A stretch of DNA of 64,000 nt, taken from contig JAJPKP010000061.1 of assembly GCA_021323675.1 (NCBI GenBank), forward strand, positions 11,955-75,954, given 5' to 3'. This document shows positions 1 to 64,000 of the stretch, one piece after another. The notes beneath the pieces were generated by a model. It was not told the origin of the DNA. It did no database searches and was given only the letters and a program-made list of their open reading frames with translations. The number at the start of each line of letters is the position of its first letter. Positions within the stretch are counted from its first letter, which is position 1. Source of the DNA: Pseudomonadota bacterium. Its GTDB lineage: Bacteria > Desulfobacterota > Binatia > Binatales > Binataceae. The translations under genes were made by a program, and so were the position numbers.

Positions 1-759
1 CTACACTTCCTCGACGAACATGTCGCGCACGGCATCTTCAAGCTGGCGAGTAAGGGGTGCGCGATCCTTGCTGTTGAGGTTCGAGGTTGGAATCGGCCGG
101 CCGATCGTCATCCGCATCCTTCCGCCTGGAACGACAACCTTTGCCAGGCGGGGAAAGAACGCCCCGGAGCCGCTTATTGCCATCGGCACGGCCGGGAGCT
201 TGGTCAGAGCCGCCAGCCATGCGGCGCCGTCTTCGAACTCATGAACGCGGTTGTCGCTGAAGCGATGCCCCTCGGCGAAGACACACAGGTTGTAGCCCAT
301 TCGCGCGATCTCGACCGCTTTGCGAATCTCCCTTCCGCCGCCCTGGCGGTCGATGATCACGTGGCCGCCATGCTTCATCGCGTAGCCGACCAGGGGAATT
401 TTGAGCAGCTCCTTCTTGGCGACAAATCGAATTGGTCCGGGCATATAGGCGGCGACCGCGAAGATGTCGAAGAAGCTCTGATGGTTGCAGACGAGGATAT
501 AAGAGCCGATGCCGCGAAGATTCTCGAGTCCCACGATATCGACCTTGACGCCGCAGATATTGATGAGCGCGCGGGCCCAAATCGTGCTGAGGAAAGTCAC
601 CGCGCCCAGCTGCCCCATCCGCGCGCAGATCGCCGTCGGAACGGCGAGAACCGCCGTCACCAGTACGCAGATGAGAGTCGCGATCGCGCCCCACACGGTT
701 TTGAGAAGACGCGCGGGCGAGGCTGACGCGAGCGAAGCGGTTTCGACCTGGTTCGACAT
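1..759 (-). CDS. plsC: 1-acyl-sn-glycerol-3-phosphate acyltransferase (lysophospholipid acyltransferase, PlsC family)
   Basis: 252 aa. HX4D acyltransferase motif 'NHQSFFD'. N-terminal TM helix. 'FAEGHRF' block typical of LPLAT family. Stop codon at window position 1-3. Confidence 0.8.
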   Translation of the reverse strand: MSNQVETASLASASPARLLKTVWGAIATLICVLVTAVLAVPTAICARMGQLGAVTFLSTIWARALINICGVKVDIVGLENLRGIGSYILVCNHQSFFDIFAVAAYMPGPIRFVAKKELLKIPLVGYAMKHGGHVIIDRQGGGREIRKAVEIARMGYNLCVFAEGHRFSDNRVHEFEDGAAWLAALTKLPAVPMAISGSGAFFPRLAKVVVPGGRMRMTIGRPIPTSNLNSKDRAPLTRQLEDAVRDMFVEEV

Positions 760-932
760 TGGCCTCGCATTATAGCGGCCCGCGTTGAACGCGGCACGCG
801 CTCAGCCGATCGGGCGTGATAAGCGGCGGCGGGAACTTCACGTTGACTTCCTCTAATGTGACTGATACTTGAAATTTAGATGGACCGATGGGCGGGCAGG
901 CGTGCCCGGCGCGGTCATGTCGAGGGGACGCG

Positions 933-1121
933 ATGGAAGGACACATCACCGGCTTCCAGCAATTCGTAAGCATCCTGATTCAGCCCGACAATATTCCGAT
1001 TATCGGGATGATGATTCTGGTGCTGTTTTTCACTTACGTCGCCCTCAAGCAAGCGCGGCGCAACGACCAGCTAATCGAGCACGGCCAGCGCGACAAGATT
1101 ATCGAAGAAATGCGCCGATAA
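933..1121 (+). CDS. small membrane protein (hypothetical)
   Basis: ORF 888..1121 by table. The internal ATG at 933 ('MEGHITGF...') is preceded by a GAGGGGA RBS. Single hydrophobic helix 'IIGMMILVLFFTYVAL'. Sits in a lower-GC intergenic stretch. Confidence 0.35.
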   Translation: MEGHITGFQQFVSILIQPDNIPIIGMMILVLFFTYVALKQARRNDQLIEHGQRDKIIEEMRR

Positions 1122-1160
1122 GCCGGCCTTCCAGCCCCTGGCGCTCGAAAGGTAGTTCGA

Positions 1161-1634
1161 ATGCCATACACGATCATCGCGGAAAACTGCACCGGATGCA
1201 GCGCCTGTGAAAAGCGGTGTCCCACCGGCGCGATCTCGGGCATTTCCAAAAAAGTCTATTTCATCGAACCGAGCCACTGCATCGATTGTGGCGCCTGCGG
1301 CGTGATTTGTCCCGACGAGGCGATTCTCAACAACAAGAACGTCCTAACCCATGTGCTGAAGCGCGCCGAGCGTCCCATCGCCGTGGTCCATCCGGACAAC
1401 TGCAACGGATGCGGCGTTTGCGTCGATGTGTGCCCGTTCGAGTGCATCTCGCCTTCGCCCGAAAACAACGCGGTGTACCTGGGGCGTGTGCACGTCAACG
1501 AAAAGACCTGCGTGGGATGCCTGCTCTGCGAAGAGGTTTGCGGATGGGACGGAATCTACATCATGCCGTCCGGCCGGAAAGAGGACTTTCTCAATTCGCT
1601 CGGTTATTCCAGCGCGGCCGAAGATGCCGCCTGA
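1161..1634 (+). CDS. 4Fe-4S ferredoxin-domain protein (four CxxCxxCxxxCP clusters)
   Basis: 157 aa. Four ferredoxin-type motifs: 'CTGCSACEKRCP', 'CIDCGACGVICP', 'CNGCGVCVDVCP', 'CVGCLLCEEVCG'. Confidence 0.8.
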   Translation: MPYTIIAENCTGCSACEKRCPTGAISGISKKVYFIEPSHCIDCGACGVICPDEAILNNKNVLTHVLKRAERPIAVVHPDNCNGCGVCVDVCPFECISPSPENNAVYLGRVHVNEKTCVGCLLCEEVCGWDGIYIMPSGRKEDFLNSLGYSSAAEDAA

Positions 1635-1666
1635 TTTCGGCCAGGCGCGGCCGAATTTCGACAGGA

Positions 1667-2170
1667 ATGGAGCCGGCCCGCGGGCCGGCTCTCTTGTTTC
1701 GAGCGGCGGTCCTGGCGGCAGTCTGGCTTGTCATCGCGGTCCTCGCGCCTGCCGGCTATGGCGCCGAACACCTTGATACTCCCGGCCCCTCCGAGACCGC
1801 AGAGGAGGCCTGCGCGTCGATTCGCACGGCGCTGAACGATCTGGCCAAGGCGGAGCGCGCCGAGGCATTCGCCCTGAGTCTCGCGTCAACGCCCGGAAGT
1901 TCGACGACGATAATCGAGGCGCGGCTTGCGACCGTGCTGGATCGAACGCGGCGGCTGCGCAACGTGCTTCGCCAGGTGCGAGACAAGTCCTCTCCGCGAG
2001 ATTCGCGGGTCGAGCAGTGTACGAAGATGGGCTATCACGCCCTGGTGGAAGCGGAGAAGCTGACCACCAATGTGGAAGAACTTCTGCGCAGCCGCGAGAG
2101 CGGGGAGGCTTCGCTGCCGGAAGGACCGGTCAGGTTAGACGCGGGGCCTGCGCCCGCTGAGCAACCTTAA
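1667..2170 (+). CDS. hypothetical secreted protein
   Basis: In-frame ATG at 1667 inside table ORF 1217..2170. N-terminal hydrophobic signal-like segment 'LLFRAAVLAAVWLVIAVLAPAGYGA'. The rest is helical and charged, with no recognisable domain. Confidence 0.4.
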   Translation: MEPARGPALLFRAAVLAAVWLVIAVLAPAGYGAEHLDTPGPSETAEEACASIRTALNDLAKAERAEAFALSLASTPGSSTTIIEARLATVLDRTRRLRNVLRQVRDKSSPRDSRVEQCTKMGYHALVEAEKLTTNVEELLRSRESGEASLPEGPVRLDAGPAPAEQP

Positions 2171-2966
2171 TCCTGCGCGCCGCGGTCCGCGGCTTGAGCA
2201 GCGCCGCCATCGCGAGCAGGATCAGCAGGAACTGGGCTCCGACCGATTCCATCGTGGGGAACAGGCCGATCGCCGGGATCTGCGGGATGTGATCGATAAA
2301 AGTCGCGGGCAGCACGTTCGCTTCCTGCCAGCTTCCTACGCCCTGACCGACGAAGATCACCGCGAGTGCGTACAGCAGGATCGACGTCATCGAAAAGAAC
2401 GTGCCGAGCGGAATTCGGTAGGCGGCGCGCGTGAGAATCCAGAACACGATACCGAGCGCGATGCTCGCGGCGACCAGGCCGGCGAAGATCGCGTGCCGCT
2501 CCGCCACTTCCGTGGCTCCGGCGGTCAGGCCCTGGAAAAAGACGATGGTTTCGCCGCCTTCGCGAATTACAGCCATGAACGCCGTGATGCCCAGCGCCAT
2601 CGCAGGCACGGCGCTGCGTTCCGCGCCATGCACTTTCTCGGTGATGAATCTGCTCCAGCGGTCGGACTGGCTCTTCGAGGTAAGCCACGAGCTGACGTAA
2701 AAGAGGGTTGCCGCCGCGAGAAACTGGAACGTTCCCTCCAGCGTGTCGCTCGCGTCGTCGCCGATCAGATGATTGACCGCCCACGCGAGCAGGATGCTGG
2801 CGACGACCGCCGCGAGCGCGCCGAGATAGACATCGTTGGAGCGATCGCGCCCGCCGATATTTCGTGCGCCCGCCGCGAGTGCGATTATCACCAGCAGCGC
2901 CTCGAGTCCTTCGCGCAGCAGGATGCCGAAAGAGTAGAGGAAGTAGGGGGCAGCAGCGTGGCTCAT
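2130..2966 (-). CDS. efeU: FTR1-family high-affinity iron permease (EfeU-like)
   Basis: Two REXXE iron-binding motifs ('REGLEA', 'REGGET') in a polytopic membrane protein. Start assigned to 'MSHAAAPYF' so that REGLE lies near the N-terminus as in E. coli EfeU. Table ORF extends to 3005. Confidence 0.8.
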   Translation of the reverse strand: MSHAAAPYFLYSFGILLREGLEALLVIIALAAGARNIGGRDRSNDVYLGALAAVVASILLAWAVNHLIGDDASDTLEGTFQFLAAATLFYVSSWLTSKSQSDRWSRFITEKVHGAERSAVPAMALGITAFMAVIREGGETIVFFQGLTAGATEVAERHAIFAGLVAASIALGIVFWILTRAAYRIPLGTFFSMTSILLYALAVIFVGQGVGSWQEANVLPATFIDHIPQIPAIGLFPTMESVGAQFLLILLAMAALLKPRTAARRIKVAQRAQAPRLT

Positions 2967-2970
2967 AATT

Positions 2971-2987
2971 TTGAGAATGATTCTCAA
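2971..2987. promoter_or_regulatory. Fur-box-like 8-1-8 perfect palindrome TTGAGAAT-C/G-ATTCTCAA overlapping the efeU RBS
   Basis: Sequence 'ttgagaatgattctcaa' at 2971..2987, 5 nt upstream of the efeU ATG (2964-2966, minus strand). Matches the 7-1-7 Fur core TGATAAT-N-ATTATCA at 12/14 positions. Iron permease is a canonical Fur target. Confidence 0.5.
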
Positions 2988-3185
2988 TTGCGAGAGTAGT
3001 TGCATCCGAGCCCCTTGTCAATCCGCATCCGCCTCCTCTTCGAACCTGCAACCGTAAGGAGCCCGCCTTGCGGCCTTTTGCCGCCCGGAGTATTTTCCCA
3101 TCTGAAGCGAGGCCGCCTTGGAGCGAACCCCCGCTTCATCCGTTTTTATGGGGATGCGAATCGGCGCCCACGGGTCTGGTGAGGG

Positions 3186-3551
3186 TTGATGCGCTGCATC
3201 TATTGTCACGAACGGGCAGGTCTGATTCGCAAGGTGTGCGATTCGTGCGGCAAGGTCATTGCGGTCGTTGAGCACGCCGGCGGGGACGTCGGGATGGCAG
3301 GCCTGGTGGACCTGTTCATGGCCGAGGGACTTACCCGCGAGCGGGTTGACGTCGTCCTCGATGCGCAGATTGACGGGCAGCCGACCTTGCGCGATCGGCT
3401 CACGGCCAACATGGCCAATGCCCTGATGCGCGGTCTGGGGATGCCCGGGCGGCAATCGCCCGAGGACGTGAAGAAGGTGCGCGAGGCGATGAAAAGCGGC
3501 GGGGCGGGAACCTGGGTAAAAGGCGAAACGCCGCCAGGATGGGCCCGCTGA
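3186..3551 (+). CDS. hypothetical protein with N-terminal zinc-ribbon (CxxC...CxxC)
   Basis: 121 aa. 'CIYCHERAGLIRKVCDSCGK' gives two CxxC pairs. No other recognisable domain. Confidence 0.4.
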   Translation: MMRCIYCHERAGLIRKVCDSCGKVIAVVEHAGGDVGMAGLVDLFMAEGLTRERVDVVLDAQIDGQPTLRDRLTANMANALMRGLGMPGRQSPEDVKKVREAMKSGGAGTWVKGETPPGWAR

Positions 3552-3853
3552 AAATTGCGCGGCAAGAGCGCCGGCCTATGGAAAAGGATCGCAGCGACTT
3601 CGCCGTGATGAATCGGATGATCGATCATATCCGGCTGCTCATCGCGGTGGATGACGAGACGATTCCGGTCAAGAAAAAGCTCGAGACCCAGGCGATCCTG
3701 AAAGAGTTCCAGGCGCTGCTTGCCGATCCGCCCGAAATGCAGGAGCGCCGACGCATCAAAGGCTACTATGAAATCCTGTGCCGCGAGCTCGCCGACGAGG
3801 CCGACGTCGCGGCACTGCTGAGCTCTCTCAGGAATTACATTCCCTTCATCTAG
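3539..3853 (+). CDS. hypothetical protein
   Basis: 104 aa ORF. An alternative start 'MEKDRSDF' at 3578 avoids overlap with the preceding ORF. Helical and charged. No motif recognised. Confidence 0.3.
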   Translation: MGPLKIARQERRPMEKDRSDFAVMNRMIDHIRLLIAVDDETIPVKKKLETQAILKEFQALLADPPEMQERRRIKGYYEILCRELADEADVAALLSSLRNYIPFI

Positions 3854-3876
3854 CTTCGGAGAGTGGAGAAATTCGG

Positions 3877-4758
3877 ATGGCGATAAGCACGGTAGGAGTT
3901 GTGGGCGCGGGCCAGATGGGCTCCGGTATCGCCCAGGTGACGGCGCAGGCGGGTCTGAAAGTGCTGATGAGCGATATCTCCGATGAGATGTGCAAGCACG
4001 GGCTCGAATCGATCGGCCGCAATCTCGACCGGATGGTTCAGCGCGGACGCTTCAAGCCCGAGGAGCGCGACCGCATCGTGTCACGGATCGAAACCACCAC
4101 GGCTCTCGAGGATCTCGGGCGCGCCGACTTCGTCATCGAAGCCGTGGTCGAGAACGAAGACGCGAAGATCGCGCTGCTCCAGAAGCTCGACAAGATCTGT
4201 CCGCCGGAAGTGATCTTCGCCTCCAACACTTCGTCGATCTCGATCACCCGGATGGGCGCGCGCACCTCGCGCGCGGATCGCGTGATCGGGATGCACTTCA
4301 TGAACCCGGTGCCGGCGATGCGGCTGGTGGAGATCATCCGGGGGCTTGCCACTTCCGATGACACCTATGTGGCGACCCGGGCGCTGGCCGAGCGGGTCGG
4401 CAAGACCACGATGACCGCGCAGGACTTTCCCGGATTTATCGTCAATCGCGTCCTGCTCCCGATGATCAATGAAGCCATCTACACCCTCTACGAGGGCGTG
4501 GGAGGCGTGACCGATATCGATACCGCGATGAAGCTCGGCACGAATCAACCGATGGGTCCGCTGGAGTTGGCGGATCTGATCGGACTCGACACCTGCCTGG
4601 CGATAATGGAAGTGATGCAGCGTGTGCTGGGCGACGACAAATATCGCCCCTGCCCGCTGCTCAAGAAATACGTCGATGCGGGATATCTCGGCCGCAAGGT
4701 CGGCCGCGGGTTTTACAAGTACGATGCGCAGGGGAATCCGATCCCGCCGACCGGCTAG
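3877..4758 (+). CDS. hbd: 3-hydroxybutyryl-CoA / 3-hydroxyacyl-CoA dehydrogenase
   Basis: ATG at 3877 with GGAGAGTGGAGAA RBS. Rossmann 'VGVVGAGQMGSGIAQV'. 3HCDH N- and C-terminal domains recognisable ('FMNPVPAMRLVEII', 'GFIVNRVL'). Confidence 0.85.
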   Translation: MAISTVGVVGAGQMGSGIAQVTAQAGLKVLMSDISDEMCKHGLESIGRNLDRMVQRGRFKPEERDRIVSRIETTTALEDLGRADFVIEAVVENEDAKIALLQKLDKICPPEVIFASNTSSISITRMGARTSRADRVIGMHFMNPVPAMRLVEIIRGLATSDDTYVATRALAERVGKTTMTAQDFPGFIVNRVLLPMINEAIYTLYEGVGGVTDIDTAMKLGTNQPMGPLELADLIGLDTCLAIMEVMQRVLGDDKYRPCPLLKKYVDAGYLGRKVGRGFYKYDAQGNPIPPTG

Positions 4759-4803
4759 AGCCGGGGCGGCCACAGGCGCGGACGCGCCGCGGGAGGTGAG
4801 CGT

Positions 4804-5037
4804 ATGGCGGTCAAGGCTTTCATCCTTATCGATACGTCGCCCGGCAAGGCTCGCGAGGTCGCTGCCAAAATCAGACAGGTGCAGGGAGTCTCGGTTGCGC
4901 ATGCGGTGACCGGCCCCCACGACATCATCGCGATTGCTGAAGCCGCCGACGTCACCGCGCTCGGCGAGCTCGTGGTGCAGAAGATTCAGAGCGTGAGCGG
5001 AGTGAACCGAAGCTTGACCTCGATAGTCGCCGACTAG
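4804..5037 (+). CDS. Lrp/AsnC-type ligand-binding (RAM) domain protein, stand-alone
   Basis: 77 aa. 'VKAFILIDTSPGKAREVAAKIRQVQGVSVAHAVTGPHDIIAIAEA' matches the AsnC_trans_reg C-terminal fold. No HTH. Confidence 0.55.
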   Translation: MAVKAFILIDTSPGKAREVAAKIRQVQGVSVAHAVTGPHDIIAIAEAADVTALGELVVQKIQSVSGVNRSLTSIVAD

Positions 5038-5073
5038 CGGCGAAACTTCATTTGTTCAGGAAGTCTGTGCGGC

Positions 5074-5574
5074 ATGGCTGAACTACCCGTAGTCAAAAGG
5101 CTTAAGAAGGAACTCGAAGTCCTCAAGCGCGAGCTGACGGTCGATCTTCCCAAGGAACTCGAACGCGCGCGCGCACACGGGGATCTTTCCGAGAACGCCG
5201 AATGGGCGATGGCGAAGCAGCGCCAGGAATTCCTGCGCGCTCGCGTCTCCAACATGGAGGCGCGCATCGCCGAGCTTACCACCATCAATCTCGAGTCCAT
5301 CCCGCGCGATACGGTCGGACTCGGCAGCCGCGTCCAGCTCGAAGACCTCGACGAGGGCGGGACGGTCGAGTACGAAATCGTCGTGCCGGAGGAAGTGGAC
5401 GGCGGGCAGAACAAGATCTCGCTGTCGTCGCCGCTCGGGCGCGCGCTGATCGGCAAGGCCGAGCAGGACGACATCGAGGTGGTGACGCCCAAGGGCAAGC
5501 GTTCCTACCTGGTGAAGAAGCTCGTCACGATTCACGCGCTGCTCGCCCAGGAAAGCGCCAATGGCCAGGCTTGA
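5074..5574 (+). CDS. greA: transcription elongation factor GreA
   Basis: 166 aa. N-terminal coiled coil with conserved 'DLSENAEW' acidic tip region. C-terminal FKBP-like domain 'GSRVQLEDLDEGGTVEYEIV'. Confidence 0.9.
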   Translation: MAELPVVKRLKKELEVLKRELTVDLPKELERARAHGDLSENAEWAMAKQRQEFLRARVSNMEARIAELTTINLESIPRDTVGLGSRVQLEDLDEGGTVEYEIVVPEEVDGGQNKISLSSPLGRALIGKAEQDDIEVVTPKGKRSYLVKKLVTIHALLAQESANGQA

Positions 5575-5777
5575 AGACCCCGGGCCGCCCGCGCCGCGAG
5601 CCTGCCGCAAGGGCCTTCTCCCACGGGAGAAGCAGGCGGCCGGGAGTGTCCCGTTCCAGCCGCAGGCTTTCCCGCCGCGACAATGGAATAGCGGCCGGCC
5701 TGACGCTCGAGCCGGCTAGAGTTCGAGCGGCCTCTTTCAACCGTCAACTCGAGGTCAATTGAGGTAAAGCTGAGGGT

Positions 5778-6113
5778 TTACTTCTCGGGCGCGGTGATGT
5801 CGACGGTACTGGTCTCGCCCGCCTTCACCTCTACATACTCGGCGTGCTCTCCGCCCCATACGGAATATTTCCCGGGCGGTACGGAGAAGCTGAACTTGCC
5901 GTCGGAGTCAGTCTGTGCCCGCGCCGTGATATTCCCGGTGTCCGAGTCGATCAGCGTGATCTCTCGCCCTGCGAGCACCGGACCCAGCCTGGTGGAGTCG
6001 TAATGCTTCACGCCGTGCACCACGCCGGTCACCGTGCCGGGCTGCGGCTGCAAAGCGCCGCATCCCCACATCAGCGCGGCGATGAGAAGGTATCGACCTC
6101 CGAAGCACTTCAT
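5778..6113 (-). CDS. lipoprotein with carboxypeptidase-regulatory-like (CarboxypepD_reg) beta-sandwich domain
   Basis: Lipobox 'LMWGCGA'. 'GTVTGVV...ITLIDSDTGNITARAQTDSDGKFSFSVPPGKYSV' matches the CarboxypepD_reg pattern. Confidence 0.5.
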   Translation of the reverse strand: MKCFGGRYLLIAALMWGCGALQPQPGTVTGVVHGVKHYDSTRLGPVLAGREITLIDSDTGNITARAQTDSDGKFSFSVPPGKYSVWGGEHAEYVEVKAGETSTVDITAPEK

Positions 6114-6133
6114 CGCGGTCCCCTTTCATAGGG

Positions 6134-7930
6134 CTATGCCCGATACATCGCTTCTATCGCATCGCGATAGTGTTCCTGAACGACCTTGCGCCTGAGCTTG
6201 AGAGTCGGCGTGAGCTCGCCGTTCTCCTGGGAGAATGGATGCGCGATCAGCGTGAATGCGCTGATCGCTTCAACATCTGAAAGCGGTTTGTTGAATTCCC
6301 GCATCTTGGCCTGAAAGAGCTGCCTGAGCGCGGGAGACTGCACGATCTCGTCCGCGGGCTTTCCCTTGAGCGAGTTCTTTTCCAGGTGTTCCGCCAGATT
6401 TTCGAAGTTGGGCACCAGCAGGGCAGCCAGATGTTTGCGGCGGTCGCCGAGCACGCACGCCTGCGCGATGTGCGGATCGGCGGTAAGGCGGGTCTCCAGG
6501 TTGGCGGGCGAGATGTTCTTGCCACCCGAGAGCACGATGATTTCCTTCTTGCGGTCGGTAATCGTGATGTAACCGTCCGCATCGATCGACGCGATGTCGC
6601 CCGTGTGAAGCCATCCGTCGGAATCCAGCGCCTCGCGCGTGTCTTCGTCGCGGTTGTAGTAGCCCTTCATGATGTTGGGTCCGCGCAGCAGCAGCTCTCC
6701 ATCGGGCGCGGTCCGCGCCTCGACGTGTTCGAGCGGAGGGCCGACGGTGCCGATCTTGATCCGTCCGGCGATGGGATTCACCGAGACTACCGGCGATGCC
6801 TCGGTCAGCCCGTATCCTTCCACGATCGGCACTTCGGCCGCGGCGAGAAAACGGAAGATATGTTTCGGCAGGGGAGCGCCGCCCGAGATCAGGCATCGGA
6901 GCCGCCCGCCGAACACGGCGCGAATTCGTTGAAACACCAGCGGTCGAAAAACCGCCATCGCCAGCGCCAGATGTGGCGGAAGCGGCTGCTGGCGATGCCG
7001 ATAGGCGGTTGCGCGCTCTCCAGTCGCGAGCGCGGCCCGGAACAGTTTCTGCCGGAGAGGAGGACTCGACTCCACGGTTTTCATCACGCGGCTGTAGATC
7101 ACTTCGAGCAGGCGCGGCACGGTGAGGACGATCGTCGGCTGAATCTCGAGCAGGTTCGAAGCGATCGACGCGAGCCCCTCGGCGTAGGCGATAGTCCCGC
7201 CCGCGATCATCACGGTGTAGTATCCGGCGGTTCGCTCGAACGAATGGGCGACCGGCAGAAAGGACAGCGTCATGTCCGATTCCCGAAGCGTCAGGGCTTT
7301 CTGCGAATCGGCGCAATTGGCAAGCAGGTTTCCATGCGTGAGCATCACGCCCTTGGAAGGCCCGGTGGTGCCGGAGGTGTAGATGAACGTCGCGACGTCC
7401 TCGCGCGATCCCTCGACGATCGCCGCGGGCGAGGCCTCGCTCGCGGTTGCGATTGTCACCACGGCGGGGCCGCCGTTGTTCGCAGGCTGCGGTGTCGCGT
7501 CGCGATGCATCGCGATGATGGTCTTCATCTCAGGCAGTGATGGCGCCAGCGCCAGCAGCCTTTTGACGTGATCCGCGCCGTTGGCGGCAACCACCTTTGC
7601 CCCGGAGTCCACGATGACGTGGCGGGTTTCCTCGGATCCACTGGTTGTGTAGAGCGGGACCACGATGGCGCCGAGTCCGAGAACCGCCTGGTCGACGATC
7701 ACCCATTCGGGCGAGTTGTCGGAGAGAATCCCGACGCGATCGCCGGGGCTAACGCCCATCTTCCTGAGTCCCGCGCGCAACCGCCCGGCGGCTTCGGCTA
7801 TTTCGCTCCACGAATGGTCGTGCCACGCCTTGTCGTACTTGTCCTTCAGGAACGTGCGAGAGCGGTACTTTTGCGCCTGATGTTCGAACGCCTGGGCGAG
7901 CGTTGTGAAGTTTTCGGACATGCCTGCCAA
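6134..7930 (-). CDS. fadD: long-chain fatty-acid--CoA ligase (AMP-dependent synthetase)
   Basis: 598 aa. AMP-binding signature 'YTSGTTGPSKGVMLTH'. 'GYGLTE' and 'GWLHTGD' motifs present. Confidence 0.85.
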   Translation of the reverse strand: MAGMSENFTTLAQAFEHQAQKYRSRTFLKDKYDKAWHDHSWSEIAEAAGRLRAGLRKMGVSPGDRVGILSDNSPEWVIVDQAVLGLGAIVVPLYTTSGSEETRHVIVDSGAKVVAANGADHVKRLLALAPSLPEMKTIIAMHRDATPQPANNGGPAVVTIATASEASPAAIVEGSREDVATFIYTSGTTGPSKGVMLTHGNLLANCADSQKALTLRESDMTLSFLPVAHSFERTAGYYTVMIAGGTIAYAEGLASIASNLLEIQPTIVLTVPRLLEVIYSRVMKTVESSPPLRQKLFRAALATGERATAYRHRQQPLPPHLALAMAVFRPLVFQRIRAVFGGRLRCLISGGAPLPKHIFRFLAAAEVPIVEGYGLTEASPVVSVNPIAGRIKIGTVGPPLEHVEARTAPDGELLLRGPNIMKGYYNRDEDTREALDSDGWLHTGDIASIDADGYITITDRKKEIIVLSGGKNISPANLETRLTADPHIAQACVLGDRRKHLAALLVPNFENLAEHLEKNSLKGKPADEIVQSPALRQLFQAKMREFNKPLSDVEAISAFTLIAHPFSQENGELTPTLKLRRKVVQEHYRDAIEAMYRA

Positions 7931-8335
7931 TACCTCCCCGGCGACCGAGATACTTAGCTGAAAGGATGGCGGCCGCCAATCTTGAGGGCGATAAGGAAGG
8001 GTGCCTCCGTCATGAAGCTGGCCTCTTGGGCGATGGCTTGGGAGATTCGAGGGAGCGGAGCGATGACGACGCGACGAGCGCGAGAGGCTGTCAGGGCGAA
8101 TGAGGAATAAATGTCCGTAAAATCGTGAGAATTTCGGCGGCGATTGATTTTTTGCTTAAGTTTTGGATGAATGACGTAGCGAAAATTTTTCATTTCACTA
8201 ATCATGGGGCTGATGCACATAATCGCGCCGAATTCATACATACCCCGCCGCGGATCCTGCAGTATCTCCGCGGTGTGCAACGGTTTTAGGGGCAGGCAGA
8301 GCGCGTAACAGGCGCGCAGGGGGTTAGGGTCTCAG

Positions 8336-8998
8336 ATGCTCGAACATTTGTGGTTCCCTCACGATATCTCCACCTTTGGGCCGCAGGTCGACTGGCTGTT
8401 CTTGTTGATCTTCTGGATCACCGTTATCACCTGGGCCGCGGTCATGATCGCGATGGTCGTCTTTCTCTTCCAATACCGCCATCGCCCCGGACGAAAAGCC
8501 GAATATATAGAAGGCAATTCCCGGCTCGAGATCTTTTGGACCACCGCAACGGCGGTCATCATGATCGCGCTGGCGACGCTGAGCAAATCGACCTGGGCCG
8601 AGATCAAGGAGAACGGTCCGCCGGGACAGGTCTTTTACAAAGTCACCGCCAAGCAGTTCAACTGGGAGATCACCTATCCGGACCCGGATGGCAATTTCGG
8701 ACCCAAGGCGCTGACGGTCGAGAATGAAATGCACGTTCCGGTGAACAAAGTGGTGCGTTTCGACCTCACCTCGAAGGACGTGATCCACAGCTTCTTCGTT
8801 CCCAATATGCGCCTTAAGCAGGACGCGGTTCCGGGGCGCACGATTCACGTATGGTTCGAGGCCAAGGAGCCCGGCACCTATGAGATTCCGTGTGCCGAGT
8901 TGTGCGGCTTCGGCCATTCGGGAATGCAGGGCACTCTTACGGTTGAGTCCGAGGCCGACTTCCAGAAGTGGCTCAAGGACCAATACGCCAACCAATAA
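8336..8998 (+). CDS. coxB: cytochrome c oxidase subunit II (CuA centre, no fused cytochrome c domain)
   Basis: Two N-terminal TM helices. CuA ligands 'H...CAELCGFGHSGM'. 220 aa, too short for a caa3-type fused haem c domain. Confidence 0.9.
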   Translation: MLEHLWFPHDISTFGPQVDWLFLLIFWITVITWAAVMIAMVVFLFQYRHRPGRKAEYIEGNSRLEIFWTTATAVIMIALATLSKSTWAEIKENGPPGQVFYKVTAKQFNWEITYPDPDGNFGPKALTVENEMHVPVNKVVRFDLTSKDVIHSFFVPNMRLKQDAVPGRTIHVWFEAKEPGTYEIPCAELCGFGHSGMQGTLTVESEADFQKWLKDQYANQ

Positions 8999-9044
8999 CA
9001 AGGTTCAGACGCCGGACTTCACGGCGCGGGGGAGATAGCGTTAG

Positions 9045-10796
9045 ATGAGCAGCACGGCAGCGGTTGCGGTTCACGGCGCCCACGGCGAGCATCACGAGCT
9101 CAGCTTCTGGCGCACTTACATCTTTTCCGAGGACCACAAGATGATCGGGCGCCAGTTCCTGTTCGTGGCGCTCTTCATGATGTCGATCGGCGGTCTGATG
9201 GCGATGCTGATGCGGCTGGATTTGGCGTGGCCGGACACGCAGTTCAGTTTCCTCAAGATCCTGCCGCAGTCGTTGCAGCAGGACAGCGCCATCACCGCCA
9301 ACACCTACAACGCCGAGTTCACGATGCACGCCACGATCATGATCTTCTTCGTGGTGATGCCGATCCTGGTGGGATGCTTCGGCAACTTCCTGATTCCGCT
9401 GATGATCGGCGCGCGCGACATGGCCTTTCCCAAGCTGAACATGCTCTCGTTCTGGGTCAGCGCGGTCGCGGGCGTAATCATGATGTCGTCGTTCTGGGTG
9501 CCGGGCGGGCCGGCGGCGGCGGGATGGACTTCCTATGCGCCGCTGAGCGCGGTGCCGCTCTACACCGGTGTCGATTGGGGGCAAAACCTCTGGTGCATCA
9601 GCATCATCGTGCTTGGGGTGGGGTCGCTGATGGGTTCGATAAACTACATCACGACCATCATCAACATGCGCACGAAGGGGATGACCTTCTTTCGGCTGCC
9701 GCTGGTGATATGGTCGCTCTTCATCACGGCAATCCTGCTGTTGCTCGCGCTGCCGGTCCTTACCACCGCGCTTGCGCTGCTCTTGTTCGACCGGATGGCG
9801 GGGACGCACTTTTTCCTGCCCGCGGGCGGCGGCGAACCGCTCCTATGGCAGCATCTGTTCTGGTTCTTCGGGCATCCCGAGGTTTACATCATGATCCTGC
9901 CCGGGATGGGCATCGCGTCGGAGTTGATCGCGACGTTCTCGCGCAAGCCGATTTTCGGTTACCGGGCGATGGCTTATGCGATGGCGGCGATTGCGTTTCT
10001 GTCATGGATCGTCTGGGGCCATCACATGTTTCAGTCGGGGATGGATCCGGCGCTGGGGCAGGGCTTTATGCTGACGACGATGGTTATCGCGGTGCCGTCG
10101 GCAATTAAGACCTTCAACTGGCTCGGCACGCTGTATAAGGGCGATATTCACTATACATCAGCGATGCTTAATGCGCTGTCGTTCGTGGCGATGTTCGTAA
10201 TCGGTGGATTGTCGGGCATTTTCATGGCCTGCACCCCGGTCGACATGTACATCCACGACACCTACTTCATCGTCGCTCACATCCACTATGTGCTGTTTGG
10301 CGGCAGTCTGTTCGCGGTCTTCGGGGGGATCGTTTACTGGTTTCCGAAGATGTTCGGACGTATGATGAATGAAACGCTAGCAAAGGTTCACTTCTGGATT
10401 ACGTTCGTTGCGTTCAACTGCACATTCTTTCCGATGCACATCCTTGGGATGGGCGGTCACATGCGCCGCATCTACAATCCGACGCAGTATGACTTTCTGA
10501 AGCCGCTCGAACCGGTCAACATGTTCATCTCGATCAGTGCTTTTGTGCTCGGCGCTGCGCAGTTCCTTCTGCTGGCGAACATGATCTGGAGCTATTACAA
10601 GGGCGAGAAGGCCACCGAAAATCCGTGGCATGCGAATACGCTCGAATGGAGCGCGCCGTCGCCTCCGGGACACGGCAACTGGCCGGGACCGGTGCCCGTG
10701 GTTTATCGCGGTCCGTACGAGTACAGCTCGCCCGAGTCGGCGGAGGATTACCTGCCGCAATGGCAGCCCGTGGAGCACGCGACGGCGGCCGATTGA
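9045..10796 (+). CDS. ctaD: cytochrome c oxidase subunit I
   Basis: 583 aa. 12 TM helices. Conserved haem-copper oxidase blocks ('GHPEVYI', 'HHMF', 'WAHHMF'-type His ligands). Confidence 0.95.
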   Translation: MSSTAAVAVHGAHGEHHELSFWRTYIFSEDHKMIGRQFLFVALFMMSIGGLMAMLMRLDLAWPDTQFSFLKILPQSLQQDSAITANTYNAEFTMHATIMIFFVVMPILVGCFGNFLIPLMIGARDMAFPKLNMLSFWVSAVAGVIMMSSFWVPGGPAAAGWTSYAPLSAVPLYTGVDWGQNLWCISIIVLGVGSLMGSINYITTIINMRTKGMTFFRLPLVIWSLFITAILLLLALPVLTTALALLLFDRMAGTHFFLPAGGGEPLLWQHLFWFFGHPEVYIMILPGMGIASELIATFSRKPIFGYRAMAYAMAAIAFLSWIVWGHHMFQSGMDPALGQGFMLTTMVIAVPSAIKTFNWLGTLYKGDIHYTSAMLNALSFVAMFVIGGLSGIFMACTPVDMYIHDTYFIVAHIHYVLFGGSLFAVFGGIVYWFPKMFGRMMNETLAKVHFWITFVAFNCTFFPMHILGMGGHMRRIYNPTQYDFLKPLEPVNMFISISAFVLGAAQFLLLANMIWSYYKGEKATENPWHANTLEWSAPSPPGHGNWPGPVPVVYRGPYEYSSPESAEDYLPQWQPVEHATAAD

Positions 10797-10816
10797 GGGC
10801 AGGTTCGTAGTAAAGG

Positions 10817-11803
10817 ATGGTTCAGAACCGGATTGCCGGCAGCGACAACGCCGCGCTCCATCGCTTCGCGATGTTCGCGGTGATTGCCACGTTCTGCCTG
10901 ATTTTTGTTGGCGGGCTGGTCACCTCGACCGGATCGGCGCTTGCCGTTCCTGACTGGCCGCTCGCGTTCGGCAAGCTGATCCCGGCCTGGCAAGGCGGAA
11001 TTCGCTTCGAATTCGGCCATCGCGTGGTCGCGGGCTTTGTCGTAATTGTCACGCTCATCCTCACGGCATGGGCGATGCGCGTGGAGCGGCGCAGATGGGT
11101 CCGCAATACGGCTCTGGCCGCCTTCGGCCTGATTATCGTCCAGGCAGTGCTGGGCGGTATCACCGTGTTGTTCGAATTGCCGCTTGCAATCGCGGTCACG
11201 CACGCGGCCACCGCGCAGGCGTTTTTCTGCGTGATGGTGTCGATTGCGATTTTCACCAATCCGCGATGGGAGCGTACGGTAAGACGCGAGGAACGCGAGG
11301 CGCATCCTCCGCTTGCAATTCTGGCCATAATCACCACCGCCGCGGTTTACCTTCAGATCCTGGTCGGCGCTCTGATGCGGCATCTGGGCGCGGGACTGGC
11401 CATCCCCGATTTTCCGCTGGCTTTCGGCCAGATCCTCCCGCCCTACTGGAACGAGTTCATCGCGGTAAATTTCGCGCATCGTATCGGAGCCGTAGTGGTC
11501 TCGGTGCTGGTCATCTGGACCGTAATCCGGGTGTTAAGGTTCCATCGGGAGGAAGCGCAATTGCGCCGCCCCGCGCTGGGACTGATCCTGCTGCTTGCGC
11601 TGCAGGTGTCGCTGGGCGCGCTGACGATCTGGAGCGGGCGCGCCGTGCTTCCCACCACCAGCCACGTCGCGGTCGGTGCGGCCGTGCTTGCCACCAGCCT
11701 TACACTGACCATCCGGTCCTGGCATCTCTTCGGGGTGCCGGGGCGCCGTGATGTTCTTCACGCGCAGGGTAACAACCTGGTCGCGCGCCGAGTGTCAGCA
11801 TGA
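10817..11803 (+). CDS. ctaA: haem A synthase (COX15/CtaA family)
   Basis: 328 aa polytopic membrane protein with paired His-containing helices ('FEFGHRVVAG', 'NFAHRIGAVV') characteristic of CtaA. Confidence 0.75.
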   Translation: MVQNRIAGSDNAALHRFAMFAVIATFCLIFVGGLVTSTGSALAVPDWPLAFGKLIPAWQGGIRFEFGHRVVAGFVVIVTLILTAWAMRVERRRWVRNTALAAFGLIIVQAVLGGITVLFELPLAIAVTHAATAQAFFCVMVSIAIFTNPRWERTVRREEREAHPPLAILAIITTAAVYLQILVGALMRHLGAGLAIPDFPLAFGQILPPYWNEFIAVNFAHRIGAVVVSVLVIWTVIRVLRFHREEAQLRRPALGLILLLALQVSLGALTIWSGRAVLPTTSHVAVGAAVLATSLTLTIRSWHLFGVPGRRDVLHAQGNNLVARRVSA

Positions 11804-12702
11804 GCGTCAAGGCTGAGGTGGCAAGTTCTGAAGCGATCGCGTGGCGCGCCAAGGCTTACGCCTATTTCGAGCTCACGAAGCCTCGCGTCGTAACGATGGT
11901 GCTGGTGACGACGCTGGCAGGCTTTTATCTTGCTGCGCCCGGCGGACTCGATCTGGCGCTCGCCATCAACCTGCTGGCCGGCACGGCGCTCGCGGCGGCC
12001 GGTACTCTTGCGCTCAATCAATACATGGAGCGGGACACGGATGCGCTGATGCTTCGCACGCGCCATCGCCCGCTTCCAGACGGCAGGCTGCGGCCGCTTG
12101 AAGCGCTGATATTCGGGCTTGCGGCGACCGCGGCGGGGCTTGGCTACCTGGCGGTCTCGACCAACTGGCTCTGCACGGCGATAACCGCCGCGATAACGGT
12201 TATCTATCTGTTCGCGTACACCCCGCTTAAACGCGTGACGTGGGCCTGCGACATCGTCGGCGCGATACCCGGCGCGCTGCCGCCGGTGGCGGGATGGGCG
12301 GCGGTGCGCGGGACGGTTGCGCTGCAGCCGATGGTGATGTTCGCGATCATGTTTCTGTGGCAACTGCCGCATACGTTCGCGGTGGCGCGCCTCTATCGCG
12401 ACGATTACCGCCGCGCCGGCATCAAGCTGCTTCCGGAAGACGCGCGATGGGGCAATCCGTCGGACATCGTGGTGATCGCCGCGTGCATCGCGCTCATCGT
12501 GGTCGGTATCGCGCCCACCCTGATGGGCGTCGCGGGGACACCGTACCTGGTGGTCGCGGCGGTGTTGAGCGCCGGGATGCTGGGTTTCGGGATCGCGATG
12601 GTTTCGGCGCCTGACGAGCCGCATCCCGCGCGACGGCTGCTGTTCGCATCGCTGGTTTACCTGCCGATCGTGCTGCTGATGATGGTGGTGGACAAGCTCT
12701 GA
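11800..12702 (+). CDS. ctaB: protohaem IX farnesyltransferase (haem O synthase)
   Basis: UbiA-family prenyltransferase. 4-nt overlap with ctaA. 'YMERDTDALMLRTRHRPLP' Asp-rich motif. Confidence 0.9.
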   Translation: MSVKAEVASSEAIAWRAKAYAYFELTKPRVVTMVLVTTLAGFYLAAPGGLDLALAINLLAGTALAAAGTLALNQYMERDTDALMLRTRHRPLPDGRLRPLEALIFGLAATAAGLGYLAVSTNWLCTAITAAITVIYLFAYTPLKRVTWACDIVGAIPGALPPVAGWAAVRGTVALQPMVMFAIMFLWQLPHTFAVARLYRDDYRRAGIKLLPEDARWGNPSDIVVIAACIALIVVGIAPTLMGVAGTPYLVVAAVLSAGMLGFGIAMVSAPDEPHPARRLLFASLVYLPIVLLMMVVDKL

Positions 12703-12713
12703 GGATTGACGCG

Positions 12714-12854
12714 ATGGAACCGCTGGTGAGCCGCCATGAAGTCCGGGATGAGAACCGCCGGGTTCTCAAGATCCTCATCGGCGTCATGGTGTTCCTGGTG
12801 ATGGTCTCGGTCGTAACGATCATGGCGAAACACGGAGGATTGAGACTCCCATGA
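12714..12854 (+). CDS. 46-aa single-TM small protein (not in ORF track)
   Basis: ATG 12714 'MEPLVSRHEVRDENRRVLKILIGVMVFLVMVSVVTIMAKHGGLRLP'. Its TGA overlaps the coxIII ATG (ATGA coupling at 12851-12854). Confidence 0.35.
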   Translation: MEPLVSRHEVRDENRRVLKILIGVMVFLVMVSVVTIMAKHGGLRLP

Positions 12855-13492
12855 CGGCGACGACCGCAAAGGTTCGCCCGATCCTTGCCGCGCAGCGCAG
12901 AGGCGGATATCGCGACGGGGGCGGCGACGAACGCGAACAGCAATTCATTCCGAGCGGCCTGCTCGCGGTGCTGATGCTGATTGCGTCGGAGATGATGCTG
13001 TTCAGCGGACTGATCGGGTCGTTCCTGATTTTCCGGATGTCGGCGCCGTTCTGGCCTCCGCCCTCGCTGCCGCACCTGCCGATCCAGGTGACGTGGGTGA
13101 ACACGTTCGTGCTGCTTGGGAGCGCGGGGACGATGTATCTGGCGGTGCGAGCGGTTCATCAGAACCGCCAGCGCCTGCTGCGCCAATGGCTCGTCGTTAC
13201 GCTGGTGCTGGGAGTTCTGTTTCTCGGCATACAGGGCTCTGAATGGGTGCGGCTGGTCGCGCACGGGCTGACGCTCCGCAGCGGAAACTATGGCGGGACG
13301 TTTTATGTGCTGATTGGATGCCACGGGGCGCACGTGACCGCGGCGGTAATCTGGCTTGCCGCGGTTACGGCGGTGGCGGTTCGCGGCCGTTACAACGCCC
13401 GCAACGCGGCGGGCGTCGAACGAATCGCCGCATACTGGTACTTCGTATGCGCGATCTGGCCGGTTCTGTTCGTGCTGGTCTACCTGATGTAG
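12851..13492 (+). CDS. coxC: cytochrome c oxidase subunit III family protein (copy 1)
   Basis: 213 aa, 5 TM helices. 'GCHGAHVTAAVIWL' and 'YWYFVCAIW' blocks of the COX3 family. Confidence 0.8.
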   Translation: MTATTAKVRPILAAQRRGGYRDGGGDEREQQFIPSGLLAVLMLIASEMMLFSGLIGSFLIFRMSAPFWPPPSLPHLPIQVTWVNTFVLLGSAGTMYLAVRAVHQNRQRLLRQWLVVTLVLGVLFLGIQGSEWVRLVAHGLTLRSGNYGGTFYVLIGCHGAHVTAAVIWLAAVTAVAVRGRYNARNAAGVERIAAYWYFVCAIWPVLFVLVYLM

Positions 13493-13512
13493 GCCGCAGG
13501 GGGATCGAAGCG

Positions 13513-13776
13513 ATGGAGAACAGGCGAGTGAAACTGATTGGCGCGGCGATGGGGGCGGCGATGATCGCCGCGGCGCCGCGGCTTGCGAATGCATGCGCGA
13601 TGTGCGGATTGCCGCCGGGCGACACCGCCGGCCACGCGTACAACGCGAGCGTGTTGTTCATGCTCGCCGGTCCGTATTTCACCGTTTTGGCGATCGGTGG
13701 AATCGTGTTCGCGGCCTGGAAACGCGCGCAGCGCAAGGCTCAGACGAATTCGGTTTCGTCCGTGGTGCGAAGGTAG
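13513..13776 (+). CDS. 88-aa membrane protein with CAMC motif (hypothetical)
   Basis: In-frame ATG inside table ORF 13243..13776. Signal/TM 'LIGAAMGAAMIAAAP', 'CAMCG', and a second TM helix. Sits between the two coxIII genes. Confidence 0.4.
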   Translation: MENRRVKLIGAAMGAAMIAAAPRLANACAMCGLPPGDTAGHAYNASVLFMLAGPYFTVLAIGGIVFAAWKRAQRKAQTNSVSSVVRR

Positions 13777-13956
13777 CCCGGGGGCCGCTGATGAGGTTAA
13801 TCAGGGGGCGAAGCGTGCGGTCCGCCCGCGCGGCGGAACGCGGCATCGTGATGCGCGAGAGCCGGGGGTTTTGAAGGCTTCGCCCGCCGATGTTTTTTCA
13901 TGTCAGGAGTTGGTTGACCGGAAGTTCACGAAACGTTCTTCGACGGGGAGACGAAG

Positions 13957-14577
13957 ATGAGTGAGGCTGCGGCAGCAGAAGTTCATGGACATGGAGCGGT
14001 AGCGGATCAGTACGAGCCGTCATTAACGCCGGGCAATTCCGGCAAGCTCGGGATGTGGACGTTCCTGGCGGGCGACGCGATGACGTTCGGCGCCGGCATC
14101 GCCGCCTACGGGGCGCTTCGCTATCAAAACGTCAATTGGCCCGACCCGGCGGATTGGCTCGGAATTTCGCTGACCGCGGTCATGACCTTCATCCTGATTT
14201 GTTCGAGCGTGACGATGGTCGAGGCGCTGTCTGGAATCACGCACGGCAATATCGCGAAGATGCAGCGTTTCCTGGGGCTTACGGTGCTCGGAGGAATCGC
14301 GTTTTTGGGATGCCAGGCTTACGAGTGGCATCACCTGATCTGGGGAGAGCATCTATCGATCAAGACCAGCCTGTTCAGCGCCACTTTCTTCATCCTGACC
14401 GGCTTTCACGGGCTTCACGTCACGGGCGGCGTGATCTACCTGGGCACGCTGCTGATGCATTCGTTCCAGCGCGCCTACACGGTTGCGGACGCAAAGCTGA
14501 TCGAGATTGCCGGCTTGTACTGGCACTTTGTCGATCTGGTGTGGATTTTGATCTTCACCTTTGTCTATCTGATCTAG
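13957..14577 (+). CDS. cytochrome c oxidase subunit III family protein (copy 2)
   Basis: 206 aa. 'GFHGLHVTGGVIYLGTLLMH' and 'YWHFVDLVWILIF' COX3 signature blocks. Confidence 0.8.
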   Translation: MSEAAAAEVHGHGAVADQYEPSLTPGNSGKLGMWTFLAGDAMTFGAGIAAYGALRYQNVNWPDPADWLGISLTAVMTFILICSSVTMVEALSGITHGNIAKMQRFLGLTVLGGIAFLGCQAYEWHHLIWGEHLSIKTSLFSATFFILTGFHGLHVTGGVIYLGTLLMHSFQRAYTVADAKLIEIAGLYWHFVDLVWILIFTFVYLI

Positions 14578-14614
14578 CGGCGCGCAGCGGGCAAGAGGGA
14601 GGAGCGATAGGACG

Positions 14615-15004
14615 ATGGCAACCGAGGTTTCCGGACATGAGGCTCACGCCGAGCCCAACTACATCGCAATCTTCATCTACCTGGCGATTCTGACCGGCGT
14701 GGAATTGCTCGTATACGCGATGAATTTTCCCACGGTGTTGAAGATCGGCCTGCTGGTCGCGCTGGCGATCGCGAAGGCGACCCTGGTCGCGATGTATTTC
14801 ATGCATCTGGCGATCGAGCGCAAAGGCCTTTGGGTGATCGCGGCCACTCCGATGGTGCTGGTCGCGTTTTGCTACCTGATGCTGCGGCCTGACCTGAGCT
14901 CCCGAGCGTGGACTCATCAGCGCCACCCCGAGGAACAAGTCGGAGTACATGAGAGCGCGGAAAGCGCTCCCCCGGTATCGCAGCCGGCCGCTCCGCAGTC
15001 TTAG
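14615..15004 (+). CDS. prokaryotic cytochrome c oxidase subunit IV family protein
   Basis: 129 aa. 'YIAIFIYLAILTGVEL' and 'KATLVAMYFMHL' match the bacterial COX4 (CtaF-like) pattern. Confidence 0.65.
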   Translation: MATEVSGHEAHAEPNYIAIFIYLAILTGVELLVYAMNFPTVLKIGLLVALAIAKATLVAMYFMHLAIERKGLWVIAATPMVLVAFCYLMLRPDLSSRAWTHQRHPEEQVGVHESAESAPPVSQPAAPQS

Positions 15005-15145
15005 CGGCGGAACTCCCTTCGCGGCGGGGAGTTCCTTTGCGGCTCGCCGCGCCATTTACGGGTTTACGGTCTCCAATCGCCAGGGCACCAGCCCAAGGGT
15101 CTCTTCGCTTGGTGCCTTGGTTCGTCTGTGGTTAATTGTCCCCCG

Positions 15146-15577
15146 ATGTTTTACTCAGCGCTCTCACCTCTAAACGCCATCCTGAACGGCACCGCGACGA
15201 TTCTGCTCATCGCAGGATTTATCTTCATCAAGCGCAGGCAGGTCGCGGCGCATCGCGCGTGCATGATCGCCGCGCTGATCGTCTCGGCGATATTCCTGGT
15301 CTCGTACCTCGTCTATCACTACCACGTGGGCGAGGTTCGCTTCGGCGGCACCGGATGGGTTCGGCCGGTCTATTTCGCGATCCTGATCCCACACATCATG
15401 CTGGCGGGCGTGATCGTTCCGCTCGCGCTGATCACTTTGTATTTCGCCCTGAAAGGGCGCTTCGCGACGCATCGGAAGGTCGCGCGATGGACGTGGCCGC
15501 TGTGGATCTACGTCTCGATCACCGGCGTGATCATCTACTTCATGCTGTATCAGCTTTATACGCCGATCATGCCGTAA
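15146..15577 (+). CDS. DUF420 family membrane protein (commonly linked to cox/SCO loci)
   Basis: Four TM helices with the conserved DUF420 arrangement. Table ORF starts at 15128. Confidence 0.65.
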   Translation: MFYSALSPLNAILNGTATILLIAGFIFIKRRQVAAHRACMIAALIVSAIFLVSYLVYHYHVGEVRFGGTGWVRPVYFAILIPHIMLAGVIVPLALITLYFALKGRFATHRKVARWTWPLWIYVSITGVIIYFMLYQLYTPIMP

Positions 15578-15618
15578 GCCGGCGTTCGTCAGCTCAGAAA
15601 ATGGGAAGGGGTGGAGTG

Positions 15619-15657
15619 GTGTCGCGGCGCTGGCTCGATATCCAGGCGCCGCGACAC
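15619..15657. other. perfect 12-bp stem hairpin between convergent DUF420 and GST genes
   Basis: Arms 'gtgtcgcggcgc' and 'gcgccgcgacac', 15-nt loop. No U-tract on either side. Confidence 0.3.
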
Positions 15658-15689
15658 GCGGAAAAGCGATGCTTACCCGGCTTCGGCGC

Positions 15690-16298
15690 TTACGCCTTGG
15701 CGCTCGGGCGGCTCGAGACCTCCTGATGCCATCGCGCCAGGTTCTTTTGGCCGTCCTGGATCCTGATGCCGGTGACGCGCCCGAAGTCGATGCCGATGAG
15801 CGCGGTGATGTCGGCGATCGTAAAACGATCACCGGCGACGAATTTCCGGTTCGCGAGCTCACCATCGAGCCATTCGAGCCGCTTGATCGCCGCGTTTTTG
15901 CAAATCTCCCCGTAGTCCGGCGACTGGGGAATCCGCCCCTTGAAAAACTCGCTGGTGTTACGGAAGGCGCCGGCCGTCATAGCGAGGACCTCGAACTCCA
16001 TGCGCCGGTTCCACATCTCGATGACGGCCTTTTCTTTGGCGTCTTTGCCCATCAGGTTGGGTTCCGGATGCAGTTCCTCGAAGTACCTGCAGATCGCGAC
16101 CGACTCGGCGATAAAGGTGCCGTCGTCGAGTTCGAGCACCGGCAGACCGCCCATCGGGTTTTTCTTCAGAAACTCGGGCTTGCGATTGTCGCCGGCCGCG
16201 ATGTTGACCTGCTCGTAAGGGACCGTAATTCCCTTTTCGGCAAGGAACACGCGCACGCGGCGCGGATTGGGAGCCTGGGTGAAATCATAGATTTTCAT
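15690..16298 (-). CDS. glutathione S-transferase
   Basis: 202 aa. N-terminal thioredoxin-like GST domain 'MKIYDF...NPMGGLPVLELDDGTFIAESVAICRYF'. C-terminal alpha domain. Confidence 0.85.
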   Translation of the reverse strand: MKIYDFTQAPNPRRVRVFLAEKGITVPYEQVNIAAGDNRKPEFLKKNPMGGLPVLELDDGTFIAESVAICRYFEELHPEPNLMGKDAKEKAVIEMWNRRMEFEVLAMTAGAFRNTSEFFKGRIPQSPDYGEICKNAAIKRLEWLDGELANRKFVAGDRFTIADITALIGIDFGRVTGIRIQDGQKNLARWHQEVSSRPSAKA

Positions 16299-16359
16299 AA
16301 TGGTTGCAATTTAAAACTGACATTGCGGGAACGTCAAGGGTTGGCGCGCGCCTCGCAAG

Positions 16360-17847
16360 CTACAGGGTGTGGCGACGATCGATAACGCGGCGTGCCTTGA
16401 ACTCGGTGCGCGGCAATGTGCCGGGCGGCTCGATCCGGATTTGCGGTCGCAGCTCGCATTTGCGAATCACTTCGGCTTCAAGCCGGCGCGACACTTCGGT
16501 CCGCGCGCCGTCATCCAGATGGACCCGCGTTTCCGCCACGATCGTGAACGCATCGAGCACTCCGTCGGTTTCGAGCACGATTTGGAATTCATCGTCGAGA
16601 CTCTCGATGCCGCGAACGATTTCCTCGATGACGCTGGGAAACAGTTTCAATCCGCGAATATTGAGCATGTCGTCGGCGCGCCCGCTGAATCCGCCCACCG
16701 CGCGCGCAAACGTCCGCCCGCAAACGCATCGCGAGGTGTCGAAGCTGGTGAAGTCTCCCACCAGGAAGCGCAACTGGGGCGATCCTTCCGAGTTGAGATT
16801 GGTAACGACGGTGAGGCCGCGTTCACCCGGCGCAACCGGTTCCATCGTTTCGGGATCGACCAGTTCCCAGATTTGCAAATCCTCCTGCACATGGGTTGAA
16901 ACCGGGCTCGACGCGAGTCCTTCGTGGCAGGTGTATGCCCATCCACCCGGCACCGCTTCGGTGCATCCGTAAACATCGTGCATCTCCGAGTCCCACGCGT
17001 CCTCGATTCGCCGGCGGGTGGAAGGGATACCGGATGCGGCCTCGCCGCCGCAGATGATCATCCGTATCGAACTGGCGCGCGGATCGATTCCCGCTCGGCG
17101 CATCGCGCCGGCCAGATGCAGAGCGTATGAAGGCGTGGCGGCCAGAATGGTTGGGCGGTAAAGGTCGATCATCGCGAGCCGGCGTTCAGTCGGAACGCCC
17201 CCCGGTACCACCGCGACCTTCATCAGATTGAAAGCGTAATGCAGCGACCAGAAGAAAACGTGCGGGTTATAGTTGGTGCAGGTGAGGGCAGTGTCTCCCG
17301 CCCGCACTCCCATCGCGTACAGCGCCCGCGCGCTGGTGATGGCCCACAGCCGCGCGTCGGTCTGCGTGTAGCGAAAGGATCGTGGAATCGCGGTGGTGCC
17401 GGACGTCGAAAACACCATCCATCCCCGCTCGCGCCAGACCTTGTCGCTGACAGGCGTGTAGGTTCCCCACGGGCGATTCTCGGCCACATCGGCTGCCATT
17501 GCGTCCTTGGTCATCACGGGGAATTTCGGGAGGTCGGCGACCGAGCGGATGTCGGCGGGAGTGAGCTTCGAGGCGCGAAAGCGCTCGCGGTAGAAGGGGC
17601 TCTCCTCGTACAAATAGGGCACCATCGCGCGCAACTTCTCTTGCTGTATCGCCAGGATTCGGCTGCGCGATGCGGTTTCCAGAGCCGGTGCCCAGATACG
17701 CTCCGACTTGGGAGTTTCGATACTTTTGGAAAACCGGTCCAACACCGCCAGCCATCGCTCGCGTGCGGTCAGGCGCTTCACGCGCCGCAATTTCGTTGGC
17801 AACTCTCTTCGCTTCGTCTGAGCCATCGTAACCAGGCAACCGTCCAA
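16360..17847 (-). CDS. phenylacetate-CoA ligase / coenzyme F390 synthetase-family adenylating enzyme
   Basis: 495 aa. 'VFSTSGTTAIPRSF' P-loop-like adenylation motif. 'DVYGCTE' block. PaaK/CapK-family architecture. Possible start at 'MAQTK' (17826). Confidence 0.7.
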   Translation of the reverse strand: MDGCLVTMAQTKRRELPTKLRRVKRLTARERWLAVLDRFSKSIETPKSERIWAPALETASRSRILAIQQEKLRAMVPYLYEESPFYRERFRASKLTPADIRSVADLPKFPVMTKDAMAADVAENRPWGTYTPVSDKVWRERGWMVFSTSGTTAIPRSFRYTQTDARLWAITSARALYAMGVRAGDTALTCTNYNPHVFFWSLHYAFNLMKVAVVPGGVPTERRLAMIDLYRPTILAATPSYALHLAGAMRRAGIDPRASSIRMIICGGEAASGIPSTRRRIEDAWDSEMHDVYGCTEAVPGGWAYTCHEGLASSPVSTHVQEDLQIWELVDPETMEPVAPGERGLTVVTNLNSEGSPQLRFLVGDFTSFDTSRCVCGRTFARAVGGFSGRADDMLNIRGLKLFPSVIEEIVRGIESLDDEFQIVLETDGVLDAFTIVAETRVHLDDGARTEVSRRLEAEVIRKCELRPQIRIEPPGTLPRTEFKARRVIDRRHTL

Positions 17848-18020
17848 TCAAGGCGGCCAAACCGCCCAAGCATAGCTCGCGCATTCTAGCAGGGTGGGCG
17901 TGAAAGTCGGCATTCGGGAAATCGTCCGAGGCTTGGGATGCCGCCCGCTTGTCGGGCCGCGGATGCGCGGGACGGCCGCTCATGATACGCATGCTTTTCA
18001 TGAGCACGGCAAGGGTGACG

Positions 18021-18317
18021 ATGATCTCAGTCCTGCATATTCATCAGGGACGCGAGGCGGAATTCGAGCAATTCGAAACGGAGGCGGCGCGAATCATGGC
18101 GCGGTATGGCGGCGCGATCGACCGCCGCATCCGCGTCGCGCCCGCCGACGGCCAGGACCTGCCGTACGAGGTCCATATCGTAAGTTTTCCGGACGATCGT
18201 TCGTTTCGAGAGTACCGCCGCGATTCGGACTTGCAGGCGCTCGCCGCTCTTCGATCGCGCGCGATTAGGGAAACGGTAATCTGGTCCGGAACCGATCTTC
18301 CGGGCTTCCGGGTCTGA
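18021..18317 (+). CDS. hypothetical small protein (possibly DUF1330-like)
   Basis: 99 aa from internal ATG of table ORF 17949..18317, starting 'MISVLHIHQGREAEFEQFE'. Weak resemblance to DUF1330/Dabb alpha+beta barrel proteins. Confidence 0.35.
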   Translation: MISVLHIHQGREAEFEQFETEAARIMARYGGAIDRRIRVAPADGQDLPYEVHIVSFPDDRSFREYRRDSDLQALAALRSRAIRETVIWSGTDLPGFRV

Positions 18318-18383
18318 GGCGGAATCGTCGGCCTTCGGGTGAGTGCAATGGCGGCAGTGAGCGCGCCGCCTCACGGGAAGCGC

Positions 18384-18417
18384 CAAAAAAAGGCGAGGGC
18401 CCGCAAGACCCTCGCCT
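18384..18417 (-). terminator. rho-independent terminator downstream of minus-strand hydrolase gene
   Basis: GC stem 'ggcgaggg...ccctcgcc' with a plus-strand A7 run at 18385-18391, which is a U7 tract after the hairpin on the minus strand. Confidence 0.5.
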
Positions 18418-18444
18418 GTCAGACCGGCAGAGTATGCGGTCTTT

Positions 18445-19230
18445 TCAGCCCTTGAGGAAACCTCGAACGGCCTTTACGAACTCAGCCTGCTGTTCGTACA
18501 TCGGCATGTGCCCGGCCTGCTTGATGGTGACCGCCTTCGCGCCCTTGATCCGGCTGGTGAACTCGTTGGCGTACACCGGCGGAATCAATTTGTCCGATTC
18601 GCCCCAAACCACCAGGGTCGGTGAAGAGATCCGGTAGGCGCGCTTCTTGAGTCCGCGGTCGGGCAACGGCCACAGGAATTTTCCCGCGGTCGCGAGCCGC
18701 TTCACGCGCTCGACGTACATCGCTTCGAGCGCCTTGAAGTCCTCCGGAATCGCGGTGAACATCTTGGCGATCGCGGAGTTCGGATCGTGGAAGAGCAGGG
18801 GACCGATTTCGGTCAGGTCAGCCGCAAAGAAGTCGGGAATCGGATGCTCTTCGAGCCAGAAACCCGCCGGCGACACCAACACGAGCTTCTTGACCCGATG
18901 GTTGCAGAGCGCGGCGACTTCGGCCGCCAGCATCCCGCCCATCGAGTGTCCGACCACGTTCGCGGGCGCGATGCCCAGTTCGTCGATCAGTTGATGGTAG
19001 AAGAGGGCGGCGTCGATTACGTCGTCGATGTGCTCGTTCCCCGTCGATTCACCATAGCCCGGAAAATGGGGAGCATAGACCTTGAAGTCTTTGCCGAGAT
19101 CTTCGAGGAACGGATCGACGCCCGTCAGGCCGCCGGCACCGTGCAGGAACAGGAGCGGCTCTCCGGCCGAACCGAACTGATGCAGTTCGACGGAGAACTT
19201 GCCGCCAAGCAATTTATGAGTGGTAATCAT
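18445..19230 (-). CDS. alpha/beta hydrolase
   Basis: 262 aa from ATG 19230 'MITTHKLLGG'. 'HGAGG', nucleophile elbow 'GHSMGG'. Start overlaps the LLM stop (ATGA). The 509-aa table ORF is a frame run-through. Confidence 0.8.
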   Translation of the reverse strand: MITTHKLLGGKFSVELHQFGSAGEPLLFLHGAGGLTGVDPFLEDLGKDFKVYAPHFPGYGESTGNEHIDDVIDAALFYHQLIDELGIAPANVVGHSMGGMLAAEVAALCNHRVKKLVLVSPAGFWLEEHPIPDFFAADLTEIGPLLFHDPNSAIAKMFTAIPEDFKALEAMYVERVKRLATAGKFLWPLPDRGLKKRAYRISSPTLVVWGESDKLIPPVYANEFTSRIKGAKAVTIKQAGHMPMYEQQAEFVKAVRGFLKG

Positions 19231-20519
19231 TTCGCGCTGCGAACCTCCGACTGAATTCCCGCGGGACGCGTTTGGCCGTTGGCGCCGCCCTTCTCGAAGT
19301 GCACCGGCGCGGGGCTCTGGATCTCGGGCAGGCGTTTGGGCGACCAGCGATCCTCGTACTCGCTCCACAGGTCGCGCATATACGGCATGACCTCTTTTGC
19401 GAACAGTTCCGTGCTGGCTTTCACCAGATCGGGCGGCATCGAGCCAATCTGCATGAGCATCATGAGATGTCCGCAGTGGAGCGTCTTCATCGCTTCGCGC
19501 AGCCGCTCCCGAACCGTCTTGGGCGAGCCGGCGATGATGAAGCCCTGGTCGACGAAGTCCTTCCAGGTAAGTCCGTCGCGGCGCAGGTCCGCCTGCTTGC
19601 CGACCTGGCCGAGCAGTCCGGCTTTGATGGTCTTGACCGTGCGATAGCCCGGCGCATCGGCGAAGCCGTTGTACACGTGCAGGCAGCGGTTGAAGAAGTA
19701 GTCCACGTGTGGGGAATAGAGGCGCTCGGCTTCCTCGTCGGAGTTGGCGACGATGACCACCTGCGCGAAGCCCATCGCGTACGGATTCGGTTCCTTGCCC
19801 TTTTTGGCCATCACTTCCCAGTAGCCGTCGGCGACTTTCTTGCCGGCGATGTAGCCGAAATAGCTGAGGAAACTGTACTGGTAGTCGTGGTCGGCGCAGA
19901 AGTCGTAGGTCTCGACGGAGCCGCCGCCCGGAATCCAAATCGGCGGATGCGGCTGCTGGATCGGGCGCGGCCACAGGTTTACGTAGCGCAGCTTGGTGTA
20001 CTTGCCGTTGAAGGAGAAGATGTCCATCTCCTTCCAGGCCTTCACGATCAGGTCGTGCGCTTCGTAATACTTCTCGCGCAGGGTGGCCGGCACTTCGCCG
20101 TAGCAGAAGTTGTCGTCCATCGAGGTGCCGACCGGAAAACCGGCGATCAGCCGTCCGCCCGACATCACATCCAGCATCGCGAATTCCTCCGCGACCCGAA
20201 CCGGCGGGTTGTAGAGAGCGATCGAATTGCCCAGGACCACGAGGTTGGCGTTGCGCGTGCGCCGCGTTAACGCCGCCGCCATCAGGTTCGGCGACGGCAT
20301 CATCCCGTAGCCGTTCTGATGATGCTCGTTGACGCCGAGGCCGTCGAAACCCATCGCATCGGCGAATTCGAGCTGATCGAGATAGTCGTTATACAGGCGA
20401 TGCCCGACCTTGGGATCGTACAGATTGCGCGGGATGTCGACCCAAACGCTGCGGTACTTGTCCTTGAAGTCTTCCGGCAGGAACCGGTACGGCATCAGGT
20501 GAAACCATGTGAATTTCAT
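19227..20519 (-). CDS. LLM-class flavin-dependent oxidoreductase (luciferase-like monooxygenase)
   Basis: 430 aa. 'GVNEHHQNGYGMMP', 'RLIAGFPVG', 'PHPPIWIPGG', 'IAGSPKTVRERL' are typical bacterial-luciferase-family blocks. Confidence 0.8.
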   Translation of the reverse strand: MKFTWFHLMPYRFLPEDFKDKYRSVWVDIPRNLYDPKVGHRLYNDYLDQLEFADAMGFDGLGVNEHHQNGYGMMPSPNLMAAALTRRTRNANLVVLGNSIALYNPPVRVAEEFAMLDVMSGGRLIAGFPVGTSMDDNFCYGEVPATLREKYYEAHDLIVKAWKEMDIFSFNGKYTKLRYVNLWPRPIQQPHPPIWIPGGGSVETYDFCADHDYQYSFLSYFGYIAGKKVADGYWEVMAKKGKEPNPYAMGFAQVVIVANSDEEAERLYSPHVDYFFNRCLHVYNGFADAPGYRTVKTIKAGLLGQVGKQADLRRDGLTWKDFVDQGFIIAGSPKTVRERLREAMKTLHCGHLMMLMQIGSMPPDLVKASTELFAKEVMPYMRDLWSEYEDRWSPKRLPEIQSPAPVHFEKGGANGQTRPAGIQSEVRSAK

Positions 20520-20552
20520 AAGCTCATCTCCTTTGCCCCTGCGCCACCCCGA

Positions 20553-21395
20553 TCAGGCTAAGCCCCGAGCAGCGACTGCGTGCGATTCTTTCTCCTCGAT
20601 TTTTTCGGCGTGGCCGTTGCCGGTCCCGCCGTTGATTCCCGTTCGCGATTTCGACCCCGCTACGGCCAGCCGCGCCCGTTGATGTCCCGGATGAGCGTCG
20701 CGAGCCGGAGCGGTTGCCGCGGTGATCGGTTGATCGCCCGCGATCCTTCCCAACGAATGATCTTTCACCAAATGGGACTCGAGCGCCTCGTGGATGAAGT
20801 GCTCCGGGTCGAGGCCGGTGATGTCTTTGAAGAAATTGTCGTCGCCGAGCAACATGAAGGCGCCATTGATGCTCGCCCACATCACCGCGGCGGTTTTGGC
20901 GGGCCCCATCGCATTGGCGATGAGTCCGGCATCGATAACGCGCGCGATCGTCCGCTCCCAGAGGCCGAACACTTCGTGGCTGAGTTCGAGGACGCGCTTG
21001 TAGTTGCGAAGCTCGGAGGCGCGCTTGATGCGCCTGCTCAGCTTGCCCCATCCGGCAGACTGCTGGCTCAGGAACATCTCGCGGGATTCGCGGATGTGAT
21101 CGAGATAGGCGGCGGCAATGTCGCGCAGTTCATCGAGCGGCGCGAGATTGCTCGACTGAATCGCGACGTATCGCGCCCGGAGCTGATTGACGCGTTCCAC
21201 CAGCAGGCTCAGGAAGAGATCGTCGCGGGAGCAGAAGTAGAGATAGATGGTTCCGACCGCGACCTCGGCCTCGCGCGCGATCATTTCGATCGTGGAATGT
21301 TCGAGGCCGTGCTCGGCGAACACGCGAAGGGCGGCCGCCAGGATCGCATCGCTGCGCGCGCGCCGCTCGCGCCTATGACGTTCGCGAACGCTCAT
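20553..21395 (-). CDS. TetR/AcrR family transcriptional regulator
   Basis: Start 'MSVRERHRRE' (cat at 21393-21395). TetR_N HTH 'AALRVFAEHGLEHSTIEMIAREAEVAVGTIYLYF'. Confidence 0.8.
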   Translation of the reverse strand: MSVRERHRRERRARSDAILAAALRVFAEHGLEHSTIEMIAREAEVAVGTIYLYFCSRDDLFLSLLVERVNQLRARYVAIQSSNLAPLDELRDIAAAYLDHIRESREMFLSQQSAGWGKLSRRIKRASELRNYKRVLELSHEVFGLWERTIARVIDAGLIANAMGPAKTAAVMWASINGAFMLLGDDNFFKDITGLDPEHFIHEALESHLVKDHSLGRIAGDQPITAATAPARDAHPGHQRARLAVAGSKSRTGINGGTGNGHAEKIEEKESHAVAARGLA

Positions 21396-21404
21396 GCGCC
21401 CTTG

Positions 21405-21422
21405 AATGAATGATCCTTCATT
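21405..21422. promoter_or_regulatory. inverted repeat AATGAA-n6-TTCATT in TetR 5' leader and tonB-divergent region (candidate operator)
   Basis: 'aatgaatgatccttcatt' 10 nt upstream of the TetR start codon. Also contains the tandem 'AATGAATGA'. Confidence 0.35.
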
Positions 21423-21558
21423 TTCTGAACACAACCTCATAGCGCCGACCCCGCAGAATGTCAAAGGACGCCCTCGATCTTTCCCGCAAGCCGGGCTGGT
21501 TTAGCCTCGGCGCTATTGACTGATTCTCGCGAGCCGCTAGTGTCATCTTCGACTCGCG

Positions 21559-22548
21559 TTGGGAAAGCCGGTTCGAGGCCGGCGCTGCCCCGCAACTGTG
21601 GGGAGTATCGCGATTGGCCGCGATGCTCCGAGCCAGACTACCAGCCGAGTCGATGAAGCCGATTGGACCTTCGCGGGTGAGGGAGGCTTCCGGCGCGCGT
21701 GCCTTAGGGTACGCTTTCCTGCTGCCGATCTCCTCCGCGCGAGAAAGAGCAGCAGGTTGGCGAATCACGATCCAGAATGTCCTGGTGATTGTTCAGGAAG
21801 CGACGCTCCGACGCGTCCGCGGCGCCATCTCGTCTCGTTTGGCGCCTCCCTCGCCGCGCACATCATCTTGATCGGCGCGATCTTCTATTTCGCCCGTCTG
21901 CCTGAGCATGGTCACGATTGGGTGCTCGCCTACGTAATCGAAATGGGAGGCGGCGCTGGCGGCGCATCCGGGGGAAGCAAGGATTCCGGCGGTGTGCCGA
22001 TGGAACTACAGCCGATGCCCGAGGCGCCCACGCGCCCGGACTGGTCCACTCAGGACCTGGAAGCCGATACCGCTCAGGTCGTCATCGAAGATGCGGCAAG
22101 GCCGGCGCCGAGGCCGGGCGTAATGGCGCATCTGAACGGAGGCGCTCTCCGCCCGCATTCGCGCCGTGGCATCGGCTCCGGCACTGGCGGAGCCTCCGGC
22201 ACCGGCGATACGGGAGGCGGCTTTGGCGCCGGAACGGGAACGGGCAGCGGCCGGGGATTCGGCAATGGCATGCAGCTCGCGCACGCCGACTACGGCTCGA
22301 ATCCCGCGCCGCAGTATCCCGCCCGCTCGCGCAGGCGTGCCGAGCAGGGCACCGTCATCCTTCACGTGCTGGTGGCTGCGGATGGCCTTGTAGAGCGGGT
22401 CGAGGTTGCCGAATCATCCGGGTTCGATGACCTCGACGTCTCCGCGCTGGAGACGGTGCGCACCCGATGGCGTTTCGTTCCGGCCCGCCGCGACGGCCAT
22501 CCGGTCGAAAGCTGGGTCCTGGTGCCCATCCGCTTCGCGCTGCGATAG
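21559..22548 (+). CDS. tonB: energy transducer TonB
   Basis: C-terminal TonB_C domain 'GTVILHVLVAADGLVERVEVAESSGFDDLDVSALETVRTRWRFVPARRDGHPVESWVLVPIRF'. TM helix 'LAAHIILIGAIFYFARL'. Gly-rich rather than Pro-rich linker. True start probably downstream of 21559, e.g. the TTG at 'LANHDPE'. Confidence 0.65.
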   Translation: MGKPVRGRRCPATVGSIAIGRDAPSQTTSRVDEADWTFAGEGGFRRACLRVRFPAADLLRARKSSRLANHDPECPGDCSGSDAPTRPRRHLVSFGASLAAHIILIGAIFYFARLPEHGHDWVLAYVIEMGGGAGGASGGSKDSGGVPMELQPMPEAPTRPDWSTQDLEADTAQVVIEDAARPAPRPGVMAHLNGGALRPHSRRGIGSGTGGASGTGDTGGGFGAGTGTGSGRGFGNGMQLAHADYGSNPAPQYPARSRRRAEQGTVILHVLVAADGLVERVEVAESSGFDDLDVSALETVRTRWRFVPARRDGHPVESWVLVPIRFALR

Positions 22549-22720
22549 GGGTGAAGTCGAAGACCGTTTCAGGCGCACGGACGAGTCGATTTGCCGGGGC
22601 TTGCAGGGGGGGCTTGCCGGCCGCTGATTCCCCGGAGCTTAAAAGTTCAGGCCGCGCGGTGTTATTTTTAATAACAAGACGGCGTGGTATAAGCCGTCGC
22701 AGGATGGGGGTGTTACGACC

Positions 22721-23224
22721 ATGACTGCCAAACCAAGCGCTTATCGAACCTGGAGCATAGTTCTTCTGCTCGCCGCTTTCCTGGTTCCGGCGAGCGCCCA
22801 CGCAATTGAAGTCAAGAAGATGATCAGCACCGGCGGAGGCGGCGGTGGCGGCGGCGGACCGGCGATGAGCGGTCCGGCACCCAAAAATCCGCTTAGCCCC
22901 GCGCAGCAAAAGGCGCTGTTCGACACCGTTGCCAGTGACTCCGATCAGTTCCTTGCGCAGGAGAGCGAGAAGAAGTCCTCGGGCGAGCTCTACGTCGATC
23001 TGGACAAGGCGACCTTCAACTACGTACCCAAAGGCGGCACCGTGGAGGCCAAGCTCACCGCTCCCGAAATGAAACCGAAAAAGAGCGATCCGACCTCCAA
23101 AGGGACTCCGACCGGCAAGAAAAAAGCGCTCGTCTTCAACTACAAGGTGGACGGAACCAAGTTCACCGCGACCGAGCCACCGAAGTGGGAAGACGTCGAG
23201 ACCGAGAAGTCGGCGAAGAAGTAG
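22721..23224 (+). CDS. hypothetical secreted protein with poly-Gly tract
   Basis: Signal peptide 'IVLLLAAFLVPASAHA'. G9 run. Lys-rich. Confidence 0.5.
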   Translation: MTAKPSAYRTWSIVLLLAAFLVPASAHAIEVKKMISTGGGGGGGGGPAMSGPAPKNPLSPAQQKALFDTVASDSDQFLAQESEKKSSGELYVDLDKATFNYVPKGGTVEAKLTAPEMKPKKSDPTSKGTPTGKKKALVFNYKVDGTKFTATEPPKWEDVETEKSAKK

Positions 23225-23291
23225 CGGCGCAACAGACTATACAAGGCGATGCGCGGCGGCGACTGCCCGGCCGCCGCGGCGCTGGGCTATT

Positions 23292-23729
23292 GTGAAAAAA
23301 AGACTGCAAGACGACCTCAAGGCCGCGATGAAGAGCGGCGACACGCGGCGCACCATGACCATTCGCGGTGTGCTGGCGGAAATCACGCGGGTGGAAAAGG
23401 ACGTGCGGCGCGAGGCCAACGAAACCGAGATCGTACAGATCATCAAGCGCGAGCGCGCGCGCCGCGAAGAAGCCCTCGGCTTTGCGAAACAGGCGAACCG
23501 GGCCGACCTGATCGATCAGAACGAAGCCGAAGCCAAGATCCTTGCCGAGTACCTTCCCGCCGAAGTTTCCGCCGATGACGTGCGCGCGGCGGTCGCGGAA
23601 ATCATCGCGGGCGGAGCGTCTCAGATGGGTCCCGTGATGAAGGCATTGCGCGACAGGTTTGGCGCGCGCCTCGACGGCAAGCTTGCCAGCGAACTTGCCA
23701 AAGAAGCCCTTGCGAAAAAACCGGCATAG
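23292..23729 (+). CDS. GatB/YqeY domain-containing protein
   Basis: 145 aa. 'MKKRLQDDLKAAMKSGD...' is the canonical YqeY N-terminus. Confidence 0.8.
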   Translation: MKKRLQDDLKAAMKSGDTRRTMTIRGVLAEITRVEKDVRREANETEIVQIIKRERARREEALGFAKQANRADLIDQNEAEAKILAEYLPAEVSADDVRAAVAEIIAGGASQMGPVMKALRDRFGARLDGKLASELAKEALAKKPA

Positions 23730-23916
23730 TCCGCTTTGGTCACTAGTCCGCGATCTGTCCGGCCGCGATAAAAATCGGGCGCGACCCTGGGAAACGGGTA
23801 CGCTCCCCGATTCATCCATGGCGGCGGCGATTGCGCCCCCGGCGGCCAGGACTCTTGCGGCGCGGGAGCGCGGAGATCAGCGCGAACCACTTTGGCGGAT
23901 TACCGCGTGAAACCAG

Positions 23917-25083
23917 GTGCAGGCGATGGCTCAACGAAAACCAGAACCGTTCCGGATTGCGGTGGCTGACGACGTGCTCGCGGACCTGAAGGCGCGCTTG
24001 GATCGTACGCGCCTTCCGGACGAAGTGCCGGACACCGGATGGGAATACGGCACGAACCTCGCCTACATGCGCGAGCTTATCGAGTACTGGCGCACCCGCT
24101 ACGACTGGCGCAAGCATGAAGCCCATCTGAACCGCTTTCGCCATTTTCGGGCCGAAGTCGGCGGACTTGGAATTCATTTCATCCACGAGCAGGGCCGCGG
24201 ACCGAATCCGAAGCCGCTGCTGCTCATTCACGGATGGCCGGGATCGGTTTACGAGTTCATGGAAATCATCCCGATGCTGACGGATCCGGCCGCGCATGGC
24301 GGCGATCCGCGCGACTCGTTCACCGTCATCGCGCCTTCGCTTCCGGGCTACGGCTTTTCGGACCATCCGAAGGCCCGCGCGATGAATATCCAGGCGATCG
24401 CCGACATCTTCTTCCATCTGATGACGGAGGCGCTCGGCTTCAAGCGCTTCGCGGTGCAGGGCGGCGATTGGGGGTCGGCGATTACCGCGCGGATCGGCGA
24501 GGTCTATGCCGCCCATCTGTATGGAATTCACCTCAACATGATTCCGATCGGTCCGGCTGAAGGCCGCAATGCTCCCGAGCTGACGCCCGAAGAGAAGGTG
24601 TTTCTCGGCGACATGGAAAAGTTCCGCACGGCCGAGACCGGTTATCAATGGATTCAGGGAACGAAGCCGCAGACGCTCGCATACGGGCTCAACGATTCGC
24701 CGGCGGGCCTGGCGGGATGGATCGTCGAGAAATTCCGCACCTGGAGCGATTGCCATGGCAACGTGGAATCGCGCTTCACCAAGGATCAGCTTTTGACGAA
24801 CGTGATGATCTACTGGATCACCCAGTCGATTAATTCATCGACTCGTCTCTACTACGAGGCACGGCACCATCCCTGGCGTCTCAAGCCCGGCACCCGAATC
24901 GAGGCGCCGGCGGCGGTTGCGATGTTTCCGGGAGAGCTGGCGCGCCCGCCGCGCCATTGGGCAGAGCGCGTGCTCAACGTGAAGCGATGGACGGTGATGC
25001 CAAGCGGAGGGCATTTCGCGGCGATGGAAGAGCCGAAGCTTCTCGCTGACGACATCCGGGCCTTTTTCCGGGAGCAGTCCTGA
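23917..25083 (+). CDS. epoxide hydrolase (microsomal EH-like N-terminal domain + alpha/beta hydrolase)
   Basis: 388 aa. EHN domain 'PFRIAVADDVLADLKARLDRTRLPDE'. 'HGWPGSVYEF' oxyanion-hole motif. Confidence 0.8.
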   Translation: MQAMAQRKPEPFRIAVADDVLADLKARLDRTRLPDEVPDTGWEYGTNLAYMRELIEYWRTRYDWRKHEAHLNRFRHFRAEVGGLGIHFIHEQGRGPNPKPLLLIHGWPGSVYEFMEIIPMLTDPAAHGGDPRDSFTVIAPSLPGYGFSDHPKARAMNIQAIADIFFHLMTEALGFKRFAVQGGDWGSAITARIGEVYAAHLYGIHLNMIPIGPAEGRNAPELTPEEKVFLGDMEKFRTAETGYQWIQGTKPQTLAYGLNDSPAGLAGWIVEKFRTWSDCHGNVESRFTKDQLLTNVMIYWITQSINSSTRLYYEARHHPWRLKPGTRIEAPAAVAMFPGELARPPRHWAERVLNVKRWTVMPSGGHFAAMEEPKLLADDIRAFFREQS

Positions 25084-25156
25084 ATCGCAAGCCCGCGAAC
25101 CACGGCGCGCGAGGCCGCCCGAAAGATCGCGTCTGTCGATTCGAAGTATCCGCCGG

Positions 25157-27103
25157 TTATTTTGCCGCCGGATGCTCTTCGAATTTGACCAGTTCGGCGT
25201 AAAGCTTGTCGACTTCGCGGCCGAGCCGCTCGTATCGCGCGATTAAGTCGTCAGCATCCTTGCGCGCCAGGTAGAAGTTCGGATCGTTCATTTCCTGGGC
25301 GAGCGCGGCGCGTTCGCTCTCGCGCTTCTCGATTTCGGCCTCGACCCGCGCGCGTTCTTTCGCCGCGCGATCCATCCGGCGCTTCTGCTCGCGATCCTGA
25401 TCGCGGTCGCGCGCCGGCTGGACCTCCTTGCGGATCGGCGCCGGGGCGGGCGCAGGCTTCGCATTTGCGCCGTTCGATGCGGCCGCGGCGCGCGCCTCCA
25501 TCTCGGCCTTCTTGGCGAGGTAGTCGTCGTAGTTGCCCAGGTAACGAATGGCGTGGCCCTGGCCAACTTCGATTACTTCGGTGACCAGTTCGTTCAGCAC
25601 GTGGCGGTCGTGGCTGACGATGATCACGGTTCCGGGGAACCGCCGGAGCGCTTCGAGCAGGCTGTCCTTGGCGATGATGTCGAGGTTGTTGGTCGGCTCG
25701 TCCAGCAGCAGGCAGTTGTTGCGCCGCGCGAGCACCTTGGCGAGCGCAAGGCGCGCGCGCTCTCCGCCCGAGAGGACGCCGGCGCGCTTTTCGACGTCGT
25801 CGCCCGAAAACAGCATCGCGCCGAGCAATCCGCGAATCTCCGAGGTCGTCATCCCCTGCGAGTTGTCGCTCAGTTCCTTGAGCACGGAGTTGTCGTAGTT
25901 GAGGGACTCGGCGAGGTTCTGGGCGAAGTATCCGATGACGACCTTGTCGCCGACCATACGCTGTCCGGCGGTGAGCGGCTCGATTCCCGCCATCAGCTTC
26001 ATCATCGTGGATTTTCCCGCGCCGTTGGGGCCGACCAGCGCGATCTTCTGTCCGCGCTCGATGACGAGATCGATGCCGTCGTAGACGGTGAGATCGCCGT
26101 AGCGCTTGACGACGCCGCGCATCTCGAACACGCGCCGCGCGCTGCGCTCGCATTGCGGAAAAGTAATCGAGGGCGGCTTTTCGGCGCCGACCGGCGGCTC
26201 AAGCCGCTCCATCTTTTCGAGCTGGCGGATGCGGCTTTGGACCAGGGCGGCTTTGCTCTTCTGAAAGCGGAAGCGGCTGATGAACGCTTCCATGTGCTCG
26301 ATTTCGGCGCGCTGCTTCTCGTATGCGGCCATCTCGAGCGCGAATCTCTCCTCGCGCTGCACCAGGTAGCGCGAGTAATTGCCGTGGTACTCGGTCAATT
26401 TGCCGCGTGCGAGCTCGACGGTCCGATCGGTCACCCGATCGAGAAAATAGCGATCGTGCGAAACCAGGATGATTCCGCCCGTGTATGACTGCAGGTAATC
26501 TTCGAGCCAGTTGCGCGCTTCGATATCGAGATGATTGGTCGGCTCGTCGAGCATCATGAACTCGGGCGAGTCCAGAAGCAGCTTGGCCAGCGCTATTCGC
26601 ATCCGGATTCCGCCGGAAAATTCCGCGACATCGCGCGTCAAGTCTTCTTCCTTGAAGCCCAGGCCGAAGAGCACGGCGGTCGCGCGGCTTTCGGCGCTGT
26701 AAAAGTCGTGACGCTCGAGTTCGTGCAGAATCTCGCCGAGTTCGGCGAGCGCGCTGTCATGGGCGGGTCCCGAGTGCTCGCGCGCAAGAATCTCCTCGAC
26801 TTCGCGCCTGCGGCGATCCAGCGCCTGGGCGCGGTCAAGCGCCGAAAGCGTTTCGGCCAGCACGCTGCGGCCTCCCATCTCCGGGGCGTCCTGAGCGAGA
26901 TAACCGACGCGGGTCTTTTGCGGTCGCGCGATTCGTCCTGAATCCGGAGAGAACACTTCCGCGATCAGGCGCAGCAGCGTGGATTTTCCCGCGCCGTTAA
27001 GGCCGACCAGCCCCACGCGCGCGTTGTCGTTCATCGACCACGTGACGTGATCGAGGACCGTCCGCGCGCCAAAGGACTTGGTTATGTTGTCGAGCGCGAG
27101 CAT
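25157..27103 (-). CDS. ABC-F family ATPase (Uup/EttA-like, two NBDs, C-terminal coiled coil)
   Basis: 648 aa. Two Walker A ('GLNGAGKST', 'GPNGAGKST'). Two ABC signatures ('LSGGIRMR', 'LSGGERAR'). No TMD. Charged C-terminal helix. Confidence 0.9.
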   Translation of the reverse strand: MLALDNITKSFGARTVLDHVTWSMNDNARVGLVGLNGAGKSTLLRLIAEVFSPDSGRIARPQKTRVGYLAQDAPEMGGRSVLAETLSALDRAQALDRRRREVEEILAREHSGPAHDSALAELGEILHELERHDFYSAESRATAVLFGLGFKEEDLTRDVAEFSGGIRMRIALAKLLLDSPEFMMLDEPTNHLDIEARNWLEDYLQSYTGGIILVSHDRYFLDRVTDRTVELARGKLTEYHGNYSRYLVQREERFALEMAAYEKQRAEIEHMEAFISRFRFQKSKAALVQSRIRQLEKMERLEPPVGAEKPPSITFPQCERSARRVFEMRGVVKRYGDLTVYDGIDLVIERGQKIALVGPNGAGKSTMMKLMAGIEPLTAGQRMVGDKVVIGYFAQNLAESLNYDNSVLKELSDNSQGMTTSEIRGLLGAMLFSGDDVEKRAGVLSGGERARLALAKVLARRNNCLLLDEPTNNLDIIAKDSLLEALRRFPGTVIIVSHDRHVLNELVTEVIEVGQGHAIRYLGNYDDYLAKKAEMEARAAAASNGANAKPAPAPAPIRKEVQPARDRDQDREQKRRMDRAAKERARVEAEIEKRESERAALAQEMNDPNFYLARKDADDLIARYERLGREVDKLYAELVKFEEHPAAK

Positions 27104-27306
27104 CGTTAAATAGTTGATCGTACCAGCCGCGCGCGATGCCTGAAAGGTGCGGGACTATCATTAACATACGCCCCGTTTCGGCCACGCGCGTGGCTGCGGA
27201 TTGCCGCGAGAGTCTGGTAAGGTCGGGCGGCCCTTGCCGCGGCATGAGTTCGACCGGCTGGCGGTAGTATATTTGGGCAGGAAGGGATTCAGGGAGGACT
27301 TTTACG

Positions 27307-27648
27307 ATGCCGGCAGTGCGCGATGGCGACCGGGTGGTGATAATCGACAAGCGCCTGTTCCGCGAGGACAACACGCGCGTGTTCGTCGGGGTGGTCGAGG
27401 AATGCGACGATCATATCCTTCGCGCGCGCGGCTTCGCCTATCATGTCAACCCTTACGAAGTGGCGGGAACCGAACGGCGAGGCGAAGAGCGGGTGCGCGT
27501 GGTGTCCATCAATGCCGGCGACACGGTCTTTCTGCTGCCGCGCGAGCAGGACATCGATAAACTTCAGCTCAAGCGATCGCCGAAGGCGATGAGCCTGACC
27601 GACGGCAAGTTCGCGATGGATCTGAGCGACTTCCTGCCGCGCGCGTAA
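27307..27648 (+). CDS. hypothetical protein
   Basis: 113 aa. No recognisable motif. RBS-like 'AGGGAGGA' upstream. Confidence 0.35.
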   Translation: MPAVRDGDRVVIIDKRLFREDNTRVFVGVVEECDDHILRARGFAYHVNPYEVAGTERRGEERVRVVSINAGDTVFLLPREQDIDKLQLKRSPKAMSLTDGKFAMDLSDFLPRA

Positions 27649-27721
27649 CCCTTGGTCTTCACATCGCCGCCTGTCTCGGCCTTCCGCGGGCACGAAAGCG
27701 GCGCGCCCCGAACTTCGCCGC

Positions 27722-28594
27722 TCACAGGCAGGATTCGACAAAGTCGATGATCGCGTTGGCGGTTTCCGACGGGTTGTCCAGCGGCACGTGATGGAAAGCG
27801 CGCGGAATTTCCTTCATCACCGAGTGCCTGATTTTCCCGTGCATCCGGCGCGCCTGCCTTGGTCTGACGAGCGTGCTTTCCGCGCCGCGCAGGATCAGCA
27901 CCGGCATCCTGAGCTTCTTAATCTGAGGCTTGCGGGTGCGGCCTTCGACTTTTCGCCATGCGCGGGTGTTGGGATCGAGCCGAAACGCCCATTTGCCGTT
28001 GGGCAATTCTTCCGAACCCAGCATCGCGAGCCTTTCGAGGTCTTCTTTGGCCAGATAGGTTCCGGGGGGCTGAAGGCGGAACTTGCGTTTGATCGCCTCG
28101 GATGAGTCCAGTTCGGGCCGCACACCGCCCTGGGCCTTGCGGCGCCATCGCCACATCAGGCGGCGGAAGAGCGGGGGAGGTCCGTGAGGCGCATCGACGA
28201 TTACCAGCGCCTCGAGAAGATCCGGATAGGTGGTTGCGACCCACTGCGCGACCGCTCCTCCCATCGAGTGTCCGACGAGGATGACGCGTGTTCCCAGATG
28301 CTCGATCATCCCGCGCACGTCGCGCGTGTACCATTGCGGACCGTAGTGGGGAGGGTTTGCCCACGAACTGCGTCCGTGACCGCGGAAGTCCAATGCGATC
28401 GTACGCCCGTGCGGCACGAGCAGGGGCGCAACCGTGTCCCACCAATGGACGTGCGCAGCGCCGCCATGAAGCAGAAGAAAGGTGTGTTTTTCCGGGTCTC
28501 CGCCCCAGTCCAGGTAGTGAAGTTTTACGCTATCGACTTCTACGAACCGGCTGGTCGGCTCCGGCCATGCGGTAGCCGCTTGCTGATGAGCCAT
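27722..28594 (-). CDS. alpha/beta hydrolase
   Basis: 'LLLHGGAAH', 'GHSMGG' nucleophile elbow. Start set at 'MAHQQA'. Table ORF runs to 28630. Confidence 0.75.
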   Translation of the reverse strand: MAHQQAATAWPEPTSRFVEVDSVKLHYLDWGGDPEKHTFLLLHGGAAHVHWWDTVAPLLVPHGRTIALDFRGHGRSSWANPPHYGPQWYTRDVRGMIEHLGTRVILVGHSMGGAVAQWVATTYPDLLEALVIVDAPHGPPPLFRRLMWRWRRKAQGGVRPELDSSEAIKRKFRLQPPGTYLAKEDLERLAMLGSEELPNGKWAFRLDPNTRAWRKVEGRTRKPQIKKLRMPVLILRGAESTLVRPRQARRMHGKIRHSVMKEIPRAFHHVPLDNPSETANAIIDFVESCL

Positions 28595-28716
28595 GACGCT
28601 AAATCCTAATGGAGGCAGGCAAGCGAGCAAAGAATGCGTCCACTGGCGGGCGTGCCCGCGTGCATGGTAACAAACCGATCGGATCGCGCAGCGCGCGATC
28701 CGACTGGAGCAATACG

Positions 28717-29505
28717 ATGAGCTTGAGACTTGAAGGAAAGAACGCGTTGATTACCGGCGGCGCCAGCGGCATCGGCCGCGCCACCGCGGTCCGTTTCGCC
28801 GAGGAAGGCGCCAACGTGTTTGTCGCCGATCGCCATCTCGCGGCAGCCGAGGAGACCGCGGCCAAGGTGCGCGCGCTCGGCCGCAAGGCCGTCGCTCACC
28901 AGGTCGATACCAGTGCGGAAAAGGAAGTCGCCGCGATGGTCGATCGATGCGTGGCGGAGCTGGGCGGCGTGGATGTGCTGGTCGCGGCGGCAGGAATCTC
29001 TCACGCCCGCTACGGGGAAGAGGGGAATCCCGCGATGGGACCGCTTGCGGAGAAGCCGCTGGCAGACTGGAAGAAAGTGCTGAGCGTCAATCTCGACGGC
29101 GTCTTTCTTACCGACAGGGAGGTCGCGCGCGTGATGATCAAGGCCGGCAAGGGCGGCCGAATCATCAATATCTCCTCCGGCGCCGCCAAGCTTCCGACGC
29201 CCGGTGTCGGCGAATATTCAGTGAGCAAGGCGGGCGTCTGGATGTTGACCAAGGTGCTTGCGGTCGAGCTGGCGCCCTATGGAATCACCGCCAACGCCAT
29301 CGGCCCGGGCTTCATCAACACTCCGATGACGGCGAATATCCAGCAGGCCGAAGGCTTCATGAAACAGCTCATCGAGCGAGTGCCGCTCAAGAAGATGGGC
29401 GAGCCCATCGATGTCGCGAACACGGCGCTGTTTCTGGCGAGCGAGGAGGGGCGTTACTACACCGGATCGATACTCCATCCTGATGGCGGAGTAGTGATGC
29501 AGTGA
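28717..29505 (+). CDS. SDR family oxidoreductase (3-oxoacyl-ACP reductase-like)
   Basis: 'TGGASGIGRA' cofactor motif. 'YSVSKAGV' catalytic YxxxK. Start by table offset. Confidence 0.85.
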   Translation: MSLRLEGKNALITGGASGIGRATAVRFAEEGANVFVADRHLAAAEETAAKVRALGRKAVAHQVDTSAEKEVAAMVDRCVAELGGVDVLVAAAGISHARYGEEGNPAMGPLAEKPLADWKKVLSVNLDGVFLTDREVARVMIKAGKGGRIINISSGAAKLPTPGVGEYSVSKAGVWMLTKVLAVELAPYGITANAIGPGFINTPMTANIQQAEGFMKQLIERVPLKKMGEPIDVANTALFLASEEGRYYTGSILHPDGGVVMQ

Positions 29506-29972
29506 GTCTGGACCCGAGCGGGCTGGCGCGGGCATCCGGCATCGTGTCGCGACTTGCGGCCGCGATGCTCGCGCTGGCGGTCGCCATCTGCATCGCGGCG
29601 GGCGAAGCCGCCGCGCAGGACAGCAATCCTCCGATGGCGGGCGGTCCGGCCGAGGCCGGGGCGCCCGGAGCGAATTCGTCGCCATCGATCGATTTTCCGC
29701 ATCTTCCGCGGATGGTGGTCGAAGCGGTTCCATCTTACGGCATCGCGCCGCTGACCGTGGGGTTTATGGTCTCGAACGCGAATCCGCTTTCGAGCCCGTT
29801 TGTCAGCTATCGATGGACTTTTGGTGATGGCCAGTTTTCGACGCTGCCGCCGACGCTGTTCTTTCACACCTACACAAAACCCGGCAGCTACGTCATCGAG
29901 GTGACCGGAACAACCGCGGACGGCCTGAATTCAACCGGCGTGGCCGGGGTGGTCGTGCGTGCCGGTCCCTGA
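29502..29972 (+). CDS. PKD domain-containing secreted protein
   Basis: GTG start overlapping the SDR stop (GTGA). Signal peptide. 'PLTVGF...WTFGDG...HTYTKPGSYVIEVTGTTADG' matches the PKD consensus. Confidence 0.6.
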   Translation: MSLDPSGLARASGIVSRLAAAMLALAVAICIAAGEAAAQDSNPPMAGGPAEAGAPGANSSPSIDFPHLPRMVVEAVPSYGIAPLTVGFMVSNANPLSSPFVSYRWTFGDGQFSTLPPTLFFHTYTKPGSYVIEVTGTTADGLNSTGVAGVVVRAGP

Positions 29973-30035
29973 TCGTCCATATGCGGTCTGCCGGCATTGA
30001 CAGCGGGGACGGTTCGCTGAGTATGGTGTAGCGCC

Positions 30036-30524
30036 ATGACGGCACATTCCCTTCCTGTCCGGCTGTTCCCGCTTATCTTCGTTTTCGCGCTCGCAGCGGC
30101 CTCATGCCAGTCGGCGGCACTTCAGGCGAACCAGACCCAGATCGAGCAGCAACAGGAGCAGATCGAGCAGATGCAGAGGGAGATCGCGACGCTCAAGGCG
30201 CAGCAGAGCTACGCGACCCCGATGCCGCCGCCGGGTTCCTGCGATCGCGATGTCATGGCGAAAGCCACGCGGCAGGGCGGAGAAAAGTACGCATCCGGCG
30301 ACTACTCGAAGGCGCTCGGCTACTATCAGGACGCATTGTCGGCCTGCCCCGGAGACGCGCGAGCCGAGTTGAACGTCGGGCGCGCATATGAGGCGCTGAA
30401 CGATCGCGAGCACGCGCTTGACTACTATCAACGCGCGGCATCGAGTGGCGACCCAGCCGAAAAAGATGCCGAGACCGAGGCGCATGCGGACCTGGATCGT
30501 CTGGGCGGGGCACTCGGTAGATAG
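30036..30524 (+). CDS. TPR-repeat lipoprotein with Q-rich coiled coil
   Basis: Lipobox 'LAAASC'. 'QANQTQIEQQQEQIEQMQREIATLKAQQ' coiled coil. TPR-like 'ALGYYQDALSACPGDARAELNVGRAYEALNDREHALDYYQRA'. Confidence 0.6.
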   Translation: MTAHSLPVRLFPLIFVFALAAASCQSAALQANQTQIEQQQEQIEQMQREIATLKAQQSYATPMPPPGSCDRDVMAKATRQGGEKYASGDYSKALGYYQDALSACPGDARAELNVGRAYEALNDREHALDYYQRAASSGDPAEKDAETEAHADLDRLGGALGR

Positions 30525-30682
30525 ACCCTCCGCTCTTCCATTGCGGCCATCGTTAAGAAATTGGGAACCAAGTTCGCGGGTTTGTTGTTAACCGCGTTAG
30601 GGATGGTCTCATCGCGGTCGATGAGCGAACCTGGCGGCGCGGTTTTCGCCCTGGGTTCGTATTCCTCCCGGCGGAATAAGGA

Positions 30683-31138
30683 ATGGGCGGCACGGTACAG
30701 TACGGATCAGACGCGATCCTCGACGGCGTCATCGGGTTGCATCAGATACTTCCGAGCCAGTTTTATGACAATTCCGGGGGGCATCGCCTGACCGGCGAGC
30801 AGCGGTTGATGCTCGCGTTGCTGGCGGATGCCATAAACGTGTATCAGCAGGGGGTCACATCGCGCAGCACGCGCAAGCGGCTCCTTTACGTTGATTCAGA
30901 GCGATGGATAATGGCTGAGAGCCCCAATCGGTACTGCTTCAGCTTCGAGAATGTTTGCGAATCGCTCGGAATCAACCCGGCCGTACTGCGGCGGCGGATG
31001 ATCGCATGGAAGCATGCGATGCGACGCGGCTCGGCCGCGGCCAACACCAGCCAGCATCTCCGGCTCAAAATAACGCCTCGAGCCAAAGGGATGAGCCAGC
31101 GGCGCCATCGTTCCCGATCGCGGCGTATCGCGGTCTGA
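30683..31138 (+). CDS. hypothetical protein
   Basis: 151 aa. Preceded by ~160 bp lower-GC DNA. Basic C-terminus. No motif recognised. Confidence 0.3.
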   Translation: MGGTVQYGSDAILDGVIGLHQILPSQFYDNSGGHRLTGEQRLMLALLADAINVYQQGVTSRSTRKRLLYVDSERWIMAESPNRYCFSFENVCESLGINPAVLRRRMIAWKHAMRRGSAAANTSQHLRLKITPRAKGMSQRRHRSRSRRIAV

Positions 31139-31318
31139 CGCACGGCGGTCCGGCATCCCGGCGGAATCTGGCCTGGTTGCTGGATTTAGCCGCCCGGTCG
31201 TTATATTCATCGCATGCGGCCCGGTTGTGGCGGAGGTTTCGCCGCATCGGATCGTTTGACTCGTCCCCGCTCGCCGTCAAATCGACGCGGCCCGGCCGGT
31301 GCAAAGTCCAGCTAAGGA

Positions 31319-32107
31319 GTGAACAGGTTGAAGGATCCATTCAGCGTTGAAGACAAAGTAACGATCGTAACCGGCGGAGGGACGGGTATCGGCGAGTCTA
31401 TCGCCAAGGAATTCGCCCAGCGTGGCGCGCCGGTGCTTATCGCAAGCCGCAAGGTCGAAAATCTCGAGAAGGTCCGCGACGAAATTCGCAAAGCGGGTGG
31501 CAAGTGCGAGATCGCGCAGTGCGATGTTCGCGATGCGGCCCAGTGCGATGCGATGGTGGCCGAGGCCGTAAAGCACTTCGGCCGGCTCGATGTGCTCATC
31601 AACAACCACGGCGCCAGCATCACCACTCCCAGCCTGAACCTCTCGCCGAACGGATGGCGCGCGGTGGTCGGAATAAATCTCGACGGGGTGTTCTTTTGCT
31701 CTCGCGCCGCGGCGCGCCAGTTTATGGCGCAGAAGTCCGGCGGCTCGATCATCAATATTTCCTCGACCGCCGGCGTGCATGGATCGCCCGAGATGCTTCC
31801 GTACGGAGCCTCCAAGGCGGGCGTCATCAATCTGACCGTCTCTCACGCGGGCGAGTGGGGCTCTCACGGTATCCGCGTCAATTGCATCGCCCCCGGCCCT
31901 ATCGATACCGAAGGGGCGGCGCCGCGGGTATGGCCGAATCCGAAGGTCAAGGAGATGGTCGCGCGGTCGCGGGCTCTGCAGCGGTTTGGGCGCGTGGAAG
32001 AGATCGCTTACCCGTGTATTTTCCTGGCCTCGGAGGCGGCGAGCTACGTGACGGGAGCGCTGTTGATTGTCGATGGCGGCCAGGCCCCCCGCAACGTCGA
32101 AGGATAA
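31319..32107 (+). CDS. SDR family oxidoreductase
   Basis: 'VTGGGTGIGESIA' cofactor motif. 'YGASKAGV' YxxxK. GTG at 31319. A TTG at 31328 is better spaced from the AAGGAG RBS. Confidence 0.85.
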   Translation: MNRLKDPFSVEDKVTIVTGGGTGIGESIAKEFAQRGAPVLIASRKVENLEKVRDEIRKAGGKCEIAQCDVRDAAQCDAMVAEAVKHFGRLDVLINNHGASITTPSLNLSPNGWRAVVGINLDGVFFCSRAAARQFMAQKSGGSIINISSTAGVHGSPEMLPYGASKAGVINLTVSHAGEWGSHGIRVNCIAPGPIDTEGAAPRVWPNPKVKEMVARSRALQRFGRVEEIAYPCIFLASEAASYVTGALLIVDGGQAPRNVEG

Positions 32108-32259
32108 GCGGGAGGGAGACACCATCGTCCGGCGCGCGATGCTTGTGGCGCGCGGCCCGGTCGTGGTACGGCAATTCCGGGACGTTCCGGAAGAGGAGGG
32201 TGCAAATCCGCGCCTTTCGGAAGCCTTGGTTGTACACTTTCAAATGAGAGGAACGCAGG

Positions 32260-32718
32260 ATGGCCGACAAAAGCATCATCGGCAAGACGGGCAAACCGTT
32301 CAAAATGCCTATCGAATGGAGCAAGGTGCGCGAGTTTGCGCGTGCGATAAAAGACCCGGATCCAGTCTACTTCGACCCTGAAAAGGCAAAGAAGGAGTTG
32401 GGGGGAATTCCGGTTCCGGTCACCTTCCTGCAGACCAGCGCCTTCTGGACCGAGGCCGACTCGAGCCCCGGATTCGGCGGCTTCGATCTGCGCCGCATCC
32501 TGCACGGTGAGCAGGAGTTCGAATTTTTCAAGCCGATCTTCGTGGGCGACGTACTGACCGGCGTGAGCAAGGTCGCCGATGTTTACGAGAAAGAGGGCGG
32601 CCGCGGCGGAAAGATGACGTTTCTTGTCACCGAGATTGAATATACGAACCAGCGCGGCGAGAAGGTCGCGGTATCGCGCTCCACGCTGATCGAGACGGGC
32701 CAGGCGGTCAAGGCGTAG
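32260..32718 (+). CDS. MaoC-like hotdog protein, N-terminal (non-catalytic) half of a split (R)-specific enoyl-CoA hydratase/dehydratase
   Basis: 152 aa. FAS1-DH/MaoC N-terminal-like hotdog. Immediately followed by the catalytic MaoC subunit. Confidence 0.65.
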   Translation: MADKSIIGKTGKPFKMPIEWSKVREFARAIKDPDPVYFDPEKAKKELGGIPVPVTFLQTSAFWTEADSSPGFGGFDLRRILHGEQEFEFFKPIFVGDVLTGVSKVADVYEKEGGRGGKMTFLVTEIEYTNQRGEKVAVSRSTLIETGQAVKA

Positions 32719-32746
32719 TGACCGTCCAACGTTCGGAGAAAGCATC

Positions 32747-33169
32747 ATGGCAGCAAAACTGAAATACGATTCGGTGAAGGTGGGCGACGAAATTCCGAAG
32801 TTCGTGGTCGAGGGGGTTTCCCGGCCCGACTTTGTTCGATACGCGGGCGCATCGGGCGATTTCGTTCCTCTCCACTACGATCAAACGTTCGTTGAGGCGG
32901 CGGGTATCCCCACCGTATTCGCGCAGGGAATGTTCACGGCCGGTCTGCTCTCGAAAGCGTTGACGGATTGGGTGGGAATCGGCAACGTGCGCCAGTTCAA
33001 GGTGCGTTTTGCGACCCGGGTGTGGCCGGGCGACACGGTGACCTGCACCGGCAAGGTTACCAACAAGCTGGAGAAGGACGGCGAAAAGCTCATCGAAGGC
33101 GACCTTGTAGTCGTCAACCAGAAGGGCGAGCCGGCCATTCGCGGTTCCTTCCGCGCGGCGGCCGGGTAG
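32747..33169 (+). CDS. MaoC family dehydratase (hotdog fold)
   Basis: 140 aa. 'ASGDFVPLHYDQTFVEAAGIP...VFAQGMF' carries the MaoC catalytic D/H hydratase motif. Confidence 0.8.
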   Translation: MAAKLKYDSVKVGDEIPKFVVEGVSRPDFVRYAGASGDFVPLHYDQTFVEAAGIPTVFAQGMFTAGLLSKALTDWVGIGNVRQFKVRFATRVWPGDTVTCTGKVTNKLEKDGEKLIEGDLVVVNQKGEPAIRGSFRAAAG

Positions 33170-33269
33170 CCGCTGCTACCGGGCCTCAGTGCCCTCATTT
33201 GATTGTTGATTGTCGGCGGGCGGGTGGTCTTTCGGCCATCCGCCCGCCCGCGCTAAACAAGATCATACG

Positions 33270-34720
33270 ATGTCGGAACCGCGTTACATCATCATTCACG
33301 GCCATTTCTATCAGCCGCCGCGGGAGAGTCCCTGGACCGGCCTTATCAGTCCGGAACCCGGCGCGGCGCCGTTTCCCAACTGGAACGAGCGCATCCTGAG
33401 CGAGTGCTACACGGCCAATGCCCATGCGCATACGATGGAGGGCACGGTCGTTCACGTCCGCAACAACTACGAAACGATCAACTTCGACCTCGGACCCACG
33501 CTTGCGGTCTGGATGCAGGGGCATGGCAAGGCGGCGTATCGCGCGATGCTGCGTGGCGACGCGCTGTCTCGCGAGCGCCTGAGCGGTCACGGCAACGCGA
33601 TCGCGCAGGCGTACAACCATTCGATTCTGCCACTTCTGTCCGCACGCGACCGCGAACTGCAGATAGCATGGGGCATCGAAGACTTCGTTTTCCGGTTCGA
33701 TCGCCGTCCGATCGGGATGTGGCTGCCCGAGTGCGCTGCAGATGATGACACGCTTGCGGCGGTCGCCGCGGCAGGAATCAAGTTCGTTCTCCTCGGTCCG
33801 GAGCAGGGGCAATATCAGGGTGAGGATTCCGGTACTCGCGCCGCGGGTCCGTTTCTATGGAGCAATGGCGCGGCCGAGGTTGCGGTCTTCCGCTTCGATC
33901 GCGAGATGTCCGGGACGGTTTCGTTTGGCGAAGGACTCGACGATGGCGCCCGGCTTGCCGAATGGATAGCTGCCACCGCGCTGGCGCTGCCCGAAGGGTC
34001 CGCGCTGATGATTGCGACCGACGGAGAAACCTTCGGACATCACAAGAAGAAGGGAGCCGCGGAACTGGCGCGCGCGCTGATCCTGCTGCAGCGTCGTCAC
34101 GACGTAGTTGTCACCAATTGCGAGCAATATCTGGCCGAGCACGGGGCGCGCGGGAAATTCTCCATCAATGGCGCGAGTTCGTGGAGCTGCGCGCATGGCG
34201 TCGAGCGATGGCGATCGGAGTGCGGATGCCGCCTCGAAGCCGGGACGCGCCAGGACTGGCGCCTGCCGCTGCGCGAAGCGATGGAGTTCGTCAACAACCA
34301 CGGCGCGGCGGTGTACGACCGGTTCGCTCCCGGGCTGGTCAAAGACCATCAGGGCGCGCTGCGCCGGGCAATTCGATTGCTGATCGATCCGAATCCCGCC
34401 GTGCACGAGGAATTCTTCATCAAGTTCGGCGTCGCCGGCGAAGTGTCGCGTGAACGGCTGCTGCGTCTGTTCGATATGGCGCGCTGCGGGCAGGCATCGC
34501 TGACTAGCTGTGCATGGTTCTTTGATGATTTTGGCGGGCCGGAGGGACGCGTGGCGCTGCGCTGGGCGGCTCGGGCGGTGGAACTTGCGGCCGAGCTCGC
34601 CCCAAGCATCGAGAGCCAGCTTCTGGAGCGGCTGCGGGAGATCCGGTCGAATCGGCACGAAATCGGCGACGCGGCTACCCTGTACTTGAGCCTAAAAACG
34701 CGCGAAGCGCGCGGGAGGGT

Positions 34721-34724
<4 letters not shown>
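33270..34724 (+). CDS. glycoside hydrolase family 57-like protein (DUF3536)
   Basis: N-terminus '[17 protein letters not shown]', as recalled for GH57/DUF3536 proteins. 4-nt overlap with acs. Start by table offset. Confidence 0.65.
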
Positions 34725-36685
<1,961 letters not shown>

Positions 36686-36705
36686 GACGGCGCGCGGTCG
36701 CGCGG

Positions 36706-37956
36706 TTATCCCAAAAACCGCTTGAGAAACGAAAGGCAGCGATGCCAGGAATCCAGGTTGGCGATGTGATTCGCCTCCGGACTGCCGCCAAGCGCCATCG
36801 TGACTCCGGTGAGCGGGTGCGAAATCTCGCTGATTACTGGACTGTACGGGAAGCGGATGAAATGGCCGGCGCCGGCGTAGCTTACGTGCTCGTACGGATG
36901 AGGGAAGTCGCGATCGATCATCCGCTGCACGGCCAGGTCGGCGAGATTCAGCGACGGCCACATCTGGTCGTCCGTTCCTGAGAACATCAGAACCGGCCCG
37001 CCGATCCTTTCGACCGCGATCGACGCTCGCGCGACGCTGTCGCGGTTCGCGATCGCTTCGGCAAACCACGATCTGAGGGCGACCGGGCGCCTGCTCCATA
37101 GGGAAGGATCAGGCGGCGGGGCCTCCATGAATTCAACCGCTTTGCCGCCTGAGGTCCATGCCGGCCTGACGGGTCCCGGCGAGCCAATTCCGGGCCATAC
37201 GACGCCGCTCGGCACGTATGCGACCACGGCCTTTATCTCCTCGAAGGTTGCGCCGAGCAGAAGCGCAAGTTCGCCGCCGCGCGATGCGCCAATCACCGCT
37301 ATGCGGTTGGCATCGACAGCCGGATTTCGTTTCATCCAGGCGATCGCCCGTTGGAAGTATTCGAGAGGAATCTCGATAAGCTCCTGCGGCAATCCGGGCA
37401 TCAGGAAATAACCAAGCGATAAAACCGCGTAGCCATGGCTTGCCAGCAGGGCAGGTTGATCCTCGGCGAGTCCACCGCCGGATCCGCTGAGCATGATGAT
37501 ACCGGGACGCGGGCCCGTCTCGTGGCGGAAGAACGTTGCGACGAGACCCTCATCGCGCAGGTCTTCGCGAATCACGCCGCTTACGAGCATCCGGCGGACC
37601 AGATCGACCGAAGCCGCTTCGGCGCCATCTATTTCCGCCGAAAGCCGTACGCGGATGGCGTCAGGACGCGTAACGGCGAAGGCTGTCCGCTCGGCAACAT
37701 CGCGCGCGAGCTGCATCGACCATAGCAAGCCGTTGGGGTCGGAATTCTGATACGTGCCGGACTCGGGTGGAACGATGGAGAGGTCCACGACGCCATCGGG
37801 GTTGGCAAGGAATGCCGCGTCGGAGTTCCAGTGATGGTTTCGCCCGTCTATCGCCGAGGCTCTGAGGGTGATCCGGCGCAAAGCAGGGAAGCCGCTGAGC
37901 CGTATGCGGATCGGCTCGTCGTACATCGCGTCCAGCGGCGCCGCTTCAATCTTCAT
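36706..37956 (-). CDS. acyl-CoA thioester hydrolase / BAAT-family protein
   Basis: 416 aa. N-terminal Bile_Hydr_Trans-like domain. C-terminal alpha/beta hydrolase 'GASRGGELALLLG' with DLH fold. Confidence 0.65.
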   Translation of the reverse strand: MKIEAAPLDAMYDEPIRIRLSGFPALRRITLRASAIDGRNHHWNSDAAFLANPDGVVDLSIVPPESGTYQNSDPNGLLWSMQLARDVAERTAFAVTRPDAIRVRLSAEIDGAEAASVDLVRRMLVSGVIREDLRDEGLVATFFRHETGPRPGIIMLSGSGGGLAEDQPALLASHGYAVLSLGYFLMPGLPQELIEIPLEYFQRAIAWMKRNPAVDANRIAVIGASRGGELALLLGATFEEIKAVVAYVPSGVVWPGIGSPGPVRPAWTSGGKAVEFMEAPPPDPSLWSRRPVALRSWFAEAIANRDSVARASIAVERIGGPVLMFSGTDDQMWPSLNLADLAVQRMIDRDFPHPYEHVSYAGAGHFIRFPYSPVISEISHPLTGVTMALGGSPEANHIANLDSWHRCLSFLKRFLG

Positions 37957-38161
37957 CGATCCCGCATATCACAGGCCGAAGTGGGCTCAAACCCGCGGGA
38001 CGATTTGCCGGCGGGACCTCTGCAGGGCGGGAAAGAATACCCACCTTGCCGCCGTGGCGCGGTCGGGGTATCCTAGGGCATCCGAGTGGGCCTGTGCCCA
38101 CTTTTTTGTTGGCGTCATCGGGAAACATTGGCCTATTTGGCTGCGGGACGAAGCGCAAACG

Positions 38162-38647
38162 ATGATTGTAGTAGCGCTCCATCCGGTCGCAGCGAAGGTG
38201 GCGGAACTGCTGGAACCCCACATCGAGCGTCAGGGCTATGAACTGATCTCGGTCGAATACCGCAAGGGCACGCGCAGTTCCCTGCTGCGGCTGCTGGTGG
38301 ACAAGCCGGGCGGCGGGATCGGCCTTGATGATTTGGAGAAGCTGAGCCCGGTCCTCGGAGATTTGCTCGACGTATATGACCCTATCGAGGGTCGGTACAC
38401 GCTGGAGGTTTCGTCGCCGGGGTTGAACCGGCCGCTCCGCAAGCTGGAACATTTCGAGGCGGTGCGCGGCGAGCGGGTGAAGGTTCGGACCAATCGCGCG
38501 CACGATGGCCAGAAGTCCTTCACGGGCAGGCTGGTGGAGGTCGGTCCCTCGGGAATCGAATTGGACGACGAATCGAGCCGCAAGCGCGTAACGATCGCGT
38601 TCGCGGACATGCAGGAAGCCAACTACGAGTACGATTTTGGCGATTGA
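38162..38647 (+). CDS. rimP: ribosome maturation factor RimP
   Basis: ATG at 38162 'MIVVALHP'. 'YTLEVSSPGLNRPL' is the RimP signature. Confidence 0.85.
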   Translation: MIVVALHPVAAKVAELLEPHIERQGYELISVEYRKGTRSSLLRLLVDKPGGGIGLDDLEKLSPVLGDLLDVYDPIEGRYTLEVSSPGLNRPLRKLEHFEAVRGERVKVRTNRAHDGQKSFTGRLVEVGPSGIELDDESSRKRVTIAFADMQEANYEYDFGD

Positions 38648-38745
38648 ACTAAAAACTGGCGTCAATGCCCGCGGAGCGATTGCTCCAGCCGGCGTTTGCA
38701 TCGCGCAGTGGACTGGCGGAAGCGGTTACGCTTCAGGGAGGCGCT

Positions 38746-40107
38746 ATGCAGGTTGATCTGAATCGGGTCATCGAGCAGGTCTCCAAGGAAAAAGGCATCG
38801 ACAAATCGATCGTGATCAACGCGGTTGAGGAGATGATGCATTCGGCGGCGCGCCGGACGTTCGGCGCCGAACGCAACATCGAGTCGCGCTACAACAACGA
38901 ACTCGGCGAGATCGAGCTGTTCGAGATCAAAACCGTCGTCGAGAACGTGACCAATCCCTCGGCGGAGGCGACGCTCGAGGAGGCGCACGCCAAGTACGAT
39001 CCCGAGGCCCAGGTCGGTGACGAAATTCTGATCAAACTCGACACCGCCACGATGGGGCGCATCGCGGCGCAGGCGGCGAAGCAGAACCTCATCCAGCATA
39101 TTCGCGACGCCGAGCGCAAACAGATTTACAACGAGTTCAAGGATCGCAAAGGCGAGATCATCTCCGGAATCGTCCAACGCTTCGAGCGCAAGAACATGAT
39201 CGTCAACCTCGGACGCACCGAGGCGATCCTGCCCGAGAAGGAACAGATTCCGCACGAGCGCTACCGCCAGGGCGATCGCATCCGCGCGCTTATCCTTGAT
39301 GTTGACCTGTCGGAAAAGGGCCTTTCGATCGTGCTCTCGCGCACTTCCAACGACTTCCTGATCGGGTTGTTCACCCAGGAAGTGCCCGAGATGTACGAAG
39401 GCATCGTCGAGATCCGGCAATGCGCGCGCGAGCCGGGCGGACGCGCCAAGGTCGCCGTTTACTCGAAAGATTCCGACGTGGACCCGGTCGGCGCGTGCGT
39501 CGGCATGAAGGGCACCCGCGTCCAGGCGGTGGTTCAGGAACTGCGCGGAGAAAAGATCGATATCGTTCCGTGGACCGACGATCAGGCCGAACTGGTTTGC
39601 CGCGCGCTGGCGCCGGCCAAGGTCTCCAAGGTGATCATCGATGAGGACGAGCACGCGATGGAGGTGATCGTCCCCGACGATCAGCTCTCGCTCGCGATCG
39701 GCAAGCGCGGCCAGAACGTTCGCCTCGCGCATCGGCTCACCGGATGGAAACTCGACGTGCGCAGCGAGTCCGAAGCCGAAGAAGAGGCGCGAGCCGCGCG
39801 CGCATCGCTGAACGCGATTCCCGGCATCGGCGATATCAACGCCGAGCTTCTCTTCCAATGGGGCTTCCGTTCCGCGGAACAATTGGCGGAAGCCGACGAA
39901 GAGAACTTCGATGTCGAAGGAATAAGCCCCGAACGAGCCCGGCAGATCATCGCCGCCGCCCGCGCGCATGTCGCGGAGAAGCGCAGACAGGAAGAAGCGC
40001 GCGCGGCCGCGGAAGCCGAAGCAGACAAGGCGCGTGCAGCCGAAGCCGCGGAGGCGGCTGTCGAAGCGGCCGGCAAGGAGCCGGAAACCGCGGAACAAAA
40101 GTCCTGA
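38746..40107 (+). CDS. nusA: transcription termination/antitermination factor NusA (with Ala/Glu-rich C-terminal tail)
   Basis: S1 and two KH domains ('GACVGMKGTRVQAVVQEL', 'AIGKRGQNVRLA'). Confidence 0.9.
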   Translation: MQVDLNRVIEQVSKEKGIDKSIVINAVEEMMHSAARRTFGAERNIESRYNNELGEIELFEIKTVVENVTNPSAEATLEEAHAKYDPEAQVGDEILIKLDTATMGRIAAQAAKQNLIQHIRDAERKQIYNEFKDRKGEIISGIVQRFERKNMIVNLGRTEAILPEKEQIPHERYRQGDRIRALILDVDLSEKGLSIVLSRTSNDFLIGLFTQEVPEMYEGIVEIRQCAREPGGRAKVAVYSKDSDVDPVGACVGMKGTRVQAVVQELRGEKIDIVPWTDDQAELVCRALAPAKVSKVIIDEDEHAMEVIVPDDQLSLAIGKRGQNVRLAHRLTGWKLDVRSESEAEEEARAARASLNAIPGIGDINAELLFQWGFRSAEQLAEADEENFDVEGISPERARQIIAAARAHVAEKRRQEEARAAAEAEADKARAAEAAEAAVEAAGKEPETAEQKS

Positions 40108-40111
40108 GGGG

Positions 40112-40447
40112 ATGCCGAAGACTATTCCCGCATCGAAGGACCCGAAGACGGCGGCCGCGCCAACCGGGGCGACCAGGATGCGCACCTGTGTCGGGTGCAT
40201 GACGCGGGATCGCAAGGAAGCGATGGTTCGAATTGTCGGGAGTGAAAGGGGCCTGGTTCCTGATTTCGGAGCGCGAGCCCCCGGACGCGGCGGATATCTT
40301 CATCCGCGCACGGAATGCATGGAGCGGTTCCTGAAATCCAGGGCCAGAGAGTTTCGATCGCTCAGGATGAAGATCGACCGAGACCAGAGAAGTTCAATCA
40401 TTGAGGCGATCAGAGGGCGACTGGATAGAGAGCCGTCGCTCGAATAG
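40112..40447 (+). CDS. ylxR: YlxR/RnpM-family protein (DUF448)
   Basis: 'MRTCVGCM...[10 protein letters not shown]' conserved Cys pair of YlxR. Alternative start at 40181. Confidence 0.7.
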
Positions 40448-40457
40448 AATAGAAAAG

Positions 40458-43340
<2,883 letters not shown>

Positions 43341-43388
43341 TTTCCGCTGGCGCCCTGCGCGGGCGCCGCGTGCAGGAGGGGAGGGGCA

Positions 43389-43676
43389 ATGGTCGTCGGC
43401 GTGTTGCGGCTTACGCTTTTCCTGCCGGAAAATCACTCGCTCAAAGGCAAGCGGCAGGTCTTGCGGGCGATCAAAGACCGAGTGCGCAACAAGTTCAACG
43501 TCTCGATCGCCGAGTCAGACGGTCACGACATGTGGCAGCGCGCGGAACTGGGCATCTGCCAGGTTGGCAGCGACCGCTCCTTCGTGGATGGCGCGCTGCG
43601 CGAGGTCGTGAACTTCATCGACTCCCTCGGGCTTGCTCCGCTGGGCGAGGAACAACTCGAGATTATCAACTACTGA
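43389..43676 (+). CDS. DUF503 domain protein (YlxP-like)
   Basis: 95 aa 'LRLTLFLPENHSLKGKRQVLRAIKDRVRNKFNVSIAE'. Conserved position between infB and rbfA. Confidence 0.75.
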   Translation: MVVGVLRLTLFLPENHSLKGKRQVLRAIKDRVRNKFNVSIAESDGHDMWQRAELGICQVGSDRSFVDGALREVVNFIDSLGLAPLGEEQLEIINY

Positions 43677-43712
43677 GCGCCGCGAGAGCGGCGACCGGTT
43701 CGAAAAAAAGCT

Positions 43713-44064
43713 GGTGAGCGAAGTACGCAGAGCGGAGCGGGTGGCGGAACTCGTGCTGCGCGAGGTTTCCGGGATGTTAATCAGGGACCTCAAGGATCCG
43801 CGGCTGCGCGGCGTGACACTGACCGCCGTTACGATGGCCGACGATCTGCGGCACGGCCGCGTGTTTTTCTCGCATATCGAGGGCAAGGCGCGGGCCGCCG
43901 CGGCAATCGCGGGCTTCCGGAGCGCCAGCGGGTTTATCCGGCGTGAAATCGGGCGCTCGCTCGGGCTTCGATACACTCCGGAACTCGACTTCGAGTTCGA
44001 CCCGGGGCCGGAGCGCGCCGCGCGCATCGGCGAGCTGCTGCGCGAAGCGAGGAGCAAGGACTAG
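43713..44064 (+). CDS. rbfA: ribosome-binding factor A
   Basis: 'RAERVAELVLREVSGMLIRDLKDPRL...VTLTAVTMADDLRHGRVFFS'. GTG start assumed at 43713. No in-frame ATG downstream of the DUF503 gene. Confidence 0.75.
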
Positions 44065-44386
44065 GCTGCGCGATGCTGCCTGGCTGTTAAAGGGCGCCGC
44101 CCTTCCCCCTTGAAATTTGAGGAGCGCGATCATAGTTATCTGCTAAACGGTTGGTTTGCTTAAACGTTCGTTTAGGGACCTGCCGAATAGCGATGGCTTA
44201 AGCGCCGATGCGCGCGCCGGAACGCGCAACCTCCCGTAAAGGCGCGGCGCAAAGGCTTTAGGCGTTCTCGACCCAACCCGAGACCCGGAGGGCCGGCCCC
44301 GTCGATCGAGGCCGGTCCTCCCCCCTTTGCGCCTTTCACTGTCTTATCTCGCCCGATCTGGCGGGCTATGCTGGATGGCTCCGCGA

Positions 44387-45277
44387 ATGAATGCGATTGT
44401 CATAGTGGACAAGCCGTCCGGGATGACCTCGGCTGAGGTTGTTCGCAGAGTGAAGCGGGTGGTCAGGCCCGCCCGTGTCGGCCATCTGGGGACCCTGGAT
44501 CCGTTCGCAACCGGCGTCCTTCCGGTTCTCATCGGCGAAGCGACGAAGCTTGCTCATTTCATGGAGGGCGGCGACAAGCGCTATCAGGGCCTGATCGCTT
44601 TGGGAACGGAGACAGACACTCTCGATCGCGAGGGCGAGGTGGTGCGAACCGCCGAGGTGCCGCCGCTGGACAGGGAACGCCTCGCCGAGATCGAGCGCAG
44701 GTTCACGGGCAAGATAACGCAGGTGCCTCCCGTGTTTTCGGCCATCAAGCGCGCCGGCGTGCCGCTTTACCGGCTCGCGCGACAGGGCGTCGAAATCGAA
44801 CCGCCTGAACCGCGCGAGGTCGAAATTCGGCTTTTGAAATTGGAGGCCGCGGCGCGTGATTCGATTCGCCTCGAGGCGGTGTGCTCGCCCGGAACGTATA
44901 TCAGATCGCTAGCGCGCGACATCGGGATCGCGCTCGGCTCCGCCGCTCATCTAGCGGAACTCAGGCGCCTGTGGACAGCGGGCTATTCGATTGAAGATGC
45001 GTCGCCGCTCGAGGCGGTCCTGCAAGCTCTGGAATCGGGCGACTGGAAATATGCGCGCCTTCTTGATCTGGCCGAGGCGATGCCGGGTCTGCCTTGCGCG
45101 AAGCTCGATCCTGTCCTGGAAAAGAGGCTCAGAAACGGGGATTCGTCGGCGCTGGACCTGATGGTGCCGGCGGGCGCGGGAATCTTCAAGGTGCTGAGTT
45201 TGGCGGGGAATCTGATTGCGATCGCGCGCGCGACGTCACGCACCACCGCGGCAATCGAGCGAATCTTCAATAGCTGA
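44387..45277 (+). CDS. truB: tRNA pseudouridine(55) synthase TruB
   Basis: 'IVIVDKPSGMTSAEVV...GHLGTLDPFATGVLPVLIG' catalytic Asp motif. Confidence 0.9.
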   Translation: MNAIVIVDKPSGMTSAEVVRRVKRVVRPARVGHLGTLDPFATGVLPVLIGEATKLAHFMEGGDKRYQGLIALGTETDTLDREGEVVRTAEVPPLDRERLAEIERRFTGKITQVPPVFSAIKRAGVPLYRLARQGVEIEPPEPREVEIRLLKLEAAARDSIRLEAVCSPGTYIRSLARDIGIALGSAAHLAELRRLWTAGYSIEDASPLEAVLQALESGDWKYARLLDLAEAMPGLPCAKLDPVLEKRLRNGDSSALDLMVPAGAGIFKVLSLAGNLIAIARATSRTTAAIERIFNS

Positions 45278-45385
45278 AACGGACCCGCGGGCGGAATCTC
45301 GCGTCGCAGGCATATGGCGCGACGGCGGCCGCGCTGTCCGAGCGACGCTGGCTGCCCAGGCTCGCCTCGTGATATGCATCGCCTC

Positions 45386-46228
45386 ATGAAATTCGGACTA
45401 TTCGGAATCAATAACGGCGCCTGCGCCTTTCCAGACACTGCCGCGACAGTGGCCCGCGCCGCGGAAGCGTCAGGTTTCGAGAGCTTGTGGACGGGTGAGC
45501 ATGTCATCCTTCCCGATCCGCAGGTTCCCCCGTCTCCCGTGCCTGCCGATTATCCGATGGACGATCCCGCGGTGGCGCTCGCTTTCGTGGCGGCGCACAC
45601 GAGCAGGGTTCGGCTGGGCACCGGAATCATCATCCTGCCGCAGCGCAATCCGGTGGTGCTCGCCAAGCAATTGGCGTCACTCGACGTGCTCTCGAAAGGC
45701 CGGCTCATCTTCGGCATCGGCGTCGGCTATCTGAAGCCTGAGTTCGACGCGATAGGGGCGCCTTTCGACCACAAGGGAGCCCGGAGCGAGGAATTTCTGG
45801 CGGCGATGATCGCGTTGTGGTCGATGGAAAAGCCTCAGTTTGCCGGCCGATGGGTCAGCTTCAAGGGCGTCAATGCGATGCCGCGTCCGGTCCAGAAGCC
45901 GCATCCGGAGATAGTGTTCGGAGGCCACACGCCCGAGGCCTACGGTCGCGCAGCGCGGCTGGCGCGGGGATGGTACGGCTTCGCGCTGGATGTCGATGGC
46001 GCTCGCAAGTGCATCGAAGGCCTCCGCGAGGCCTGCGCAAAGGCTGGTCGCAAGTTCGAGGAGCTGGAGATTAGCGTGACGCCACGTCCGCCAGTGGATC
46101 TGGATACGGCCAAGCGATTTGCTGAAGCCGGGGTCCATCGCCTGATTCTCCTAACGAGAGCATCGGACGAGCAGGGTCTGCTCAAGGAAGTGGACTCAGC
46201 TGCGACGAAGCTCATCGGCCGCGTCTGA
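45386..46228 (+). CDS. LLM-class (possibly F420-dependent) oxidoreductase
   Basis: 280 aa 'MKFGLFG...GFESLWTGEHV...'. Short TIM-barrel LLM typical of F420/FMN-dependent reductases. Confidence 0.7.
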   Translation: MKFGLFGINNGACAFPDTAATVARAAEASGFESLWTGEHVILPDPQVPPSPVPADYPMDDPAVALAFVAAHTSRVRLGTGIIILPQRNPVVLAKQLASLDVLSKGRLIFGIGVGYLKPEFDAIGAPFDHKGARSEEFLAAMIALWSMEKPQFAGRWVSFKGVNAMPRPVQKPHPEIVFGGHTPEAYGRAARLARGWYGFALDVDGARKCIEGLREACAKAGRKFEELEISVTPRPPVDLDTAKRFAEAGVHRLILLTRASDEQGLLKEVDSAATKLIGRV

Positions 46229-46517
46229 TCGAGAAGCAGCGAAACGAGCTTGGGTGACGAGTGATCGGCAGGAGACCGCTGGAGTAGTCTGTCTTTATAA
46301 ATCGTGGTCTTTATCAAGCAACTTTAGTCTGCAGACTGCCAATTTCCCGTCACAAGTGCCAAAAAGTCAGCACTGATCGGAGTATTAGCTCGAAACTTAG
46401 GCCCGTTTCGTCTAGGAAATCTCTAGACGGATTGTCGGCATGCCTCTTGCGTTTCACTCAGCACTGGGCCGCAATAGCAGCCTATGTAATGCTCGCACAA
46501 GAAAGGGGAGAACGGAG

Positions 46518-46706
46518 ATGAAGTCGGACACCACGCATGTTCTAACGGTCAAGGAGCTTTCAGATTACCTGAAGGTGCATCCGTCCACGATCTATCGCCA
46601 GTTGAAGAGAGGCAACCTGCCGGCTTTCAAAGTGGGCAGCGATTGGCGTTTCAACATCGAGTCGATTGACCGCTGGCGCCTCGAGCAGGACAGCTTCAAG
46701 GGCTAG
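46518..46706 (+). CDS. excisionase-family helix-turn-helix DNA-binding protein (HTH_17)
   Basis: 62 aa 'LTVKELSDYLKVHPSTIYRQLKRGNLPAFKVGSDWRF'. AAAGGGGAG RBS. Confidence 0.7.
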   Translation: MKSDTTHVLTVKELSDYLKVHPSTIYRQLKRGNLPAFKVGSDWRFNIESIDRWRLEQDSFKG

Positions 46707-46734
46707 GTTTTAGACACTCGAGCCAGACAAGAGG

Positions 46735-46775
46735 GGCGCGGCCGGCCGATACGCGTGCAGCCGCGCCCTTTTTCT
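46735..46775. terminator. bidirectional rho-independent terminator between convergent HTH gene and RNase II gene
   Basis: 9-bp GC stem 'gggcgcggc...gccgcgccc' followed by TTTTTCT. Confidence 0.6.
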
Positions 46776-46777
46776 GT

Positions 46778-48733
46778 TCATGAATCTCCTTCCGGATCGC
46801 TGTCGATCGAGCGCAAATAGTCAAACGCAAGCCATCCTCTGAGCGGATCAACTCGGCTGATCTGCACCAATACCGGGCTCTGGTCGGGAAGGCTTGGGGC
46901 GCCGCGGAGGGTTCCCCTTACCGCAAAGTCAGCCAGCTCGGCAGTGGCACCTTCTCGGGCGACAAATGCCTTAAGGGGTGAACCCATCGAGTTGCGTTCA
47001 AGGTAGCGCAGAATCCAGTAGCGCTTTGCACGACGTTCGAGTTCGCGTCCGCTGGCTTCGGCGGCTTCGGCGCCGGCCAGCACCGTAAGCAATTCTTCCA
47101 CGCTGTAGGGCTGGACGGGACGTTCGGCCAGCGAAGCGACCAACTGGCGCTGCAACACGAGATCGGCGTAACGGCGGATCGGCGAGCTGAACTGGGCGTA
47201 GTAGTCGAGTCCAACCCCGGCGTGGTACTCGGGGTAGAGCGATAAGCGGGGGCGCTGCCCCTCGCCGCGCGTTTCCGGCTGGACGCGGTAAATGATTGGG
47301 ATCCGGTTTTCCGCGGCGAATCGCGCGGCCACGAAATTGCTCAGCACCATGAATTCCGCCACCAGGCTGCGGCTTGGCGAGTTGCTGTCGAGCACGCGAA
47401 TCTGGATGTCTCCGTCGCGCACGATGACTTTGGGCTCGCGGCGATGGACCATCGCGGCCCCGGCCATCCGCCGGCGCTCGCGCAGCTTTCCAGCGGATTG
47501 GTGCAGCAGGCGCAGCATGGCGCCGACGCGGTCATTGCTCGGTGCGGAGGCGAGCGCGCGGTCCGCCTCTCCGTAATCGAGGCGTTTTACGATCCGGATG
47601 CGCGCCGGGTAGATGGTCGCGTTTTCGATCTCGCCGGATGGCGAAATCGTGAGGTCGGTGGTCAGGACGTGCCGCTCCCGATCCTGAACAAGGCTCGCGC
47701 GTTCGGACGAGATGCTCTCGGGCAGCATCGGCACCGTCGTCTCGGGCAGATACACGGTGGTTGCGCGGCTGGCGGCTTCCTGATCGACCGCTCCGCCTTT
47801 CGCCACGAAGTCCGCGACCAGCGCGATATGTACGCACACCCTGAGCCCGCCGCTCGCAAGCATCTCGCACGACAGCGCGTCGTCGATTTCAACGGTGTCG
47901 TCGTCATCGATGGTGATTGTAAATCCCGCGTCGATGAAGGGCCGAGGCGCCGCCACGGCCGCCGCGGCCTCGGCGAGGGCCGCATCGCTGAAGCGCGTGG
48001 GCAGCCCGGCGATGAAAGCGAAGCGCGGAGCGTCGGGTTTTGCGCCGAGGCGTTCGAGGGTCTCGAAGCAGGTTTCGGCGGGATCGAGGTCGGGGGCGGC
48101 GGCGGTGAGTATTTGGGTCAAATCGCGGCTGCGAGTGGATGGATTGCGGAGGTACTTGGCGAGCTCGTCCGCCAAAGCGGCGGTCTCGGGTGAGGGCGGT
48201 GGCACCGCGCCGCTCAGGATGTCACGAACCATCGACTGGGTCCGGCGCGCACCTTCGCTGCGGCCGCGAATCCGGTCCTGCTGAAGCCTCAGGCGTTCGA
48301 CCTGCTCCGGGGATCGGGGCACAAATTCCATATGGCGGCGGACAAAAAACAGCCGGTCATTGATTAGCGCTTCAAGCATCACCGAGGTCGCCACCGCCGA
48401 TCGCGTTCCGAAGAAAAGTTCCGCGAGTTCAGCGGCCGAGAATCCGCGCCCTTGTTCCTGCGCCACCTCCCAGAGCAGATTGAGATCGAGTTCATCAGCG
48501 AGCTCGGCGCGCTCGGATTGAAACGCCGCGATTGCGGCCGAGGCCTGATCGCGCGCCGGGCGGCGCTCGGGATGCTGGAGCATCACGAGGTCGCGTGACA
48601 CCAGGTGTTCCTGTCCGGCCGCGTCAACGATCGCCACATGGCGATCCTGTTCGCGTACCACGAGGCCGGCGCGAAACTGGCCGCGATCGAGGTACTCGAC
48701 CAGCGAACCGGACCATTTTTCCAATCGGGACAT
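46778..48733 (-). CDS. RNase II/RNase R-family 3'-5' exoribonuclease (RNB domain)
   Basis: RNB catalytic block 'FTITIDDDDTVEIDDALS'. N-terminal OB-like region. Start uncertain: 48766, 48745 or 48733. Confidence 0.75.
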   Translation of the reverse strand: MSRLEKWSGSLVEYLDRGQFRAGLVVREQDRHVAIVDAAGQEHLVSRDLVMLQHPERRPARDQASAAIAAFQSERAELADELDLNLLWEVAQEQGRGFSAAELAELFFGTRSAVATSVMLEALINDRLFFVRRHMEFVPRSPEQVERLRLQQDRIRGRSEGARRTQSMVRDILSGAVPPPSPETAALADELAKYLRNPSTRSRDLTQILTAAAPDLDPAETCFETLERLGAKPDAPRFAFIAGLPTRFSDAALAEAAAAVAAPRPFIDAGFTITIDDDDTVEIDDALSCEMLASGGLRVCVHIALVADFVAKGGAVDQEAASRATTVYLPETTVPMLPESISSERASLVQDRERHVLTTDLTISPSGEIENATIYPARIRIVKRLDYGEADRALASAPSNDRVGAMLRLLHQSAGKLRERRRMAGAAMVHRREPKVIVRDGDIQIRVLDSNSPSRSLVAEFMVLSNFVAARFAAENRIPIIYRVQPETRGEGQRPRLSLYPEYHAGVGLDYYAQFSSPIRRYADLVLQRQLVASLAERPVQPYSVEELLTVLAGAEAAEASGRELERRAKRYWILRYLERNSMGSPLKAFVAREGATAELADFAVRGTLRGAPSLPDQSPVLVQISRVDPLRGWLAFDYLRSIDSDPEGDS

Positions 48734-48789
48734 CTCAAGTTTCATTTTGACGATGCCCCGCAACAAAGACTATATGGAAGGGCTAACCC

Positions 48790-49008
48790 ATGGCTCGAAT
48801 CGAAATCGACCTGCCGGACGAGCTCCGCGACGATCTTCGAAAGGTCGCTGACGCGCTGGGCTTCCACCTGCTGTCGGAGGCGGCGTTGATTGCGATAGCC
48901 GACTGGACCGCGCGGCGCAAAGCCGAGCTGGACGATAGGGACCCGAGCCAGAGATACTTCGTGAACGAGGCGTTGGATGAACTCATCGCAAAACAAATCA
49001 AGAAATAA
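48790..49008 (+). CDS. ribbon-helix-helix (CopG/ParD-like) DNA-binding protein, orphan
   Basis: 'MARIEIDLPDELRDDLRKVADALGF' fits an RHH beta-strand plus helix. No toxin partner nearby. Overlaps the next ORF by 32 nt. Confidence 0.4.
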   Translation: MARIEIDLPDELRDDLRKVADALGFHLLSEAALIAIADWTARRKAELDDRDPSQRYFVNEALDELIAKQIKK

Positions 49009-50032
49009 CCTCCTCCTGGGCATCGTTGTCTCCGGCCTAGTACTTGGCGCCGCTGCGATGCTGACCCCGAGTTCCCGGGCGCTTGCGGCCGGCAAATCCA
49101 AAGGCGTCGAGGTCGAGATTCCGTACGAGGCCACCGTCCTCAAGACCTCCCTCACTTCGCCGCTTTATGTGAACGACGCGAGCGGCGGGATGGTTGTATC
49201 GGATGCGGCAGGGGGAGTTTATTCGGTCAGTCTCTCCGGCAAAACCACCGAGTTGGCCGGCAAATCGAAAGTGAAACATCCCGCAGGCGTTGCTAAGGCT
49301 CCTTCAGGGTTCGGAGCCGGCGGGCAGGTCTACGTTCTGGCTTCCGGCGATGACGCCGCGGGGCCGTGCGAGGTGGACGCAATCGACTCGTCAGGCGGTG
49401 TGAGCACGTTTGCCAAGCTTCCGGACGCCGCGGGGGGCAAGCCCACGGATTGCCGGGATCTGCAGTTTGGCGCAGCGGGAACGCCGTATGCCGGCAAGCT
49501 GTATGCCGCGACCGCCGGCAATTCGACGATTTATGCGATCGACTCGTCCGGCAAGGCGGCCGCCTTCGGATCCTTCGACAAGCCTATCGCTTTCGACCTG
49601 ACGACCATCGGCTTTGCGCCGGCCAGCGATCCGAAGGCTCCCAACATGATGCTGGTAGGGATGCGGCCGAAGATGCAGGGCGCGGCGAAAGTCGGGCGCA
49701 TCGGCGTGGTCGGCCCGGACGGCAAGCTCAAGGACGATCCCTATCTGGTCGGATTCATCCGCCCGAGCGGATTCGGCACCTCGCCGGCAAATTGGGGTTC
49801 CTATGGCGATACGTTCTTCATCGCGGATTTTGGCAAGCCCGCATCGGCCGAAGGTGGCACCACGGACGGCTCGCTCTATCGTGTGTACAAGGGCGTTGCG
49901 CGTCCCTTCGCCAGCAACCTGGCGGATCCGACTTCGATGAAGTTCATCGGCGGCAAGATGGTAATTGCCGATCCGGCAATCAAAGGAGCGCCGGGATCGG
50001 GCGGTATCGTCGTAATTTCGTCTCTCCTCTAG
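48977..50032 (+). CDS. hypothetical secreted protein (Gly/Ala-rich, possibly beta-propeller)
   Basis: Signal peptide 'LLLGIVVSGLVLGAAAMLTPSSRALA'. Repeated 'G.YA.DSSG' motifs. Confidence 0.5.
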   Translation: MNSSQNKSRNNLLLGIVVSGLVLGAAAMLTPSSRALAAGKSKGVEVEIPYEATVLKTSLTSPLYVNDASGGMVVSDAAGGVYSVSLSGKTTELAGKSKVKHPAGVAKAPSGFGAGGQVYVLASGDDAAGPCEVDAIDSSGGVSTFAKLPDAAGGKPTDCRDLQFGAAGTPYAGKLYAATAGNSTIYAIDSSGKAAAFGSFDKPIAFDLTTIGFAPASDPKAPNMMLVGMRPKMQGAAKVGRIGVVGPDGKLKDDPYLVGFIRPSGFGTSPANWGSYGDTFFIADFGKPASAEGGTTDGSLYRVYKGVARPFASNLADPTSMKFIGGKMVIADPAIKGAPGSGGIVVISSLL

Positions 50033-50106
50033 CGTGTCGAGGTCTCCGGTGGATTCGCTGTTTTGAGGGATCGCCGGAGACCTTTTACTCTCGGTCCTGG
50101 CGCACT

Positions 50107-50769
50107 TCAGGGTGAGAGCCGCTCAAGAATCCACTGCGAGTTGATTCGCCGATAGCACAGCCGATCGTGCAGGCGGTTGGGCCGGCCCTGCCAGAACTCG
50201 ATGACTTCGGGCCGGAGAATATAGCCGCCCCAGTATGCCGGCCGAGGGACATCCTGGTTGAGGAAGCGATGCTCCATCTCGCGCATCACGCGGTTCAGTT
50301 CATGCCGATCTGGAATCGGCTGGCTCTGGTGTGAAACCCAGGCCGAGAGCTGATGGCTGCGCGGGCGGTCGCGAAAGTATTCGTCGGACTCCGCGGCTTC
50401 GGTTTTGAATACTTTTCCCGTGATACGCACCTGGCGCTCGAGTGACGGCCAATGAAAGACGAGGGCGGCGTTGGGATTCTCGGCGAGGTCGCGCCCCTTG
50501 CGGCTCTCGTAATTGGTGAAAAAGGCAAACCCGCGGTTATCGACGCGTCTCAGCAGCGCAACACGTGCTGAAACCTCGCCGCTTCGATTTGCGGTGGCCA
50601 GCGTCATCGCATGCGGCTCGTCCACTTGCGCATCGATCGCTTCGTCCATCCAGTTGCCAAACTGCAAAATCGGGTCGGCATCCAGGTCCTCGGCATTGAG
50701 CACGCCCGCCCGGTACTCCTTGCGCGAGGTTTTGATGAAGTGATGAACGCGGTGATGAATCTGGCTCAT
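50107..50769 (-). CDS. pdxH: pyridoxamine 5'-phosphate oxidase
   Basis: 220 aa. 'PHAMTLATANRSGEVSARVALLRRVDNRGFAFFTNYESRKG' and C-terminal 'RLHDRLCY' are PdxH hallmarks. Confidence 0.9.
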   Translation of the reverse strand: MSQIHHRVHHFIKTSRKEYRAGVLNAEDLDADPILQFGNWMDEAIDAQVDEPHAMTLATANRSGEVSARVALLRRVDNRGFAFFTNYESRKGRDLAENPNAALVFHWPSLERQVRITGKVFKTEAAESDEYFRDRPRSHQLSAWVSHQSQPIPDRHELNRVMREMEHRFLNQDVPRPAYWGGYILRPEVIEFWQGRPNRLHDRLCYRRINSQWILERLSP

Positions 50770-50919
50770 GTGACAATGCCTCCCCGCGGGGCATAATCGA
50801 TTCTTCAGCGGGAAAGATCAAATTGCCGCCGACGCTTCAGGAACTTCTTTACACGAAGAAAGAAAGAGGGCTGCCGGAGAATTCCGGCAGCCCTCACGAT
50901 CGCGGTATCGAGTTGAACC

Positions 50920-53900
50920 TTACGGAGTAATACAGCCCGTTGGTTCGGCGACCGGCTTGTAGTGCGGGAACTGACCGCCTGCTCCGCCATCCTCGGTCCG
51001 GTTTACGACCGTGCCGCCGCTCGACGCAACCAGGTTGCCATCCAGCGTGGGCGTGGCCGGCGTGCCGTAGGTTACGTAGGGATCGGGGCATTTGGAGGCC
51101 AAGGGTGACCAGGTTGAATCGTTCAGGACGATGCCGTAATCCTGACAGCCTTCCGCCGGGCAAACATAGTAGCTCTCGCCCCCGTTTTTGGATGGGCAGA
51201 AATACGGATCCGTGGAGCTGTCGCCCGTGCAGGCGCCCAAAGGCGACGGGCCGGTGGCATTTGGCCTGACCTGGGCCACGTACAGGAAGAGCCATCCGGT
51301 GCTTGGGTCATAGAAATACTTGTCCAGAACCGGCTTGCCGTTGGAAGTCAGCTCCGAGATCGAATTGGCGGGTGTGAGCGTCGCCTTGTCATATATGCAG
51401 AGCGACCGATTGCTGTCTTTGTGGGAACCGGTCGGGCACGTGCCACTCGTAGGAACAGGGATCACGCCGACCGATGGGCAGTTTTTGTCCTTTTTGTAAT
51501 TCTGACGGTCCAGGTTGAAGCATGCTTCTTTGGAGGTCAGCCCGTTCGCCTGCCCGTCAAGCTGGTTATAGGCTTTCCTCAGCTCCTGATCGGTCGGATC
51601 GACGCCGCCGCCGCCCCATGATCGGTATCCTTGGGTGATGGTGAACAGGCTTGCGGAGTTCGGATGGTTGTTCTGAGTGCTCGATCCGGTTCCGGTGTAG
51701 CAGATACCCACGCGGACGTAGAAAGGACTGTCAGCGGAGATATTTGGTTTTACGGTATCGACGACCGCGACGTGGACAACACTCGCTATTCCCTGGTCTG
51801 CGGTGATTGTATAGCCGTAACCGCTTTGGATTTTAGGCTCCCACACGCCCTGTCCATCGCGGCCCGACAATACCATCTCCGGATGCTCCCGAAGGTTTCC
51901 GCTGAACTCGGTGGAATCCTTCGTGAATGTAACGTGCTGATCGTGACGGTTTTGGTCATTATCCGCATTCGGGTCGGGCGGATTTGGAAACAGTGTCTGG
52001 AATTCCAGGGCTGCCGCCTCTCCGGGGGAGAAATTTGCGTTGGCGCGGCCTTCCATCTTCTTGTCCTGCTTGCCGGTCGCCTGGCACTCGTCAACCGAGC
52101 CGCCCGGTGTGCTGCCGGCCGCGTTCAGTTCGAGGTTGTTGAGAGAAATCGGATGCAGCTTGCCATCGAGGCTGTCGTCGCTGGTGGGTTTGACGGTGTA
52201 CCCGCTCAGGGTTCCGTCCAGGTCGATGATGGCGGTGTTTTTGTCGCCGTCATTGAAGGCGGAAATGTTGACCTGTTGCGTGTAAACCTGGTGGCGAAAA
52301 TCGACATTATCCCACGAGAGCTTTTCGCTGGCTGTTGCTACCGGATAGGAACTGAGGTTTCCCTGGAACCATCCGAGCGCTGCGTCGCCTTCGTACACTC
52401 CGTTGGGAGGCGGAGGAATCGGCGATGGAGGACTGTTCAGGTAAGCCGTGTCGTAGGTGGTCAGCAGGCTCGTTGGGTCGGCTTTAAAGTTGACGAACCG
52501 ATCGTGGAAAATGAGCGCGGGCCCGTCGTAAATCATGTAACCGGCCATGTTCCAGCGATTGTCGGGGTAGCCGTTGTTGATTCGATCGGCGCCGGTGCCC
52601 TGCTGGCCTTTTGCAGCCGCGGTTTTATCAATACAGCCGAAGTTCCATCCGCCAATTTGTCCGAGGCCCTGCGAACTCTGCCGGATCGAGGGGCAGGGGC
52701 CGAAGCGGTCGACGTTGTTCTGGCTGATCCCGACTATCACCGAATCGCTAAGCAGCGAGTAGATTCCGGGGTAGTTGCCGTCGGGTCCGCCGGAGGTTAC
52801 CAGCGAGATTCCGTCGCGATTGGTGGCAATCCGGGCGCCGCTGACGGTATAGAAGCTTGGCCGCAGCCAGATTCCTCGGAAGCGGTTGCGCGTGACCGTA
52901 ACGCCCGTAAATTCGGCCATCGTCGCGTGATTGGTCGGAGACTTCACTCCGTTCTGATAGGGCTGCAGTGCTTCGGCGTTGATATCCTGATTGTCGCCGC
53001 TATAGAGCCCGGAGTCGCAGCCATGCGCCCGGTTGTTGACGAAGGTTCCGTGAGGATTGCCGATTCCGGTGTAGGTGCCTACCGGAATGAACTTTTTGCT
53101 TTGCAGGGTCTGGCTGCCGCGGAACGGCGGGACGTACCAGTATCCCTTGCCCTCGCCCTGGCATCCGCCAATCGAGTTGTTGGTCAGGTTCGTGCTGGGA
53201 TTGACAATCCAGAAACCGCTCGCGGGTTCATAGTAATACTCTCCAGAGTTGCACGGTGGTTGGGTTCCGGTCGGAATGAATGACCCGTTGTCATTGGTGT
53301 TCTTGTCGCCGAACTTCATGCAGCTTCCGACCGTGCCGGCGGTCTGGTCTCCGGTGTCCGGAATCTTGAATTGATCGAACGGCATCTTCTTTGAATCCTG
53401 GTTGAGCGGATCGACCATGTTGTCGCCCACCCACCAGGAATTGCTGATGAGGGTGTTACGCGCGGTCTCCGGCGTGCCACCGTCGTTCACGTCGAACCAG
53501 TTGCTCATCGCGCCCAGGCCGAGATTGTGATTGAACGTGACGTTGTCCTCGTCGCCAATCTCCTCGTAGAAGATGTGCCCGGTGATTCTCGCGCAGACGT
53601 TGTTCGAGATGGTCAGGTTCTGCGTCGAATGGATCGCTATGCACTTGTTATAGCTGTGATGGATGCTGTTGGAATCGAGGAGCGGCTTCTGCGCCACGTC
53701 TTGATCCATATGGAAATGGATCGGATAGCTGCCGAGCTTGTCCTTGCCGAACTTCGAGATCTCGACGCCCTGGATGGAAACTTCGTTGAAGCCCTGGAGA
53801 AACTTGATCTCGCCGCCCCAATGGTTGCTCGTTCCGGTGGCGGGAGTGACGGAGGTCAGCGTGATATTGCGGGTGATGAGGCCGACCTCGGCGCGCTCGT

Positions 53901-54927
53901 CAACGCCGTAGTTGCGATCGGAGCCGTCCGTCATGCCTCCGGTCGGCGGAAGCGATCCGAAGTGATAGAACTTGAGCGGCGTCGAGGGGGAGAGGTTGAT
54001 GATCCGGTTTCCGTTTTTGTCGAGAGCGCCAAAACCCGCGATCTGAACGAATTCCGATTCAAACGGACTGAAACCGGTGCCGCCCACCACGATCCAATCG
54101 TTGGCCTGCCACGCGCCGGGCTTCTTGGTGACATCGTCCTTCACCACGATTTGCGTGGCTGACTTGGCGGGAACCGCCACCTTGTGTGTTGCGTCGTATT
54201 TCGAAGGGCCGGCCGCGTCACCGAGGTAGGTCCAGCTCACGCCCGTGGGTGGAACGCCCTTGAGCCCGTACATCCTCAGCGATCCGCCCTTTTCGACCTG
54301 GATTCCCTTGGTGTAGCCGGGGCAATCGTTGTTGACGCAGTTGGGACTTTTATCGCCGGTGAACTTGATAGTGACGTTGGTCGCGGGGTTGATGGTGCCA
54401 ATCGGACACTTGGCGTTGCCGACTTCGAGGCTTCCGAATACGTCGATGCCGGTAGTCGTCAGCGTGACTGGAAGCTGCGCTGTGCGATCGAGAAATTTTA
54501 CCGTGGCTCCGGCGTTGATCGTGATCTTGCCGTAGCTGGCGTTGGCGGTGTCAACGTAAACCGTGACGTTCCCTTTGCACTCCGGTTGGGTTTTTGAATC
54601 GCTGCCGCCGACGACGACATCCTTGGTCTTCGTATCGACCATGCATTTGGACAATATGCCGTAGTTTCTCTGAACTTCGCATTCAGGAGTCGCGGTAGCC
54701 TGGGGCGCCGGTGGCGTCGCCTGAGGCGGGTTTGTCGCGTGATTTTTCTTGTGATGTCGGCGCGCGGCGGCCGGCGAGGCCAGCATCGCGACAACCAGTA
54801 CAACCGCGATCGGAACCGCCGATTTTGCAATCGCCAGCGGCTTGATGACCTTGCTGCGCGCTGTGAAAACAGCGGCAATCCGGGCCCAATTCCGGGAAAT
54901 CATCGTCGAGAATGAATTCATACTCAT
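50920..54927 (-). CDS. giant secreted G8-domain / parallel beta-helix protein, CEMIP/TMEM2-like
   Basis: Signal anchor, then Pro-rich linker. About 800 aa with block-wise similarity to animal CEMIP ('RAEVGLITRNITL', 'GGEIKFLQGF', 'YPIHFHM', 'SIHHSYNKC', 'NHNLGLG', 'VNNRAHG'). Cys-rich ~450-aa C-terminal region. Start ambiguous (54966, 54927 or 54903). Confidence 0.7.
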   Translation of the reverse strand: MSMNSFSTMISRNWARIAAVFTARSKVIKPLAIAKSAVPIAVVLVVAMLASPAAARRHHKKNHATNPPQATPPAPQATATPECEVQRNYGILSKCMVDTKTKDVVVGGSDSKTQPECKGNVTVYVDTANASYGKITINAGATVKFLDRTAQLPVTLTTTGIDVFGSLEVGNAKCPIGTINPATNVTIKFTGDKSPNCVNNDCPGYTKGIQVEKGGSLRMYGLKGVPPTGVSWTYLGDAAGPSKYDATHKVAVPAKSATQIVVKDDVTKKPGAWQANDWIVVGGTGFSPFESEFVQIAGFGALDKNGNRIINLSPSTPLKFYHFGSLPPTGGMTDGSDRNYGVDERAEVGLITRNITLTSVTPATGTSNHWGGEIKFLQGFNEVSIQGVEISKFGKDKLGSYPIHFHMDQDVAQKPLLDSNSIHHSYNKCIAIHSTQNLTISNNVCARITGHIFYEEIGDEDNVTFNHNLGLGAMSNWFDVNDGGTPETARNTLISNSWWVGDNMVDPLNQDSKKMPFDQFKIPDTGDQTAGTVGSCMKFGDKNTNDNGSFIPTGTQPPCNSGEYYYEPASGFWIVNPSTNLTNNSIGGCQGEGKGYWYVPPFRGSQTLQSKKFIPVGTYTGIGNPHGTFVNNRAHGCDSGLYSGDNQDINAEALQPYQNGVKSPTNHATMAEFTGVTVTRNRFRGIWLRPSFYTVSGARIATNRDGISLVTSGGPDGNYPGIYSLLSDSVIVGISQNNVDRFGPCPSIRQSSQGLGQIGGWNFGCIDKTAAAKGQQGTGADRINNGYPDNRWNMAGYMIYDGPALIFHDRFVNFKADPTSLLTTYDTAYLNSPPSPIPPPPNGVYEGDAALGWFQGNLSSYPVATASEKLSWDNVDFRHQVYTQQVNISAFNDGDKNTAIIDLDGTLSGYTVKPTSDDSLDGKLHPISLNNLELNAAGSTPGGSVDECQATGKQDKKMEGRANANFSPGEAAALEFQTLFPNPPDPNADNDQNRHDQHVTFTKDSTEFSGNLREHPEMVLSGRDGQGVWEPKIQSGYGYTITADQGIASVVHVAVVDTVKPNISADSPFYVRVGICYTGTGSSTQNNHPNSASLFTITQGYRSWGGGGVDPTDQELRKAYNQLDGQANGLTSKEACFNLDRQNYKKDKNCPSVGVIPVPTSGTCPTGSHKDSNRSLCIYDKATLTPANSISELTSNGKPVLDKYFYDPSTGWLFLYVAQVRPNATGPSPLGACTGDSSTDPYFCPSKNGGESYYVCPAEGCQDYGIVLNDSTWSPLASKCPDPYVTYGTPATPTLDGNLVASSGGTVVNRTEDGGAGGQFPHYKPVAEPTGCITP

Positions 54928-55008
54928 CGAACTCCTGCGCGGCTGTCCGCGCCCGATATCACACACGCCGGAACTGAGCGGATGGATTTTAGACGCGGTT
55001 TGGCCACC

Positions 55009-56499
55009 TTATCTTCGAATCTTCGCGGCCGCCTTTGCGCTTCCGGCTTTGCTGCCCGCCGTAAACTGCGGGGGCAGGCTCGTCGCCGCTCCACCGCTGA
55101 CCGTCGGCAACGGGAAGAACTTCACGCCGTGCCCGTTATCGCAACTGGACGTCGTCGCAAGGCTGGCGCAACTGCCGGCCGGCAGCGCGGTCGCGATCGT
55201 CTGCGGGTTCTTCTGCAGCTTCGCCAGATTGATCTGAACGACGAACGTCCGAAAGTCGTCGATCACGTATCCAAGGTTGTGGCAGGTGTCGATGTCCGTG
55301 CCGTAGGGAAACTCGGCAGCCTGGAACGGAAGCCCGAGAGGATCCGACGGTATCGAACTGTGCACGCTTTTTACTTGCGAATCTTTCAGTTGTTTGACCT
55401 TGCCGGTCGGGAGACTCAGGAGCGCGATCTCGTTGGAAGAGTCCGCGGTGATGAGCGCCTTGTGGGTGAGCGGATTCACCCCGACGCCCGGCATCCCGAT
55501 CGAGCCAACCTGGGTGTCGTGGTTTACGGAATTGGGTTGCGTTCCACCTTCGTCCAGCGAGCAGGCGTCGGTGCCCAATCCGTTGAACGTCGACCGGTTT
55601 AGATTGATCACGCTCACCTGCGGGGACTCGAAATTGCCCACCACCCAGATATCGGTCGTGGGATCGACGCCGACACCGTCTGGGTCAGCATCAAGGTTGA
55701 CGACATTTTGATCGACCAGGAGACAAAGAGTCGGCGGGTCGCCCAGATGAGGAACGAGCAGCAGAAACGCGGCCAAATCCGACGTCGAGATGGTCAAGTC
55801 GGTCTTCGGTAACAGGCCGAATGCGTTCACATCGACCGACGTTATGAGCAACGGACCGAAGGTCCCGGTGCCGAGATCGAACAATGCCTCGCCGGTGCAT
55901 CCGGCTGAGTTGCTGCAATCGGGTGCATCGTTCATCGAAATAAGGGCGGTGTTGTTGTCAGGATTGACCACGACGCCCGAAGTCGGCCCGGGTCTGCTGC
56001 CGGTCGGAAACGAAACCTGGGAAATCGAAAGGTCGGCTTCGTTGATCAGGAGCAGCGTTCCTGTCGTGACTGCGTTGTCCGCGAGGACCAGAACCGTGCC
56101 GCTTTTGATGTCAACGGCGGCGGCGCGGGGCAGGGCGACCAGGCCAATATCGATGACCGTAACCAACGGATCGCCCTTGTCTGGGTCAACGCTCAAATCG
56201 AGCACCGCGACCTGCCCGTGGAGATTCTCGTTGAGGAAGTCGAGTGGCACGTATGCGCGCTGGCGCTTGCAATCGATCGCGATGACGCTGGAATTGGTCG
56301 CTGGGACCGCCGATACTGCCGGCGCGCCTCCTCCTCCGCTGCTGCCGTTGCATCCGGCCCACATCAGAGCCAGGACGACCAGACAAAGGGCGCCCAGCGC
56401 CCGGGAGGTGATATTAGGCTCGCCAATCGTGCGTTTGATCCCGCTTGTTGCCATAGGAACCATTCCCGCCCTTCCTGAAACTCGAAGCGTTTGACTCAA
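55009..56499 (-). CDS. lipoprotein with beta-propeller-like repeats
   Basis: Lipobox 'LALMWAGC'. Repeated 'V.V.D...G' strands. 42-nt gap to the G8 gene on the same strand. Probable start at 'MATSG' (56454). Confidence 0.55.
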   Translation of the reverse strand: MSQTLRVSGRAGMVPMATSGIKRTIGEPNITSRALGALCLVVLALMWAGCNGSSGGGGAPAVSAVPATNSSVIAIDCKRQRAYVPLDFLNENLHGQVAVLDLSVDPDKGDPLVTVIDIGLVALPRAAAVDIKSGTVLVLADNAVTTGTLLLINEADLSISQVSFPTGSRPGPTSGVVVNPDNNTALISMNDAPDCSNSAGCTGEALFDLGTGTFGPLLITSVDVNAFGLLPKTDLTISTSDLAAFLLLVPHLGDPPTLCLLVDQNVVNLDADPDGVGVDPTTDIWVVGNFESPQVSVINLNRSTFNGLGTDACSLDEGGTQPNSVNHDTQVGSIGMPGVGVNPLTHKALITADSSNEIALLSLPTGKVKQLKDSQVKSVHSSIPSDPLGLPFQAAEFPYGTDIDTCHNLGYVIDDFRTFVVQINLAKLQKNPQTIATALPAGSCASLATTSSCDNGHGVKFFPLPTVSGGAATSLPPQFTAGSKAGSAKAAAKIRR

Positions 56500-56799
56500 G
56501 TAGAAGAAACCTTCCTGCGATGGAAATAGGTTTTCGATGAATTTATGTTCGAATTCGCGCGCAAATCAGGAAAATCAAAGTTGCGTAACGCAGCGTTAAA
56601 GCGTGATTTCGCCATTAACGCCCAGAATTGATGCCTCTTGCCGAACGGCGTTCTACGCTAGTCAATTCAAGCCCAAACTACAAGGAGGTCGCCTACGAGC
56701 AATGCGGCGATTGTAGTGGAGGCTTAGAGGCGCGTGGAAGCCAACGTCCATTTGAAAAATCTAAAAGATTAGTAAAATTTGTGTCAGGCCGGAGACCAG

Positions 56800-59703
56800 A
56801 TGGATAACCAGCTTCATTTCCCGCCGTTTCGCTTGGATCGGCGTGGAGGCAAACTCTGGCGGGGTGACCGCTCGATTGCTCTCAGACCAAAGACGTTCGC
56901 TCTCCTTGATTATCTCCTTGCACACGCTGGCAAGCTCCTAAGCAAGAACGAACTTCTGACGGCATTGTGGCCGGACGTGAATGTCCACGACGCGGCCCTG
57001 ACGGTGTGTATCCACGAGCTTCGCGACGCGCTGGGCGACGATGCGCAAGCCTGTCGCTTTATAGAAACCACCCACGGACGCGGCTATCGATTCATCGCGC
57101 AGGTAACTGCGACGGATCCCGCTTCCGTTCAGGGCGAGGACGATGTCTTCGTGGGGCGGCAGGAAGAGCTTGCCGCGCTTTCCCAAACCTGGAGGCGCGT
57201 CCTGAAGGGAGCCACGCGGGTGGTGTTTGTGTGCGGCGAGGCGGGAATCGGCAAAACCACCCTGGTCCAGAGGTTTCTTGCTGCCGCCGAACGGCCAACA
57301 GCGTCCTGGACAGGCCGCGGACAATGCGTCGAGTTGTATGGAGAAAGCGAGTCCTACCTGCCGATCCTCGAGGCGCTTGGGCAGATGTGCCGCGGGAGAA
57401 GCGGCGCCGAGGTCAGGCGTGTTCTCCTCAAATATGCGCCGAGCTGGGCGCTTGAGATTCCCGGACTGGTGGCGGCCGCCGACCTGCCGGCGGTTCGGCT
57501 CGATTCAGCTTCCGCGCCGCTGTCGCGCAGGCTTCGGGAGTTCGCCGAAGCGATTGAACTGCTGGCGGCAGTGCGTCCGGTGATACTGGTCTTCGAGGAC
57601 CTTCACCTGAGCGATCGCGCCACGCTGGAACTCATATCCTACCAGGCAAGACAAGGCGGCGAAGCGCGCGTGCTCATCATCGGCACCGCTCGTCTGCAGG
57701 AGGAGCGCACGCGGCCGGTGAACGACATGATTCGCGATCTCAACAGCCGCCATCAATGCGAGCTTCTCGAGCTCGACGCTCTTGGTCAGGGCGCGGTGGC
57801 CGATTACCTTCGCCGCCGAATCGGAAACGAGTCGGTATCGCTGGATCTTGCCACCCAGGTCTTCAGCCGCACCGAAGGCAATCCGTTGTTCATGGTGACA
57901 ATCTCCGACCGGCTGCTGGAGTTCGATGACGGCAGCCGCCAGGTCGGTGCTGACGACCTCGAGCGCATCGGGGTGCCTGACAGCCTGCGCGACATGATCG
58001 AAAAACAGTTCGACATGCTGGCGGACAACGACCGCCGGCTGATCGAAGCCGCGAGCGTTGCCGGGGTCGAGTTTCCGGCGGCAAATCTCCGGGCGGCACT
58101 TGGCCAGAGAAGGGACGGTGCGATCGAGCCATGGGAGGATCGCTGTGATGACCTGGTCCGGCGCGGCCGGTTTCTCCGGCGCAGGGGAATCACGCAGTGG
58201 CCGGACGGAACCTTGTCGGCGCGATATTCGTTCGTTCACGGGCTGTACCAGGAAGTTGTCTATAACCGCGTCAATCCCGCCCGCCGCGCCCGCTACCACC
58301 TGCGGATCGGCGAACGGATGGAGGCGGCATACGGCACCCGGGCGGGCGATGTGGCGGCCGAGTTGGCTGCTCACTTCGAGAAGGCGGGCGATAACCAACG
58401 CGCGGTCAAATACTTTGGCGCATCGGTTGAAACCGAGCTTGGGCGTTCCGCATACGATGCCGCGATCGCGCAGGCCAGAAAGGCGCTGTCACTTGCCGGT
58501 GCGCTGCCGGCGGGGCCGCAGCGCAGCGGCGAGGAATTGCGGCTGCGGATGCTTCTGGGATCCGCCCTGATGGCGCGACTCGGCATCGCGGCGCCATCCG
58601 TCAAGCAGGCATACGCCCGCGCCGAAGAGCTGGTTGAGAGGATGGATGATACTCCGGCCCTCGTTCCGGTTCTGTTAGGCTCGGCCAAGTTCCACATCGT
58701 CCGAGGCGAACTCGATGCCGCGCAGAAGTTCGCGGAGCGAGCGCTGAGAATGGCTCATCACGCGCAAGATCCTGACCTTCTTCTGGAAGCACGGCTGGTT
58801 ATCGGCGCGATACTCTATAGCCGCGGAGAATTTCGCGATTCGCTGAGGCACTTCGAGCAGGCTGAATCTCTCTACGATCCCGCCAGACATCGTCTCCACG
58901 CTCTAACCTACGGAATTGAGCCCGGCGTGCTCGGCAAGAACTATGTCGCGATGAACCTGTGGCGGCTGGGATTTGCCGACCGAGCGCGCAAACATGCCAC
59001 CGAGGCGGTCGCGCTTGCCGAGGAATCGGGACATGCCCACAGCATCTCGTTGGCGCTCACCGGTTTGGCCTCGATTTACGAACGCTGCCGCGATTGGTTG
59101 TCGGCGGCGGCCTGGGCCGAGAAGCTGGTCAACTACGCGGCGGAAAAAGAGCTGGAGTTGTGGCGCGCGTGGGGAGAGGTGCTCTTGGGTACCGCGCAAG
59201 CCGAACTCGGCGATTCTCGCCAGGGATCGATGAGGATTCGATCGGGCCTCGACTCGCTCGAAGCAACCGGAGGCAGCGCACGACAGGCCGAAGTCGCCGC
59301 GCTCGAGACGCTGGTTCGCGCGCATGCGCTGGCGGAGCAGGAGGCGCTCCACATTGCAACCAAGGCGCTTGCGACCGCCCGCAAAACGGGCGAACTGACC
59401 GACGAGGCGGAGATGCAGCGAATTATCGGCAGCTTCCGGCTCGCCGGAGGCGGCGCTGGAAACGAGGCGGGGCACGCAGAGGGAGAACAGAGCCTGCTTG
59501 AAGCGATCGAAACGGCGGATCGGCAGAACGCGCTGGCCTACAAGCTTCGGGCGGAGATCGTTCTGGCGCGCCGGCGTATGCAGCGTGGAGACCGCGAGAG
59601 TGTGCGCACGCGTCTGATCGAGTCCTACCGGAGGTTTACCGAAGGCTTCGATACCGCCGACCTGAAAGAGGCAAAAACGCTAATCGAAGAATTGCAAGCC
59701 TGA
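56800..59703 (+). CDS. winged-helix (OmpR/PhoB-type) + P-loop NTPase + TPR/helical (STAND-like) transcriptional regulator
   Basis: N-terminal trans_reg_C 'LRPKTFALLDYLLAHAGKLLSKNELLTALW...GRGYRF'. Walker A 'GEAGIGKTT'. About 600 aa of helical repeat. Confidence 0.7.
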   Translation: MDNQLHFPPFRLDRRGGKLWRGDRSIALRPKTFALLDYLLAHAGKLLSKNELLTALWPDVNVHDAALTVCIHELRDALGDDAQACRFIETTHGRGYRFIAQVTATDPASVQGEDDVFVGRQEELAALSQTWRRVLKGATRVVFVCGEAGIGKTTLVQRFLAAAERPTASWTGRGQCVELYGESESYLPILEALGQMCRGRSGAEVRRVLLKYAPSWALEIPGLVAAADLPAVRLDSASAPLSRRLREFAEAIELLAAVRPVILVFEDLHLSDRATLELISYQARQGGEARVLIIGTARLQEERTRPVNDMIRDLNSRHQCELLELDALGQGAVADYLRRRIGNESVSLDLATQVFSRTEGNPLFMVTISDRLLEFDDGSRQVGADDLERIGVPDSLRDMIEKQFDMLADNDRRLIEAASVAGVEFPAANLRAALGQRRDGAIEPWEDRCDDLVRRGRFLRRRGITQWPDGTLSARYSFVHGLYQEVVYNRVNPARRARYHLRIGERMEAAYGTRAGDVAAELAAHFEKAGDNQRAVKYFGASVETELGRSAYDAAIAQARKALSLAGALPAGPQRSGEELRLRMLLGSALMARLGIAAPSVKQAYARAEELVERMDDTPALVPVLLGSAKFHIVRGELDAAQKFAERALRMAHHAQDPDLLLEARLVIGAILYSRGEFRDSLRHFEQAESLYDPARHRLHALTYGIEPGVLGKNYVAMNLWRLGFADRARKHATEAVALAEESGHAHSISLALTGLASIYERCRDWLSAAAWAEKLVNYAAEKELELWRAWGEVLLGTAQAELGDSRQGSMRIRSGLDSLEATGGSARQAEVAALETLVRAHALAEQEALHIATKALATARKTGELTDEAEMQRIIGSFRLAGGGAGNEAGHAEGEQSLLEAIETADRQNALAYKLRAEIVLARRRMQRGDRESVRTRLIESYRRFTEGFDTADLKEAKTLIEELQA

Positions 59704-59715
59704 TCGTCCCGGCGA

Positions 59716-60417
59716 TCAACGCCATGGTTGGCGGATACTTTCCGTGTCGCCGGTTTCCCGGTTGACAAGTACCATTTCGATTTCGCGGTATTCGCCCTTT
59801 GGGAAAAATACATAGCCGCTCACGGTGAAGTTGCGGTGAACTTCCTCCGGCCGCAGGGCCAATCCGGCGATCTGTTCGCTGGCCTGCTGGTCGGCCTTGC
59901 TTTGTCCGCGTGATGCGCCGCTAAGCATGCCGCTGCCGGCGCCGATCACCGAGCCTAATACCGCGCCGGTCCCCGCTCCGCCCAAAGCAGCTCCGCCGAT
60001 AGCACCCAAGCCCGCGCCAACCGCTCCAGCCGCGAGTCCGCTTACCGCGGCACTGCCGAGAGCGGCTTTGAGTTCTCCCGCCCCGCCTGCTTGTCTGGCC
60101 GCCTCTTCGGGAGCCAGCGGCGCCACTCGTTCCCCCGCATCGTTGATAGCAAAAATCTGGCTGGGCACGACCGCGTACGGTTCGTTCGTACCGTTGGCAA
60201 TCGATACGTAAACCGGTTGGATATCGCCGACAGGCGAACCTGCCTGCAAGGAGGTTGTAAGATGGCCAGTTTGCGGAGTCGCAACCACCTGCGGAGGATG
60301 CTTGATCGGAGGCGAAGCAACTGCGCATCCCCAAACCGCGACCATAAGCGATATGGCCACAACACCTCTAACAAAAGACCGCAAATGCCAACTATGGGAC
60401 CGTGTTGATGCTTTCAT
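59716..60417 (-). CDS. glycine-zipper lipoprotein (hypothetical)
   Basis: Lipobox 'VAVWGCA'. Central 'GLAAGAVGAGLGAIGGAALGGAGTGAVLGSVIGAGSG' Gly-zipper. Convergent with the regulator (12-bp gap). Confidence 0.5.
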   Translation of the reverse strand: MKASTRSHSWHLRSFVRGVVAISLMVAVWGCAVASPPIKHPPQVVATPQTGHLTTSLQAGSPVGDIQPVYVSIANGTNEPYAVVPSQIFAINDAGERVAPLAPEEAARQAGGAGELKAALGSAAVSGLAAGAVGAGLGAIGGAALGGAGTGAVLGSVIGAGSGMLSGASRGQSKADQQASEQIAGLALRPEEVHRNFTVSGYVFFPKGEYREIEMVLVNRETGDTESIRQPWR

Positions 60418-60439
60418 CATCGTCTCGGAACGAACCAAC

Positions 60440-61220
60440 CAGAACCTTCCACTCTCACTATACGTTTAGAACATTCCCGACCAAACCTGCTACGTAAAGA
60501 TGGACAGGGCCTATCGGCCGATCCGCCGCACGCCTTTCTAAATCATCGAGCCCTACAATCGTAGCGCTTACAACGTTGTGAACCAGCGATGCGGCAGCTT
60601 GTGGCCGCCGCCTCAGGGCATTCATTGGCTATGTTGCTCCCATAAATTCCTCGCTCACCTCATTTTATCTGTTCGCATGATGGAGACCATCGACAAAGGT
60701 CGGCGCCGATCGGGGACAATTCTGTTCTTTGGGGTCTAATACGCGGTTTAATAGTCACATCCTCGCGTTTCCGGCCTGTTACTATCACTTTGTTGTATCA
60801 TCTTGACATTATGTATGTATCACGTTTACGTAGACACGACTGCGACAGTAGTCGGGACTCTTAACCGCGATCACTGGATAGGAAGCGGTAAGGTCTCGAT
60901 CGCACCAGTAGAGAAAAGAGGGGCCTGCCGATGAGCGATGAAATCGCTACGGCAGTGACAGGGACAGCGAAAACCTTGCGACCAGGACGTCGCGCATTCG
61001 GTTTGGCAAATCCTCGCCGAATTCGTGGGCAATAGATAGGCCGAAATAGCGGTTTCGGTACGGTCGGCTGCCGCCGATGCGTCAATGAGCGCTATCAGGC
61101 GCGGGTGGAAAACTGCGCGGACCAGAGCCCGGAGATATCGGGAGGGCGGACGCTCGCCCTACGCCTGCGGCTTCAACAACGTGAGGGCAACCCTAACTCC
61201 ATTGGCTATCCAAGTAATAC
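60440..61220. other. 780-bp low-GC non-coding island
   Basis: No credible ORF on either strand. Lower GC than flanks by eye (not computed). Contains 'ttgacattatgtatgtatcacgtttacgtag' with a TTGACA hexamer and 'tgtatca' repeats. Confidence 0.4.
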
Positions 61221-61664
61221 CTACTCGCCCGTCCGAAACTCCGGTATCGGCTCCCAGAGCGACTGTGTCGTTCGCATCCCGGGTGTCGGCGTTGGCGTCG
61301 AAGTCGGCAGGGTGTCTTCCTCGTCAGAAGTCTCTGTAGCTTCAATTCTCTTTATTACGTAGGCGTTGTCCTCGTTGCTCAGACATCCACAGTCGGGTGT
61401 CGTGGTGACACTGTCAAGACTGTAGTCATTTGGAACGGGTTGATTGGCGCAAATGATCATGACCGAGCCACGAACCGGCTCGATTTTGCGTGCTCTGCAC
61501 GATCCGTGGCAAATCGGACTGGTTCCGGTGGCGGTAACAACCATGTTGCCGGGGATGACATCTTCGGAACAGACGACTTGCGCCTGGCGCGACGCGGCCG
61601 AGACAGTTCCAGCCATCGTGACGCTTGTGAGCAGCAGCAGAAGGGCCGCGTAGGTAGTTTTCAT
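61221..61664 (-). CDS. small Cys-rich secreted protein (hypothetical)
   Basis: Signal peptide 'MKTTYAALLLLLTSVTMAGTVSAAS'. Six Cys. Acidic Thr/Pro-rich C-terminus 'TPTPTPG'. AT-richer codon usage than neighbours. Confidence 0.5.
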   Translation of the reverse strand: MKTTYAALLLLLTSVTMAGTVSAASRQAQVVCSEDVIPGNMVVTATGTSPICHGSCRARKIEPVRGSVMIICANQPVPNDYSLDSVTTTPDCGCLSNEDNAYVIKRIEATETSDEEDTLPTSTPTPTPGMRTTQSLWEPIPEFRTGE

Positions 61665-61774
61665 AATACTCTGTGTGATGCCTTCGGTGTTCAAAAGCCG
61701 GACTATGTCCGCCGTGTGGCGGAGAGCGCATGAGTGCGCAAGTGACGTAGTTCGATAGCGTCGCGCTTACTATC

Positions 61775-64000
61775 GTGTCAAGCATTCTTCGGTTCGGATC
61801 GTTCGGAGCAGCGTTGTTGGCGCTGCTCGCGATGCTGGCGACGACGGTGCGGATTGCGTCGGCCCAAAGCTACGCCACGCCGTCCGTCAATCCTGAGGAC
61901 TTCGTGGTCGGACCTGGAGAGGATCAGCCGGGATCGCCGGATGAGGCGTCCGGCTCTGATCAAAATTCATCGGGAGACCAGGCGGGATTAGGACAAGCCG
62001 GCGGGTCGATGATGCAGGATTTGAACATCTCGCCCGATCAGCTCGAGCGGCTGAAAGGCGAGTATCAGGGCGGCAATCTGTCTGAAGACCAGTTTCAGGA
62101 GTTATGCGCGAGGGTGGCCGCCAAGCACCTGAGCGATCAGGACGTGCAGGCGCTGGCGACGTCGATGGGGTTTGCGGCGGATCAGGCGGATAAGCTGCGA
62201 CAATGCGCTGAGGAAGCGCGAGGGGGAGCGCGAGGCGGACGGCAGGGGCCAAGCGCACAGAACCGCGATCAAATCGCGCGGCAGTTCGAACTCGAACGAC
62301 GCCGCCAGAAGCTGAAAACGTCACCGATAGAAGAGGAGTTTCGGAGTCTGGCGAGTCCGTATCGCCAGCCCGAAGCTCCGACTTCGGAGCATCTGGAGCA
62401 GTTTGGTTATTCGGTCTTTTCGGAGCCGGTCTCGACTTTTGCACCGGCTACCAACGTGCCTGTCAGCGAGGATTACATTCTCGGCCCCGGCGACAACTTG
62501 ACGGTGCTGCTTTGGGGACGCGTGAACCGGACTCTCAAATTGCCGGTGCAGCGTGACGGCTCGGTCCTGATGCCCAATCTCGGACCGATTCCAGTCGCGG
62601 GATTGACCTTCGAGCAGGCCAAGAAGCTCATCGAGTCGCGCACCGGACAGATCGAGGGCGTGCAGGTGAACGTCACGATGGGCGCAATTCGGACGATCCA
62701 GGTGTTCGTGATGGGCAAGGTGAATCAGCCCGGCCTCTACACGATCAGCGCGCTCTCGCACATAACCAACGCGCTGGTGGCGGCGGGCGGAATCGCCAAA
62801 GTCGGCACGCTTCGCAACGTGGAACTGCGCCGGGGCAACCGCACGGTTGCGGTGATCGATCTCTATAACATCCTGCTGCACGGCGATTCGTCCGGCGATG
62901 TCCGGCTCGAACCGCGCGACGTGATCTTCGTGCCGGTAATCGGGCCGGTCGTGGGTATCACGGGCGACGTGAACAGCCCCGGCATCTACGAACTCAAGGG
63001 CGAAGCCAATCTTCGCAGTGTGCTCGCCCTGGCCGGAGGCGTCAGCGCTTTCGGTTACGCCCAGCGGGTCCAGGTCGAGCGAATCGACAACCATCAACGG
63101 CGCATCGCGCTCGATGTGGAGCTTGGTGACCTTGGGCGTCCGCGGTTTCCAATCCACGACGGAGATCTCGTGAAAGTGTTTCCCGTTTTGCCTTTGCAGC
63201 AGAACGTGGTGGTACTCAAAGGGAACGTCAATCGGCCGGGAACCTACCAATGGCGCCAGGGAATGCGAGTGTCCGACCTGATCCGGGAAGGCGAGGGCAT
63301 TTCGGACCATACATATTTGGATTACGCGACCATTCGGCGGCGGGTTGCGCCTACCCAGCGAATCGAGTATCTGCCCGTGGACCTGGGCGCCGCACTGCAA
63401 AGCACTTCTCCCACCTTCGATGTGGCGCTTGCCCCACGTGATGAACTCACGGTGTACAGCGACAACGACTTGAACGATGTTCCGACGGTTACGGTGCGGG
63501 GGGCGGTGCGCAAGCCCGGGACCTATCCTCTATCGCAAGGAATGAAGCTGAGCGACCTTATCTACGAGGCGGGCGGGCTCAAAGACGATGCTTATCAGAG
63601 ACGCGGCACTTTGGCCCGCACCGAGATCGTCAACGGCGCGACCACGCGGCACTCTTATATCGACGTGGATATTGCCGCCGCGCTTGTCCCCGGCAGCACA
63701 AACGATCCCGAATTAAACCGCTATGACGAGCTCTTCGTTCAGGAGGCGTCCAACTGGCACAAGCCCTGGGAAGTGAGAGTTCACGGCCAGGTGCAGCGCC
63801 CCGGCCCCTACGTCATCCGGGAAGGGGAACGCCTGTCCGAGGTTCTTAGCGACTGCGGGGGCCTTCGCGCTGACGCCTATCTGCCCGCGATCGTGTTCGA
63901 ACGCGAATCGGTCCGAGCGATGCAGCGCGAGAGGCTGGCGGAGAGCCGTAAACGGTTGAAGGAGGATCTCCTGATGGTGTCGTTGATGCCTCAGCCGTTG
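61775..64000 (+). CDS. polysaccharide export protein (Wza/KpsD-like, Poly_export + multiple SLBB domains), 3'-partial
   Basis: Not in ORF track because it has no stop in the window. GTG 61775 gives signal peptide 'SSILRFGSFGAALLALLAMLATTVRIASAQS'. 'YILGPGDNLTVLLWGR' Poly_export motif. At least three SLBB-like repeats ('VFVMGKVNQPG', 'VTGDVNSPG', 'VLKGNVNRPG', 'VRGAVRKPG', 'VHGQVQRPG'). Open to window end, frame checked by hand. Confidence 0.8.
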   Translation, partial: MSSILRFGSFGAALLALLAMLATTVRIASAQSYATPSVNPEDFVVGPGEDQPGSPDEASGSDQNSSGDQAGLGQAGGSMMQDLNISPDQLERLKGEYQGGNLSEDQFQELCARVAAKHLSDQDVQALATSMGFAADQADKLRQCAEEARGGARGGRQGPSAQNRDQIARQFELERRRQKLKTSPIEEEFRSLASPYRQPEAPTSEHLEQFGYSVFSEPVSTFAPATNVPVSEDYILGPGDNLTVLLWGRVNRTLKLPVQRDGSVLMPNLGPIPVAGLTFEQAKKLIESRTGQIEGVQVNVTMGAIRTIQVFVMGKVNQPGLYTISALSHITNALVAAGGIAKVGTLRNVELRRGNRTVAVIDLYNILLHGDSSGDVRLEPRDVIFVPVIGPVVGITGDVNSPGIYELKGEANLRSVLALAGGVSAFGYAQRVQVERIDNHQRRIALDVELGDLGRPRFPIHDGDLVKVFPVLPLQQNVVVLKGNVNRPGTYQWRQGMRVSDLIREGEGISDHTYLDYATIRRRVAPTQRIEYLPVDLGAALQSTSPTFDVALAPRDELTVYSDNDLNDVPTVTVRGAVRKPGTYPLSQGMKLSDLIYEAGGLKDDAYQRRGTLARTEIVNGATTRHSYIDVDIAAALVPGSTNDPELNRYDELFVQEASNWHKPWEVRVHGQVQRPGPYVIREGERLSEVLSDCGGLRADAYLPAIVFERESVRAMQRERLAESRKRLKEDLLMVSLMPQPL

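Follow-up and report, generated by a model that had tools for sequence, protein, structure and literature searches.

Animal CEMIP and TMEM2 are linked to the depolymerisation of hyaluronan, and the question raised by this locus is whether a soil bacterium of the Binataceae encodes a true relative of these proteins and, if so, what such a relative might do. The stretch of DNA analysed (64,000 nucleotides, here called the window) contains a maximal open reading frame of 1348 codons on the minus strand (50920-54966) that begins at a GTG (54966). The sequence-only reading that drew attention to it gave the frame correctly, without its strand, as a 1348-residue gene, but the translation start is likely to be an ATG rather than the GTG: either M14 (54927), which has AGGAG 4 nt on its 5' side, or M16 (54921), the start used in the 1333-residue database entry, for a product of 1333-1335 residues. 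The coding sequence of this G8/CEMIP-type beta-helix protein is thus best placed at 50920-54927 (minus strand; stop codon 50920-50922). The database copy (P0001, 1333 residues), which is 100% identical to the window protein, occurs in NCBI MAG assemblies. An intrinsic-terminator-like hairpin (50866-50895, minus strand; 13 bp, 10 GC, T-rich tail) lies 25 nt past the stop codon.

The window protein shows true homology to the G8 and beta-helix proteins CEMIP and TMEM2, with a similarity far above chance. The Pfam profiles CEMIP_beta-hel (PF24606, E = 3.7e-40) and G8 (PF10162, E = 4.2e-11, residues 133-248) match it far below a limit of E = 1e-3, and a Pfam search found both in all 33 family members. 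The G8-like domain proposed near the N-terminus is therefore present, and the matches are not generic PbH1 repeats, the outcome that would have spoken against the relationship. The TMEM2 ectodomain (8c6i) matches the window protein directly (phmmer E = 4.2e-26) and the family profile in five colinear segments (E = 2e-59), with the two G8 segments aligned by profile at an i-E of 1e-4. An AF2 model of the protein (pLDDT 91.2, pTM 0.92) matches the TMEM2 ectodomain in Foldseek (E = 4e-42, TM 0.58/0.55), and a separate structural comparison aligns 805 residues, more than the helix alone. The CEMIP-type beta-helix blocks YP(I/V)HFH, SIHHS and GHxF(F/Y)xE are kept. All seven bacterial sequence blocks on which the comparison was originally based are found in the translation; among the CEMIP blocks paired with them, 'GGHIKFALGF', 'VGQYPIHFHLAGDV', 'SIHHTFSRCVTVHG' and 'FDHCLGLL' occur exactly in animal fragments (P0178/P0181), whereas 'DMRAEVGLLSRN..' and 'FW.ANPNNNL.NC' are off by 1-3 residues. 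Homology to CEMIP/TMEM2, with the architecture described below, is virtually certain. It is already on record in Pfam and in NCBI annotation, where bacterial members are labelled "G8 domain-containing protein", so that the analysis is new but the discovery is not.

The protein is, as had been proposed, very probably exported, to judge from its hydrophobic N-terminus, the 26 cysteines of its mature part, and the equivalent or classic signal peptides of its homologues. The putative export signal (residues 16-68; 54763-54921, minus strand) consists of a positive n-region and a hydrophobic segment of 19 residues, AVPIAVVLVVAMLASPAAA (residues 50-68), and may serve as a signal peptide or as a signal anchor. 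It is followed by the basic stretch RRHHKKNH and a Pro/Thr/Ala-rich linker (residues 69-95; 54682-54762, minus strand); both the hydrophobic segment and the Pro-rich linker had been noticed earlier. Comparable basic stretches are present in the nearest relatives (P0007, P0009, P0024 and P0045).

The remainder of the protein is a single continuous right-handed beta-helix, a domain-X-like sandwich and a Cys-rich tail. The first helix turns (residues 96-345; 53932-54681, minus strand), delimited by Pfam, the TMEM2 profile alignment and AF2 strands, include the 'G8 domain' (residues 133-248; 54223-54570), which also forms part of the beta-helix according to the TMEM2 paper. The CEMIP-type parallel beta-helix core (residues 346-825; 52492-53931, minus strand) is interrupted by a 96-residue insertion (residues 486-581; 53224-53511, minus strand) with conserved W512, G514, D515, C549, C572, Y578 and E580, at the position taken in TMEM2 by a groove-covering loop of 37 residues (627-662). 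The domain-X-like beta-sandwich with insertions (residues 861-1232; 51271-52386, minus strand), recognized from weak colinear TMEM2 segments, the structure alignment and the AF2 model, is about 140 residues longer than the corresponding region of TMEM2. It contains the motifs DGDKNTAIIDLDGTLSGY (906-923) and YFYDPSTGWLFLYV (1216-1229), with the TMEM2-colinear patterns DGDKN..D.DG..GY and FYD.STG.LFLY; CEMIP_X (PF24605) matches weakly in four of the 33 family members (best E 1e-3). The Cys-rich extension of ~450 residues formerly thought to have no counterpart thus appears to be largely domain-X-like. Only its last ~115 residues, the Cys-rich module (residues 1233-1348; 50923-51270, minus strand; conserved cysteines 1246, 1257, 1269, 1274, 1293 and 1345), have none, and they stand where TMEM2 has its second lectin-like domain.

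The lectin-like domains GG-1 and GG-2 of TMEM2 (CEMIP2) and CEMIP (KIAA1199/HYBID), on which the hyaluronan activity of the animal proteins depends, are both absent. In TMEM2, GG-1 and a small beta-sandwich are inserted after the third helix turn, and residues of GG-1 are needed for hyaluronan degradation (R187 of CEMIP; R265, D273, D286 and H248/A303 of TMEM2). The window protein has only 24 profile positions (37 residues) between G8 and helix core, compared with about 172 in TMEM2, and no ILEI/PANDER-type Pfam match was found in the 33 family members at E <= 0.1. In place of GG-2, for which there is no Pfam match, the stretch beyond the FYDxSTGxLFLY strand is Cys-rich and only about 117 residues long, compared with about 250 in TMEM2. 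The protein, which is rich in disulfides, very probably exported and about 140 kDa in size, is therefore a pared-down bacterial member of the CEMIP/TMEM2 superfamily and not the equivalent of its animal relatives, from which it also differs in its bacterial host, its propeller-lipoprotein partner and its lack of a link to hyaluronan. Hyaluronan is an unlikely substrate in soil Binataceae. That the protein is a bona fide bacterial hyaluronidase, functionally equal to CEMIP/TMEM2, has the homology in its favour, but is extremely improbable given the missing GG-1 domain with its hyaluronan-degradation residues, the soil and groundwater habit of the carriers (Binataceae, Bryobacteraceae, Methylomirabilota and Variovorax), which have no obvious access to hyaluronan, and the absence of such enzymes from reviews of microbial hyaluronidases. 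The enzymology of the animal proteins is itself unproven, because neither the ectodomain of human TMEM2 in purified form nor soluble CEMIP shows detectable hyaluronidase activity in vitro. Mouse TMEM2, and CEMIP when cell-associated, do drive the depolymerisation of hyaluronan, but the active site has not been assigned and the status of these proteins as enzymes is disputed.

A conserved polar signature lies on successive helix rungs (residues 356-473; 53548-53901, minus strand): D356, R358, R366, N367, E402, Y414, P415, H417, H419, H436, H437, K441, C442, H446, G463, H464, E469, G471 and E473, in the pattern Y-P-x-H-x-H, H-H, (K/R)-C-x3-H, G-H, E-x-G-x-E. The window family, a second group of bacterial proteins and the animal CEMIP/TMEM2 proteins all share these residues without variation; among 132 representatives no more than 50% identical to one another, conservation of the residues is mostly 90-99%, falling to 80% for H437 and to 66% for N367, where Ser is the main alternative. 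Judging from strand register, H417, H419, H446 and E469 point outward from successive PB1 strands, the usual active-site face according to the TMEM2 paper. The signature is a candidate active or ligand site of the superfamily, proposed from conservation and register, and some of its histidines may be structural.

The family is rare, with 158 loci among 185,579 species. Other bacterial proteins with PF10162 and PF24606 (for instance in Candidatus Binatus, Bryobacteraceae, Methylomirabilota, Variovorax and Xenophilus) are full-length orthologues or paralogues of the same architecture, with 36-73% identity and no substantive difference from the window protein other than the lipoprotein partner of its nearest sublineage. 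A separate group from Pseudomonadota (one member from Caulobacteraceae), marked by YPIHWH and GHCFFLEDGIE, stands nearer to the animal proteins (46-50% core identity, versus 38-39%). Beta-helix polysaccharide lyases, hydrolases and epimerases are far more distant: the Klebsiella K1 capsule lyase (7w1c/9k4a), GH87 alpha-1,3-glucanase, AlgE4/AlgG, PL6/PL31 alginate lyases, GH28 polygalacturonases and GH110 enzymes have at most 14% identity, and none gave a significant sequence match (best E = 2.4). GH28 enzymes carry the catalytic motifs NTD, (G/Q)DD, G(H/S)G and RIK on consecutive PB1 strands. These motifs are absent from the window protein, in which Asn-Lys (animals: Ser-Arg) stands in place of the catalytic Asp pair, and no acidic pair of a Ca2+ site was identified; the residues with which beta-helix CAZymes classically catalyse are missing. 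On present evidence the protein therefore falls outside those CAZy families.

The only recurring neighbour, overlooked in the sequence-only reading, is the gene immediately upstream (55009-56463, minus strand), which encodes a lipoprotein of 484 residues and ends 81 nt before the M14 start (87 nt before M16). The lipoprotein has a lipobox (..WAGC; LAGC in relatives) and a predicted seven-bladed beta-propeller fold of the YVTN/YncE type, but only 13-19% identity to YncE of E. coli (3vgz) and the YVTN propeller of an archaeal S-layer protein (1l0q), from which it also differs in being lipid-anchored and about 100 residues longer. It has no match in Pfam or other families, and its own family is small (50 database clusters) and for the most part occurs only beside G8 genes. 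It is syntenic with the G8 gene at three inspected loci (L004, L005 and L007) and at 11 of 80 GTDB loci, mostly in Binataceae-type MAGs, while every other neighbour differs; it is thus the conserved partner in the nearest sublineage. The intergenic gap of 81-87 nt without a terminator, and the strong terminator after the G8 gene, make it probable that the two genes form an operon. A sigma-70-like match upstream of the lipoprotein gene (56758-56787, minus strand) is weak, at 9 of 12 positions and with counts no higher than in shuffled sequence. The divergently transcribed gene for a large regulator with an OmpR-type winged helix, an AAA_16 ATPase and TPR (56800-59703, plus strand) is not conserved across 80 related loci, which yielded just three distant matches; the regulator possibly controls the operon in this genome only.

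The polysaccharide-export gene described as adjoining is more distant than that: the 5' part of a Wza-like gene (Poly_export and SLBB; 61832-64000, plus strand, running off the window) begins ~6.8 kb away from the G8 start, past four open reading frames, and heads a Wza-SLT-Wzi-GNVR-epimerase cluster whose transcription leads away from the G8 operon. This neighbourhood is peculiar to the present genome. The G8 gene is not demonstrably tied to this capsule-export locus. It is quite unlikely that the protein processes the cell's own polysaccharide, like the trimmers of the AlgL/PslG/RbmB type, together with this Wza-Wzi-GNVR capsule/EPS locus and under the intervening regulator: Wza, Wzi, SLT and GNVR homologues occur within 6 kb in none of the 80 related loci, six inspected contexts have nothing glycan-related in common, the gene is outside the export operon with four open reading frames between, and genomes hold one or two paralogues at unrelated places. 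The same counts do not indicate the new surface-glycan processing system that had been suggested, and no other glycan gene recurs beside the G8 gene in the loci compared.

The family most likely acts on glycans. We would give roughly even chances to the full explanation that the protein is a glycan-active beta-helix enzyme with a lipoprotein partner, most probably a polysaccharide depolymerase with endo action; that it cleaves glycans is at or just short of an even prospect. Such a depolymerase, a hydrolase or lyase, would bind its polymer lengthwise in the groove of the PB1 face, with the 96-residue insertion forming part of the cleft, and would cleave it by means of His417/His419/His436-437/His446/His464, Glu469/Glu473 and Lys/Arg441, while the lipoprotein may tether or aid the enzyme in the cell envelope in this lineage. 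In line with the sequence-only reading, the searchable literature yielded no characterised member from bacteria. Alternatively, the protein may be a non-catalytic envelope component, a rigid scaffold for binding glycans or proteins (adhesin, S-layer-like or matrix-organising) that is anchored with the help of the lipoprotein and in which the role of the His/Glu patch is not catalysis but binding or structure, possibly metal binding. This has some, though a minor, chance of being correct. It is in keeping with the inactivity of the purified TMEM2 ectodomain and the lack of an assignable active site, with the presence of the adhesins PfbA and Vag8, and of NosD, among the structural neighbours at similar Z, with an archaeal S-layer protein among the best matches of the propeller, and with the absence of the standard catalytic acids and of a metabolic gene context (no carbohydrate-uptake or catabolism genes accompany the gene in about 90 loci). 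However, most structural neighbours are enzymes, the activity of mouse TMEM2 and cell-associated CEMIP speaks for catalysis, and the retention of ~15 polar residues at 90-99% for more than 1 billion years, from bacteria to vertebrates, is more typical of catalysis than of lineage-specific adhesion. Alginate C5-epimerases and lyases of the AlgG-AlgE type carry a YG(F/I)DPH(D/E) or DPHD catalytic motif, and it is improbable that the protein is a polysaccharide-modifying or metal-dependent enzyme rather than a depolymerase, be it a uronate C5-epimerase/lyase-like enzyme of that type with a Tyr/His constellation or an enzyme with an unconventional His-cluster metal centre.

CEMIP and TMEM2 govern hyaluronan turnover in cancer, inflammation, hearing and ageing, and the bacterial relative keeps just the beta-helix and a domain-X-like sandwich, with an almost invariant signature that it shares with the human proteins. 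This stripped-down architecture and retained signature reduce the candidates for the functional site to about 15 residues. The protein defines a rare family of very large, exported proteins with a beta-helix, which occurs in soil Binataceae, Acidobacteriota, Methylomirabilota and Burkholderiales and may be a new CAZy family if it is enzymatic. The window protein might become a simple model of the CEMIP/TMEM2 family, and cultivable bacteria (Variovorax and Xenophilus) offer family proteins for biochemistry and genetics. A further proposal, which is rather unlikely, is that the His/Glu/Arg signature is the catalytic centre of the whole CEMIP/TMEM2 family, with a chemistry unlike that of the Asp/Glu hydrolases and Ca2+-lyases among beta-helix enzymes and an activity that needs a partner, the beta-propeller lipoprotein here and cell-surface factors in animals. 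The need for a partner would account for the apparent inactivity of purified CEMIP and human TMEM2, and, if this is true, the two genes of the bacterial cassette would offer the CEMIP/TMEM2 family its first system open to reconstitution.

The 1348-codon open reading frame on the minus strand at 50920-54966 of the window encodes a bacterial homologue of the animal proteins CEMIP and TMEM2. Its product matches the Pfam models CEMIP_beta-hel (E=3.7e-40) and G8 (E=4.2e-11); the generic Beta_helix model reaches only 3e-5, under its threshold, and a scan of NCBIfam returned no family. With the single sequence as query, the sole significant PDB sequence match was the human TMEM2 ectodomain (8c6i, E=4.2e-26), and a profile of 33 family members aligned with 8c6i in five colinear segments that start in the G8 region and extend almost to the C-terminus (E=2e-59). 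A confident AlphaFold2 model of residues 96-1295, made with 79 homologues as input (pLDDT 91.2, pTM 0.92), was matched to TMEM2 by Foldseek with E=4e-42 and TM-scores of 0.58/0.55, all other structures scoring 0.17 or less (query-normalised). By every test applied, the similarity to CEMIP/TMEM2 is beyond chance. The homology had been proposed in a sequence-only reading, from blocks of residues set against the CEMIP sequence: every block quoted from the bacterial protein is found in the translation, and the animal sequence quoted is essentially correct when compared with real vertebrate CEMIP/TMEM2 fragments. Because the Pfam, PDB, profile, AlphaFold2 and Foldseek results all agree, the proposal holds: the G8/CEMIP match is present, and the likeness goes beyond generic PbH1 repeats.

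Protein residues are numbered here from a GTG codon, and residues of the model equal protein residues minus 95. An AGGAG motif lies 4 nt on the 5' side of the ATG codon for Met14 (54927), and the 100% identical public gene call in NCBI MAG assemblies (P0001) begins at Met16, giving 1333 amino acids. The G+C content of the gene (58-59%) is slightly under that of most of the window (61-64%), and a strong hairpin with a T-tract is located on its 3' side. Open reading frames antisense to G8 genes, such as window 51631-53283 (plus strand, 550 aa) and L033:5653-9960 in Xenophilus (minus strand, 1435 aa), are artefacts of high G+C content and not genes; their clustering from one locus to another reflects nothing more than the conserved sense frame opposite.

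The protein begins with a charged n-region and a 19-residue hydrophobic segment, recognized in the sequence at residues 16-68. Since the signal peptides of its homologues are classic or long, export of the protein is very likely. Residues 69-95 (window 54682-54762, minus strand) comprise a basic stretch of His, Arg and Lys followed by a Pro/Thr/Ala linker. The basic stretch, RRHHKKNH in the window protein, has counterparts between the hydrophobic segment and the Pro-rich linker in four relatives (P0007, P0009, P0024 and P0045; HHHAHRHRPHR, RRAHHGARHHHRGR, RHRNKKKKH); so strongly basic a stretch following a Sec signal is unusual. The first turns of the beta-helix, including the Pfam G8 match, occupy residues 96-345, and the CEMIP-type helix core occupies residues 346-825, broken by a 96-residue insertion (486-581) at the position of the 37-residue loop that covers the groove of TMEM2. 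Residues 826-860 form a pair of short helices and a stretch of poly-Pro, a beta-sandwich follows (861-1232), and the Cys-rich tail that ends the protein (1233-1348) largely lacks regular secondary structure. There are 26 Cys residues in the mature part.

Two motifs of the beta-sandwich, DGDKN..D.DG..GY and FYD.STG.LFLY, are colinear with domain X of TMEM2. An earlier description of the C-terminal region as a 450-residue extension with no counterpart must be revised, as the structural alignment extends past the helix and the region is largely domain-X-like. The Pfam CEMIP_X model remains below threshold (E=0.13 for the window protein itself; four of 33 members reach E<=0.1, the best 1e-3). In TMEM2, a beta-sandwich of small size and one lectin-like domain (GG-1) are inserted after the third turn of the helix, and a second lectin-like domain (GG-2) comes after domain X. 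Mutation of GG-1 residues abolishes hyaluronan degradation, and GG-1 also sets species differences in activity. Whereas 172 residues separate G8 from the helix core in TMEM2, only 37 residues (24 profile positions) do so in the window protein, which also has about 117 residues beyond the last domain-X motif compared with about 250 in TMEM2, and none of the 33 members scanned matched any GG/ILEI-type Pfam family. The window protein is thus a minimal version, consisting of the helix and a domain-X-like sandwich with insertions and a tail of its own.

Within the helix core, a 132-residue alignment that sets the window family beside fragments of animal CEMIP/TMEM2 and a second group from bacteria contains ten residues that are invariant across all three groups (R358, N367, E402, Y414, P415, H417, H419, H446, G463 and E469) and six that are nearly so (D356, R366, C442, H464, G471 and E473). 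Among 132 representatives sharing no more than 50% pairwise identity, these positions are 91-99% conserved, except N367 (66%, with Ser the chief alternative); H436 and H437 are conserved in 90% and 80%, respectively, and at position 441 every sequence has Lys, Arg or His. The PB1 sheet, on which other beta-helix enzymes build their active-site groove, passes in the model through four consecutive rungs in register (GEIKF, IHFHM, IAIHS and HIFYE), and from this register H417, H419, H446, Y467 and E469 are predicted to face outward on the groove-forming sheet. A profile of the signature region was compared with the PDB at E<=10 for matches to AlgE, AlgG and polysaccharide lyases, and only TMEM2 and one insignificant GH28 match were returned.

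Full-length homologues with 36-73% identity, annotated as "G8 domain-containing protein" where named, are found in Candidatus Binatus and other Binataceae, MAGs labelled "uncultured delta proteobacterium", Bryobacteraceae, Solibacteraceae, Acidobacteriaceae, Methylomirabilota, Burkholderiales (Variovorax, Xenophilus, Ramlibacter and Rubrivivax), Methylobacter and others. Cultivable carriers include Variovorax ginsengisoli CGMCC 1.12090, V. jilinensis J22P168 and Xenophilus sp. L33. A pattern scan of 185,579 species, each represented by one genome, confirmed 158 loci, with two copies in several genomes. Among cultured Burkholderiales isolates, Xenophilus sp. L33 (L033 and L037) and Variovorax (L035, L042) carry the family. 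The two copies in such genomes are divergent paralogues at unrelated positions, and further pairs are L017/L075, L044/L074, L025/L066, L069/L079 and L054/L060. Queried with the helix core (residues 330-830), an exhaustive phmmer search over 1.84 billion cluster representatives returned 98 sequences when E<=1e-30 was required, 1290 for E<=1e-10 and 2788 for E<=1e-3; a small subfamily sits within a superfamily of moderate size.

Because a search with a TMEM2 fragment gave only short fragments, phylogeny was confined to a neighbour-joining tree of the 132-residue core, which contains these fragments rather than full-length animal proteins and carries no support values. In this tree the window family forms a separate clade, and among bacteria it is not the one nearest to the animal proteins, which join two environmental sequences and then the second bacterial group, composed of Pseudomonadota and environmental sequences (P0187-P0204; for example P0189 from a Caulobacteraceae MAG, and P0191). 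This group shares the motifs YPIHWH, IHDT.NRCVTVHGT and GHCFFLEDGIE, and over the helix core is 46-50% identical to the CEMIP/TMEM2 proteins of animals, compared with 38-39% for the window protein; two environmental sequences (P0182 and P0184) reach 50-55%. The tree, within the limits of short fragments and lacking support values, shows nothing to indicate recent exchange with animals.

A gene on the same strand at 55009-56463 encodes a 484-aa lipoprotein with a predicted YVTN/YncE-type fold, a seven-bladed beta-propeller, and ends 81 nt before the Met14 start codon of the G8 gene (87 nt before Met16). No Pfam model matches the lipoprotein reading frame (55009-56499), no terminator was found between the two genes, and they are probably co-transcribed as an operon. 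Lipoprotein homologues with 50-65% identity precede G8 genes on three other contigs, where the remaining neighbours are unrelated. The lipoprotein family numbers only 50 database clusters, at least 12 of them on the same contig as a listed G8 homologue. The partner adjoins the G8 gene in 11 of 80 GTDB loci (nine upstream and two downstream), among them the three loci most closely related to the window gene; the two-gene cassette is therefore typical of the sublineage of the window gene and not of the family. Clustering of flanking reading frames at the 80 loci identified no other genuine conserved neighbour: the remaining clusters were antisense artefacts or ubiquitous paralogous genes in inconsistent positions (SDR, luciferase-like, CoA-transferase and Zn-ADH).

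Divergent from the lipoprotein-G8 operon, across an intergenic region of about 300 bp, is a gene for a large protein with an OmpR-type winged helix, an AAA_16 ATPase domain and TPR repeats (56800-59703, plus strand), possibly a local regulator, which is absent as a conserved neighbour at other loci. It is followed by two small minus-strand reading frames with N-terminal hydrophobic segments (59716-60438 and 61221-61694), called as genes of 209 and 147 aa in public assemblies and without Pfam matches. Beyond them, a Wza-like gene with Poly_export and SLBB domains starts on the plus strand at approximately 61.8-62.0 kb (about 61832) and runs past the window end at 64000; it is succeeded (L010:1-8337) by genes for an SLT lytic transglycosylase, Wzi, a GNVR chain-length protein and two sugar epimerases/dehydratases. 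The polysaccharide-export gene had been placed next to the G8 gene; this genome does have a capsule/EPS locus in the vicinity, but one that does not adjoin the G8 gene, being separated by the regulator and the two small reading frames, and transcription of the whole Wza-SLT-Wzi-GNVR cluster leads away from the G8 operon. Homologues of Wza, SLT, Wzi or GNVR lie within 6 kb in none of the 80 related loci, the neighbours in six inspected contexts are unrelated housekeeping or catabolic genes, and nothing glycan-related is found beside the G8 gene in cultured Variovorax and Xenophilus or in a Methylobacter MAG. The association with the export locus is non-recurrent.

On the other side of the G8 gene, a plus-strand reading frame (48977-50032) encodes a Gly/Ala-rich protein of 351 aa with an N-terminal signal-like segment and no Pfam match, and is kept in sibling assemblies (L001-L003). 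A GH57 and DUF3536 protein encoded among acyl-CoA synthetase genes (33210-34724, plus strand) is probably an alpha-glucan-related enzyme, unrelated to the G8 finding. The remaining genes are housekeeping (nusA-infB-rbfA-truB, RNase II, pdxH, cytochrome oxidase and acyl-CoA synthetases).

The window protein is a disulfide-rich, very probably exported homologue of TMEM2, with a beta-helix, a domain-X-like sandwich and a deeply conserved polar patch. Its structural neighbours are nearly all polysaccharide lyases, hydrolases or epimerases, and because of these neighbours and a conservation whose wide span points to catalysis, the chance that it is a glycan-cleaving enzyme is judged to be close to even. 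The polar patch would line the groove of PB1, in which a polysaccharide chain may be bound and either cleaved or processed in some other way; the larger insertion (486-581) may form part of the cleft, and the lipoprotein may tether or assist the enzyme in the envelope. Epimerase-like or metal-dependent chemistry in place of cleavage is considered quite improbable. The main rival to a glycan-cleaving enzyme, a scaffold or binding protein that catalyses nothing, is unlikely but would agree with three observations: purified TMEM2 is inactive, known catalytic residues are absent and the gene has no metabolic context around it.

Processing of the host's own extracellular polysaccharide, as suggested by the sequence-only reading, was prompted by the export locus, and is improbable in that the neighbourhood on which it rests is not conserved. 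True hyaluronidase activity is very improbable because GG-1 is missing and the hosts inhabit soil and groundwater. A glycan-cleaving enzyme remains the favoured interpretation.

The homology itself is already captured in Pfam models and NCBI names, and an identical protein is present in public assemblies; this is therefore no discovery of a new kind. No characterised bacterial G8/CEMIP homologues, and no experimental work on bacterial members, were found in the literature searched, and they go unmentioned in reviews of microbial hyaluronidases. The minimal architecture (without GG domains, and with a new tail and a larger insertion), the lipoprotein partner and the explicit superfamily signature all appear to be undescribed so far. 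Their value is that the disputed active site of CEMIP/TMEM2, both where it is and whether there is one, becomes testable in a simple bacterial protein with cultivable carriers.

Follow-up and report, generated by a model that had tools for sequence, protein, structure and literature searches.

The right end of the 64,000-nt stretch of DNA analysed here (the window) is occupied by a long open reading frame encoding an OPX polysaccharide exporter (Table 1). Translation of 61775-64000 (+) in frame +2 from GTG 61775 gave 742 codons without a stop as far as the window end. The frame opens at 61751, directly past an in-frame TAG at 61748, and GTG 61775 is its earliest start codon. At 62% GC, about 2.9% of codons are expected to be stops, and the arithmetic chance of 742 stop-free codons is ~1e-10; that the frame is a real gene is settled by homology. 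The initial annotation had proposed that it runs past the window end, and this was borne out by the source contig, a 641-kb MAG contig (JBAIHN010000008.1 / Ga0070740_10000008) showing 1 mismatch to the window across 11,992 nt. On this contig the frame continues unbroken to a stop at window-equivalent position 64570, and the full product has 931 aa. The gene is missing from the list of open reading frames because the lister skips those running off the window, as had been supposed. The companion expectation of further lost edge genes failed at the left edge, where the ORF 1..759 (-), an acyltransferase, was already listed. The open + frame at 1-726 was rejected as a shadow of this acyltransferase, and the 359-aa antisense ORF 62321..63400 (-) as a high-GC shadow of the OPX gene.

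Public calls of the gene give products of 853 and 912 aa. Their starts, M20 and M79, lie inside or past the acidic linker; both come too late in the gene, and the predicted signal peptide is cut away. The signal-peptide-like n, h, and c regions and the cleavage site between ASA and QS, identified heuristically, are visible only with the GTG 61775 start, which fits the gene better than either public call.

Table 1. Features of the OPX gene and of its divergent neighbour, in window coordinates
Feature	Residues (aa)	Position (nt)	Strand	Basis
Small secreted Cys-rich protein, 147 aa, divergent		61221..61664	-	Gene called in L009
OPX gene, first 742 of 931 codons		61775..64000	+	Open frame; full gene L008:9767-12562
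Predicted Sec/SPI signal peptide, cleavage between ASA and QS	1-30	61775..61864	+	Heuristic
Acidic Gly/Ser/Pro-rich low-complexity linker	31-78	61865..62008	+	Sequence
Family-specific four-helix domain	87-150	62033..62224	+	AF2 helices, pLDDT 77-90
Poly_export (PES)	229-302	62459..62680	+	Pfam PF02563, E 9e-18
SLBB domain 1	309-386	62699..62932	+	Best Pfam SLBB_2 stretch; AF2 beta-grasp
SLBB domain 2	~392-473	62948..63193	+	Pfam SLBB; boundaries from AF2 secondary structure
SLBB domain 3	~478-563	63206..63463	+	Pfam, AF2
SLBB domain 4	~571-658	63485..63748	+	Pfam, AF2
Start of GfcC-like module: SLBB 5 and first hairpin helix	665-742	63767..64000	+	AF2, Foldseek, hhalign

The protein (AF2 model, pLDDT 78) is composed, in order, of a putative SPI-type signal peptide, an acidic linker, a four-helix domain, Poly_export, four SLBB domains, a GfcC-like module, and a C-terminal helix. 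The putative signal peptide carries an R-containing n-region and a hydrophobic core of 19 residues (KD 1.93), and its cleavage would fall between RIASA and QS. No lipobox cysteine was seen in the signal region of the translation. These heuristic features agree with the signal peptide reported in the initial annotation and are shared by homologues, whose equivalent N-termini end in A-x-A-Q. The linker starts with QSYATPSVNPEDFVVGPG, the mature N-terminus conserved among homologues (AQSxxTPSxNPxDFVVGPG), and the tblastn alignment with the relative L002 begins at residue 1 of the OPX protein.

The four-helix domain that follows the linker showed no match in the PDB by sequence or by fold: a PDB profile search with the N-terminal domain yielded nothing but designed or low-complexity helical proteins, and the best Foldseek E-value was 1.6. 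A Pfam "Homeodomain" hit (E 0.00058-0.059, under the cut-off) was rejected as helical noise. Two cysteines, C111 and C144, are both present in 69 of the 71 family sequences and both missing in the other 2, and this covarying pair probably forms a periplasmic disulfide. The profile of the domain found only 79 matches in 1.84 billion representatives. In all four of the OPX-containing matches inspected, the domain lies N-terminal to Poly_export. Giant proteins of 1,300-2,800 aa that match the profile in several stretches were not counted as true homologues; these matches resemble helical repeats of the tape-measure type, and the two such proteins scanned (P0149 and P0164) showed no Pfam domains.

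Poly_export scored 64.7 bits against a Pfam cut-off of 28, so the profile search upheld the motif quoted in the initial annotation (YILGPGDNLTVLLWGR...), which is included in this region. The region aligns with Wza (2J58), GfcE, and KpsD. SLBB (PF10531) matched in five stretches of the window (E 3e-48, 161.9 bits, cut-off 27), SLBB_2 likewise in five, and the full-length protein carries six SLBB stretches (185.4 bits, cut-off 27). The repeats initially counted as at least three are therefore present in larger number. The best SLBB stretch (572-615) falls in SLBB domain 4. An N-terminal PF02563 followed by at least one PF10531, as required of the OPX superfamily, is thus present, and the OPX region matches Wza structures by sequence (E 3e-15).

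The GfcC-like module consists of a beta-grasp, a helical hairpin, and a second beta-grasp; its second hairpin helix, SLBB 6, and the C-terminal helix (aa 907-928) lie beyond the window end. Foldseek matched the C-terminal module, taken together with the C-terminal helix, to GfcC (3P42; E 1.6e-9, TMt 0.61-0.64), and hhalign aligned P0001 residues 679-780 to GfcC at 83% (E 8.9e-6) and 90% (E 1.5e-6), the Pfam GfcC model being sub-threshold on the C-terminal part (E 0.036). Searched against PDB sequences, the last 257 aa matched nothing meaningful. In the E. coli group 4 capsule system GfcC is a stand-alone protein of 248 aa, whereas here the module is fused to the OPX protein.

The C-terminal helix has 22 residues, is hydrophobic, kept family-wide, and ends exactly at the C-terminus. 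AF2 placed it at P0001 829-850 at a pLDDT of ~50. It aligns with KpsD 540-555, while Wza_C (PF18412) gave no Pfam match on the C-terminal fragment at E<=10, and hhalign of the C-terminal profile with GfcE aligned the SLBB but left out the D4 helix. Compared with the GfcE helix, it is more hydrophobic (KD 1.74 versus 0.95) and less amphipathic (muH 0.18 versus 0.37). Because of the missing Wza_C/D4 match, the low pLDDT, and the weak amphipathicity, its insertion in the outer membrane is something that we only infer; such insertion is unproven even for KpsD (PMC9603273). The hydrophobicity of the helix, near the classical transmembrane threshold, together with its low amphipathicity, could also suit an inner-membrane anchor, in which case the OPX protein would be a tethered periplasmic glycan-binding scaffold and no outer-membrane exporter. 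This is hardly tenable, since the biological-scale dG sums to +2.6 kcal/mol (family median, +2.7), which does not favour insertion by the translocon, nothing and hence no positive charge follows the helix, and the helix is homologous to the C-terminus of KpsD.

The comparison that places the whole protein is the one with E. coli KpsD, to which the family profile (71 members) aligned end to end (hhalign, 99.87%, E 1.5e-31), covering KpsD 58-555 with ~30% identity over 492 columns. KpsD is a Class 2B exporter in the scheme of Saidi et al. 2022 (PMC9603273). Judged from its sequence and predicted fold, the protein is likewise a KpsD-type (Class 2B) exporter, an unexceptional representative of an established class, because it shows neither lipoprotein nor Wza_C features, aligns with KpsD end to end, and carries a GfcC-like C-terminal module. 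It has the 2J58-homologous region, the non-overlapping GfcC-homologous region, and the extended C-terminal helix of Class 2B, GfcC homology being judged, as in PMC9603273, from recognition of fold and profile. In that survey, the median Class 2B protein is 824 aa long, SPI signal peptides occur in 83%, and Wzi neighbours are frequent (PMC9603273). Three NCBIfam equivalogs scored below their cut-offs: EpsE (TIGR03028; 148 versus 262.65 bits), the PEP-CTERM export protein (TIGR03027; 119 versus 180 bits), and EpsY (NF041843; 60.7 versus 320 bits).

The initial description of the gene as Wza-like is true at the level of the superfamily, and Wza is the best match among solved structures (Foldseek of the model, 2.7e-17). 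Taken further, this would make the protein a Wza-type (Class 1) lipoprotein with a Wza_C amphipathic helix and extra SLBB repeats, all the more as 1-14 SLBB domains are reported for Class 1 (PMC9603273) and the Wzx/Wzy-like locus recalls group 1 capsules in its Wzi and PCP. We consider this very improbable. The lipobox cysteine and homology to Wza_C (2J58 326-359) are missing and the GfcC-homologous region is not, contrary to Class 1; a non-overlapping region of this kind implies Class 2 under the published rule. Poly_export and the first two SLBB domains align with Wza and GfcE (Class 1, 2J58; hhalign with GfcE, 98%), but the Wza-family alignment ends after SLBB2, whereas that with KpsD spans the protein. 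Wza also differs in having two beta-grasp domains instead of six, no GfcC-like module, and a D4 helix to which the C-terminal helix does not align; the PCP of the OPX locus, unlike that of the Wza system, has no kinase domain.

The likeness to KpsD extends over an FG-x-x-F motif, Poly_export, the first SLBBs, the hairpin, the GfcC-like beta-grasp, and the C-terminal helix, and the signal is of SPI type in KpsD and, by prediction, here, neither protein being a lipoprotein. They differ in length (931 versus 558 aa), in about three additional SLBB domains of the OPX protein (SLBB domain 3 among them; P0001 ~345-595 is unmatched in KpsD), and in the N-terminal four-helix Cys-pair domain and acidic linker, present only here. 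Their loci differ as well: instead of KpsMT/KpsE, the OPX locus has a MOP-family flippase, a Wzz/GNVR PCP, Wzi, and a lytic transglycosylase (SLT), and Kdo-linker genes were not seen in it. Cuthbertson et al. reportedly placed KpsD in OPX group F. The great length and predicted C-terminal helix also recall, by description only, the very long multi-SLBB proteins of OPX group E (e.g., Vibrio OtnA), for which a C-terminal helix is predicted (PMC11845990).

The OPX gene heads a co-directional cluster, which we followed over 13 kb downstream, the last ~4 kb coming from a Logan contig that carries the flippase. The cluster includes an SLT, a Wzi homologue, a kinase-less Wzz/GNVR co-polymerase, three sugar-nucleotide enzymes, an AsnB-type amidotransferase, a MurJ/MOP-family flippase, a GT4, and modifying genes (acetyltransferase, methyltransferase, and carbamoyltransferase). 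The co-polymerase scores just under the Pfam cut-offs (GNVR, 25.8 versus 27.7; Wzz, 23.4 versus 25.5) and matches KpsE at E 0.004 only. The flippase belongs to the MurJ family by Pfam (3e-44) and falls short of the MurJ equivalog cut-off (179 versus 235 bits). The SLT keeps the ES, GLMQ, and AYxAG motifs, as read from its sequence. Of the Wzc, Wzx, Wzy, and glycosyltransferase genes that the initial annotation had proposed to look for downstream, the flippase, PCP, and GT4 were found; the 13 kb showed neither a Wzy polymerase nor an initiating phosphoglycosyl transferase nor a BY-kinase. Relatives' loci contain Bac_transf, GT2, GT4, and GT9 genes, the Bac_transf PGT being found in L013. In the 10-13 kb downstream, neither this locus nor those of L013-L015 contained a KpsMT-type transporter.

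The surface-polysaccharide locus that had been proposed is thus supported by downstream genes outside the window, but not by the G8 protein and lipoproteins first cited for it, which lie next to the OPX gene in none of 10 related loci. None of the G8/CEMIP beta-helix protein, the AAA_16/TPR regulator, and the probable lipoproteins upstream is syntenic in these loci, and for this reason all were rejected as members of the locus. An exact-protein lookup of the 974-aa neighbouring regulator was empty, probably because of a differing start call. Three relatives (tblastn; L001, L002, and L005) also have the divergent 147-aa Cys-rich protein upstream of their OPX gene; it has a signal-peptide-like N-terminus without lipobox and no Pfam match.

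The OPX and Wzi genes are neighbours in 9 of 11 loci, and 7 of 11 have the order OPX-SLT-Wzi. The first of these counts would agree with a role of the OPX protein as periplasmic conduit only, as in Class 3, with the Wzi-family 18-strand beta-barrel as the outer-membrane exit and the C-terminal helix packed on the last beta-grasp (as in GfcC) or docked on the barrel. The helix, with neither a Wza_C match nor alignment to Wza D4, would permit this, the last module resembles GfcC, which reportedly binds the barrel GfcD, and the same possibility was raised by Saidi et al. for Class 2 OPX proteins and Wzi-like barrels (PMC9603273). We nevertheless hold it to be unlikely. The helix, conserved across the family up to the very C-terminus, aligns with that of KpsD, in which truncation of 11 C-terminal residues abolishes function and epitopes are surface-exposed (PMC9603273). 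Moreover, E. coli Wzi is described as a plugged lectin with no channel (PMC3791409, PMC9603273), and the ~120 residues preceding the barrel match in the Wzi homologue could be such a plug.

The explanation that we favour as a whole, with a probability of about 0.85, is that a KpsD-type (Class 2B) exporter heads a polysaccharide export locus in an uncultured bacterium, which most likely belongs to the Binataceae. On the model of Wza and KpsD, the OPX protein would be exported by Sec and oligomerise into a ring stack (eight-fold in Wza) serving as a periplasmic conduit, which the additional SLBB rings would make longer than its counterparts in Wza and KpsD. Its C-terminal helices would enter the outer membrane and form the exit pore, and the base of the stack (Poly_export and the N-terminal domain) would, by the same analogy, dock on the inner-membrane co-polymerase. 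The latter would take polymer built from flipped lipid-linked repeat units, a Wzx/Wzy-like route unlike the ABC route served by KpsD. The adjacent SLT probably opens the peptidoglycan for so wide an assembly, and Wzi probably holds the polymer at the surface. In the literature searched, no dedicated lytic transglycosylase for polysaccharide export is described, and nothing relevant was found on such an enzyme tied to OPX, Wza, or KpsD, or on Binatota polysaccharides. It is quite doubtful that this Binataceae OPX family represents a distinct machine, in which a KpsD-type exporter, co-opted by a Wzx/Wzy-like pathway, would form a six-ring beta-grasp stack spanning most of the periplasm, with a new disulfide-bonded N-domain docked on a short kinase-less co-polymerase, a dedicated SLT needed for crossing the peptidoglycan, and an obligate Wzi-family barrel partner in the outer membrane.

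For annotation, the value of these results is that the gene is real and heads a polysaccharide export locus, and that its public starts are late; since the public calls are stripped of the predicted signal peptide, automated prediction of localisation would misplace the exporter. Nothing in these results challenges current models. They suggest that KpsD-type exporters are not restricted to ABC-transporter capsule systems: an uncultured soil lineage has one in a locus of the flippase type, closely tied to Wzi and, in most cases, to an SLT. The OPX-SLT-Wzi trio and the N-terminal domain may offer modest leads on how wide channels pass the cell wall and dock at the inner membrane.

Window positions 61775-64000, translated on the + strand, gave 742 codons without a stop, as the initial annotation had read. 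Such a run has a chance probability of about 1e-10 at 62% GC (our own arithmetic), and codon-position GC across the gene body was strongly periodic (0.68, 0.42, and 0.74). Homology searching identified P0001, a protein with 100% identity, encoded on a 641-kb contig that appears in two records (NCBI GCA_037025385.1 JBAIHN010000008.1 and JGI 3300005607 Ga0070740_10000008), whose overlap with the window showed 1 mismatch in 11,992 nucleotides. There the gene for this outer-membrane polysaccharide export (OPX) protein indeed continues past the window end, to a stop at window-equivalent position 64570, giving 931 aa counted from the GTG. The closest relatives (63 to 78% identity) are labelled Candidatus Binataceae MAGs, which suggests that the source organism belongs to this group; close relatives carry the database labels "SLBB domain-containing protein" or "polysaccharide export."

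An in-frame TAG at 61748 directly precedes the opening of the frame, and the earliest possible start is GTG 61775. Public gene calls begin at M79 (window 62009; P0001, 853 aa; NCBI, JGI, and ENA) or at M20 (window 61832; P0215, 912 aa; NCBI and Logan), and neither includes an intact signal peptide. From the GTG, the N-terminus reads MSSILR, a 19-residue hydrophobic core, and RIASA|QS, in line with the signal peptide predicted initially. Full-length homologues show equivalent predicted signal peptides and the same mature N-terminus (AQSxxTPSxNPxDFVVGPG), and a tblastn alignment with a 75%-identical relative begins at residue 1. A clear Shine-Dalgarno sequence is missing ahead of all three candidate starts, so the case for GTG 61775 rests on conservation and the need for export. 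Since the public calls drop the predicted signal peptide that this codon supplies, their start is probably mis-annotated. The N-terminus carries no cysteine lipobox, and the protein is thus predicted to be cleaved by SPI rather than to be a lipoprotein. An antisense ORF wholly within the coding region (62321-63400, - strand, 359 aa) was dismissed as a high-GC shadow.

The Poly_export motif was recovered by Pfam at residues 229-302 (E = 9e-18). At least three SLBB repeats had been proposed; SLBB is present, and the count was too low, since Pfam matched SLBB (E = 3e-48) and SLBB_2 in five stretches each within the 742 residues of the window, and SLBB in six stretches of the full-length protein. 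Neither Wza_C nor GfcC matched the full protein at E<=1e-3, and GfcC_C reached only 0.036 on the C-terminal fragment. The domains in the table come from an AlphaFold2 (AF2) model of P0001 built from a 71-sequence alignment (mean pLDDT, 78).

Features of the OPX protein, its locus, and the window edges (residues counted from the GTG; L008, OPX locus on the source contig)
Feature	Position	Strand	Evidence or remarks
PlsC-type acyltransferase ORF	window 1..759	-	PF01553, 6.6e-26; genuine
G8 + CEMIP beta-helix protein	window 50920-54966	-	1348 aa; domain content
Regulator	window 56779-59703	+	974 aa; OmpR-type winged-helix (Trans_reg_C), AAA_16 ATPase, TPR; 2 kb upstream of OPX
Small secreted Cys-rich protein	window 61221-61664	-	147 aa; divergent from OPX; no Pfam match
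Four-helix domain	aa 87-150		AF2, pLDDT 77-90
Helical linker	after four-helix domain		AF2, poorly modelled; invariant S183, E186, F189; LEQFGYSVF motif
Poly_export domain	after helical linker		AF2
Four SLBB beta-grasp domains	about aa 309-658		AF2
Fifth beta-grasp domain	split by long helical hairpin, aa 711-766		AF2
Sixth beta-grasp domain	ahead of C-terminal helix		AF2
C-terminal helix	aa 907-928		AF2, pLDDT about 50
SLT lytic transglycosylase	L008:12567-13220 (window-equivalent 64575-65228)		217 aa; signal peptide; intact ES, GLMQ, AYxAG motifs
Wzi	downstream cluster		570 aa; Pfam 4e-53; 2YNK 5e-12
Wzz/GNVR protein (PCP)	downstream cluster		330 aa, two TM, no kinase domain; just under Pfam cut-offs; weakly like Etk, KpsE
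PseB/FnlA-like dehydratase	downstream cluster
UDP-sulfoquinovose-synthase-like gene	L008:17207-18367		445 bits (cut-off 575)
Further SDR-family epimerase/dehydratase	downstream cluster
AsnB-type amidotransferase	downstream cluster		closest to PEP-CTERM-associated family
MurJ-family MOP flippase	downstream cluster		under MurJ equivalog cut-off
GT4, Acetyltransf_6 protein, methyltransferase, carbamoyltransferase	downstream cluster

Wza chains were the best solved-structure relatives by sequence (E = 3e-15), and a Foldseek search with the model returned Wza (2.7e-17) and, as a separate match, GfcC (3P42; 1.6e-9; TMt of 0.61 to 0.64 over about 254 columns). The family profile was compared with GfcC, GfcE, and KpsD from annotated Escherichia coli genomes. 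The Wza paralogue GfcE aligned only to Poly_export-SLBB1-SLBB2 (98%), and GfcC matched hairpin helix 2 and the last beta-grasp domain (83%, E = 8.9e-6; 90% against the C-terminal sub-profile), whereas KpsD aligned end to end (99.87%, E = 1.5e-31; P0001 121-846 with KpsD 58-555), through the hairpin, last beta-grasp domain, and C-terminal helix, with a gap where KpsD lacks a counterpart of roughly three middle SLBB domains. The Class 1 (Wza-type) identity implied by the earlier label "Wza-like" is very unlikely. Against the NCBIfam equivalogs EpsE, PEP-CTERM exporter, and EpsY, scores fell short of the cut-offs. By sequence and model, the protein fits Class 2B (KpsD type), for which Saidi et al. 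(PMC9603273) gave a median length of 824 aa and SPI signal peptides in 83%, with Wzi-like proteins the commonest type of neighboring barrel (48 + 14 cases).

The C-terminal helix is kept family-wide, its end being the exact C-terminus; it aligns with the KpsD helix and not with the Wza/GfcE D4 helix. The GfcE helix is less hydrophobic and more amphipathic (KD, 0.95 versus 1.74; muH, 0.37 versus 0.18), and on the biological scale dG sums to +2.6 kcal/mol for the OPX helix and +8.7 for that of GfcE. Given this difference, outer-membrane insertion is proposed by analogy; it is regarded as unproven even for KpsD (PMC9603273). The main rival, that the polymer leaves through the Wzi-family barrel rather than at this helix, was raised for Class 2 OPX proteins by Saidi et al. 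(PMC9603273), and we consider it unlikely here.

Two cysteines of the four-helix domain are near-invariant: 69 of 71 sequences carry both, the other 2 carry neither, and none has a single one, a pattern that fits a disulfide. No sequence or fold relative was found in the PDB, and a profile searched exhaustively against 1.84 billion representatives gave only 79 matches at E<=1e-3. Among six of these scanned with Pfam, four had Pfam domains, all with the four-helix domain N-terminal to Poly_export. The other two (P0149 and P0164) are giant proteins of 1,800 to 2,300 aa without Pfam domains, matching in 7 to 9 weak stretches; they resemble generic tape-measure-type helical repeats and are probably not true homologues. 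The domain is an add-on specific to this family. A role in docking would suit its place at the base of the stack but is speculative.

The G8 protein and lipoproteins had been taken to mark a surface-polysaccharide locus. From its domains, the G8/CEMIP protein may be a beta-helix protein that cleaves or binds glycans; a probable lipoprotein of 496 aa without Pfam match follows it. In no relative is the OPX gene syntenic with the G8/CEMIP protein, the AAA_16/TPR regulator (which could control the OPX locus), or two probable lipoproteins, and these give no evidence for the locus. The only recurring upstream gene encodes the divergent 147-aa secreted protein (three loci, L001, L002, and L005). Nor was a gene missed at the left edge, although missed edge genes had been predicted: nucleotides 1 to 726 of the + strand form an open frame that lacks a Pfam match and is a shadow of the acyltransferase ORF.

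The genes 3' of OPX form a co-directional polysaccharide cluster, in which SLT begins 4 nucleotides past the OPX stop. Wzc, Wzx, Wzy, or glycosyltransferase genes had been suggested for this side. A MOP flippase, a GT4, and a kinase-less Wzz/GNVR protein are present; the 13 kb of downstream sequence available contain no Wzy, KpsMT-type transporter, or initiating transferase. Relatives' loci hold Bac_transf, GT2, GT4, and GT9 genes. OPX and Wzi are adjacent in 9 of 11 loci, this one included, with SLT between them in 7; in one more, SLT lies 2 kb upstream. No account of a lytic transglycosylase devoted to polysaccharide export turned up in the searchable literature. The UDP-sulfoquinovose-synthase-like gene, and an ATP-sulfurylase/APS-kinase gene upstream of OPX in one relative (L015), hint that the polymer includes a sulfonated or sulfated sugar.

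To the identity, architecture, and neighborhood observed here we add a route inferred from Wza and KpsD. Sec would export the protein, whose oligomer of stacked rings would make a conduit through the periplasm that exceeds those of Wza and KpsD in length, with C-terminal helices forming or anchoring the exit at the outer membrane. The base of the stack would dock on the kinase-less co-polymerase, and flipped lipid-linked units would build the polymer by a Wzx/Wzy-like route, not the ABC route of KpsD. SLT would open the peptidoglycan locally, and Wzi would hold the polymer at the cell surface. Architecture, signal type, and Wzi association all lie inside the published range for Class 2B. Modestly new are the corrected start, the N-terminal domain specific to the family, and the presence of a KpsD-type exporter in a locus of flippase type beside a lytic transglycosylase whose adjacency is conserved, which is an association not found in the searchable literature.
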